From IMG/VR virus record IMGVR_UViG_3300010371_000017, positions 1 to 44,583 of that record: a DNA stretch of 44,583 bases. One strand, 5' to 3'. Of this stretch, positions 1 to 44,583 are shown piece after piece. Both the position numbers and the translations under genes were made by a program. The notes under the pieces are model-generated. The model worked only from the letters and a program-made list of their open reading frames with translations, was not told where the DNA came from and did no database searches. Numbering within the stretch: the first letter of the stretch is position 1; each line of letters opens with the position of its first letter. Origin of the DNA: a virus. Its lineage: Duplodnaviria; Caudoviricetes.

Positions 1-123
1 GATATATTGAAGAAATCACTACAAGAAATACTAGATCAAGATGATTCATTAATGAAATCACTACTAGAAAAATATCCAGAACTATTACTAGCAAACTATG
101 GACACCAAGAAGAGAAATGACTA
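1..123. repeat. Terminal direct repeat, left copy (circularisation overlap)
   Basis: Bases 1-123 are identical to 44461-44583. A short ORF (VDDILKKSLQEIL...EEK*) starting at 44455 runs through the repeat. Confidence 0.97.
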
Positions 124-302
124 ATCTACCTTTAGGTGCAGGTGTAATGTTTTTGGGTATAGTGGTTCTGTTCTTTTGGGGCTTGTCAATAACAGCAAGT
201 AAGAAATTCACAAAAACAGACATTTATTTCCTAATGGGTGTAATATCTTTATTTTTATTAGGCTACTATCTAATGACTTTGGAGTGTAGACCATATTGTT
301 AG
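117..302 (+). CDS. Small two-TM membrane protein
   Basis: Two hydrophobic stretches; ATGA overlap with the upstream ORF. Confidence 0.6.
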   Translation: MTNLPLGAGVMFLGIVVLFFWGLSITASKKFTKTDIYFLMGVISLFLLGYYLMTLECRPYC

Positions 303-623
303 GTGTTATAAATGACTAGTACTTCACAAGACTTGGCCCTAGCATGTGGTAAGACTGATAATGCTACTGGGATATACCGTAATGTAAAATTATTGATAAA
401 GATGTATGAAAACAACCCACAGAAATTAGATAGATTAATAAAGTCATTCGTGGAGACCTAACATAATGAAGAAGGAGATTACAGTAGAAATTATTGGTTT
501 TTGGTTTGACGCACAAACATTAGAAATTAAAGCAACATTACAACTAGAACTAGCACCACACCAAAGATTATCAACAGAATTAAACATTAGTGAATTACTT
601 TCAATGAGGAAACAGAAAAAGAA

Positions 624-818
624 ATGAAAGTCTATAAGGTTAGTTTTCACTGGCTTGGTAAGGATAGTGGATATGTACATGTAACAGCAGACCATCCAGG
701 TCATGCTATATCAAAGGCCTTGACAGTAGAGAGATCCAAGGGCTGTATGTACAAGGAAGATAATGTAACAAAATCTGAATTTATATGTGAAACAGAGGAA
801 AAACAAAATGACAGTTAA
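624..818 (+). CDS. Hypothetical protein
   Basis: 64-aa ORF in a tightly packed + strand run. Confidence 0.55.
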   Translation: MKVYKVSFHWLGKDSGYVHVTADHPGHAISKALTVERSKGCMYKEDNVTKSEFICETEEKQNDS

Positions 819-1440
819 AGTAGGTATACACCAACCAAATTACATACCTTCCAGGGCCTTCTTTGACAAAATGAAACAATGTGACTATTTTGTATTACTA
901 GATGATGTGCAGTATGAAAAGAATGGATATACAAACCGTAATAGAATAACACATGATGAATGGCTTACTATCCCAGTACATAGAAAACATGACACTCTAA
1001 TCAAAGATGTTGAGATAAGTTATGATGATGTAAACTGGAGAAATAAACACTTGCAGAAATTAACTTCAGTATATGGTAATGAACCAACATTAGAGAATTA
1101 CTGTAAACACTATGATAAGATATTCAGAATCTACAATTATGCCTGGAAGAATCTAATAGGAATAAACCTTGCATGGATAAGAGAAATATGTGATATTTTA
1201 CAAATTAAAACCAACACAACATTTAGTACATCATTTGAAAATGGTCACTTGAAAGGATCAGACAAGATACTAGACATTTGTGAGAGACTTGGAGCAACAC
1301 ACTATATATCAGGCCCAAGTGGTAGAAAATACCTTAACACATTAGACTTTGACAATGCAGGAATTACAATAGAATGGCTACAACCACAACCACCACAATC
1401 TTTAAGTATACTAGATGATATTTTCAGAGGTAAGGTATGA
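808..1440 (+). CDS. WbqC-like family protein (putative glycan aminoacyl/glycyl transferase)
   Basis: Motifs IHQPNYIP, LLDDVQY, NRNRI, WLTIPV, WRNKH and LGATHYISGPSG are typical of WbqC-like proteins. ATG at 808 preferred over the track start at 787. Confidence 0.85.
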   Translation: MTVKVGIHQPNYIPSRAFFDKMKQCDYFVLLDDVQYEKNGYTNRNRITHDEWLTIPVHRKHDTLIKDVEISYDDVNWRNKHLQKLTSVYGNEPTLENYCKHYDKIFRIYNYAWKNLIGINLAWIREICDILQIKTNTTFSTSFENGHLKGSDKILDICERLGATHYISGPSGRKYLNTLDFDNAGITIEWLQPQPPQSLSILDDIFRGKV

Positions 1441-1770
1441 TAGAAGATTTACTACCATTTGCAGAGTTCACATTAGTTTCTATTGGTATATATTATTGTA
1501 TTACTGCAGTAAGAAACCTCGTACATTTATTTAGGATTGATTTAATTGAGTAGACAACAAGATAAAGCAAACGAATTGAGAGAAAAGGCACACTGGCACA
1601 TAACCAAGGCAAGAAAACTACTAGAAAGAGCAGACAGACTATCACCACCAAAGGAAAAGGAACCAATATGAAAACAGAACTTTGCTTTGCATGTGACAAG
1701 ACATGTACAGAACATGTAGACGAGGATGGACACCTATTACTAGGACATCCATTCTCCAGGAGAGATAGTT

Positions 1771-2001
1771 TTGACTGAAGTGTTTATTGTGATGGGATGT
1801 TGGATTGATCTAACAGATCCAGAGCCTAATGTATGGATAAATAACATTTTTAGTACTCAACAACAAGCAGAAGACATAGTTAAAACTCTAAAAGAAGAAA
1901 ACTCAGACTGTTGGTGGGGTTGGTTCAAACGAGAAGTTGATAGTAAAGACAGTGGAATAAGACTAGATACCGAGATAGTAGATATGGAGTTGTTTTGTTA
2001 A
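1771..2001 (+). CDS. Small hypothetical protein (V-F-I-V...I-F-S-T-x-x-x-A-E type)
   Basis: Pattern resembles ORFs at 7160 and 12639. Confidence 0.6.
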   Translation: MTEVFIVMGCWIDLTDPEPNVWINNIFSTQQQAEDIVKTLKEENSDCWWGWFKREVDSKDSGIRLDTEIVDMELFC

Positions 2002-2229
2002 ATGACTGATTACCAACGACTAGGCCAGTTCATAGTAAATTCCATGAGATTCAATAATGTAGAATTTGATCTATTCAATATACCAAACAGAAGCCTATTA
2101 GAACTAATCAAACAATATAGAGAGTATCTTCAGAGTCTACAGTTATGTCCTGACTGTGAATATACTCTTAGACCTGATTTGACTACCAAGTGGTACTGCG
2201 ATAAGTGTGGTTTTGCTCCAAATGAATAG
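2002..2229 (+). CDS. Zn-ribbon protein
   Basis: C-terminal CPDC...WYCDKCG. Confidence 0.65.
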   Translation: MTDYQRLGQFIVNSMRFNNVEFDLFNIPNRSLLELIKQYREYLQSLQLCPDCEYTLRPDLTTKWYCDKCGFAPNE

Positions 2230-2461
2230 AATAAATCTAACTTGGTTATATCAGACCAAAGATTACCTTCATAACAAACTAGATATTGAATTTTCTAATG
2301 AATGGAGATTTATAATAATGGAGTTACACCCATGAATGATGTAGTACCAATCTTCTCATTTAGAGCAGGAGAGGCCCATATATACTATAACCTACTAATC
2401 AAGTGTAATTTACCACTACAAAAAGCAAAGGTTTTAGCACAGAAGGTACAGGAGATAATAG

Positions 2462-3076
2462 ATGATTAAACCAATACTAGAAGGTAAAAGAATCTGCATA
2501 ATTGGAGCACACACTGATGATGTTGAATTGGGAATGGGGGGTACTTTGAATCAAATTAAAGACCTACATCCAGAAGTTATAATCATGTCCAACTCCTATA
2601 CTACCAATCCAGAATGGGATACAGTATCAGAGTGTAGAAACTCATTACATGAGTATGGAATAGAGCCAATAATGATGTCTGAAACAACTAGATATTTTGA
2701 TAGAGACATTGGAGCAATAAGAGATAATCTATTCCTTCTTAGAGACAAGTTTGATGTGTTCTTCACACACTCTAATACATCAATGCACCAAGACCATAGA
2801 GTAATAGGCCAGATAGTAGAGGATATAATGTTTGACAAGACTGTCTTCTGTTTTGAAGACATACACTCAGGTCAGCGTATGCAAGGCCCCTACATGTGGA
2901 ATGAAATATCAGAAGAGGACTTTACAATTAAAAAGAAAGCATTATCACATTATCATAGCCAGAAGAGACGTAGATACTTTGATGATAGATATTTTGACGC
3001 ATTGGTTACTCATAGAGGTAATCAGGTTCATAAACCAATGGCAGAGTGCTTTGAAATTAAGAGGATAGTAACATGA
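2462..3076 (+). CDS. PIG-L/LmbE-family N-acetylhexosamine deacetylase
   Basis: AHTDD..LGMGG and HQDH metal-binding motifs; KKKALSHYHSQ and terminal AECF. Confidence 0.88.
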   Translation: MIKPILEGKRICIIGAHTDDVELGMGGTLNQIKDLHPEVIIMSNSYTTNPEWDTVSECRNSLHEYGIEPIMMSETTRYFDRDIGAIRDNLFLLRDKFDVFFTHSNTSMHQDHRVIGQIVEDIMFDKTVFCFEDIHSGQRMQGPYMWNEISEEDFTIKKKALSHYHSQKRRRYFDDRYFDALVTHRGNQVHKPMAECFEIKRIVT

Positions 3077-3264
3077 TTACAATTAGTGCAGACGCTGTAA
3101 ATATGGCCATTTACTGGATAACAGGAGTTTTTGTTCTTGTTTTATCAGGTCTAATATTTTTTGGAAACATACGAGATAAATGGTGTATCCTTCCTGGCAT
3201 ACCATTTTTCTTTACTTTATATCTAATAGTGAATTATTTTACAGGGTGGATTAATCTTGGGTAG
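3073..3264 (+). CDS. Small two-TM membrane protein
   Basis: Two hydrophobic helices; ATGA overlap with the deacetylase gene. Confidence 0.6.
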   Translation: MITISADAVNMAIYWITGVFVLVLSGLIFFGNIRDKWCILPGIPFFFTLYLIVNYFTGWINLG

Positions 3265-3466
3265 TAGAATCAAACCAAAAGTAATGTGGTGTGCTAGATG
3301 TTGGAGTTATTGTATATCACCACACTTACATATATTCAGACCACTAAAACCAAGTGAAGTACAGGAGAATCAATAAATTGGCTTCAGCACAACTATGTCC
3401 ATACTGTGAGGAACCATTAGAAGATCATGGCCCTGGAGACATGGCAAAATGTTTGAGTAGATTAAA

Positions 3467-4264
3467 ATGAACTACAAATATAATGCTGATGTTTGTGTAT
3501 ACATGCCTGTATTCCAGGAGATGGGCCCACACCTAATAAGAGCATTAGATTCATTCAAGAATTGGGAAGTAAAGAAGGTAATAACAATAGATGGGCCATT
3601 CCCATTATTCGAGCATGATGGTAAAGACAAGTCAGATGATGGAACTAGAGAGATCATACAGTCATACGACAATACCATACTACTAGATACTGGATTCAAC
3701 TTCATGCCAGTAAAGAATAATCTGGCCTTCCATACTGCAGGAAAACTAGGTTTTGACGCATGTTTGATAGTAGGGGCTGACGAATACTTGGAAGGTAACA
3801 TAAACAAACTAACTATACCAATATCAGAACCATTGGCCCAGGTAGCCTTGGAAGAGCATAACCCAACTGGGAAATACAACAAATGGGAGAGCCATAATCC
3901 AAGACTAGTAATCAATCCAATGTTTGTAACCTGTAAGGATGTACATTGGTTCTATTTCTACATGAATGAATTGATAGCCTTTGACCAAGCCCCAATAGTA
4001 GAAGGAATTACCATACATTGTGATGATACACTAAGACCAAAGGAAAGGGATGATAAAATGACTAGATACCAGGATAGGAATGTACCAATAGAGAGATTCA
4101 AAATCAAAAAGAAATACATTGAACAGGCCATCAACGCAGAATATCCACCAATAGTATCTATAACTGGAAGCATGTATTACACATGTGGGTGTATCTGGAG
4201 ACCTGATGGAGTACCACTTAAACAATGTGCGAAACATTTAACTAAGAAGCCAAAATACATGTAG
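3467..4264 (+). CDS. GT-A fold (GT2-like) glycosyltransferase
   Basis: VYMPVF, IDG...SDDGTREII and a GADEYL DxD-like motif; C-terminal CxC...CxxH. Confidence 0.75.
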   Translation: MNYKYNADVCVYMPVFQEMGPHLIRALDSFKNWEVKKVITIDGPFPLFEHDGKDKSDDGTREIIQSYDNTILLDTGFNFMPVKNNLAFHTAGKLGFDACLIVGADEYLEGNINKLTIPISEPLAQVALEEHNPTGKYNKWESHNPRLVINPMFVTCKDVHWFYFYMNELIAFDQAPIVEGITIHCDDTLRPKERDDKMTRYQDRNVPIERFKIKKKYIEQAINAEYPPIVSITGSMYYTCGCIWRPDGVPLKQCAKHLTKKPKYM

Positions 4265-4266
4265 AT

Positions 4267-4593
4267 ATGCCAACAAATAATCCAGAATGTCAACATAAGT
4301 TACATGGAATCAATATCCAAAAGATACTAGATTGGATATTTTATGAAAGAATTGCACTAGGTGGTGATGGTTATAGATTATTCAATTGTATCTATTGGGG
4401 TTACTGGCCTTATGGAGATGGGAAGGCAGTACAACTTACAACTAGAAATGACTACATTACATTAACAGAAAAACAAGTCAAGGATTTGATTATGGTTCTA
4501 AAAGCAAGATTAAACGGCAAGGTTACTGCAACAGGTAATGAACAACTTGGTGACTTTTATCCCGAGGACATGAGAGAGGATGGGTTGAGATGA
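4267..4593 (+). CDS. Hypothetical protein
   Basis: 108-aa ORF in operon context. Confidence 0.6.
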   Translation: MPTNNPECQHKLHGINIQKILDWIFYERIALGGDGYRLFNCIYWGYWPYGDGKAVQLTTRNDYITLTEKQVKDLIMVLKARLNGKVTATGNEQLGDFYPEDMREDGLR

Positions 4594-4756
4594 TTATTCA
4601 AAGTAACTTCAAAACTGAAACCCAATGGTGGGATAAACCTGCCAATCCTTGGTATAGGAGAAAGTATTGTCTAATACATGAAAAATATAGAAATGGTTGT
4701 GGATGTATTCTTTGTAAGAATTGTCTTTATCAAGATTCAAGGGAATGTGATATACT

Positions 4757-4960
4757 TTGACGACAAAAGAATCGCAGTGTTTAGAAGATGATGACTTAAC
4801 TCTCAAGGAAAGTTCTTGGTATTCCATCAATATGACTGAAATCAAGTGCAAACATTGTAAGAATCCGCTATGTAAAACAGAGGTTAAAATCTGTAAGAAG
4901 TCTTGGAAAACTATGTTCCATTACTGCTGTTTTAATTGCTTCCAGAGGCATCACGTTTGA
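4757..4960 (+). CDS. Cys/His-rich Zn-binding protein, paralogue A
   Basis: CKHC..LC...C...HYCCxxC..HH; 39/55 identical (hand alignment) to 12823..13026. Confidence 0.75.
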   Translation: MTTKESQCLEDDDLTLKESSWYSINMTEIKCKHCKNPLCKTEVKICKKSWKTMFHYCCFNCFQRHHV

Positions 4961-5123
4961 TTACAAAAGGAAATGAACGTTAAGACTTTAATTTGGATCT
5001 GTGATGATCCTCATTGTCCTTACAAAGGTACAGACCAAGAAGACGCTAACAATCATTGTATATCTGCTAATCATACGGTTACAAAGTGTAAGATTCTAAG
5101 TTCTCGTTAACAGAGTAACAGAA

Positions 5124-5858
5124 GTGGTTAGAATGAAGATACTACATGTATGGGATCAGGCAGGTGTGGCATGTATCATAGCCAAGTGGCAGAGAAGACT
5201 AGGACATGAAGTACAGGTAATCAAGCCAAAACGTAATGATCAGTATGGATTCCTGGAATACTATAACGAAACAAGGACTGACTTTGGTGGTACAGAATTT
5301 GATGATTTTGCAGTAGACCAGGCCTACAACTATGACCTAATACACTGTCACTCTGTACATGAAATAGCAACAACCATCAAGACGTTATACCCAAACAAAA
5401 AGGTATTCATACACTATCATGGTTCAGACCTGAGAACCAACCCACTAAACGAATATGCAAACAAACTAGTAGACGGTATATTCTATGCTACTAAAGACTT
5501 GGCCAAATACCTTCCAGAGACTGCATTTTACATACCTACAATAGTAGATACAGAGTTATTCTCTTATGGGCCTATTGGATTTAGGGATATGTTACCACTT
5601 ACAAGGAATATGATAAGTGGTATCCCATTACAATATAAAGATACTCCAGATTACTATAGACGGTTCAGAGAGTATAACGATAAGAAGGTAGTACTAGGAG
5701 AAACAATGACAGAACTATCCAAGACTGCATACGAGTGCCTATCACTGGGATTAACAGTAATAGATCACAATAACTCTAAACTGATAGGTTTACCAAAAGA
5801 ACACTGGCCAGAGAATGTAGTAAACCTTATAGACGAGTATTACCAAGGTGTACATTAA
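5124..5858 (+). CDS. GT-B fold (GT4-like) glycosyltransferase
   Basis: MKILHV, LGHEV, DLIHCH, HYHGSD, IPTIVDTELF and ELSKTAYECLSLG (Ex7E-like) motifs. Confidence 0.8.
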   Translation: MVRMKILHVWDQAGVACIIAKWQRRLGHEVQVIKPKRNDQYGFLEYYNETRTDFGGTEFDDFAVDQAYNYDLIHCHSVHEIATTIKTLYPNKKVFIHYHGSDLRTNPLNEYANKLVDGIFYATKDLAKYLPETAFYIPTIVDTELFSYGPIGFRDMLPLTRNMISGIPLQYKDTPDYYRRFREYNDKKVVLGETMTELSKTAYECLSLGLTVIDHNNSKLIGLPKEHWPENVVNLIDEYYQGVH

Positions 5859-6103
5859 TGAAGATAGTACATGAGTTCTTGGGTGGTACTGTTGCAGTTT
5901 ATGAATATGATGATAAAACAGGAGAAAGAATAAGATTTACTCATTATAGATGTTCTACAGATTTTATCATGGATGAATATGAAAGAAATAATTAAAGAAT
6001 CATGCTGGAAGTGTAAAGGCTCAAAGATAGATGAAGATGGTGAGCCAGGATGTGCAGTATGTGGTATACAAAACATAAATAACACCAAACAAAAGAACTA
6101 ACC

Positions 6104-6463
6104 ATGAAGAACCCAGTTAAGAAATCACTAGAATCCACAACTAAAAAGACCAAGAAGCAAAAACTAAAGGAATCAATCAACATATCAGGCCAAGGAATTA
6201 TCCCAGGTATGCCACTAGTACCTCAAATAAGGTGGAATGAGAAGGTAGAACCAATACTAATCAAGATTATAACAGAGTTATATTCAAATCATCTAACATA
6301 CAACGAAATAGACACCATAGTAGGATTAATTAATACAAGAACCTTCATCAATAAGATAGTACCTGAAGCAGTAGGCCAAGTAACTGCAGAACTACAGGCC
6401 ATAGAAGGGGAACTACAAGCAGAAAGAAATAAAAGAAGGAACGAGGCTAGTTACATCAACTGA
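6104..6463 (+). CDS. Hypothetical protein (basic N-terminus, coiled-coil C-terminus)
   Basis: 119-aa ORF. Confidence 0.6.
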   Translation: MKNPVKKSLESTTKKTKKQKLKESINISGQGIIPGMPLVPQIRWNEKVEPILIKIITELYSNHLTYNEIDTIVGLINTRTFINKIVPEAVGQVTAELQAIEGELQAERNKRRNEASYIN

Positions 6464-6587
6464 GTGTGATGGTATATCAAAACTGATGATTACTACGAAA
6501 TCAAAGAACATGAACCATTAGATAATGACTGTATATGTGGTTCATGTTGTAAAGAACTATTGGATATTTTTGTAAGAGGTAAGCCAG

Positions 6588-7163
6588 ATGACAATACTAG
6601 TTAAGTTTGGTGGGCTCGACGTTGCAAATCGTGTCGATAATATGGCCCTATGTGTACTCAAACTAGAGAATGGTATATTTGAAGAGATAGGCAATAAGAC
6701 CTGGCCACATGTGGATTACAATGATATAGCAGAAGACTTGCTAAAGATCCAACGACATGAACGTATGAACGCAATAGGTTTTGATAGGCTAGGCTCAGGT
6801 GAGGTAGTCAAGATGTTCTCAAGAGAATTACCACTAGTACCTATAGTATCATCCATGCAGAACAAACAAGACATGATAGGCCTAGTAAAGGGGTTATTCA
6901 ACAAGAAGAAACTCATAATTCATACACCCAGGCTATACCAGGAGATAATGGAGCAGGAGAAGGTAATTACAGAGGCAGGTAATATCACATATAGACATCC
7001 AAGTGGATTCCATGATGATAGGTTTTGGGCCATGTGTTATGCAGTCAAAGTGGCCAGTAGGTATATCCATAACTTCCCAAGGCCCATGATGGTAGTATCT
7101 AAAAAGCCTCAGACAGAAAGAGATATAGAGAAGCAGTTGGAAAAGGATATGAAGGATATATGA
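6588..7163 (+). CDS. terL: Terminase large subunit, stand-alone RNase H-like nuclease domain
   Basis: GGLDVA..D, GFDRLGSG, KQDMI..VK..F and HDDRFWAMCYA match the TerL C-terminal nuclease; no ATPase domain; lies just upstream of portal. Confidence 0.85.
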   Translation: MTILVKFGGLDVANRVDNMALCVLKLENGIFEEIGNKTWPHVDYNDIAEDLLKIQRHERMNAIGFDRLGSGEVVKMFSRELPLVPIVSSMQNKQDMIGLVKGLFNKKKLIIHTPRLYQEIMEQEKVITEAGNITYRHPSGFHDDRFWAMCYAVKVASRYIHNFPRPMMVVSKKPQTERDIEKQLEKDMKDI

Positions 7164-7345
7164 CACAAATCTACATAGTGGGATGGGCCTCTCAAGGCTT
7201 TGGAAATACACAAGTAGAGATAGTTGCAGTTTATACAAACAAACAGAAAGCAGACCAACTTAGACAGGAACTACAAGATAAACAGAAGGGTGGAATACAG
7301 TTCCTAGAAGAATATGAACTAGATCCAGTGACTGTTAATGTATGA
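7160..7345 (+). CDS. Small hypothetical protein (I-Y-I-V...V-Y-T-N-K-Q-K-A type)
   Basis: ATGA overlap; resembles ORF 1771..2001. Confidence 0.6.
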   Translation: MTQIYIVGWASQGFGNTQVEIVAVYTNKQKADQLRQELQDKQKGGIQFLEEYELDPVTVNV

Positions 7346-7631
7346 TTATCATGTAAGATACTACAATTCCTGGAAGAAGATGATGTTACTTTTAGTGGCA
7401 CTTAACATGATATTAGAAGGCTATATCTATGGCCCTGGCCAATACTAAAACATGTCTCAAATAGATACATGGAAATGGACTGATCTCATATTTTGTGAAT
7501 GTGGGTATCAAGGCCCATTTGGACAACATCAACTAGACCTGGATAAAGGTCTAGTTGCAACAAATGTAGAACATGCTGTACAATTACAGTAGTTCACAAC
7601 CTTTTTATTCTTCTTATTTCTATTACTTAGT

Positions 7632-7732
7632 ACGCCCACCCTTTGTCGAGAGGTGGTATGGAATAGGGAGTGCCGAGACTCAAAGACTCCAAGTCTTACC
7701 CTGGACAGTACACTCCAGGGAAGGCGATTTTT
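7632..7732 (+). ncRNA. Putative structured ncRNA unit 0 (two hairpins plus H-type pseudoknot)
   Basis: About 56% GC by hand count. Pairings: CGCC/GGCG ends, CCACC/GGTGG, GGAGT(7667-71)/ACTCC(7686-90) crossed by GAGACT(7675-80)/AGTCTT(7692-97), CCCTGGA/TCCAGGG. T-rich element upstream and T-tract downstream. Confidence 0.55.
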
Positions 7733-7753
7733 ACTACTATTACTAGGGTTAAA

Positions 7754-7787
7754 CATAACATAGTTGTTATATAACATACCTGTTATG
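7754..7787. promoter_or_regulatory. Tandem dyad operator overlapping a TATA box
   Basis: ATAACA-N4-TGTTAT twice in tandem (7755-7770, 7771-7786); the junction spells TTATATAA, 20 nt before the ATG at 7795. Confidence 0.55.
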
Positions 7788-7794
7788 ATGTTGT

Positions 7795-7911
7795 ATGAAT
7801 GGTAGAATATTTCCATTTTATGTTGGCCCTGCAAAATATGATATACCTGCAGGGATTGATATAGAACAAAGACTAACTAGACTGTACAGCCAACAACTTC
7901 CTACAGTCTAA
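7795..7911 (+). CDS. 38-aa microprotein MNGRIFPFYVGPAKYDIPAGIDIEQRLTRLYSQQLPTV
   Basis: Below the track cutoff; TATA box upstream and T-tract after the stop. Confidence 0.45.
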   Translation: MNGRIFPFYVGPAKYDIPAGIDIEQRLTRLYSQQLPTV

Positions 7912-7958
7912 CTCTTTTTATTTAATCTTTAATAACGTAGCCAAGGCTATACTATGTT

Positions 7959-9593
7959 ATGGGCCAAGTCAAAACTCGCAAGGAAAGAGCCTCTAAACCT
8001 GTTTTAATTGCCGATAATGGTCAAAAACTAGCAAAAAAGGATTATGCAACACCCAAGTTCGCAGTATCCACTCGTAGCACTACTCGTAAATATGTCACGA
8101 ACAACTGGCGTAAGATGGATGGCCAATCAATGGATTTTCAAGGTATTCAAGTATTTGCTCCAGTAGATCCATATACATACTCTGAAAGAAAAGACTTTAG
8201 AAGTGCTATGGATAATTCATACGTCTATAGAGGATGTCGTATCCACACTACCATGGTAGCAGGTCAGGGATATACTACAAGTGTAGTACCACGTAAAGAA
8301 GAAGAACTACCTGAAGACCAGGAAGAGATGTGGGCCCAATCTACTAGACTACCTGTACCATATTGGGATGATAAAGAATTTACTCCAGAGCAAATCAAGG
8401 ACTGGGTAGACAAACTCTGTATGGATTTAGACTTGCAGAATAATGTTTTCAATGCATATTTCCTGGCCCTGGAACAAGGAAGATGTGTACTTGCTATCAC
8501 ACCATTGGATAAAGATCCAGACAAAACAAAAACAGTAAGATGGCAAATCCCAAGAGGTATCAGACTAATCAGGCCAGAGTTTACCATTAGGCCACTAATT
8601 GATGATAATACTGCAGAACTAAAAGGATGTCAAGTAGTTGGGGCCTATACTGAAGAAAACAGTTCAGCAATAGACGCAGAACGTATGTTGTATATCATGC
8701 ATGGATTCAACAATGAATTATTCTCTGATTACTATGGAGATTCCAAAGTGGCCAGAATATCAGATATTGCCAACACACTAAACGTTATACTCAATCAGGA
8801 TTATCCCAATACGGCCAAGTCAGCATGGTACAAACCACCAATTTATTCAGTACCAATACCACCACAAGAATTTGGTAATGAACAATCAATACTAACACAA
8901 TTTGCAAACCAGGCCAATGAATCAGAAGGTAGAGCAGTTGCAGTCACTGGCCCAAGTAACAAGGATGAAGTAGGTATCACTGTACTATCAGGTGATAACG
9001 CACATGCAGATGTAGGTGGCCTTGAAACAATTAGAACAGGCCTGATTAAATCTATAATCACAGCCTTTGGTATTCCAGGCTTTATGTTATCAGAAGGAGA
9101 TATTGGCTCATTATCAGGTAACTCAAACATAGAAGAGATTGATATGTACATCAATACAGAAATCAGGCCAGAGAGAATCATACTAGAACGTGTAATAGAA
9201 TCACAACTCTATGATAGAATACTACAGATATTATTCCAGGTAGATGATACAAACAAACTACCAATTAAAATCAAACACAAGTTCAACAAGCCTAAATTGT
9301 TTACCATGATTGATCCTGCACTATACAATGAGATGAAGGATATGGTAGCAACAGGCATAATAGATGAAAGTGGTATGAGAGAGTTCTTGGGTGTAGAAGA
9401 ACTTAACAAGGATACACTATCAAAGGGCCAGGATACAGATCCAAACTTGAACAGATGGAGACCTGACTGGCAATCCCCAGTACAAATTAACATGTGGCCA
9501 ACTAAGGATGGACAACTATCTACTACAGTATCACCCTGGGGTAAATTACCTAAACCTGAACCACAAAAGACTGCAAGGAGTAAGAAGAAGTAA
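7959..9593 (+). CDS. Portal protein
   Basis: 544 aa, follows the TerL nuclease; I..AFGIPGFML.....GN......YI..EIRP....LE pattern of the portal core. Confidence 0.82.
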   Translation: MGQVKTRKERASKPVLIADNGQKLAKKDYATPKFAVSTRSTTRKYVTNNWRKMDGQSMDFQGIQVFAPVDPYTYSERKDFRSAMDNSYVYRGCRIHTTMVAGQGYTTSVVPRKEEELPEDQEEMWAQSTRLPVPYWDDKEFTPEQIKDWVDKLCMDLDLQNNVFNAYFLALEQGRCVLAITPLDKDPDKTKTVRWQIPRGIRLIRPEFTIRPLIDDNTAELKGCQVVGAYTEENSSAIDAERMLYIMHGFNNELFSDYYGDSKVARISDIANTLNVILNQDYPNTAKSAWYKPPIYSVPIPPQEFGNEQSILTQFANQANESEGRAVAVTGPSNKDEVGITVLSGDNAHADVGGLETIRTGLIKSIITAFGIPGFMLSEGDIGSLSGNSNIEEIDMYINTEIRPERIILERVIESQLYDRILQILFQVDDTNKLPIKIKHKFNKPKLFTMIDPALYNEMKDMVATGIIDESGMREFLGVEELNKDTLSKGQDTDPNLNRWRPDWQSPVQINMWPTKDGQLSTTVSPWGKLPKPEPQKTARSKKK

Positions 9594-9856
9594 TGGATAC
9601 TGATATAGCCTTACTACTACAGGCCATAAACAAGCAACAGGATGATATTAAGTATATTCGTGACAAGGTAGATGTTCAAGGTGACAAGATAAATGATTTA
9701 TGCAATAGACAGGTAATGACTGAACAAGAAGTAAAGTCAGAAATATCCACAAGAGTAAAGAACGAAACTAGCAAGTACAAGTTTATCACCATAGTATTTT
9801 CAGGCCTTGGTGGTGTAGTGTCTGCAGTTGCTACACTAAAGAGTATGTGGCATTAA
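9593..9856 (+). CDS. Coiled-coil protein with C-terminal TM helix (XhlA/holin-like architecture)
   Basis: Heptad-rich N-terminus, hydrophobic C-terminus. Confidence 0.55.
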   Translation: MDTDIALLLQAINKQQDDIKYIRDKVDVQGDKINDLCNRQVMTEQEVKSEISTRVKNETSKYKFITIVFSGLGGVVSAVATLKSMWH

Positions 9857-9885
9857 GTTAATATTCTACCAAAACAATTACAATA

Positions 9886-10045
9886 TAGGTTAGGGGCAAT
9901 CGTAGCGATATTACCGTCTCAGGACATGGTAAGTGCCGTCTATTCCGAACTAAAGCCCAAATGGTGAACCTGCCTGGCCAAGTGTTAGGCCCTACAAGAG
10001 GAATAGGTGATTTATCATCTATTCTGAACGCACCACTATCTTTTT
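9886..10045 (+). ncRNA. Putative structured ncRNA unit A
   Basis: Stems TTACCGT/ATGGTAA, GCCTGGC/GTTAGGC, GAATAGGTGA/TCATCTATTC, TGGTG/CACCA; ends in a T-tract; no credible ORF. Confidence 0.55.
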
Positions 10046-10068
10046 ATTTAACTATAACTAATTACTAT

Positions 10069-10148
10069 CAAGCGATTTAGGGGTGTAACGCTTCGAGGCC
10101 TCACAACCTAGGATAAGTGACAAGCCATAACCCCTCGACATCTTTTTA
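10069..10148 (+). ncRNA. Putative structured ncRNA unit B
   Basis: AAGCG/CGCTT hairpin whose loop AGGGGT is complementary to ACCCCT (10130-35); competing TCGAGG/CCTCGA; TCAC/GTGA; T-tract end. Confidence 0.5.
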
Positions 10149-10171
10149 TTCTAGTCTATCGTAATACATTA

Positions 10172-10464
10172 TGCTAAGGCCACTATTTGGACTGACTCTG
10201 AATAGTTTAGTAATTGGGCGTAGTGAATATCAACCAATGGCCAAAAGAGGATTCACAGCCTGTCCATAGGTCAGAATGGAAAATGGTCATTTGCTCAAAT
10301 CTCTTGGCCTGTCGTCTCAGAACGACCAATAAGAGGTGGTGACTCTGCAACATGCGGAGCCCACTGTCGAGGCATTTAATAGGTTGGTGGTACAATCCAA
10401 TACCTCATAGACCTCACGCTTCGCATAGGAGTGTCAGGCAGAGGAAAAAACCACAATCTTTTTT
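10172..10464 (+). ncRNA. Putative large (about 290 nt) multi-domain ncRNA unit C
   Basis: Many stems (CTATTTGGA/TCTGAATAG, ATTGG/CCAAT, TCCAT/ATGGA, GTCGT/ACGAC, CTCTGCA/TGCGGAG, ACGCTTC/GGAGTGT) plus two loop-mediated pairings; T-tract end. Confidence 0.6.
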
Positions 10465-10489
10465 AATCAGGCCTTTGTATACTACTTTG

Positions 10490-10638
10490 ATGGGGCTATC
10501 ATACCATCTCACCTCACATACTGTTTTGGTGTGATAGTCCTCACAACAACGAGGGAAAGCGTTGTACTTAGCAAGACTGGGCCGTTTCAGTTGGTAGGTG
10601 TCTCAAGCCCTGGCAACTGAAGGGCCAATACTTTTTTA
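10490..10638 (+). ncRNA. Putative structured ncRNA unit D (three hairpins)
   Basis: 15-bp helix 10492-10506/10527-10541 with G-U pairs; ACAACG/CGTTGT; long stem TTCAGTTG/CAACTGAA; T-tract end. Confidence 0.6.
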
Positions 10639-10661
10639 TTATAGTTGTTTGTAGAACTATT

Positions 10662-10797
10662 GCTCTACTCCGTACCCTAGAGGCTACTGGAAATCGAGGA
10701 CACGAAAAACCCTGAGCCAGTGAATTAGACCAAATGAGAAATTACAGTGGTACTCTAGGCCAATTAGAGTATTATCAGAAGGTTAATTAGAGGGTAC
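10662..10797 (+). ncRNA. Putative structured ncRNA unit E or structured 5' leader
   Basis: CCTAGAG/CTCTAGG, ACTGG/CCAGT, and an alternative GTACCCT/AGGGTAC; follows a TTTTTTATTATA element. Confidence 0.4.
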
Positions 10798-10812
10798 TAA
10801 TCAGTCAAGTCA

Positions 10813-11178
10813 ATGGTGGATAACTTCATCCTCTTTATTCTGGCCTCTGTAGTTGCAGGGGAAACATGGAATAACGCAGGTTATTTCAGCGACTGGATAA
10901 AGAATAGGAATGATCCAAATTGGAAAGGCTTTGATGTTAAAGCCCTGAGAAATGACCTTTTGTTAGGTCTCATCTTGGGCCTGGGTATCATAGTCTATTC
11001 CTCAATAGTAGCAGGTACAAGTAATGCTATCACCATTCCACAAATCACTACACCACAGATATTCATATCAGTGGTAGCAAGTCTGTTCGGTACAGTAGCA
11101 ATAGTTGATAAATTTATTGTTGGTGGAATTGGTAGAGCAGTAACCCTGCGAAAACCAAAGGCTCCTGGAACAATCTAG
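10813..11178 (+). CDS. Multi-TM membrane protein (holin-like architecture)
   Basis: Two to three hydrophobic helices and a basic C-terminus. Confidence 0.6.
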   Translation: MVDNFILFILASVVAGETWNNAGYFSDWIKNRNDPNWKGFDVKALRNDLLLGLILGLGIIVYSSIVAGTSNAITIPQITTPQIFISVVASLFGTVAIVDKFIVGGIGRAVTLRKPKAPGTI

Positions 11179-11223
11179 GGCCATCCCTAATCTTTTTATA
11201 TTCAATGTATACCACTAAATAGT

Positions 11224-11796
11224 ATGAAACTTGTATTTTCTGCTATTGTTTTATGTCAGATTCTAATTGTATTGGGTGCTTTACACTCTGCAAGTGCAAA
11301 TCAATTTCCAACATTTGGATTTTCAAACTCTACAAAATATGAGAGTTGTATAGATTACATGCATAATGGAACATCTTGTTTCCAATATGAACAACCATTG
11401 AAATTATCACCAAATCAAACTGCAGGTCTTAATTGGTCTATGGATATTATTGCTCCAAATAACACATGTAATATCAAAGGTACAATCATAGGTTCTACAG
11501 GTGGCTGTACATATTCTTCAATCGTTTTAACTCAAGCAGACTTTGACTTGCTTAAACAAAATCCTTCAGTATTAGCAGTAGTTCGCATACAACAAAGTGG
11601 TATGCCATCACAAGACTATTGCCCAGTTGCATTATGGACTTGGGCCTCACAAGATGATTCATTCAAGGCCAAATACAATGAAACTCTAGTAGTACCACAA
11701 AAATGTCTTAATCCAGTTCCAGAGTTTCCAACTGCTGAAGTGGCCATGATAATTGCATTTATTACGTCATGTGTATTGGTAATGAGATACAAATGA
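11224..11796 (+). CDS. Secreted surface glycoprotein with PEF-CTERM-like archaeosortase signal
   Basis: N-terminal signal peptide; C-terminal VPEFP + TM helix + RYK; six N-x-S/T sequons. Confidence 0.75.
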   Translation: MKLVFSAIVLCQILIVLGALHSASANQFPTFGFSNSTKYESCIDYMHNGTSCFQYEQPLKLSPNQTAGLNWSMDIIAPNNTCNIKGTIIGSTGGCTYSSIVLTQADFDLLKQNPSVLAVVRIQQSGMPSQDYCPVALWTWASQDDSFKAKYNETLVVPQKCLNPVPEFPTAEVAMIIAFITSCVLVMRYK

Positions 11797-12602
11797 GCCT
11801 TTACACTGACTTTAAGAATTGGTGGAATAACACAGAACATAAGATAGAAAACAAGTACGGATGGCGTAAAGACAATCCTGACCAACGAGATCATTTGTTT
11901 GTTGGTGATGTCATGCCAGTTCAAATCTTACCATCCAAGGTTGATTTATCTTCAAAATGCCCACCTGTTTATGACCAGGGTGGCCTGGGTTCTTGTACTG
12001 CCAATGCTATTGCAGGTGCTATTGAATTTGATTTATTGAAACAAGGACTACCTGACTTTATGCCTTCAAGACTTTTCATCTATTACAATGAGAGGGCTAT
12101 GGAAGGTTCAATCAACTCAGACGCAGGGGCCATGATAAGAGATGGAATCAAATCAGTAAATACTTTGGGTGCATGTCACGAATCAGCATGGCCTTATGAT
12201 ATTTCTAAATTCACTTGGAAGCCAGGTGCTGATCAATACATAGACGCATTGAAACACAAGGCTGTACAATACAAGAGAATATACAATGAGAAATCACCAA
12301 GTCTTATGAAATTATGTTTGGCCAATGGTATTCCATTTGTATTTGGATTTACAGTATACGAATCATTTGAATCTCAAGCAGTATCACAAACAGGTAATGC
12401 TCCATTACCACAACCAAATGAGAAGATTCTAGGTGGCCATGCAGTATTAGCAGTAGGATATGATGATAGTACACAGAGATTCTTATGTAGAAACTCCTGG
12501 GGTACTTGGTGGGGTAATAAGGGATACTTTACACTACCTTATGCATACTTGACCAATCCAAACCTAGCAGACGACTTTTGGGCCATCCAAGTAGTAACAT
12601 AG
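11793..12602 (+). CDS. Papain-like C1 family cysteine protease
   Basis: DQGGLGSCTANA (catalytic Cys), GGHAV..VGYD (His), RNSWG..WG..GYF (Asn). Start at 11793 inferred from the ATGA overlap. Confidence 0.93.
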   Translation: MSLYTDFKNWWNNTEHKIENKYGWRKDNPDQRDHLFVGDVMPVQILPSKVDLSSKCPPVYDQGGLGSCTANAIAGAIEFDLLKQGLPDFMPSRLFIYYNERAMEGSINSDAGAMIRDGIKSVNTLGACHESAWPYDISKFTWKPGADQYIDALKHKAVQYKRIYNEKSPSLMKLCLANGIPFVFGFTVYESFESQAVSQTGNAPLPQPNEKILGGHAVLAVGYDDSTQRFLCRNSWGTWWGNKGYFTLPYAYLTNPNLADDFWAIQVVT

Positions 12603-12638
12603 ACAGATTTATCTAGGCCCAGTTTTATTACCTTATCA

Positions 12639-12830
12639 ATGGATAAGACAACTAATGTACAGAACGGTCAGACAATTTATCTTGGATATATCAAAGTTGA
12701 TACTTCTAATTACCAATACAGATTAGATTTAAAGAAAGCCTTTACTTCAAAGGAGAAATATGAAGAATGGAAGAAAGAAGTTAATGGAATGGGATTTGAT
12801 ACGGATATGAGAGGAATAGACCTTGTCTGA
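12639..12830 (+). CDS. Small hypothetical protein
   Basis: TATA-like element upstream; weak resemblance to ORFs at 1771 and 7160. Confidence 0.55.
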   Translation: MDKTTNVQNGQTIYLGYIKVDTSNYQYRLDLKKAFTSKEKYEEWKKEVNGMGFDTDMRGIDLV

Positions 12831-13026
12831 ATCATCAATCAGTCTAGAAGAAAGTGAGGATTTAACATTAAGAGAAAGTTCTTGGTTTTCTCATAATATG
12901 ACTGCAATCAAATGTAGGCATTGTAAGAAGCCACTCTGCAAGATGGAAGTTAAGATATGCCTGAAAGGTTGGAAATCTCTACATCATTATTGTTGCTATG
13001 TCTGTTATCAGGAGCATCATGTATGA
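12823..13026 (+). CDS. Cys/His-rich Zn-binding protein, paralogue B
   Basis: Near copy of 4757..4960. Confidence 0.75.
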   Translation: MSESSISLEESEDLTLRESSWFSHNMTAIKCRHCKKPLCKMEVKICLKGWKSLHHYCCYVCYQEHHV

Positions 13027-13175
13027 CCGATAATAACAACGGTTTAACTACTTGGGCCACGACTTCAGGTAATTCTAATACTAAGATTTGCCCTTGTTGT
13101 GGTTGTATGACTACTATAACTTGCATGAAAGGTGCTTGTTCGGGTTGTCATGGTATGGGGTTGTGTCATCATTGA
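13023..13175 (+). CDS. Cys-rich microprotein (CPCCGC...C...CSGCHG..CHH)
   Basis: ATGA-coupled start at 13023 within the track ORF 12957..13175. Confidence 0.5.
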   Translation: MTDNNNGLTTWATTSGNSNTKICPCCGCMTTITCMKGACSGCHGMGLCHH

Positions 13176-13242
13176 CTGTTGATATAATGAGTTCAAATCA
13201 CTAATCTAAACTATAAATACTAAAATCAACAACTTTATTATC

Positions 13243-13803
13243 ATGGGTGCTACTTATGCAGTTCAAAGAGGTACAGGAGCAGGGCCTACATGGACTACAG
13301 TTTCTAACGTAAGATTCAGAAGTGACGACGCTAACACATCCGATTTAACCAATCCTTGCATTATTGATTCAGTATTACGTCATTCATTTTGGGCCAACGT
13401 TTGTATTACTCCAAGTGGTACTTTCACCCAGGTATCCAATATAAGACATTACTCTGATGGTGCTATAGGATGGACATTTGGTACTAATGGTGGTTTATTT
13501 AGAGGTAATCGTGATTCTGGAGACAAAGGTGTTCCAGATGGTTCATATCAACAGGCCACAGGTACTGCAGGAACTGATGGTGATCCAATCGAAACAACAC
13601 ATACTTACTACTCTGGCCAGACTACCAAGACTACAAACATACAATCTGATACTACAGGTTCTCCAGCATTAATAGATTCTTCACTCATTACTGTAGCCGC
13701 AACAAGATCAAAACATATTGTAATGCAAGTTAGAGTAGACACAGATGGAACTAGTGGAGTACAAGCAACAGAAACACTAACCTGGCGTGTTGATGAAATT
13801 TGA
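13243..13803 (+). CDS. Putative virion structural protein (Thr/Gly-rich, beta-rich)
   Basis: Composition; TATAAATA promoter at about 13212; first gene of the fibre operon. Confidence 0.6.
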   Translation: MGATYAVQRGTGAGPTWTTVSNVRFRSDDANTSDLTNPCIIDSVLRHSFWANVCITPSGTFTQVSNIRHYSDGAIGWTFGTNGGLFRGNRDSGDKGVPDGSYQQATGTAGTDGDPIETTHTYYSGQTTKTTNIQSDTTGSPALIDSSLITVAATRSKHIVMQVRVDTDGTSGVQATETLTWRVDEI

Positions 13804-14294
13804 CGAAACAGTGTTTTTATTGGTCAGTAGACTTTGAATCAGGGTATCATATATCACAGTTTACTCCAGATGGTAAAGAGATTCTAATCAAGGATATTAC
13901 AGGCCCTGAGTGTTGGACTGATAAAGGTCTCAACATGAATAGTAACTTTTTTGGTAAACTAGAGGCAATACATGGTAGAGTAACCAAGGTATCATGGAAG
14001 CCATTTAGCAAGGAACTGACTGAGAATATACTAAAACAAGATCCAAGTGCTGAGATAATACTATTTAAAGAGGCCAAGGACATTTACAGAGTAATTCCAG
14101 ATAACAAATATGCTACTATCAAGAAAACAATAGATATTCAATACAAGCCATTTGGAAAGACTTTGGATACAAACGCCTATATGTCTGCAGTATCTATTGG
14201 TGAGTTTCCAAGAAAATTCCACTGGATTAAAAGATTAATAGGATTAAAACCAAAAGGTAAGATATATGAATTTCAGGTGGGTATTAAATGGTAG
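13800..14294 (+). CDS. Hypothetical protein (possible fibre assembly factor)
   Basis: Coupled to its neighbours in the operon. Confidence 0.55.
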   Translation: MTKQCFYWSVDFESGYHISQFTPDGKEILIKDITGPECWTDKGLNMNSNFFGKLEAIHGRVTKVSWKPFSKELTENILKQDPSAEIILFKEAKDIYRVIPDNKYATIKKTIDIQYKPFGKTLDTNAYMSAVSIGEFPRKFHWIKRLIGLKPKGKIYEFQVGIKW

Positions 14295-15988
14295 CAACTA
14301 GAAAACTGGCAGGTAAGAAAGGCCCCCAGTTACCAAAGAAGGCCACAGGCTTTGTAGAGACTTCTACTACTAGATGGGATGGTAATGACGCTGTGGCCCA
14401 ATGGGGGTTGGATAGAGGTCAAGATCCATCTTATGCTATACCAAGAGACGCAATTAACTCTGACTTGCGTTTACAAGGTTCTCCATTAATCAGACTCACA
14501 GGAGATGAGTTTGTAACTTCAGTTGAATCTCAATTAAACCTTTTAGCAGATTTGACAGCAACTGTGGGTTCAGGCCCATTAACTAATAACAACGCTGTAA
14601 CATTTGCAACTGAAACAGTAGATGATGAATCATCACTTTATGAACAAACAGTGGGTAATTTTGCTTCTACTTCATCACAATATCTTTCATTACCAACTGG
14701 AACTTCAGTCCAAGTTGGAACTAATAGTTTCTTAGGTTCTATAGCATTTAAGACTAATACTACAGGAGCATTACAAGTTATGGCTTCTTATGGATCACAT
14801 GTAGCGGCAAAGGCATATTGGGAATTTAGAATTAATGCCGCAAACATATTAGCCTTTGAGATTTGGGATGGAACCACAACAAATACGGTAACTGATACTA
14901 TTGCTTCTAGATGGCAAGACAACAGGTGGCATATTGTAACTGCTTTGGTAGATAAAACGCTAAACATAATTTATCTTATATGTGATGGTATATCAATAGG
15001 TTCAGTTGCAGTAACAGCAAGTAACACACTTACGATAGCAGGAGAGAATCTATACATTGGTGCATACAAGACTTCAGGTGCGGCCATAGCAGGTTACTTT
15101 AACGGTTCTTTGGCCCTATTCAAACTAATCAATAACTCTGCAGATTACAATGTTCCTGCAGTATGGAATATGGGAATAAGAGAGGGATTTTCTACAGGTA
15201 CTTTTACTGTTCCAACAACAGACGCTAACAAAAGACTTAACCAAAAATTCGGTACACCAAACTCAGATTTATATTATGCTTACACAACAGCCCCATTTGA
15301 GGATGGAGAGTATGAAATACAAGTAGTGTATGAGAAATCAACAGCAGGTGGAAAACTGGATATTCTAATAGATGATAACACAATAATCTCAGGACTAGAT
15401 ACATATAACGGTTCTACAACTCATAACAATGTTAGTAAATACTATGGAGTAAAAATTGCAGATGGTAGGCATTATATCAAAATAAAGAATAATGGAAAGA
15501 ATGGTTCTAGTTCAGGTAATGCAGTAAACTTACAATGGATTAATTTCATCAAGAGAAGGGGCCATGAAAACGGTGGTTCAGGTGACTTTTTATTATTGTC
15601 TGATGAAATAAATGAAAGATCCAATACAGCCTGGGTATTTGGTGTTCTAGGCTCAGGAATATATAATAATGAAATATTCCAATCTTCAGCCTCTAATCTC
15701 AATTATACAGAAGGTTCTATTTTCATAAAGGGTGGACTTTATCGTATAGATTATATTTACGAAACATATATTGATAGAGCATTAGTTGATGTATGGATAG
15801 GTAACACACAGATAATTTCACTATTAGATTGTTATGGTGGAGCAGTTGAGAATAATATAAAAACAGTCTATGTTAGATTACAACAAGGAAAGAATAATAT
15901 TAGAATATCCGCAAACGGTAAAAATGCAAGTTCGTCTAACTATTATGTTATAATGCAGGGATTACGTGCTGTGAGGTTGAGTGACTGA
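14288..15988 (+). CDS. Adhesin/fibre protein: LamG/ConA-like domain plus two CBM-like beta-sandwich domains
   Basis: DNRWHIVT..VD...IYLICDG and LYIGA...YFNG (LamG); repeated G.Y.I...Y....G..D......LD.Y......G.H.I.I...GKN.SS domain. Confidence 0.7.
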   Translation: MVATRKLAGKKGPQLPKKATGFVETSTTRWDGNDAVAQWGLDRGQDPSYAIPRDAINSDLRLQGSPLIRLTGDEFVTSVESQLNLLADLTATVGSGPLTNNNAVTFATETVDDESSLYEQTVGNFASTSSQYLSLPTGTSVQVGTNSFLGSIAFKTNTTGALQVMASYGSHVAAKAYWEFRINAANILAFEIWDGTTTNTVTDTIASRWQDNRWHIVTALVDKTLNIIYLICDGISIGSVAVTASNTLTIAGENLYIGAYKTSGAAIAGYFNGSLALFKLINNSADYNVPAVWNMGIREGFSTGTFTVPTTDANKRLNQKFGTPNSDLYYAYTTAPFEDGEYEIQVVYEKSTAGGKLDILIDDNTIISGLDTYNGSTTHNNVSKYYGVKIADGRHYIKIKNNGKNGSSSGNAVNLQWINFIKRRGHENGGSGDFLLLSDEINERSNTAWVFGVLGSGIYNNEIFQSSASNLNYTEGSIFIKGGLYRIDYIYETYIDRALVDVWIGNTQIISLLDCYGGAVENNIKTVYVRLQQGKNNIRISANGKNASSSNYYVIMQGLRAVRLSD

Positions 15989-16944
15989 TGAACGTAAGAG
16001 TTTCAGTTAATGCAGGAGATCAAGACGCAATAATAACTTCTACTGATTCAGTAACAATAGGTTACACAAATAATACGTCATGTAGATTCAATGGTTTTCT
16101 AACACAGGCCAGTAATGTAGGTACTGCTAATGCTTGGAAATTCACCAGGTTTTTCTCCAAGGGTGGACTTTACAAAGTAAGATTTGTTTACAAAAAAGAT
16201 ACAAATTGTGGAAAGGTAAACATAGGCCTAGATTCTAGTGCTACTTCAATAGTATCAGCATTGGACACCTATGTAGCAAGTGCAACATATAATAATGTAT
16301 ATGAATCAACTCTTGAGATAAGTAGAGGATTCCATGATATAACATTCGCAGTAAACGGTAAAAATGCAAGTTCGTCTAACTATCAAATACAAATGGAAAC
16401 TATACAATTTGATCCAATACAAGAATATCAATTATATCAGGATGATAAACCTGCACAGACAAACCAAGGTTCTATGGTATTATTAGGAAAACACAAGGCC
16501 GCTGTTGCAGAATCTACATTCACTTTTAATTTAGCTGATATTACAGATACAAAATATTCTGAAGTAGTAGTAGTTGTAAGAGGATCTGAAACAGCGGCAT
16601 TAAGTCTTTTAATGAAAGTCAATGGATTATCTGCAACATATTTTGGAAAAGGTATCAGTTCTGATGGAACTACGGTATCAGCAGTAAACATATCAGGTGC
16701 GTCCTCATGGACTTTGCTTGTTGGAACAGGCGCAAATATCATATCAGGTCATGCAACAATAAAACATGCTAATGGTCAGATAATGGGTGAATCTATATTT
16801 GGTGAAGGAACAGGTACAGAACGAACTCTTAGTTTGTATCAATCAGGTTCAGGATTTCCGTTATCCAGTATCACAATTGCAACAAGTACATCAACTTGGG
16901 TTGCTGGTACTGAAATAGAAATTTACGGAGTAAAGACAACTTGA
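15988..16944 (+). CDS. Adhesin/fibre protein with a third CBM-like domain and a distinct C-terminal domain
   Basis: KGGLY...GKNASSSNY shared with the upstream gene; C-terminal GTEIEIYGV fibre-tip-like ending. Confidence 0.65.
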   Translation: MNVRVSVNAGDQDAIITSTDSVTIGYTNNTSCRFNGFLTQASNVGTANAWKFTRFFSKGGLYKVRFVYKKDTNCGKVNIGLDSSATSIVSALDTYVASATYNNVYESTLEISRGFHDITFAVNGKNASSSNYQIQMETIQFDPIQEYQLYQDDKPAQTNQGSMVLLGKHKAAVAESTFTFNLADITDTKYSEVVVVVRGSETAALSLLMKVNGLSATYFGKGISSDGTTVSAVNISGASSWTLLVGTGANIISGHATIKHANGQIMGESIFGEGTGTERTLSLYQSGSGFPLSSITIATSTSTWVAGTEIEIYGVKTT

Positions 16945-16945
16945 T

Positions 16946-17704
16946 ATGCCTTCATTCACAGCAGACGCATTTACTTCAGACGCTTACATATCTGAAGCAA
17001 CTCTTACAACCACAAATTATACTGTAGATTTAGTACTTAAAAAAATAAACAAATTAACTACTTACACAGCAGATACAATCATTAAGAAGATTAACAAGGC
17101 AATAACATATACAGCAGATGTAATCATATCAAAGAGAGTACAAACTACATACACAGGAGATGTGGCCATAGCAAAGAGGAAAACTATTACTTATACTGGA
17201 GATACAATAATCAAAAAAATCAACTTGGAATATGCAGGTTCAAATCAAGGTTCATACACAGGTGACGCTTTTTGTGCTGACGCTTACTGTATTGGAAGTT
17301 ACACGAAATACCGCATAGATACAGTATTGAAAAACTTGGTAAGACTTATAACCTATACCACAGATTCTGTTTTTCTAAAATATGGTAGAAATATAACATA
17401 TACAGCAGATACAGTTTTAAGAAAACTAGGTAATCAGAAGACTTACACAGTAGATACTATACTTAGAAAGTTAGGCCTGACTACTATCTACATAGCAGAT
17501 ATTGTATTACAGAAAGTTAAAATCAACACAACCTATACTGCAGATACCGTAACAGCAAAGAGAACAACTAAAACCTACACAGTGGATACGGTATTTCTAA
17601 AACAAGGTAACATTCCAATACCATTTGATGTTCATATCCTAAGAACTCCAGCCTTGGATGTATACATACAACAGTCTCCAAAGTTTGATGTACATATAAT
17701 TTAG
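16946..17704 (+). CDS. Repeat protein, about 12 x 14-15-aa TYTxDxxxxK repeats (fibre shaft-like)
   Basis: Tandem repeats visible in the translation. Confidence 0.7.
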   Translation: MPSFTADAFTSDAYISEATLTTTNYTVDLVLKKINKLTTYTADTIIKKINKAITYTADVIISKRVQTTYTGDVAIAKRKTITYTGDTIIKKINLEYAGSNQGSYTGDAFCADAYCIGSYTKYRIDTVLKNLVRLITYTTDSVFLKYGRNITYTADTVLRKLGNQKTYTVDTILRKLGLTTIYIADIVLQKVKINTTYTADTVTAKRTTKTYTVDTVFLKQGNIPIPFDVHILRTPALDVYIQQSPKFDVHII

Positions 17705-17737
17705 AAGATAAATAGTACATCCAACTATTTAAAAGGT

Positions 17738-18079
17738 ATGACTACAGGCAAAATATCAGTTGGAGATGTCAAGACTGAGTTAAAGCCCAGGGTTATTGAT
17801 GATTCTACAGGTTCTGCAGTAGTTGTAAACCTTGCCAACTTTGATACTTTTACTATAACGTTTCTCAGGCCTGATGGTACTACATTCTCCAAGACTAACG
17901 CAGACGGAGTGGCCATATTCAATCCCCCAGGAGCAGACGGAGTATTACATTATATCACAGGAACACCCAGTATTTGGGATCAAAAAGGCCTATGGGGCTT
18001 TAGAGTTACAGTGAATAACTCTGTTAGTGGTGCTAACTTTACTTCAGAATATGAGTACAAAGAGGTTCTAGGTAATTGA
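17738..18079 (+). CDS. Ig-like (BppU N-terminal-like) virion protein
   Basis: GD......V.D..G..VNL.....I.F.RPDG pattern; own TATA box. Confidence 0.5.
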   Translation: MTTGKISVGDVKTELKPRVIDDSTGSAVVVNLANFDTFTITFLRPDGTTFSKTNADGVAIFNPPGADGVLHYITGTPSIWDQKGLWGFRVTVNNSVSGANFTSEYEYKEVLGN

Positions 18080-20049
18080 GTAACCTAGACTTGGAACATC
18101 ACCACTCATTTGAGTTCAAGCCAGTTGGCCAGTTTAGGGGGGCCAGTTTACTTCAAGAACAATCTGCAGACAAGAAATTTGTCAAGTACTTTCTACTTAC
18201 TGCCAAGGATATTAACGGTAATGGATGGGGAGTATCCCAGGATAGTATAGCAAGTAATATCAAAGATTTTATTGGCCAACCACTTGTAGCAACATCCAGA
18301 CAGTTTATTGCAGATTCAGAATATGGTGATACATTTACACACCCATACATACCAACCAATCACATACCTACAATATTTGCTCATCAAAATAAATTCGCTA
18401 TTGGAATCATACGAGATGTAGTAGAAGAACATGGTAATTGGAACGCAATAGCAGAGATATTTCCCAAGTATGCACACATGAAACCACCACCATTTTGTAG
18501 CCCTGGTATATTCCAATTAGATCCAAGAGAGCCAGAAGGAAACATATCAAAATGGAAAGCACTTCATTTAGCAGTATTAGACGCTGAACCTGCATACGGA
18601 GCCCAAATGGCAATTATGAAGGGTTCATGTGTTGGAACACTAAACGAGTGTAAAGTACAATTCAAAGGAGCCAAATTTGAATCATCCAACACAGAACAGA
18701 AAAAAGAAATACAGAGAGAGGAACTTGAAACTATTGATACTGAAGAAGATAAGACCAAGACTGCTAGTGTTGTATGTCCAATAAAACTAGGCCAGAAACT
18801 TAGAAGAGTTGCTTTAATGGGAAGATTTGCTAGTATAGAAGATTTATCAAAAAAAGAAAGATTAGACCTCTCTACAGGAGAATATGGTAAGTACAAAAGA
18901 CATGATCCAGAATTACCATTAAAGAATGAAGTACCATTTGGAAGAGAAAATAGAAGTGTAAAACAGAGGAAGGAAGACACCAAGAATAAGATTATGCAAG
19001 GATTTGAAAGTATAACCAATGATAGTAAAATCAGACCACCCAAACCAACAACAAAAGATAGACAGAGAATAATAACTGCTAAATTTCAATTAATTACAGG
19101 ATTAAAACAAAAACACGCAAAACTAGACATTCCAATAGAACAACCACCCAATGTTAAAATCAATCCAGAACATGGTAAGATAATAGCAGACGCTTATGGT
19201 AAAATGAAGCATGATCCAAGTAATCCAGAAGTAAAACAATCTTATGACGCTTTGATAAAAGAGACTGGCTCTCAATACAAAGACCTACTTGGAAAGGGCC
19301 TGAAGGTATCAAAAATCAAGGGTGAAAACCCATACAAATCATCAAAGGATATGCATAATGACTTGGAACAAAACAATCATTTACACTACTATCCAACCAA
19401 GTCAGGTTTTGGTTCAGAAGGCGAAGAACATCCAGACCACCCAATGTTACAAAAGACAGAGTTCAAGGATGAAGATAATGAGCCAATGTTAGCAAATGAT
19501 GTATTTAGAATAGTCCATGATATTAATGGCCATCATAGGGGTGGTATGTCAGGTTTTGGCCCTAAAGGTGAGCAACAGGCATTTTTAACTCATAGTAAGA
19601 TGTACAGTCCTACTGCAAAGAAGGCCCTGGCAACTGAGACTATGGGCCAGAATAACTTTGTAAACTTTGGCCCAAATGGTGAACATAATAGAAAAGATCC
19701 AAGCCATACCATATACGCAGAACAAAAGGCAGGAATAATGCCTGATGAAATAGTAAATGGTAACTTTCACCAAGATAATCAGGTGAAAAGTAGCAAACAA
19801 GTTATAAATGATAAATTTCAGAGAATAGCCATGACCAATCTTGAATCTGACAAAGATAAAATCTTAGCCAGATATAATTTATCATTAGATAAATACAGAA
19901 AATCTGTAAAAGGTGAACATGAGGCAAAATCATTAAATGATGAGGGTTTTAGAGAAGTCTTTAGAACTGACGCATTGAAACATGGAAACCGATACAAAAA
20001 ACTCACTGGAGAACACCCACCAGGAATAGAAGAAGTACAGAAAAAATGA
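18076..20049 (+). CDS. Putative prohead protease fused to long C-terminal cargo domains
   Basis: N-terminal INGNGW......I..FIGQP....H...IG.I...S......LAVL...PAY fits HK97/herpes-type maturation proteases; located upstream of scaffold and MCP. Confidence 0.6.
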   Translation: MSNLDLEHHHSFEFKPVGQFRGASLLQEQSADKKFVKYFLLTAKDINGNGWGVSQDSIASNIKDFIGQPLVATSRQFIADSEYGDTFTHPYIPTNHIPTIFAHQNKFAIGIIRDVVEEHGNWNAIAEIFPKYAHMKPPPFCSPGIFQLDPREPEGNISKWKALHLAVLDAEPAYGAQMAIMKGSCVGTLNECKVQFKGAKFESSNTEQKKEIQREELETIDTEEDKTKTASVVCPIKLGQKLRRVALMGRFASIEDLSKKERLDLSTGEYGKYKRHDPELPLKNEVPFGRENRSVKQRKEDTKNKIMQGFESITNDSKIRPPKPTTKDRQRIITAKFQLITGLKQKHAKLDIPIEQPPNVKINPEHGKIIADAYGKMKHDPSNPEVKQSYDALIKETGSQYKDLLGKGLKVSKIKGENPYKSSKDMHNDLEQNNHLHYYPTKSGFGSEGEEHPDHPMLQKTEFKDEDNEPMLANDVFRIVHDINGHHRGGMSGFGPKGEQQAFLTHSKMYSPTAKKALATETMGQNNFVNFGPNGEHNRKDPSHTIYAEQKAGIMPDEIVNGNFHQDNQVKSSKQVINDKFQRIAMTNLESDKDKILARYNLSLDKYRKSVKGEHEAKSLNDEGFREVFRTDALKHGNRYKKLTGEHPPGIEEVQKK

Positions 20050-20663
20050 ATCTTAGACGAGAACTTGGAGATAATGAAGTTTCTCAAAAGGTAGCAGAAA
20101 TCTTCCAGAGAATAGCAGATTTGGGAGAGCAGAATATGACTTATCAAAAATCTAAAAACATGAAGTTAATTAAGACAAAAAACCAGGGTAAAAGTAGGAA
20201 AAGTGTTATAAGAGAAAAGTTTGCTAGAATAACCATGCCAAGTTTTGAACAGGCCCAACAAAGATATGAGACTGCCTTGAAGGAAGGTAGAATCAATCAT
20301 AATGGTGGATTTACATACATTCCAGGAGAGGATAGAGTATACAATGCAAGTAACAAACAAGACGCATTGGAATTACTACAAAAATTCGGTAACGGTAAAG
20401 ATCCAGTCCACATGATAGGAATTACAGATATTCACTCAAAACACCTAGAGCCAGAGGCCAAATCTTACTACAACTATCTAGCAAATTCAGGAAATACACC
20501 AATAATAGGTGGATTCCAAGAGCCAACATTCCCAACAACTGATATTACATTCTTACAAGCATTACCTGATGAACAGGCCAACGCAATAGCCAAGGCTCAC
20601 CATCAAAGATCCAGGGGTAAGATTCATCCTGATGGAACTTTTGAAGTGGTAGACACAATTTAA
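20046..20663 (+). CDS. Putative head-associated/internal protein
   Basis: Contains EIFQRIA and EKFARI motifs shared with its neighbours. Confidence 0.55.
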   Translation: MNLRRELGDNEVSQKVAEIFQRIADLGEQNMTYQKSKNMKLIKTKNQGKSRKSVIREKFARITMPSFEQAQQRYETALKEGRINHNGGFTYIPGEDRVYNASNKQDALELLQKFGNGKDPVHMIGITDIHSKHLEPEAKSYYNYLANSGNTPIIGGFQEPTFPTTDITFLQALPDEQANAIAKAHHQRSRGKIHPDGTFEVVDTI

Positions 20664-20696
20664 TACTTATAAGGTAGAATGGGTAAGTTGTTATAG

Positions 20697-20936
20697 ATGT
20701 CCACTCCAAAACAAGTTAAAGCACGATTTGGTAAAATTGTTAGACTAGCAGAAGGTACTGTTAATTCCTCTTTCCAAAAGATTACAAGTGATGATAATCC
20801 AGGTTCTGACTCTGTAGCAAAAGAAAATGCAAACACAGGAGAACGAAGTAACCCACCTGCAGAAAACAAAACCTCTGGAGATAGAGAACACCAATATTCT
20901 GTAGAAGAACAAAACGCAAACCAAAGGCAGAGATAA
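20697..20936 (+). CDS. Small hydrophilic head-associated protein
   Basis: ARFGKIVRLAE motif followed by a low-complexity tail. Confidence 0.55.
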   Translation: MSTPKQVKARFGKIVRLAEGTVNSSFQKITSDDNPGSDSVAKENANTGERSNPPAENKTSGDREHQYSVEEQNANQRQR

Positions 20937-20940
20937 AATC

Positions 20941-21399
20941 ATGCCAGTTAAAATTCTAGGTAAAACTTACGAAGACCATGATTCAGCAGTCAAGGCCCTA
21001 AAAGCAAGTAAGCCAGATATTAGTGATCCAGACGCTTATGTTGCAACTGTAGAAAGACAGGAAAAAGGAGCAAAACTAAAGTCAAGATTCTCACAATTAC
21101 AAAAGGAAGTTAAACAAGATGAAGGTAAATCAGAAGATGTCTTGAAATTAAAAGGTCAAGAAAGACCACCTTTCAAGTCTAAAGGTACTGGAGAAGAAGA
21201 ATCTTCAAGTAAACAACAGACCAAGACAAAGGAAGATCCAGTAAAGATTAGAGCCAAGACTGCTGAGAAATTTCAGAAGATAGTAAGAGAAGAAATAAAC
21301 TCAGGACAAACTATAAAATGTAGAGAGTGTGGTAAACAAATACCATTAAGAGAGTTTGGAAAACACACAAACAAAGAACATCCAAACTTTTACAAGTAA
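20941..21399 (+). CDS. Charged protein with C-terminal C2H2 zinc finger
   Basis: CRECG......F.KH...EH; EKFQKIVR motif. Confidence 0.6.
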   Translation: MPVKILGKTYEDHDSAVKALKASKPDISDPDAYVATVERQEKGAKLKSRFSQLQKEVKQDEGKSEDVLKLKGQERPPFKSKGTGEEESSSKQQTKTKEDPVKIRAKTAEKFQKIVREEINSGQTIKCRECGKQIPLREFGKHTNKEHPNFYK

Positions 21400-21449
21400 T
21401 ACTCTTTAATTAATACTTTATAAACACATTTTAACCCTATTTAAAAGTA

Positions 21450-21965
21450 ATGACTTTGAACATACGAGACACTATTGTTAGACTCGCAGAAATCGGAGCA
21501 GATATGGTAGACGCAAATGAGAACCGTAAGGCTTCTCCAGAAGAGGTACTCCAAGACTTGGAACGTGTTGCACAGGAACTTGAATCTATAATGGCTTCAA
21601 TTCCAGCACAAGAAAATTCTGAGCCAGAGGCCCCAGTTGCACAACCATCTAATCCATCACAAGTAGCAAAACTTGAAAAAGATGTTGCTACTTTGACAGC
21701 AAAACTCGCTTTGAAAGACAAAGAAGAGATTGCTACTAGATATGCAGAATTGTTTGATCAAAACAAGTATGCAGAAAAGTATGATGAGGTTATGAACTCC
21801 GAGGATTCCAATCAAACTTGGACTGCAAAAATCGAAGCAATAGAAAAATTCGCAAACGAAAGTGATAGTACTCCTTATAGACAAGCAAAGAATCAGTCAT
21901 TCTCTTATCAGAAGACTGCAAAATTGGTTAGAAGTAAGAGTACAGAACACATGAGGTCGCTATAA
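21450..21965 (+). CDS. Capsid scaffolding protein
   Basis: Acidic coiled-coil protein preceding the decoration and MCP genes; TTTATAAA promoter. Confidence 0.65.
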   Translation: MTLNIRDTIVRLAEIGADMVDANENRKASPEEVLQDLERVAQELESIMASIPAQENSEPEAPVAQPSNPSQVAKLEKDVATLTAKLALKDKEEIATRYAELFDQNKYAEKYDEVMNSEDSNQTWTAKIEAIEKFANESDSTPYRQAKNQSFSYQKTAKLVRSKSTEHMRSL

Positions 21966-21966
21966 A

Positions 21967-22500
21967 ATGACAAACAATTATACGCCAACAGCCGCAGGTG
22001 TTATCACAAAAGAGCAGACACTTCACAGCATTAGACGTTTGCCAGTAGCAGGAGCCGCGAACATAGCACAAGGAGACTTGTGTATATTAGACGCACAAGG
22101 TTATCTTGTACAGGCTATTTCGTCTAACGGAAACCCAGGTTATCCAGCAACTACAGGTGTAGATTACTTTGTAGCCTTACAGGCCGCAAACAATACCTCT
22201 GGAACTGACGCGGCAATTACTTGCCCAGTCGCAGTACGAGGTCACTTTGTAACCGTAGTAGCAGGAGCCGCAATAAGCCCAGGTCAGGTAGTTAAACCCT
22301 ACACAACCGCAGGACAAGTTACTAAATTTGTCTCAGGTACTGACGCAGAAGGACTTAGAGCAGGTATTTATTGGGGTAAAGAAGGTGGTGTAATTTCTAA
22401 ATCAGCAACGACTCCATACTTGGAATCATTCACTGATACAGAAGACTTCCCACCTGTTGCTTGTAGTGCAAACGATATAGTGGAGATTCAACTGATATGA
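21967..22500 (+). CDS. Capsid decoration/cement protein
   Basis: A..I..GD.......G and AGAAISPGQVV beta-tulip-like pattern; directly upstream of MCP. Confidence 0.65.
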   Translation: MTNNYTPTAAGVITKEQTLHSIRRLPVAGAANIAQGDLCILDAQGYLVQAISSNGNPGYPATTGVDYFVALQAANNTSGTDAAITCPVAVRGHFVTVVAGAAISPGQVVKPYTTAGQVTKFVSGTDAEGLRAGIYWGKEGGVISKSATTPYLESFTDTEDFPPVACSANDIVEIQLI

Positions 22501-23663
22501 GTGGCAGAATAATCTCTGACAATCAGAGAAAATCAGGCCCTGAGCAAATCTGGAGAGATCCAGCAACAAACATATTGATGGGAACCATTGGTGAACCAAA
22601 ATATGGATTTGCAGAAGTTGAAGCATATCCACTGTATGATCTAAATGCTCATGCAAAAATCAATCAGAAACTTGCCCGAAAGGACATCTCTGATGGAGAC
22701 GCAGAGCAAGACGCATTTCTCGATAGTGAGTTGAGAAATATTGCCCAAGAAATCAAGGACAATATCGTATCAGCACCAACTTATCAGAAATTTGCCGCAC
22801 TTAGATCAAACACAAACTCTGGAGTGAACATCATCAACGTTTGGACAGAACTACAGGGAAGACGAGACCGTAGATTTGCCGCAAAGGCTATGTCAAGAGA
22901 AGTTCCAGTAAGAAACTTACTTCTCTCAGTAGACAAGGCTAACAAGTTCCAGGGAATGGTAAACATTGATGAAGGTCAATTAAGCCAACTGAAACAACTT
23001 ACCTACTCAAGACAGACCTTTACAGCAAGTAAATATGGACTCAAGTTCGTTATCCATGAGGAAGCAAGATTGAAGAACGTACATAACGTACTTCAAGATT
23101 CCATAATGATAGCAGGACAAAAAGTAGACCAACGAGCCTCATCTGATACAATTACTGCACTCGAAACAAACACAACCCAATCAGCCCTTGGCATTTGGGA
23201 TTCCTTTGTTGCAAGTACAGCAAGATCAACCAACTCACCATTAGACGACATTGGCATAGCAGAACTAGCCATTGAAGGCTCAGGTGTAGGTGGAGAAATG
23301 ACTCATATTGGTATGCACCCAATTTCCTTTGGAAAATACCTTGCTAACTCTTACATAAGAGGTCTAGCACCAACAACTCCAGTTGAATACGACTACAAAC
23401 CAGGTGAGAGAAATCTTCCAGGTGTAGACGGAATCAAACTAGTTTTGGACAACGGATTCCAACAAGGACATGTACACGCAGTAGACGCAGAAACTTCTGA
23501 CGCTAATGTATTGTACTTGCAGGGCCCACAGAGAATAGGATCTGCCCATGACGAAGAGACAGGCGACGACAAGTACTTTATTATTGACTACCACCTTGCT
23601 ACAGTGGCACAAACCCAAACAGGTATTGTAATCACTGGAGCAGTATCACCATTTGTGTGGTAG
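22497..23663 (+). CDS. Major capsid protein (HK97 fold)
   Basis: 388 aa; IDEG.......Y....F...KYG....I..E E-loop/spine pattern and GMHP; followed by a pyrimidine-rich terminator. Confidence 0.8.
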   Translation: MSGRIISDNQRKSGPEQIWRDPATNILMGTIGEPKYGFAEVEAYPLYDLNAHAKINQKLARKDISDGDAEQDAFLDSELRNIAQEIKDNIVSAPTYQKFAALRSNTNSGVNIINVWTELQGRRDRRFAAKAMSREVPVRNLLLSVDKANKFQGMVNIDEGQLSQLKQLTYSRQTFTASKYGLKFVIHEEARLKNVHNVLQDSIMIAGQKVDQRASSDTITALETNTTQSALGIWDSFVASTARSTNSPLDDIGIAELAIEGSGVGGEMTHIGMHPISFGKYLANSYIRGLAPTTPVEYDYKPGERNLPGVDGIKLVLDNGFQQGHVHAVDAETSDANVLYLQGPQRIGSAHDEETGDDKYFIIDYHLATVAQTQTGIVITGAVSPFVW

Positions 23664-23687
23664 ACTTAATGAATCATTGAGATAAAA

Positions 23688-23711
23688 TCTCTTCCCCCTC
23701 TTTTACTTTTT
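23688..23711 (+). terminator. Pyrimidine/T-rich archaeal-type terminator after MCP
   Basis: TCTCTTCCCCCTCTTTTACTTTTT. Confidence 0.5.
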
Positions 23712-23819
23712 ACAATTACAAGAACAATCTTGCTCAGATTTGGGCAAGTAGAACGTACCGCGATTACATTCTTGGTGACAATCTTTTGAACACCAATAAC
23801 ATATTGGATTCTCTGTCAT
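23703..23819 (-). CDS. 38-aa Cys-rich microprotein MTENPICYWCSKDCHQEC...DCSCNCKK
   Basis: Hand translation; ATGA-coupled to 23816..24133. Confidence 0.55.
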   Translation of the reverse strand: MTENPICYWCSKDCHQECNRGTFYLPKSEQDCSCNCKK

Positions 23820-24133
23820 CTAGTACGAGTCCTATTTTCTTTTACAACCGCTAGATATTCTTGATACCATTTTTTAGCACCTTCTAATCCGAGTTGGGCA
23901 ACAACATGATTATGTTCTACACAGATGTTAGGATTCTTTGAAGAATGATAATAATTTCTTGAATTTACTCGTGTTCTTTTACCGCATACTTGACACTCTG
24001 ACGGTGAGGTTGAGGAAGTCAATTTAATGCCTCCATGCACAGCAGATGCAATGTACATGTGGGTTGGAATTAAATTCATGACATTCGCATTTACATTTTT
24101 GATTAGTGGACTCTTCCATAGACTTGTAAACAC
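23816..24133 (-). CDS. Hypothetical Zn-binding protein (CQVC...C..H)
   Basis: One of the few minus-strand genes; no competing + strand ORF. Confidence 0.55.
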   Translation of the reverse strand: MFTSLWKSPLIKNVNANVMNLIPTHMYIASAVHGGIKLTSSTSPSECQVCGKRTRVNSRNYYHSSKNPNICVEHNHVVAQLGLEGAKKWYQEYLAVVKENRTRTR

Positions 24134-24217
24134 AATTATATAATATAAGTAAATCCATACTTTTCACCCTATTATTTGTTGGATAGAAGATAAATAGTAA
24201 AGTCTACAAAATAGGTC

Positions 24218-24442
24218 ATGGTAACAATCAAACTACCAAAAAACGAACTGACAGACTTTCTTGTTAGAGAGTTTGGAACAGACAGAATAGCCAACTATGC
24301 TGAGACTCCACTCCCAACAGTGGTTTTAAAAGGTACTGGCATATTTGGGAACCAAATCAAAAGACTTGAAAAAATCGGATGGTCTATTGCAGGGATACAC
24401 GCAAATCAAAAAGGTGTCCTGCAGATTGGGTTCAAAAACTAA
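24218..24442 (+). CDS. Hypothetical protein
   Basis: TATA box at about 24190 and T-tract after the stop. Confidence 0.65.
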   Translation: MVTIKLPKNELTDFLVREFGTDRIANYAETPLPTVVLKGTGIFGNQIKRLEKIGWSIAGIHANQKGVLQIGFKN

Positions 24443-24469
24443 CTTTTTTATTCCTTAAATAGTATTACT

Positions 24470-24976
24470 GTGGTATTACGATTAATGCCGAAGAAAGAAA
24501 TCCCAGTCAATAAGGACAACTTTTGGGCTCAGCAAGTGTACAGAGTTCTAGTGAATGGGCAAGGCCATATTGGAGCATTGGTAAGACGTCGATATGATGA
24601 AACTGATGTAGAGAAGAAAGGCCTGGGCCAGTATATCGGTATCAAAGAAGTGGAAATAAAGGACATGATAACCGATAATGATCCAGAGTCAGAGACATTT
24701 GGTAAGAGAATCCCTGATCCAAATGATGAAGGTGGAAGAAAGAAAATGCAATTTGTTGAGACTGACGACAAGGAAGCATTGGCCAAATTCAAAAAACTCA
24801 CTGGAACTACAAACTATGGAACTACCATACTAACGTACAAGTTCCGAGAAATGACATTTGAGGCTCCTGATTCAGAAGAGTTCTGGACTGCAGACATCAA
24901 AGACATACATAGAAAATACATACAGAAAATACCTGAAATTGAACAGCAATCTGTATCAAGATCCAAGGTGAAGTAA
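24470..24976 (+). CDS. Hypothetical protein
   Basis: 168-aa ORF. Confidence 0.65.
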   Translation: MVLRLMPKKEIPVNKDNFWAQQVYRVLVNGQGHIGALVRRRYDETDVEKKGLGQYIGIKEVEIKDMITDNDPESETFGKRIPDPNDEGGRKKMQFVETDDKEALAKFKKLTGTTNYGTTILTYKFREMTFEAPDSEEFWTADIKDIHRKYIQKIPEIEQQSVSRSKVK

Positions 24977-25131
24977 TGAACCGTATCAGTTTCACTATCA
25001 GAGAAGACAATGAGAAGAAACTTGATAACTATGTAAAACACTGGGCTAGGGGCCCCTTCAAGGATAACGTATCAGCCTTTCTAAATCATCTAATAGAAAG
25101 ATATGTTCCTGAAGATCCTAGCACTATCTAA
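24976..25131 (+). CDS. Ribbon-helix-helix DNA-binding protein (51 aa)
   Basis: Hand translation MNRISFTIREDNEKKLDNYV...NVSAFLNHLIE: beta strand plus two helices; TAATG coupling. Confidence 0.65.
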   Translation: MNRISFTIREDNEKKLDNYVKHWARGPFKDNVSAFLNHLIERYVPEDPSTI

Positions 25132-25264
25132 TTTTTTAAAAAAATAATTTAATCAGAGTGTCTTAACGTATTCTCTGATAGATTCTTCTTGAGCCTTGGA
25201 ATCTGCTTCCTTTTTGGCCCATTCGTCTTGCTTATTTGCAATAGTTCGTAATCCTTGCATGTAT

Positions 25265-25690
25265 CTATTTAGATAGACTACGATAATAACGTTTCTTTTC
25301 TCTTCTACAGGTTATACAATGTCTTCTATTTCCATGTCTATATAGATTATCTCCACTCAAAGGATGTCCTTTTGGACATACGTCTTTTTTACTACGTTTA
25401 ATGTTCTCCTGACTAGTAACAGGTTCAAGATGATCTGGATTCACACATTTTTTGTTTTTACATAGGTGATCCAATTGTAAACCTAATGGTATTTGGCCTT
25501 TGTTTACTATGAATGAGAAATTATGTCCTTGAACTCTATTTTTTCCTGACTCTTTAAACCTTGAATATCTAGCAGATTTTGTATCTGTATAATTCCAACA
25601 CCCATTAGGTTGAACCTGAACCCTATCCCAAAACCTCTCTAATTCCCAATCTGGCAATAACATTAAAACCTTTTTACCATATAAAAACAT
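25265..25690 (-). CDS. HNH homing endonuclease
   Basis: RFWDRV...GCW, LDHLC.N..CVNPDHLEPVT..EN, CPKGH...C..C. The true start may be 25663. Confidence 0.9.
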   Translation of the reverse strand: MFLYGKKVLMLLPDWELERFWDRVQVQPNGCWNYTDTKSARYSRFKESGKNRVQGHNFSFIVNKGQIPLGLQLDHLCKNKKCVNPDHLEPVTSQENIKRSKKDVCPKGHPLSGDNLYRHGNRRHCITCRREKKRYYRSLSK

Positions 25691-25698
25691 TATTTACT

Positions 25699-26598
25699 AT
25701 GAGTACTTCTGTAACTCCAGCCACACTTCAAGCCATTCTACAGGGTGGTTCTTATCCTGCAGGAGCCCTAGCAACTGACCAAATATTTGACTATGAGAAA
25801 CCAATTCTAAGAAGAAGGTATCCAAGTGTAGAAATTATCATAGATTCACCTGAGAGTACAGAATCTACACAAAAGGCCACAAACAAGACTCTAGGCTTTA
25901 AGATAATGTACTACTCCAAGATTCTTGCTCAGGGTTCAGATGAAGTAGCCAACCAAAAACTAGTTGAAGACCAAATTCTATCTCTAATGGAATCTACCAC
26001 TTTGGAAGATCCAAACATCATACTAGAAGTGAAAAAATGGACTAGAGAAAACGTACAACCTGACGGTAGAATACCAGGCCATATAAAATCAACATTACAG
26101 GTAACAGTAAGAAATATTCTAGTATCTAACAGACCTTCAAATGCTCTTTTGACATTCAATCTTTCTGGAAGTACAGTAGCAACTCCACCTGCAGGAAACT
26201 ATCAGTATACCGAGGTATATGACGCAAGTATAATTTATGGATACAACTCTGTAGAGGAATTAGTAACTAAAAACTCTCTAGGTGCAGGTGTACCAATCAG
26301 GTTCAGGGGTAAGTTCAAGGGTAAGGTAATTTTCAATATCTATGTAAAACCAAATGATTTTGGTACTACTGGAGACAAACTAAACCAACTGAACACATTA
26401 CTATCTGGAGAGGAAAAGCCAGAGATAGGATTAATCTTCCAGGCCTATGACGCAAGTTCTCCAACTCCAAGACACTCTGTAAATACTACATTTACAATAG
26501 ATGTGGATGAAGTACAACAGATAGCCAATTTTAACGATAATCTTGTCTTCAGAGTGATAGGTACAATCACCAAACCACCAACAATCTCTGACAGTTAG
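25699..26598 (+). CDS. Tail terminator/completion-like domain fused to a tail-tube-like domain
   Basis: N-half has a YPSVEI pattern; C-half aligns by eye with 26918..27358. Confidence 0.5.
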   Translation: MSTSVTPATLQAILQGGSYPAGALATDQIFDYEKPILRRRYPSVEIIIDSPESTESTQKATNKTLGFKIMYYSKILAQGSDEVANQKLVEDQILSLMESTTLEDPNIILEVKKWTRENVQPDGRIPGHIKSTLQVTVRNILVSNRPSNALLTFNLSGSTVATPPAGNYQYTEVYDASIIYGYNSVEELVTKNSLGAGVPIRFRGKFKGKVIFNIYVKPNDFGTTGDKLNQLNTLLSGEEKPEIGLIFQAYDASSPTPRHSVNTTFTIDVDEVQQIANFNDNLVFRVIGTITKPPTISDS

Positions 26599-26628
26599 AC
26601 TTAATAGAAAGTATATCTACCGAGTTTC

Positions 26629-26874
26629 ATGGGTGGAAACATAAAAGAACCAACTCTAAAAGAAATAGAGGCCAAGAGAAAAGCAACTGAACTACAAGAC
26701 TCCAAGAATATGACCTATGAAACAATAGTAGATAATATTGCCAATGCAAAGAAGGCAATAAACAGTATTCAGGTTCAGATAAATGATCTTGTCCATAAAA
26801 GACAAAATCAGGAAGCATTGGTCTCTAAGATGAATAGAATCCTCAGATTGAAGAAAGAATCTGCAGGAGCCTAA
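26629..26874 (+). CDS. Small coiled-coil protein
   Basis: Heptad pattern. Confidence 0.6.
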   Translation: MGGNIKEPTLKEIEAKRKATELQDSKNMTYETIVDNIANAKKAINSIQVQINDLVHKRQNQEALVSKMNRILRLKKESAGA

Positions 26875-26917
26875 TTTTTTTCCAAAGTATAAATACGAAA
26901 ATAAAGCCATATAAACT

Positions 26918-27358
26918 ATGGGTAACGTGGGAACAGAAGGCACAAAGGTTAATGCAGGTAAGTATGAGATATTCGTAGCCTCAGTATCCAATGAGTGGTT
27001 ATTCCTACAAGACGCTAATTTGATTCTATCACATCCTGAAGTAATTGAACCATATACCAATAACTCAGTTTCTGCTTATTCTGGAAACCCAAGAAATAGA
27101 TTGACTGGAACTATACTCTATACAAGTGATATGTGGTCAGCAAGTGTTATTGGATGGACTGCACTTACAACTAGAACCAATGGTGAATTTCCTCTTTTTA
27201 CATTAATTGTTCGTGAGACTGATAAATCAGGTGCTACAAACACTCTAACTTTTACAAGTGGTGCTAAAGTTGAATCTCTTTCAATAGCAAAGAGTTCTGA
27301 AGGTGCAGTAAAAGTTAGCATAAATTTCGTAATAACAGTAGATCCAACAGTAACATAG
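26918..27358 (+). CDS. Putative major tail tube protein
   Basis: 146 aa, Thr/Ser-rich beta pattern; strong TATAAATA promoter; in tail module. Confidence 0.6.
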   Translation: MGNVGTEGTKVNAGKYEIFVASVSNEWLFLQDANLILSHPEVIEPYTNNSVSAYSGNPRNRLTGTILYTSDMWSASVIGWTALTTRTNGEFPLFTLIVRETDKSGATNTLTFTSGAKVESLSIAKSSEGAVKVSINFVITVDPTVT

Positions 27359-27368
27359 GTGTAATAGC

Positions 27369-27860
27369 ATGAGTGCTATAACTGACTTGGATGTAGCCAG
27401 ATTAAGACTTGGAGATTTGGAATTTAGAATTAATAATTACATTGAAGATAATATAGAACAATGGGCAGAGGATGAAATATTAGAACTGGCCCAAAAGAAG
27501 GCTTATGCTAGAGGTCTATCAGATGAGGCAATAGGTTCTATTTACATAGCCAGGAATGGGCCAACAACTATTGCTTTACGTTGGGATTATAGAGGGCCCA
27601 ATGGAGAACCAATATCAAAATTCTTAGAAGATGGAACCATAGCACATTTTATTTATCCAAAAGGCAAAGAGTTTGGTGGTGCAGACGCTTTATCATGGCT
27701 TGATAAAAACGGTAAACGAGTATTCAGAAGAAAGGTAAGACACCCAGGAACAAAACCCATGTTTATCTGCAGAGACGCATGGATTGAAGGTAAACCTAGA
27801 CTCTCAAAACGTATTAAGAGGGAAGTTGAAAGGTATTTAAAGGCTAATAGAGTTGGTTGA
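27369..27860 (+). CDS. HK97 gp10-like neck/tail completion protein
   Basis: FLEDGT..H.I.PK...AL.W......F...V.HPGTKP..I. Confidence 0.7.
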   Translation: MSAITDLDVARLRLGDLEFRINNYIEDNIEQWAEDEILELAQKKAYARGLSDEAIGSIYIARNGPTTIALRWDYRGPNGEPISKFLEDGTIAHFIYPKGKEFGGADALSWLDKNGKRVFRRKVRHPGTKPMFICRDAWIEGKPRLSKRIKREVERYLKANRVG

Positions 27861-28563
27861 AAAAGATGTAATAGAGTATGAGATTGAAATCAGTACTAGA
27901 TCCTCAGATGAAATTAAAAGGTTAATTTCTGAAATCAATGAGGCTGACAAAAAGGCAACTAATCTAAAATCTCGTAAACTACAATTTGAATCACAGGGAG
28001 CCCCAATACAAACTGAATCAGGAGCCCCAAAATTTGGTATATTTGCAGGAGAGATGGAAGATTTTGCATTTCCTGACAAATCCAGGGATAGAACGTCAAA
28101 ACAGCCATTCCATAGGCCATCAAGTTTCAAGGAACTACAGAAAAGAGTAGAAGAAAGTGAAGAAAAACAAAACTCTATAGTTCAAACGGTACAAAATTCT
28201 GGCTTACTTGCCATACTTACAGGTAATGGTGATTCATTAATTAACAAGTTTTTACATAAGATTGGCCCAATAGCAGGGCCTGTATTCATAGCAATAGGAA
28301 TAATAGATTTTTGGTTCGATTATATGTTCAAGGCAGGTGGCCCATTTGATAGAAGATACAAACGCAATCTAATTACTGAAATTGCCAAGTCTACAGATAG
28401 ACAATTAAAGGGATTATTGAGACAAGGATACGCAGAAGTTAGAGTTACTTCTATTCCAAACCTGAGAAACGGTAGAGGCTTGGTTCAGACCAATCTTAAC
28501 CTAGTTTCAAAGGCTCAAATACAGAATCAGGACATAGAATTATTAGGAAAGGGTATGATATAA
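27853..28563 (+). CDS. Putative short tape-measure protein
   Basis: Position between tube/neck and hub genes; helical, with a hydrophobic GPIAGPVFIAIGII segment. Confidence 0.4.
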   Translation: MVEKDVIEYEIEISTRSSDEIKRLISEINEADKKATNLKSRKLQFESQGAPIQTESGAPKFGIFAGEMEDFAFPDKSRDRTSKQPFHRPSSFKELQKRVEESEEKQNSIVQTVQNSGLLAILTGNGDSLINKFLHKIGPIAGPVFIAIGIIDFWFDYMFKAGGPFDRRYKRNLITEIAKSTDRQLKGLLRQGYAEVRVTSIPNLRNGRGLVQTNLNLVSKAQIQNQDIELLGKGMI

Positions 28564-28564
28564 C

Positions 28565-29083
28565 ATGGCAGGAAACTCAGCAATTTGGAGAGCAACTACA
28601 GAAAATGGCAGTCACCAAGGGCCAGAAGGTACAGATAAAATAGAGTTCAATGGTGGAGTTTTACCTGATAATAGAGGTCATGTTAGGTCTTCATTTGCAG
28701 ATATAGATAGAGCAATAGCAGAAAATGACAAACCATTCCAACCATTCAATGAATTACAGGATACTAAACTATCCAGAATATCTTTTACAATAATTGGTGT
28801 TATAGACAATCCCTCAGTAAACAACATAGCAAAAACCTTCAAGATTTGGCAGATTGAAGATGGTACAAATACAGTTTTTACAAAGGGTAGATTTGGATTA
28901 AGAATTGATGATTTTCCATCTTTTAACTTGACTCCAACTAGTATTGGTGGTGGTACTCCAAGAGGTTATCTGATAGGTAATGTACACTTGGAGAAAGATC
29001 CAGACTTGAATAGATTATCATTCTCCTGTCAGTTGAGATTTAATGGTGATAAAGGAAATCCAGCAACAGGGTATGATTGGTAA
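28565..29083 (+). CDS. Putative distal tail protein
   Basis: Position and size only. Confidence 0.45.
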   Translation: MAGNSAIWRATTENGSHQGPEGTDKIEFNGGVLPDNRGHVRSSFADIDRAIAENDKPFQPFNELQDTKLSRISFTIIGVIDNPSVNNIAKTFKIWQIEDGTNTVFTKGRFGLRIDDFPSFNLTPTSIGGGTPRGYLIGNVHLEKDPDLNRLSFSCQLRFNGDKGNPATGYDW

Positions 29084-31725
29084 TGGTATCATTTACAGTA
29101 AAACATTATGGATTGGTGTCAGGTGTAACAACTGACATTACAAATGATATTGTAGCACTACCATTATTCACTGATACAGGTTCTGGAGAGGTAAATACTG
29201 CAATCATAACACTTTCGGGAGACGCAGGAAAGTATGTAGTAACATCCCCAATCATTGATCAATTTGACCAAATCTGGATACAGGCAACAGATGATTCAGG
29301 TAATAATTTTGGCCGTACAGGTGGTGGAGTTGTATATGAAGTTAGAAAGATAATCCCACAAGAGACAAAAGATGGTGGAAACAAACTAGAGTTACAATGT
29401 GCTGGTATTGAGGCAAACCTTCAGGTAATGGATTATGCCACTCCTTGGTGGTTCACTGATTCCTTTACTGTAGGCAAAGATATTGGTGTATTTTATAATG
29501 CAGTAAAAGGTTCAAACCAACCACTATTACTAAGCCATGATGATCCAGCATTTAACAAACTACCAAACTGGACTACAAACATCTATGATTTTGGACTCAA
29601 TGAAGATAAATGCTATAACAGATTGATGGAAGTGGTAGACAAACTAGGTTCTAGTGTAGACGCAGGTGGAGCATTGGACTTTTATGATGTTGGTTTTACT
29701 ACAGCCCTCAATACAATGCAGATTAACATATTCTCTAGTGGTTCAAATCCACCAAGCCCAATTACAATCTCAGGCCCAACAAACGCAGTAAACTTGGGTG
29801 AGTCAAAAGGTGGAATAGACTCTCAACAAGGCAGTTTGATTTGTTCTTGGGGTGCAAATGGACTAGGTAGTTTACCAACATCATATTCTAAATTTGCAAG
29901 TAAGGAGTATTTCTATCCACTATACAAACAATGGGATAACTCTGTAACATATCCAGTAGGTGCTAGGATACAATACAAAGGATTACTCTATCAAGCACTA
30001 GCCCAAAATAATAACGTACAACCTGATACACATCCTGGAACTTGGTTGCCAAGTTCCAGGGCTACAGAGTATGGTAATCAGATAGCATATTCTCCTTGGA
30101 CTACCGCAGGTGTTAGTTATTGGAGAAATTCAGGTTCTAATCTCTCAAATCAAGGTAATTCAAACACAGAACCATTTGGTTTTAGTATGTGGGATGGAAA
30201 CTTGATTCTAAATAATGATGTATCAGTTTTCAGATTCCCAGTAGATGTAATTTCAACTAGTGCAGACTTGGTAAAAGGTAATGCGATTTACAAACTATTC
30301 TTGTATTCAAATACAAACTTTTACAGAGGATTTAGAGTACTCTGTCTAGGAAATCCAACCATACAGGTAGATGGTACTTATTTTGGATACTCTTCAGGTT
30401 CTGCCAGTACTGCAAAAGATGTAAATGGAAATCTAATCAAAAACAGTATTTTACAATATGATGGTAAACAATGGGTGGTACTATATACTGCTCAAACTAA
30501 CCTCATGTGTTCTGTAATCTATGAGGGATTGGTATACCAATATGATACTACAATTCCTGGAGCCTGGGGTGCTATAGGTGGATTTGACCAAGGTAATGAC
30601 TGCTTCCATCCATATAGTAGTATAACACAGGTAGCAGGAGTTGAAACTGATCCAACATTCATACTAAACAATAATACCGCAGTTCAGGTAAAGTATACTT
30701 GGACTGCTACAAACATTCCAGTCATACCTTCCAAGAATATAGCAAATTACTATTCCTTTGGAGCATGGTTAAACTTTAGATTCCCATTCCCACATAATAA
30801 CGTAAATCCAACTGGACTAAATGTTGGTTTATTGTATGGTGGTTCAATCAATACTGGACAGGAACCTGCAACATTGGATTCTCAAAACATGCATTACACA
30901 CATGATGGACTTAGGGGATTCAATAACTTTTCAGCAGAAGATTTTGGTCAGTTAGCCTCACTAAACTTTGATATGAAGTTAGAATACCAAGACTTTCTTA
31001 CAGGATTGAACATAGTAGGCGAGGCCAACTTCAAAATGAGATGTTTCATAATTGATACTGAGGATAACGTAGTATACCAAGACTTTGTTATTCCATTCAA
31101 TGGTAATTTTGAGGCAGTAGAACTACCATTATCTGGATTTGCAATTTATCGTGGATTACAGCCTTTATGGGGCCCATTAGATGTAATCATACCACCTGCT
31201 CAAGTAAGTGCTACAAATGTATTCAACTGGAGAAATATCAAAAATATCTGTATACAGACTCAAGAATCTTATGATGATAGTGGTAGATACAATCCAGAGA
31301 CTTCAAGATGGAATAGAGTAACACTAGCAGGATTCTCAAGACAGATTAAACTCACAATAGATTCATTTAGATTTGCAAAACCATTACTAGCGATAACAGC
31401 CCCAGTAGGAGATAGATTAATTCAGCCAGACTTTTTACAGAGACCATCCATACTATTCTATGATCAATTACTATCTGACGCAAAGGCAGAACTTGAAAAA
31501 TCTAAATTCAGGCATAAGGAATATGATGTGACAACAACTATGGCTTTTGACATAAACTTTGGTGATTCTTTCTATCTTAACAATCCTAGAATAATCTCAG
31601 ACAGTGATAATGGAGCAAATACCATCAAACTAGTGGCCAAGAAAATAGAATACAGTATTACAAAGGCTGAAAATGGCCAGGGTGGAGCATTGAGGACTAT
31701 TGTCGGCATAAAGAGGTTTTCCTAG
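29077..31725 (+). CDS. Baseplate hub/tail-tip protein with inserted CBM5/12-like module
   Basis: 882 aa; WDNSVTYPVGARIQYKGLLYQA...P...PGTW is a ChtBD3/CBM5-12-type motif; hub-like N- and C-termini. Confidence 0.65.
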   Translation: MVMVSFTVKHYGLVSGVTTDITNDIVALPLFTDTGSGEVNTAIITLSGDAGKYVVTSPIIDQFDQIWIQATDDSGNNFGRTGGGVVYEVRKIIPQETKDGGNKLELQCAGIEANLQVMDYATPWWFTDSFTVGKDIGVFYNAVKGSNQPLLLSHDDPAFNKLPNWTTNIYDFGLNEDKCYNRLMEVVDKLGSSVDAGGALDFYDVGFTTALNTMQINIFSSGSNPPSPITISGPTNAVNLGESKGGIDSQQGSLICSWGANGLGSLPTSYSKFASKEYFYPLYKQWDNSVTYPVGARIQYKGLLYQALAQNNNVQPDTHPGTWLPSSRATEYGNQIAYSPWTTAGVSYWRNSGSNLSNQGNSNTEPFGFSMWDGNLILNNDVSVFRFPVDVISTSADLVKGNAIYKLFLYSNTNFYRGFRVLCLGNPTIQVDGTYFGYSSGSASTAKDVNGNLIKNSILQYDGKQWVVLYTAQTNLMCSVIYEGLVYQYDTTIPGAWGAIGGFDQGNDCFHPYSSITQVAGVETDPTFILNNNTAVQVKYTWTATNIPVIPSKNIANYYSFGAWLNFRFPFPHNNVNPTGLNVGLLYGGSINTGQEPATLDSQNMHYTHDGLRGFNNFSAEDFGQLASLNFDMKLEYQDFLTGLNIVGEANFKMRCFIIDTEDNVVYQDFVIPFNGNFEAVELPLSGFAIYRGLQPLWGPLDVIIPPAQVSATNVFNWRNIKNICIQTQESYDDSGRYNPETSRWNRVTLAGFSRQIKLTIDSFRFAKPLLAITAPVGDRLIQPDFLQRPSILFYDQLLSDAKAELEKSKFRHKEYDVTTTMAFDINFGDSFYLNNPRIISDSDNGANTIKLVAKKIEYSITKAENGQGGALRTIVGIKRFS

Positions 31726-32706
31726 ATGGGTAAAGCGTCATTCCAGAAGACAGTAATTGACATAACTAAAAAACATGGAATAAACGATAAAGTACTTTTT
31801 GGAGTAAACAGACAACAAGCCTCTGGAGTATCTTCAACTAGTTCTATAGGTACAGGTGGTGGATCTAGTGTTGCTCCAGTTACTGGATTCTTGAAAGTAT
31901 CAGGTGGTTCAATGCTTGGCCCTATTGCTTATTATCCTGCTACAAAGGCATTATCAGCCAGTACAATAGATATATCATCAACAGGTGCTTATTCCAGTAC
32001 CGTATACCTGATAGTTTCTGCAGATGGAAATTTAGATACAATATCAGGTGCAGTAAACGCAGGTCAAAGATTGACTCTATACAACGGTTCAGTTCATACA
32101 GTTACAATTAGAGATTCTACAGTATCTGGAAGTAACATAACAGTACTTCCTTACGGTACATCATATTCTCTAGGCCCACTTGGAAAGATTGATTTATTCT
32201 TTGACGCAGGTTTACAAAAATGGAACGTATTAGCAACTGTTCAACCTGCTTCTAGTGGTGCAAATACATCTCTATCTAACCTTGCAAATCCTACCTCAGT
32301 TAGTCAGAGCCTAATACCACAAAATAATCGTACACAAAATCTAGGAACTAGTGCCAAGGTGTGGCAGGTATTGTATATTGATACTGTTCAAATTGAAGAT
32401 AGTACTGATCCAAGTAACAAATTTACTACTATAGGATATAATACAGTTACACATTATTTAGAATATGGTCAAAATATTCCAGGAATTACAGCAGGTCAGA
32501 TATTCGTTTACAACACTCTAGGTATTTTTGCTCCATGTGAAGGAGATAATACATTTAGTGATGTGGCCTATGTTGGATTCTATCAAAATCATAATTACAC
32601 AAGTGCAAGTACAGGTACTGCCTCTGCGTTACCTGCAAAACCACAAGGATATGTAATTGTTAGAGTAAATGGTGTTAGAGTAAAACTACCATACTATAAC
32701 ATATAG
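31726..32706 (+). CDS. Tail fibre/spike protein
   Basis: Gly/Ser/Thr-rich; GANTSLSNL, NLGTSAKVW and terminal KLPYY patterns. Confidence 0.65.
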   Translation: MGKASFQKTVIDITKKHGINDKVLFGVNRQQASGVSSTSSIGTGGGSSVAPVTGFLKVSGGSMLGPIAYYPATKALSASTIDISSTGAYSSTVYLIVSADGNLDTISGAVNAGQRLTLYNGSVHTVTIRDSTVSGSNITVLPYGTSYSLGPLGKIDLFFDAGLQKWNVLATVQPASSGANTSLSNLANPTSVSQSLIPQNNRTQNLGTSAKVWQVLYIDTVQIEDSTDPSNKFTTIGYNTVTHYLEYGQNIPGITAGQIFVYNTLGIFAPCEGDNTFSDVAYVGFYQNHNYTSASTGTASALPAKPQGYVIVRVNGVRVKLPYYNI

Positions 32707-32736
32707 TTTTTATAGGTCATAATACACAGAAAATCA

Positions 32737-32940
32737 ATGGATATTTCAAGTACTGAAATAGAAGAAAAAATTGCCTCTCTAACAATGGCACTCCATACAA
32801 TGGTTTTCAACAGTATTGGTCAGTTGATTAATGATAACAGAAGATTGATGGCTGAACTTGAAAATGCAAAAGTGGACATACAACAATTAAAGAAGCAATT
32901 AGACGCAAACAAACCTGAACCTGCACTAAGTCAGAAGTAA
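32737..32940 (+). CDS. Small coiled-coil protein (possible fibre chaperone)
   Basis: Heptads; follows the fibre gene. Confidence 0.55.
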   Translation: MDISSTEIEEKIASLTMALHTMVFNSIGQLINDNRRLMAELENAKVDIQQLKKQLDANKPEPALSQK

Positions 32941-32967
32941 GGTTTTTATTTATCCTTTTACTATAAC

Positions 32968-33471
32968 TTGCCAGATATGGCAGAAACTCAATGCCCAAAG
33001 TGTGGCATAAACGTAATTGAAAAACAGAAGAAAAATGGAGATGGAACCTTCAAGGTAAATCTGGATGGATCTTACCATGAAATTCCAGTGACACAGCCAG
33101 ATGGTAGTACCAAATGGTATCATGTTTCTTCAAAAGAACATGGAGAGTGGGCCAAGGCACATAATGGGCCTAGTGGATTTGTCCAACCACAATCAGTTCA
33201 AACAAATACTGCGAATGTGTCAAACTACATCCCACAAACAAATGAACTAGAGGCAGTACTTCCACCAAAAGAGGAAGACCAAGAAATAGATGAAGCAGAA
33301 AGAATTGTACTGAAGATATTTGTCAAGGCAAATCAAATGGTACGAAACATCTATCCAAACTTGAAAACTGACTCTAACACATTTGGACAAATTAGATCCA
33401 AGTTTGCAGACCAATTACTAGCCACATATAACAACGCAAAAATAGTAGCAGAATTAGACCACAACGTTTAA
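32968..33471 (+). CDS. Hypothetical protein with N-terminal CPKC motif
   Basis: First gene of the replication/recombination block. Confidence 0.6.
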   Translation: MPDMAETQCPKCGINVIEKQKKNGDGTFKVNLDGSYHEIPVTQPDGSTKWYHVSSKEHGEWAKAHNGPSGFVQPQSVQTNTANVSNYIPQTNELEAVLPPKEEDQEIDEAERIVLKIFVKANQMVRNIYPNLKTDSNTFGQIRSKFADQLLATYNNAKIVAELDHNV

Positions 33472-33499
33472 TACTCTACTCTTCCTTTTCTTTTTTAGA

Positions 33500-33685
33500 A
33501 TGACAAAATTGTTTGATATGAATACTAGAACCGAATTAGAAGTTTTAATAAAAGGTCTTGAATCTCTGCAATTAAATTCTTGGAGTAAATTAACACATGA
33601 TGAGCAAGACCATGTTAAATTATGCCTTGGTACACTTTATTGGCAATTAAAAACTAGGTATGGAGTAGATAAAATTGAAAACTAA
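33500..33685 (+). CDS. Hypothetical protein
   Basis: 61-aa ORF. Confidence 0.5.
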   Translation: MTKLFDMNTRTELEVLIKGLESLQLNSWSKLTHDEQDHVKLCLGTLYWQLKTRYGVDKIEN

Positions 33686-34748
33686 AGTAAAAAAAGAAAC
33701 TAAAGATTTTGACATAAACAATTTCACTGTAGAATCTCTCCCAGGTGTAGGCCCAGTCAAGGCCAAGCGTATGAAGGAGAATGGTGTTAGAACTCCCTGG
33801 GATATTGCAGTAATGGGTTCACTTGAATTATCAGTAGAGTGTAACATGGACAAGGATGAAGCAAAAGACCTAGTAAAGAAGGTTAGAGACAAACTGATTG
33901 AAGCAGGATTGATGATTAACAAGGATTCTGTAGAATCACTACGAAAACATATAGAAAAGAGATTCCATGTAGCCAGTGGATGTAAGGGCTTGGATGAAAT
34001 GATGAGGGGTGGATTGGAATCTCAAGCCTGTACTGAAATTTATGCTCCAGAAGGTGCAGGAAAGACACAATATGTAAACTCTATAGTTGTAAATTCAATA
34101 GCAAATGGTCAGGCAGTATACTATATTGGATGTGAAGGAACCATTGACTTGGAAAGATTGGATGAATTGGCCCAAGCCAGAGGACTTACACTAAACTATG
34201 ATTTATTGTTTTTAGATGAAGTAACAGACACTGATATGTTAGAAGAAGTTGTAGATCATGCAATAGGCAAGATACAGGGTAAGGATGTAAAACTCATAGT
34301 AGTTGATGGTGCAGTAGGCCTTTATCGTTTGGAGAATGATAGAGGTAGAGGTCAGTTGGCACAGAGACAGAATGACATAAAACCAATGATACGACATTTG
34401 AGAGGAATAGCAGATTATCTAAATATTGCAGTACTCTTTACAAACCAAGTCATGGATAACCCTGACTCTGGATTTGGTGGTGATCCAATCAAGGCTATAG
34501 GTGGACATGTAGTAGGTCACTATGTCAAATACATCATAAAATTCAACAAAGGTGGTAAGAACAAGAGGTCAGCAACTTTTGTCAAATCACATAAAGACGC
34601 ACTTCAGAACGTAGAGTTTTATCTCAACGCTTCAGGTGTATCAGATACTGATATTTTCGAGTTACCTTCTGAGGGTATGAAGGAAGTAGACAAGAAACTT
34701 GCTACTGATTCTGCTATGGTGGATAAAAGCCTACTACTTGAGACATGA
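33675..34748 (+). CDS. radA: RadA/Rad51-family recombinase
   Basis: N-terminal HhH (LPGVGP), Walker A APEGAGKT, Walker B LIVVD, GRGQLAQRQ, TNQV, IGGHVVGH. Confidence 0.93.
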   Translation: MKTKVKKETKDFDINNFTVESLPGVGPVKAKRMKENGVRTPWDIAVMGSLELSVECNMDKDEAKDLVKKVRDKLIEAGLMINKDSVESLRKHIEKRFHVASGCKGLDEMMRGGLESQACTEIYAPEGAGKTQYVNSIVVNSIANGQAVYYIGCEGTIDLERLDELAQARGLTLNYDLLFLDEVTDTDMLEEVVDHAIGKIQGKDVKLIVVDGAVGLYRLENDRGRGQLAQRQNDIKPMIRHLRGIADYLNIAVLFTNQVMDNPDSGFGGDPIKAIGGHVVGHYVKYIIKFNKGGKNKRSATFVKSHKDALQNVEFYLNASGVSDTDIFELPSEGMKEVDKKLATDSAMVDKSLLLET

Positions 34749-34902
34749 AATCATATAGAATCGGAAGACAAACCTTCCTAAACATTGGTGATTCACATAG
34801 ACTTAGAGATTATTTTGGATTTAAAACATATTCTAGTAGACGCAAATGGGTTCTAAGATTTTGGCCAATTTGTGTAGTGTCACATCCTTCGCTTAGAAAG
34901 AA

Positions 34903-35238
34903 ATGACAGATTTAAAAAACTATGCCAAAATAGGCATGAGAAAGGCAGGAAATACTCAATACAGACCTGAACAGTTCAAACTACAAAAATACTTGATGGA
35001 TACAAGTGTACCACATGATATTAGATTAGAATTTGTAATTGGTGCTAGAGGTAAAATCATAGCAATAGCAGATGTAATTGACATGACTACCAAGACAATC
35101 TACAGACTTAATGGTGGTTATCACAAATCCAAGAGACAGAGAATGAAAGATGAGGATCAAAAGGAGACTTTAGAAGAACTTGGATACACTGTAGAAGATA
35201 TTGAACAAGATTCTGAATGGGCCTGGTTGTGGGCTTGA
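34903..35238 (+). CDS. DUF559/Vsr-like PD-(D/E)xK endonuclease
   Basis: LEF......AD.......RLNGGYH....Q..KD.....L...GY.V. Confidence 0.65.
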   Translation: MTDLKNYAKIGMRKAGNTQYRPEQFKLQKYLMDTSVPHDIRLEFVIGARGKIIAIADVIDMTTKTIYRLNGGYHKSKRQRMKDEDQKETLEELGYTVEDIEQDSEWAWLWA

Positions 35239-35354
35239 AACATATTTGTTCTGAATGTAAAAGAGAGTATGACTGTGGTAATGGAGATACTTGTTCTCAG
35301 ATTGATTTTGAATGTGCAAAAAGATGTCAGAGATGTGATTATCTAAATCATTAA

Positions 35355-35445
35355 CTTTTACTTTTCACTTATTAAATTATTAGCATTACTCACAAACTTA
35401 TTAAGTTAATAACATAAAATCACTACTCTTATATTCTGGATGATT
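35355..35445. promoter_or_regulatory. AT-rich intergenic region with repeats; candidate origin or operator
   Basis: ACTTATTAA twice (35367-75, 35396-404); dyad TTATTAA-G-TTAATAA (35398-412); upstream of the RHH and MCM genes. Confidence 0.35.
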
Positions 35446-35459
35446 TCTATACAATCAGA

Positions 35460-35771
35460 ATGGCAAAAGTTTATTCCTTCTCAGTTCCAAACAATGAAAA
35501 AGTAGTAGATGATGTACTAAAAATCATAGGTAGAACTCCACTATCAGAAGTGGTTGTAGATTCATTAAAACTTTACAAAAACAAGGCCCTTTTAGGAGAA
35601 GAGTCATGTGTGGATAAAATCCCAAATTGGAAGATTTGGAAACAACTATCATTAACAATGAAGGATGAGCAGATAGATGAAGCAATAGGTAGACTAGAAC
35701 ACCTAATCAAAATATCCAAGGCAATAAAGAAATTCAACTCAGGTGTACTAAGAGCAGGAGTAGACTTTTGA
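35460..35771 (+). CDS. RHH-like DNA-binding protein
   Basis: KVYSFSVP strand followed by helices (LSEVVVDSL). Confidence 0.5.
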   Translation: MAKVYSFSVPNNEKVVDDVLKIIGRTPLSEVVVDSLKLYKNKALLGEESCVDKIPNWKIWKQLSLTMKDEQIDEAIGRLEHLIKISKAIKKFNSGVLRAGVDF

Positions 35772-37597
35772 GTATTCCTACAGTACTTTGTGATACCTGC
35801 AAAGTAAACCAGGCTCTAAAAGGTGTAAATGCTGAGACTGCAGAATGTGTTGAGTGCTACTGTAAAAGAAAAGTAGCAGATGGATCATACAAAATACCAA
35901 ATCTAAACGAAGAGAGACAAGTGACTTCAATCAGGTCACTATCTGCAGGTAGATGTGAGGGTAAAACAGTCAAATTTGACGCTTTAATATCAAGTACTGG
36001 AGAGTTCAAAACTGTAACCACTCAGGTAGATGGATATTGTTTCCAATGTCATAATGTACAAACAGTAGTAGGTAATGGATTTGAAAACCCAAAAATGCCA
36101 TACTGTAAAGAAGGTCATGGTAGATTAAAGGAACAGGAAGATACCGCAGTAACCCAGGATATGATGAGAATAGTCATAGAAGAGTTCCTAGAGGAATCAG
36201 AGAACAACTCCCCAATATTCTATGATGGGTTGGTATTTGGTAATGACATAAAAACAGTATTTGCAGGTCAAAGGAAGAGAATTACTGCAGTATACAAGTC
36301 AGTAAAATCAAAGGATGGTAAAACCAATGATGTAGTACTACTAGTTGATGAAATAGAAGACATTGGAGAGCCAGACTATGTTAAACTTACTCCAGAAGAG
36401 GCCCAAGTAATAAAAGACAGAATTTCAAAAGAAGGTTTGGATCCAGTAATAAACTCATTTGCTCCACACATATCAGGTAACTTGGATCAACTGAAAAAAT
36501 CATTCCTAGTAACTCTAGTGGGTGGTTCTGAAGGAGAAACTAGAAGAACAAATAGTCATTTATTCTTGGTAGGCAATCCTTCAGGTGGAAAATCAGAACT
36601 TGGAAAGGAAGCCATCAAATGTATCTCAAAAGCAAGTTATACAGTAGGTGTATCAACTAGTAAGGCAGGTCTAGGTTCTGGAATGGTGAAAATGCCAAAT
36701 GGAACTAGTGTAGTTAGAGCAGGGCCCCTGATTCTAAACTCAGGTGGATTGGTAGTGGTAGATGAATATGATAAAATGCACTCTGACGATAAGAAGGGAT
36801 TATTGGAATGTCAGGAACAGGAGACAGTAACAATTCTAAAGGCAGGAGTAGAAGACCATAGAACGGCCAAGACTGCTATCATAGCAATAGCCAACCCAAA
36901 ATTTGGTACTTGGGATTATACAGAAGGATTAATTGAGAATCTAAATGTTGATTCCTTCTCTCTGCAGAGATATGACCTGATTTGGAAACTTCCAGAACAC
37001 ACAGACATATCAAAACAGATTATGGCCCAAAAAATACTTGGATTAAACAGAACAGAAAAAATCAGACTCTTTCCAAATACACTAGAATTGAAAAAATATG
37101 TAAACTATGTAAAACAACTACACCCAAAAATCAGGGAATCAGCCAAGAAGATGATCATGCAATTCTATCTACAAATGAGTAGTGTAAAACACAAGAATAC
37201 ACTCCCAATGGAGCCAAGACAACTTGAGGGCCTAATCAGAGTAAGTACAGCAATAGCAAAAATGAAAATGAAGGATGAATGTGATGAAATAGACGTACAA
37301 GAAGCACTTGACTTGTATAAGGCCAGTTTAGAATCATTCCCTGGAATAGAGGTAAAAGGTGACATACAGGAGATGAAACTAGTAGAAGAGAAAATGACTA
37401 GGGAACAACTGATAGGCCACATAGTAAAAGAACTCTCAGATGAACATGGTCACTTTAGACACACTGAAGTTATCAAAAAGTGGGTAGACAAGGAACTATT
37501 CAAGGATGAAGAGACTGCTGAGAGATACTTTGACAAGCATGTAGGAGAAAAGTTCTTTAGGTGCGAGGATGGTAAGTACAGGAAGAGCCAGATATAA
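35768..37597 (+). CDS. mcm: MCM replicative helicase
   Basis: Zn finger, Walker A GNPSGGKS, STSKAGL, Walker B VVDEYDKM, EQETVTI.KAG, AIANP, QRYDL, PRQLEGLIR. Confidence 0.96.
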   Translation: MSIPTVLCDTCKVNQALKGVNAETAECVECYCKRKVADGSYKIPNLNEERQVTSIRSLSAGRCEGKTVKFDALISSTGEFKTVTTQVDGYCFQCHNVQTVVGNGFENPKMPYCKEGHGRLKEQEDTAVTQDMMRIVIEEFLEESENNSPIFYDGLVFGNDIKTVFAGQRKRITAVYKSVKSKDGKTNDVVLLVDEIEDIGEPDYVKLTPEEAQVIKDRISKEGLDPVINSFAPHISGNLDQLKKSFLVTLVGGSEGETRRTNSHLFLVGNPSGGKSELGKEAIKCISKASYTVGVSTSKAGLGSGMVKMPNGTSVVRAGPLILNSGGLVVVDEYDKMHSDDKKGLLECQEQETVTILKAGVEDHRTAKTAIIAIANPKFGTWDYTEGLIENLNVDSFSLQRYDLIWKLPEHTDISKQIMAQKILGLNRTEKIRLFPNTLELKKYVNYVKQLHPKIRESAKKMIMQFYLQMSSVKHKNTLPMEPRQLEGLIRVSTAIAKMKMKDECDEIDVQEALDLYKASLESFPGIEVKGDIQEMKLVEEKMTREQLIGHIVKELSDEHGHFRHTEVIKKWVDKELFKDEETAERYFDKHVGEKFFRCEDGKYRKSQI

Positions 37598-37714
37598 AAT
37601 GTGTCCAAAATGTGGTTCAGAAAATACAGAAGAGCATAAAGAGCAATATGGTTTATTCTTCTTTCATAATATAATAACATATTTTAAATGTAATGAGTGT
37701 GGATGTAAGTTCTA

Positions 37715-38191
37715 ATGAAAAGAACAGAAGAATCAAAATCAGATGAATATGGTACTCCACCTGAGAAACTTCCAGAGATATTTGAAATAGCAGGATTTGT
37801 GCCAACATTAGATCCATTTGCAACTGAGGCCAATGCAATATTTCCTCATTTTTTCACAAAAGAGCAAGACGCATTTAAACAGGACTGGACTGAAGACGCT
37901 TACGTTAATGGGCCATTCTCAATGACAGAAGAAACAGTAGTAAAGTGTCACGAAGAATGGAAAAAACATAACATCAACATAGCCATGTTAATTTCAGCCA
38001 GGTCTATGAGAACAAACTACTGGCATGACATCATAGAAGCAAATCATATTTTCTACAAGCCATTAAAGGGTGCTATTTGCTTCCTAGTAGACGGTAAACC
38101 ATATAGAGATAAAAAAGGTAGAAAATCCTACCATCAACAGGCCTTCCTAGTTGTGGCTTGGAGAAAGAGAACTACAGACCAAATTGTATAG
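37715..38191 (+). CDS. Phage-type DNA N6-adenine methyltransferase (Dam_phage-like)
   Basis: DEYGTP, LDPFA...NA, FFTKEQDAF.QDW, catalytic YVNGPFS. Confidence 0.8.
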   Translation: MKRTEESKSDEYGTPPEKLPEIFEIAGFVPTLDPFATEANAIFPHFFTKEQDAFKQDWTEDAYVNGPFSMTEETVVKCHEEWKKHNINIAMLISARSMRTNYWHDIIEANHIFYKPLKGAICFLVDGKPYRDKKGRKSYHQQAFLVVAWRKRTTDQIV

Positions 38192-38386
38192 GTATTTTGG
38201 ATTACCTTTTGGACAATAGGTTTTGTAGTATTGTTCCCTTGTTAGCAGAGTACTTCCAGTAAATGGAATCAACTCTTGCAACCATTCTTGGTATGTTTTC
38301 ATGTCCTATTTACAGGACACATGTATTTAAAATAGTACATACTTTTACAACTAGTAATTGTTGGATAGTAATTAAATACTATTGGA

Positions 38387-38701
38387 ATGATTGATGTATT
38401 CATGGAACAACCAAAATGCCCAAATGATGAGTTCTGCTCTCATGGCCCTGGAGACCATGACGAAGGTGCTTGTTACTATGTGACAAACACTAATCTCATA
38501 AACGAGAACAACGTAAACAAATACTGCAAGTGTATTATAACAGATAACATACGCAGATTTGAGAGATTAGGATTCATGCCTCAAACAGAGCATGATAGCA
38601 TGATAACAAAACGTTGTTCCACCTGTGGAATCGCAGTAATGCTGAGAACAGATGAAGTTACATGCATGACATGTAAAGAGTTGTCAGGAATGACACTCTA
38701 A
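38387..38701 (+). CDS. Cys/His-rich Zn-binding protein
   Basis: C....C.H...H...C...CxC plus CSTC..CMTC. Confidence 0.6.
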   Translation: MIDVFMEQPKCPNDEFCSHGPGDHDEGACYYVTNTNLINENNVNKYCKCIITDNIRRFERLGFMPQTEHDSMITKRCSTCGIAVMLRTDEVTCMTCKELSGMTL

Positions 38702-38759
38702 CCCCAAACTTTTTAAAAAGCGGTAGATTTAATAGGTAGTATTAAAAACCTTTAGTTAG

Positions 38760-39200
38760 ATGTTAGATTTACTAGAAGTAATAGTAGAAAAACGTGATTA
38801 CAAACTAAAATTTGTATGGGGCTGTACAGAGATAGTCCAAGGTGAGAACTGCCAAAGACCAATCAGCCTTTTAATTGATAGAACTCCAGAAGAGGTCTCT
38901 GAGGGTAAGAGAAACATAAAGCAAAAATGCTTTAGTGGCCATGTAACCAGGCCCCATAAAAAATGTACAAAATGTGGTGCAATATACGAGATGGAACAAC
39001 TAGACTGCGATAACTGTGAGGGAAGAGTGAGAAATCTTGCCCAGGCAGAAGTTGAAAAAGTAAGTGCAGAAAAGAGAATTATCAAAATCAAAAAACAGTT
39101 CAAAAAAGGTGAACTAGACGAGAAGAATTTTAATGAGCAAATCAACACGCTTGAGCAAATTATCAAAATCTCAGAAGCCATCACAAAAGAACTCACGTAG
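38760..39200 (+). CDS. Zn-ribbon plus coiled-coil protein
   Basis: CTKC...CDNC; own TATA box. Confidence 0.65.
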   Translation: MLDLLEVIVEKRDYKLKFVWGCTEIVQGENCQRPISLLIDRTPEEVSEGKRNIKQKCFSGHVTRPHKKCTKCGAIYEMEQLDCDNCEGRVRNLAQAEVEKVSAEKRIIKIKKQFKKGELDEKNFNEQINTLEQIIKISEAITKELT

Positions 39201-39636
39201 AGTTTGTCCAAAATGTCATGGTAGAGGATGGCTAAATAAGAGCCATTACTCACAAGGTAGGTTAGTAGAATACAAAGTTCGTGACTACTTGACTGAAAGA
39301 GGATGGAATGTAACTAGATCCTATGGTTCAAAGGGAGTTTATGACTTGATAGCAGAAAAGAATGGATGGAGATTAGGAATACAGGTAAAAGGACTATCTT
39401 CAAAGAACAAATCATATCTAACACCAAAAGATAGACTAGCATTGAATCAAGAACTAGATGTACAAAACCAACCTGATACATATTACAAAATGTATGTATG
39501 GAGAGGATTAAAACAACCACCAAAAGAGGTATTATTTGATTATCCAATAGATGTCATACATGTATACAAGGATGGGCCTAAGATGGTATGGAAGAAACTC
39601 ATAGAAAAAGATGTTTGGGTAGACTTTAAACTATAA
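39133..39636 (+). CDS. hjc: Hjc-type Holliday junction resolvase with N-terminal CxxC
   Basis: G...E..V...L...GW.V.RS.GS.G..DLIA......IQVK. Confidence 0.8.
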   Translation: MSKSTRLSKLSKSQKPSQKNSRRVCPKCHGRGWLNKSHYSQGRLVEYKVRDYLTERGWNVTRSYGSKGVYDLIAEKNGWRLGIQVKGLSSKNKSYLTPKDRLALNQELDVQNQPDTYYKMYVWRGLKQPPKEVLFDYPIDVIHVYKDGPKMVWKKLIEKDVWVDFKL

Positions 39637-39660
39637 TAAGCATAAATAGTAATTCATATC

Positions 39661-39978
39661 ATGGTATACTTTGATTTGACCAAGGTAAAAGACATCCTGG
39701 GTGAGACTGGAGATTCTAACAACGTTAAAATAAACAGATATGGACTAATGGCTGATAATTTCATTAATTCTGACTTGACTGGAGTAGAACCAACATTACC
39801 ACTTAATCCAGTTCCAGACACTGTTCAAAAAATAGCCATAGAATTAACTGTAGCATATTTTTACAAATTTGAGAATGGTGATACTACTACTGCAGACCAG
39901 GCAGAAGAGACTTGGGCAAGATATTTTGTAGGTAAGTATAAAAGACCGAGATTTTACGCAACTACAGGAACTTACTAG
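39661..39978 (+). CDS. Head-tail adaptor (gp6/gp15/Mu gp36-like)
   Basis: Y.....VK..LG......I.....A...INS.L.....LPL.PVP..V..IA..L helical-bundle pattern. Confidence 0.6.
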   Translation: MVYFDLTKVKDILGETGDSNNVKINRYGLMADNFINSDLTGVEPTLPLNPVPDTVQKIAIELTVAYFYKFENGDTTTADQAEETWARYFVGKYKRPRFYATTGTY

Positions 39979-39980
39979 TC

Positions 39981-40259
39981 ATGCCTTACTGTTATTTTGT
40001 TCTAAAGGGTAGTGGACACATAAAAGACCTGCCTTTATTCTACCAATATTTTGAAGAACTACTCAGGCCTGTACTACATCAAGTAGTAGACATCAAAGGC
40101 AAACAATACAAAGTAATAGACATCAATCCAATCACAAACCCAACAGGTGGAAACGTAACTTACTACCTGGAACCTTATAATACTTTCTTTCCATACCGTA
40201 CACCAAAGAAGGGATCAAGTCATGGTGGATATGGTGGGCCAGAGTTCAGCAAGATTTAA
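39981..40259 (+). CDS. Possible head-closure protein
   Basis: QVVDIKGKQYKVIDINP beta pattern; adjacent to the adaptor gene. Confidence 0.35.
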   Translation: MPYCYFVLKGSGHIKDLPLFYQYFEELLRPVLHQVVDIKGKQYKVIDINPITNPTGGNVTYYLEPYNTFFPYRTPKKGSSHGGYGGPEFSKI

Positions 40260-40284
40260 ATTCAAGCCATTATAAGAAGACCAC

Positions 40285-40512
40285 ATGTACCCAACCAAGC
40301 CAGTTCTTGTTTGTACAAACTGTGGTAAAAACCTGGAAGAAGAATTTGCAAAACTAAAACCAAAACAAAGTTCAATATTTTGTACTTGTGGATGGGGTAA
40401 AGAAGTAAGAAAATCGATACTGGAAGATGAAAAACATATATCTTATGAACAAGCAGGTAAAGATCCTATGGCAGAAAAAATGCTTGACGGATTATGGAGA
40501 CTTAGAGCATAA
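40285..40512 (+). CDS. Zn-ribbon protein
   Basis: CTNCG...CTCG. Confidence 0.65.
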   Translation: MYPTKPVLVCTNCGKNLEEEFAKLKPKQSSIFCTCGWGKEVRKSILEDEKHISYEQAGKDPMAEKMLDGLWRLRA

Positions 40513-41399
40513 TGTATTGTGTAAGAAAAGTTTTTGAAATGGAAAAACCTGATGATATTTATCAGTTAAGACCATTAGGAGATATTCACATTGGTTCTCC
40601 TGCCTTTGACCAGGACAAGTTTGAGAGTGTTGTAAACAGTATTTCTAAAATGGAAAATGCTATAGTAATAGGCATGGGTGATTACATTGATAATGTACAA
40701 GCCTGGGCCCAAGGTGGTAATGACAAGAGATGGAATTATCATGCTCAGAATAGAAAACAAATGACTACATTAGAACAAGTTGTTTATTTTACTCAACAAT
40801 GGTCTAAAATTGCAGATAAATGTGTAGGATTACACTCAGGTAATCACGAATGGAAGACAGTAGATCAACAGAGATTTATTATGGACTTTTGTAATCCAAT
40901 AACTGCCAGAATAGTAGAGACAAAAACTGGGCTCCAACATATAGAACCAATAATAAATCCAGAAACTAGAAAGCCAGACGTTTTATACTCTAATGACTAT
41001 CTTGGAAGACTAGCGTATGTCAATTTAGGGTTCAATTACAAAGGAAAGAGAATAAGAGACTTTTTGGTATTATCAATGCATGGTGGATATGCAGGTATGA
41101 AGGCAGGTGGAGCAGTAAACCGTATGAAGGATATTACAGGTGACTTTGACGCTGATATTGTTTTGATGGGCCATAATCACGATACATGGACAAGGCCAGT
41201 ATTAAGAATTGGATATGATTTGAAATCAAACTCTCCAGTAGAACGTACAATCAGACTTGCAAACACAGGAACCTTTATGAAATCGTATGCTAAAGATAAT
41301 GACGGATATGTTGAAATCAATCCAAAAGAAGCAAAAAGAGTTGGAACAGTGACAATCACACTACATCCAGAAACAGGGAAGACAGATGGCCATGACTAG
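40512..41399 (+). CDS. Calcineurin-like metallophosphoesterase
   Basis: GDIHIG, GDYID, GNHE, HG and GHNH motifs. Confidence 0.9.
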   Translation: MYCVRKVFEMEKPDDIYQLRPLGDIHIGSPAFDQDKFESVVNSISKMENAIVIGMGDYIDNVQAWAQGGNDKRWNYHAQNRKQMTTLEQVVYFTQQWSKIADKCVGLHSGNHEWKTVDQQRFIMDFCNPITARIVETKTGLQHIEPIINPETRKPDVLYSNDYLGRLAYVNLGFNYKGKRIRDFLVLSMHGGYAGMKAGGAVNRMKDITGDFDADIVLMGHNHDTWTRPVLRIGYDLKSNSPVERTIRLANTGTFMKSYAKDNDGYVEINPKEAKRVGTVTITLHPETGKTDGHD

Positions 41400-41649
41400 T
41401 TCTACTAGGCCCCCAGGTAAGATAATTCCAAGGTCAAGACCACCAAAGGATCTAGTAGTTATTGAAGAATCACCATTAGAGATACCTGATGGATGGTTTA
41501 CAATCTTACAAGTCAAATCAACGTATAGTCAAAGAGGATTAAGGGATGTTCTATCAAGGATGGTTGTAGATGGTCAGTTGCAAACAAAAACAGGTAAGGT
41601 AAAACTAAAGACTGGCATGAGAACAATGAACATATACAAGAAGATATGA
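41386..41649 (+). CDS. Putative winged-helix DNA-binding protein
   Basis: WFT.......S...LR..L.RMV..G.L.......Y pattern. Confidence 0.55.
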   Translation: MAMTSSTRPPGKIIPRSRPPKDLVVIEESPLEIPDGWFTILQVKSTYSQRGLRDVLSRMVVDGQLQTKTGKVKLKTGMRTMNIYKKI

Positions 41650-41846
41650 GAACTATACCACTAACACCATTCCAATTCTTCTTTATCCTATGTTTTAGTA
41701 TAATGTCAATTTCAATAGAGTGTTATATTCATGGAATTAACGAACTTGGCAGTATAATTGTCTTCTGCCTTGGTGCTATGGGAATGTTTATTATTCTAGT
41801 TTGTAAACTAATTGATTTTCTAAGTAAGAGAGTAAGATTCCAATGA
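41646..41846 (+). CDS. Two-TM membrane protein
   Basis: Hydrophobicity. Confidence 0.6.
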   Translation: MRTIPLTPFQFFFILCFSIMSISIECYIHGINELGSIIVFCLGAMGMFIILVCKLIDFLSKRVRFQ

Positions 41847-42127
41847 TGAGTAAGAAAAGGCCTATAGCATGTACAGTAGATTATAAATTTGAACGAAAAC
41901 CACACGAAGATCCAGATACTATGGCATTTCATCACCCATTCAGGAATCATGTAGACATTTACTTGGATCTAATAGAATCTCCAGAAGACCTTTATCTAAC
42001 AATCAGACATGAAGCACTACATGAGTGTTTTCTATCAGAAGACCTTGACGCTGACGTAGAACATAAAATGATAACTGCGTTGGAATGGTTTGACCATGAT
42101 ATGTACACACCTACAGACCTGGATTAA
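41843..42127 (+). CDS. Minimal zincin-like metallopeptidase
   Basis: TIRHEALHE HExxH motif with a downstream EH. Confidence 0.65.
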   Translation: MMSKKRPIACTVDYKFERKPHEDPDTMAFHHPFRNHVDIYLDLIESPEDLYLTIRHEALHECFLSEDLDADVEHKMITALEWFDHDMYTPTDLD

Positions 42128-42161
42128 ATACCTTAAATATTATTCCAGTAATACTTAACCT

Positions 42162-42653
42162 ATGGGGAAAACAGGTAAGCCAGATTCTGGAACTCAGTTA
42201 GCAAATCACAAGGCCTGTAAGGAAGCCTTTGAGAAAGGATGGGGTGTACTGTTTGCCTCTAAAATGCTCAAACTAAACAAGAATACAGTATCAGACTACT
42301 ATGATAAACTAAGAACTGACTTTTTACAACATGAGGGTAATAACTTCATCAATCAACAGAAGATGGCCAAGGAGTTTGCCATCAAGGCCCTGGATGATGA
42401 AATATCAGAACTTGATGATCTAATAGATGATAAAGAAAATGGGTTTTACAAGAGATATTTGGATGATAGTGAAAATCCAGCCTGGGGTAGTCTATTAAAA
42501 TCTACTATAGAATTGAGATCAAATCTAAAACAACAGAAATTTGCACTATCAATGGCTCCTACCTTGGATGTGTCAATAGAGACTATCATCATGGAAGCCC
42601 AAGGAGAGAGAACGAGAATTGTCGCAGAATCCAGGACTATCAGTACTCACTAA
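42162..42653 (+). CDS. terS: Terminase small subunit (putative)
   Basis: N-terminal HTH (ASKMLKLNKNTVSDYY), helical oligomerisation region; overlaps the TerL ATPase gene. Confidence 0.65.
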   Translation: MGKTGKPDSGTQLANHKACKEAFEKGWGVLFASKMLKLNKNTVSDYYDKLRTDFLQHEGNNFINQQKMAKEFAIKALDDEISELDDLIDDKENGFYKRYLDDSENPAWGSLLKSTIELRSNLKQQKFALSMAPTLDVSIETIIMEAQGERTRIVAESRTISTH

Positions 42654-43605
42654 GTATAGTTCTCTAGCAGAGAGAATTAAGAAGACTTTACCACCAATAC
42701 AAAGTAGGGATGTTCCAGTCTTTGTTAAAGCAGACTCGTTAAGAAATCTATCAAGAGTTGAGGCTCTAACATACAAGTGGACTGAGATGAACCGTATAAT
42801 TGGTAATCCAATACACCCAGGTACTGGAAAGGTATGTCCAGTAACACCATCTCAGATAGCATATCATAATGTGTGGAATCTAACACATAGAGTAGCATAT
42901 AACAAGTCAAGAAAGAGGGGTGCAACAGAAGCCTCATTAAGAACCGTATTAGAGAACTGTTTTGATAGGTATGTTGGTCATAAAGTCATTATGATCTCAG
43001 GTAACAGACAGAGCCAGGCTGATGACTATTTGACCAGGTTTGATGACTTGCTTTGGGGCCCAAATGATAAAGGATGGACTGACGCTGAAGGCAAACTATG
43101 GAAATATGGAGACTTGGTATCTCAGAAAAGACACGATACCATGAAAATGACATGTGGGGTGGAACTACAAACTATACCTGCTAACGAATATGCAGTTAGA
43201 GGTCTTGAGAATGTCAAATGTGTTTTGTTTATAGAGTGTGCCCACATTGACAGGACTGAAGATAAGAAGGTATATACTGCAACTCACCCACTTGCTTCTA
43301 ATGATGATACAATGGATTTTATCTTGGAGACTACACCAAACGGTAAGCGTGGGTTCTTCTACAATAATTTTATCAATCCAACTACAGAATATTTCAAACT
43401 AGAATACGATTACACTTCTGCAATAGAAGAGGGCCTAATGACTCAGCAGTTCATAGACAAGGAAAAGAACAACCCTGAAATTGACTGGGAACAGGAGTAC
43501 TGTTGTAAATTCACAACATCCAACTCTGCAGTCTTTAAAGAAGGAAGTGTGGTGTATTTGCCTGAACAAGTAACAGATTATTCTGACATACTCAATAGTA
43601 AATAG
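42619..43605 (+). CDS. terL: Terminase large subunit, stand-alone ATPase domain
   Basis: Q motif (TPSQ), Walker A KSRKRGAT, VRG...VLFIECAH Walker B region, ETTPNG..GFFY coupling motif; ends just after QEYCCKF....AVF. Confidence 0.88.
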   Translation: MSQNPGLSVLTKYSSLAERIKKTLPPIQSRDVPVFVKADSLRNLSRVEALTYKWTEMNRIIGNPIHPGTGKVCPVTPSQIAYHNVWNLTHRVAYNKSRKRGATEASLRTVLENCFDRYVGHKVIMISGNRQSQADDYLTRFDDLLWGPNDKGWTDAEGKLWKYGDLVSQKRHDTMKMTCGVELQTIPANEYAVRGLENVKCVLFIECAHIDRTEDKKVYTATHPLASNDDTMDFILETTPNGKRGFFYNNFINPTTEYFKLEYDYTSAIEEGLMTQQFIDKEKNNPEIDWEQEYCCKFTTSNSAVFKEGSVVYLPEQVTDYSDILNSK

Positions 43606-43992
43606 TTTATATTGATACTTCAACCAAAATAAATTTACATGTTTATTGAGGTAATTGTAGATAAAGATGGTAAAGAGGGTACTATGGAGATCCATATATC
43701 CAAGGCCAGTAAGTCATGTAAAGACTTGGAGAGACAAGGCATAAAATTCAGACTTGGAAGAGTAGTATATCATAATTAATATAGTACCCAGTTTTGTAGT
43801 ATATCATGTGTCAATGTCCAAATGATAAACACTTCCAAGGATGTTCAATAACTCCAGAAGAAGGAGAATTTTGTATTTGGTGTATCAAGGGATGTCTTAA
43901 ACGAATCAATATAGTTCATGTAAGACTGTAACCCTTTTACCCTTATTTTTAGTTGAGATGTGTTTAAATATCATCAATTCTATAACAAATCC

Positions 43993-44082
43993 ATGAAATC
44001 GTGTAGAATCTGTCAAGGTGCAGGAGAAAATGGAGATGGGGTATTCTGTACTGAATGTAATGGAAGTGGCCAACAACAATGA
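43993..44082 (+). CDS. 29-aa DnaJ-type CxxCxGxG zinc-finger microprotein
   Basis: Hand translation MKSCRICQGAGENGDGVFCTECNGSGQQQ; ATGA-coupled to the next gene. Confidence 0.6.
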   Translation: MKSCRICQGAGENGDGVFCTECNGSGQQQ

Positions 44083-44285
44083 GAGACCAACCAAACATCA
44101 ATATTGAACCATTGGTAATGACTGGAACCTTTACTGCCAGAATCATGTCTTCCAAAGGAGAGGATAAATTCTATGATGTAGATGTAACTGGGCCTGACTT
44201 TTGTACTTGCCCAGGATTTGAATACAGAGGTAACTGCAGACATATCAAGGAACTACGAACCAAACTAGGAATAGATGGTGTATGA
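44079..44285 (+). CDS. SWIM zinc-finger protein
   Basis: S.....Y.V......CTCP.......CRHI. Confidence 0.8.
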   Translation: MRDQPNINIEPLVMTGTFTARIMSSKGEDKFYDVDVTGPDFCTCPGFEYRGNCRHIKELRTKLGIDGV

Positions 44286-44470
44286 CAATAGTAAATAATA
44301 CTAAAGAGTGGTATAGATTATATGATTTAATGGAGTTCAAAGGTAACTGGAAGAGATTTTTCTGTAATCACAAGAAAAATAAATCAGTTTTTATGACATC
44401 AGACACAATGCTGGAAGGGCAGGGGTTTCGTGAGTGTGAAAACTGCAAAAAGGTGTGGATGATATATTGA
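44282..44470 (+). CDS. Small Zn-binding protein
   Basis: FCNH...CENC. Confidence 0.55.
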   Translation: MTIVNNTKEWYRLYDLMEFKGNWKRFFCNHKKNKSVFMTSDTMLEGQGFRECENCKKVWMIY

Positions 44471-44583
44471 AGAAATCACTACAAGAAATACTAGATCAAG
44501 ATGATTCATTAATGAAATCACTACTAGAAAAATATCCAGAACTATTACTAGCAAACTATGGACACCAAGAAGAGAAATGACTA
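44461..44583. repeat. Terminal direct repeat, right copy
   Basis: Identical to 1-123. Confidence 0.97.

Follow-up and report, generated by a model that had tools for sequence, protein, structure and literature searches.

The gap at positions 9857-10812 of the archaeal virus sequence analysed here (44,583 nt, the whole of which is referred to as the window) carries five units, U1 to U5, that are very probably functional structured RNAs. In close viral relatives these units are reordered, lost, fused or replaced, with breaks at T-tract spacers. An array of five separately punctuated, structured non-coding RNAs had been proposed at this place from the single sequence; the observation is confirmed, and is stronger than first seen because of the cassette shuffling and the covariation described below. 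As a whole, the best explanation, which we put forward tentatively, would be that shuffled cassettes carry separately transcribed structured RNAs acting in trans as accessory decoys or ligands.

A non-coding slot of variable content

The source of the window is a tailed archaeal virus, encoding RadA, MCM and terminase domains as well as a major capsid protein. As the best named relatives of its RadA are from Nitrososphaerota (35-36% identity), these ammonia-oxidising archaea are the likely host; the viruses named for Nitrososphaerota hosts in the accessible part of PMC12451623 are only spindle-shaped ones. The features of the region are listed in Table 1. Pfam and PHROG searches with the 544-aa portal ORF gave no match, nor did a sequence search of the PDB, and its AlphaFold model (pLDDT 32) was too low in confidence to be used. 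The 121-aa protein encoded beyond the gap is possibly lysis-related, judging from its position and hydrophobicity alone, and family searches placed it in no family.

The gap extends over 956 nt from the stop codon of the 87-aa ORF (9856) to the ATG at 10813, and its only ORFs encode 60 aa (+ strand) and 62 aa (- strand). It is the longest gap on the + strand once the non-conserved 60-aa ORF (10352-10534) is disregarded. The array lies downstream of the portal gene as stated in the original prediction, with the 87-aa gene intervening; the accompanying description of the genome as coding from wall to wall did not hold, as + strand ORFs cover 85.6% of the window and 17 gaps measure at least 120 nt. 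The division into five GC-richer units and AT-rich spacers was borne out: GC content is 0.43-0.51 in the units and 0.13-0.29 in the four internal spacers, for a window value of 0.367. The T-tract elements are indeed present at 10041, 10143, 10459 and 10632, so that 4 of the window's 17 + strand TTTTTA[TA] sites fall within the gap (0.36 expected, P=0.0004). The palindrome GGCC occurs more often than expected both in the gap (10 vs 1.9) and, strongly so, in the whole window (182 vs 50), where CG is depleted (424 vs 1494). Protein-level conservation of the short ORFs, which had been named as the alternative, was not found. The ORF starting at ATG 10171 encodes 32 aa in the window and 4 aa in the relatives L003 and L004, that at ATG 10490 (14 aa) has no counterpart in relatives, and the 60-aa ORF crosses a junction missing there; six-frame matches across relatives are short and change frame, and alignments of the units contain frame-breaking indels.

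Table 1. Features of the portal region and of the slot (window coordinates)
Feature	Position	Strand	Remarks
U0, outlying unit	7602..7733	+	box at 7602, cloverleaf-like fold ~7629-7728, T-tract at 7729
Portal protein gene, 544 aa	7959..9593	+	similar in predicted structure to portal families (ESM Atlas, TM 0.52-0.60)
87-aa ORF, conserved left border of slot	9593..9856	+	weak phrog_2990 match, E=0.0009
TTAATAT box, predicted U1 promoter	9858..9864	+	relatives: TTTTTAT at equal distance
U1, 152 nt	9885..10036	+	homologues in L001, L003
Motif common to U1 and U3 (AAATGGT ... CCT-hairpin-AAGAGG), U1 copy	9959..10001	+	
Spacer, T-tract/TATA-like box at 10041	10037..10066	+	predicted U1 terminator and U2 promoter
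U2, 73 nt	10067..10139	+	L004 homologue, 90% identical
Spacer, box at 10143	10140..10170	+	first 11 nt identical to spacer at 10038 (repeat D1)
U3, 285 nt	10171..10455	+	homologues in L003, L004
Spacer, box at 10459	10456..10483	+	GGCCTTT(G/C)TATA part precedes different units in relatives
U4, 145 nt	10484..10628	+	variable 5' hairpin and constant 3' domain 10547-10626
Spacer, box at 10632	10629..10658	+	
U5, ~120 nt	10659..10778	+	weakest supported unit
Predicted promoter/leader of 121-aa gene, right border of slot	10779..10812	+	conserved 35 nt, 86% identical in L001, L003, L004
121-aa hydrophobic protein gene	10813..11178	+	83-84% identical in relatives

Five loci encode portals 88-91% identical to that of the window, and three of them (L001, L003 and L004) include the slot, so four genomes could be compared. 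In all four the slot is non-coding (600-850 nt in the relatives) and its content differs. The order is U1-U2-U3-U4-U5 in the window, U3-U1-C-U4 in L003 (C being a unit without counterpart in the window), U1-C-U4 followed by a short remnant in L001, and, in L004, U3 followed by a fusion of U2 with the U4 3' half and then a short remnant. Contigs from runs X3 and X4, at a depth under 3, each join 10035 to 10143 at the T-tract, hence lacking U2; this joint lies 5 nt from where a clean repeat-to-repeat deletion would place it, and the longer X4 contig has the L003-type unit order. The comparison stays at four genomes because further scans yielded only copies of known cassettes: a metagenome scan for homologues returned four loci, each of which duplicates one of the four known cassettes, and pattern scans returned the known loci plus chance matches in coding DNA of other phages (9/11 and 2/5). 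A search with the gap DNA gave only chance matches, in phages and in 1 of 401 Nitrososphaeria-class genomes (a coding region there), and the portal was not found in genome_contigs, INPHARED or the same number of Nitrososphaeria-class genomes.

A second slot lies upstream of the portal gene. It contains U0 in the window and a different unit of ~195 nt, behind a near-identical promoter, in L001 (2366-2590), L002 (3041-3265) and L004 (2376-2600); no unit was found there in L003 and L005. Over 7441-7920, each of the four 120-nt windows has a folding z-score below -2.8. In distant relatives (portals 57-60% identical) the downstream slot holds small ORFs and another conserved non-coding motif of 60-110 nt, seen at L006 7400-7460 and L013 5998-6058 and in the same slot of L038, L043, L045, L047, L049, L009, L010, L012 and L017. 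This motif is present in L013 and missing in the similar L011, the difference lying at a T-tract; Rfam gave no match in those scanned, and RNAalifold predicted only 4 pairs. Further swapped or GC-richer, non-coding-looking inserts were noticed in distant-relative slots, at L017 1870-2076 compared with L012 3193-3286, and at L043 4480-4730 and L046 6000-6110.

Boundaries and structure of the units

Archaeal terminators are oligo-T tracts, and archaeal TATA boxes lie ~25 nt upstream of the start. In the window and its relatives, the distance from the start of a TATA-like box to the unit is 25-28 nt in all 14 cases, the unit start being fixed by homology in 10 of them and set by the spacing itself in the other 4. 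Elsewhere, six more TTTTTA[TA] sites are followed by an ORF start at a distance of 25-50 nt; we saw no clear purine-rich BRE 5' of the boxes. The idea that every spacer is a combined terminator and promoter agrees with the fixed TATA-like spacing and needs amending in one respect: promoter and T-tract are separable, because U1 in the window has its TTAATAT box at the usual distance without a T-tract, and U4 in L001 and L003 has a box without a long T-run. U5 lacks a T-tract at its 3' end; it may run into the next gene and may be the leader of the 121-aa gene. It is probable that the host RNA polymerase would use the box of each unit to transcribe it and would terminate at the next T-tract, each spacer ending one RNA and starting the next.

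The units had all been described as highly structured, a statement that folding energy supports for U3 to U5 (depending on the boundaries for U5) and covariation for U1; U1 and U2 give no energy signal, and covariation in U2 is weak. On the + strand, z-scores were -0.2/-0.55 for U1, 0.0 for U2, -2.1 for U3, -4.3/-5.1 for U4 and, depending on the boundary, -0.7 or -2.0 for U5, i.e., clear for U4, modest for U3 and U5 and nil for U1 and U2. Energy alone proves little, as 36 of 371 120-nt windows genome-wide reach z<-2. Covariation was therefore assessed by a blind test on uncurated MAFFT alignments, in which helices of at least 4 pairs, kept in all rows and changed on both sides, were compared with column shuffles. 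U1 passed, with 18 of 46 variable columns (shuffles 4.0+-3.1, reached by 0/150), and so did U3, with 21 of 60 (8.2+-3.4, 0/100), a count in which several of the ten helices are mutually incompatible and likely due to chance. U2 (3/7, 15/300 shuffles), C (2/6, 44/200), the 3' domain of U4 (0/17) and U0b (2/14, 14/60) did not pass alone. Five coding controls failed, their values being reached by 100, 20, 8, 23 and 100 of 100 shuffles. The named U1 structure retains 28 of 28 pairs, 7 of them double-changed (0/500 shuffles; slid controls 31-46% paired), and RNAalifold gave 9 of 60 U3 pairs with a double change. In the hand-picked helices, a hand count of pair columns gave 111 unchanged, 20 double, 5 single and 1 broken. 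That the pairs work on the + strand with G-U, as originally noted, was upheld: ten hand-picked helices contain 14 G-U pairs and no A-C, which indicates RNA on the + strand. In U2, U3 and C, compensatory changes are also seen in crossing helices. As two of the three rows in each of these alignments, drawn from four genomes only, are close, most changes fall on one branch. Covariation in homologues is thus found for U1 and U3, predicted pseudoknots included, weakly for U2, and without any double change for the U4 3' domain.

In U1, the 5' domain is closed by 9894-9897/9955-9958 with two compensatory changes, and this helix is crossed by a predicted invariant helix, 9890-9893/9950-9953; a multi-branch 3' domain is closed by 9962-9965/10032-10035. 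The motif common to U1 and U3 is present in 6 of 6 such units of the four genomes, absent elsewhere in the window and reached by 0 of 20000 shuffles, with a pattern drawn up post hoc, after the data were seen; the U1 model fails to detect U3. The units are not all unrelated, contrary to the original prediction, since U1 and U3 have this 3' motif in common and in L004 U2 is joined with the U4 3' half into a single unit. U2 is absent from L001, L003 and the contigs of X3 and X4. Its predicted pseudoknot, 10079-10084/10130-10135, has one compensatory change and surrounds a stem with a palindromic loop (10107-10112), CCTAGG in the window and CCATGG in L004, with a self-pairing energy of ~-10 kcal/mol in both forms.

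U3 begins with an ATG in 3 of 3 genomes. It comprises a bulged 5' hairpin and a hairpin, P2, with 3 compensatory changes; pseudoknots are predicted at 10178-10181/10239-10242 and 10263-10267/10276-10280, its copy of the common motif spans 10281-10336, a T-loop-like heptaloop (10293-10301) is found in 3 of 3 copies, and the 3' part is variable. The stems of U4 are invariant, with indels in the loops and no double changes. Its 3' domain is the only module in 4 of 4 genomes; the corresponding model, R2, recovers all four and matched no distant relative among 34 sources. U5 has no clear homologue, merely a 13-nt likeness to unit C of L001 and L003, and was rejected as a homologue of C on account of poor alignment; it is unchanged in an identical 209-nt contig of run X2. 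Unit C (L003 7409-7524, L001 5085-5199) has three helices and a crossing helix of 7-9 pairs with one compensatory change. We also noticed the hexamer GTCTCA in hairpin loops of U1, U3 and U4 (9916, 10314 and 10600), which account for 3 of the window's 7 copies (0.15 expected); the U4 loop of L003 has the reverse complement, and the hexamer is otherwise not conserved.

Comparison with known RNAs and accessory cassettes

The units fit no catalogued RNA family, in agreement with the first reading, which had recognised no tRNA or ribozyme. Rfam 15 gave 0 matches at the gathering threshold in the window (one match in the gap had E 0.62) and none in the gaps of 16 related loci, and ARAGORN found 0 tRNAs or tmRNAs in the window. 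No Rfam ribozyme matched the gap at E<=10, and the core motifs of hammerhead, hairpin, pistol, hatchet and twister-sister ribozymes are absent from the units; a twister-loop likeness at 10600 occurs in only 2 of 4 genomes, and an HDV-loop likeness is likewise not conserved in relatives. No gap contains the C box RUGAUGA of archaeal C/D box guide RNAs, and an sR35 match in L003 was dismissed as lying in coding DNA. A Racr or CRISPR-repeat mimic was rejected: the CRISPR-DR36 match reached 17 bits of the 38 needed, lies on the - strand, and its end is altered in all three relatives. No host RNA mimicked by the units was found in 401 genomes searched with DNA and 151 searched with models R1 and R2 (0 each, no positive control). 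Among possible antisense targets within the window, the longest complementary matches measure 11-16 nt and do not convince; two sense matches, at 19624 and 19670, were set aside, being inside a real ORF. The accessible part of PMC10690425, a study of viral candidate RNAs from IMG/VR, gave no match to contig identifiers or motifs; the units could be among its 10,006 unnamed candidates. Our literature search found no description of such a locus or cassette.

Several known systems resemble the slot in part. Adenovirus VA RNAs, EBV EBERs and the herpesvirus HSUR and TMER clusters are tandem, separately promoted, oligo-T-ended structured viral RNAs, and the prohead RNA (pRNA) of phi29 is a single, essential and constant RNA tied to the portal, with loop-loop pairing. 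The units would likewise be tandem structured RNAs, with predicted promoters and oligo-T ends; however, the former RNAs belong to eukaryotic viruses and form fixed gene sets rather than shuffled cassettes, and they are not expected to be related to the units in sequence. The units would share with pRNA the link to the portal and loop-loop pairing, whereas their set varies between near relatives. The PeSL cassettes of T4-like phages, as far as described in PMC2839356 and PMC4122927, are small accessory modules bounded by composite terminator/promoter spacers; as in the slot, modules are gained, lost and replaced, and the breakpoints lie at the spacers. In contrast, their cargo consists of ORFans, where the slot has structured non-coding sequence with no conserved ORF, and their spacers combine a sigma-70 promoter with a stem-loop terminator, where ours are archaeal-type TATA/T-tract spacers of ~30 nt (sigma-70-like sites 3 vs 2.3 by chance; stem-loop terminators 0). 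GOLLD, ROOL and OLE RNAs, in what is available of 10.1101/2024.12.08.627333, are similarly virus-borne and pseudoknotted, with a palindromic loop kept by covariation, as in U2; but they measure several hundred nt as compared with 73-285 nt, and our units match no family model and lie as several different folds side by side, with no tRNA island, in a virus of an archaeal host. Pseudo-ToxI and RNA anti-CRISPRs are small viral RNAs used as accessory counter-defence tools (parts of PMC13670838 and PMC10651486); they mimic a known host RNA or repeat, while the units lack any repeat structure, and the searches gave no host RNA resembling them. Both shuffled accessory cassettes and structured RNAs of viruses are already known, each on its own, and their combination here has a real chance of being a new category.

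Possible function and alternative explanations

It is characteristic of arms-race loci that small accessory modules turn over fast next to conserved morphogenesis genes. In the mechanism that we propose, the five non-coding modules of the gap would form a cassette whose members change order and come and go between closely related viruses, and the RNAs would fold compactly, partly as pseudoknots, and act in trans. By analogy with PeSL cassettes, exchange by recombination between the similar promoter/terminator spacers appears fairly likely. As the modules are dispensable and turn over fast beside conserved head genes, they are suggested to be host-interaction tools, and would serve as accessory decoys or ligands for host factors; a counter-defence or host-takeover role through binding of host proteins or signals could plausibly follow. 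A host RNA that such decoys could mimic was not found in the genomes searched; phage RNA decoys such as pseudo-ToxI and Racr are known (PMC13670838, in part).

That the units are virion, packaging or scaffold RNAs, multimerising like pRNA or OLE/ROOL/GOLLD and expressed with the head genes, is unlikely. Slots on both sides of the portal gene and the presence of the U4 3' domain in 4 of 4 genomes would suit a packaging RNA, and the U2 palindrome, surviving a double change with its self-pairing intact, would suit a scaffold, since a palindromic loop kept through covariation is a criterion for intermolecular kissing (10.1101/2024.12.08.627333, in part). However, all other units are missing from at least one close relative, the U1 and U4 3' models found no homologue in the relatives searched with 57-60% portals, and the palindrome has changed only once, in a comparison of two sequences. 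The compact multi-pseudoknot folds and the long invariant single-stranded tracts in U1 and U3 recall ribozymes, and the cassette mobility recalls selfish RNA modules spreading between spacers with no benefit to the virus. We consider this rather unlikely: neither the Rfam ribozyme search nor the known core motifs gave a match, the loop likenesses are not conserved, a promoter and terminator for each unit would make self-cleavage unnecessary, and no mobility enzyme adjoins the slot.

Cis-acting, riboswitch-like leaders or attenuators could instead time the downstream membrane and lysis genes from one long late transcript, with T-tracts as attenuation points. U5 without a 3' T-tract next to the following gene, alternative pairings in U2 and U3, and the constant U4 3' domain, which in every genome lies at the downstream end or close to it, are in line with this; yet the downstream gene is preceded by a conserved promoter-like stretch of its own, the units are not bound to one order, an isolated unit of a similar kind, with box and T-tract, is located upstream of the portal gene, and a box precedes every unit at a fixed distance, so that such leaders seem improbable. 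The enrichment of GGCC in gap and window would fit DNA-level elements (hairpins, protein-binding, packaging or replication sites) rather than RNAs, a possibility made quite improbable by the G-U but not A-C pairs on one strand, the long-range crossing helices with compensatory changes and the TATA-like spacing. As for small peptides or decayed genes, to which the ATG at the start of U3 and the 60-62 aa ORFs of the gap might point, they are largely refuted by the shifting frames, the frame-breaking indels and the lack of conservation of the ORFs at 10171 and 10490 and of the 60-aa ORF.

With accessory, separately transcribed RNAs as the preferred reading, the slot bears on a field in which hardly anything is known of the structured non-coding RNAs that archaeal tailed viruses encode, and in which the accessory islands of prokaryotic viruses are read as protein islands. 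If such a hypervariable slot holds several new RNA folds, it would be a source of candidate ribozymes, aptamers or decoys and evidence that RNA genes can be exchanged in cassette form; the units are short, directly testable molecules, and the likely hosts, as ammonia oxidisers, are central to the nitrogen cycle. A bolder extension, possible and on the doubtful side, is an exchangeable library of RNA-only effectors, with at least 7-9 unrelated new folds (counted over U0-U5, C, U0b and the motif of distant relatives) in promoter-RNA-terminator cassettes swapped by recombination, some of them acting in archaea as aptamers, ribozymes or kissing-loop multimers. If true, it would be the RNA counterpart of anti-defence protein islands.

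Three observations concern genes outside the slot. The 190-aa protein encoded at 11224-11796 has a C-terminus composed of PEFP, a hydrophobic segment and basic residues, which we take to resemble the thaumarchaeal PEFG-CTERM sorting signal (no NCBIfam match), and is followed by a papain-family protease gene. In L003, a 202-aa ORF (9564-10172) with homing-endonuclease-like repeats, missing in the window, is inserted 3' of the protease gene. The nuclease (6588-7163) and ATPase (42619-43605) domains of the terminase are encoded by separate ORFs, and the ~eight kb that part these ORFs across the contig ends hold other genes (WbqC, PIG-L, glycosyltransferase).
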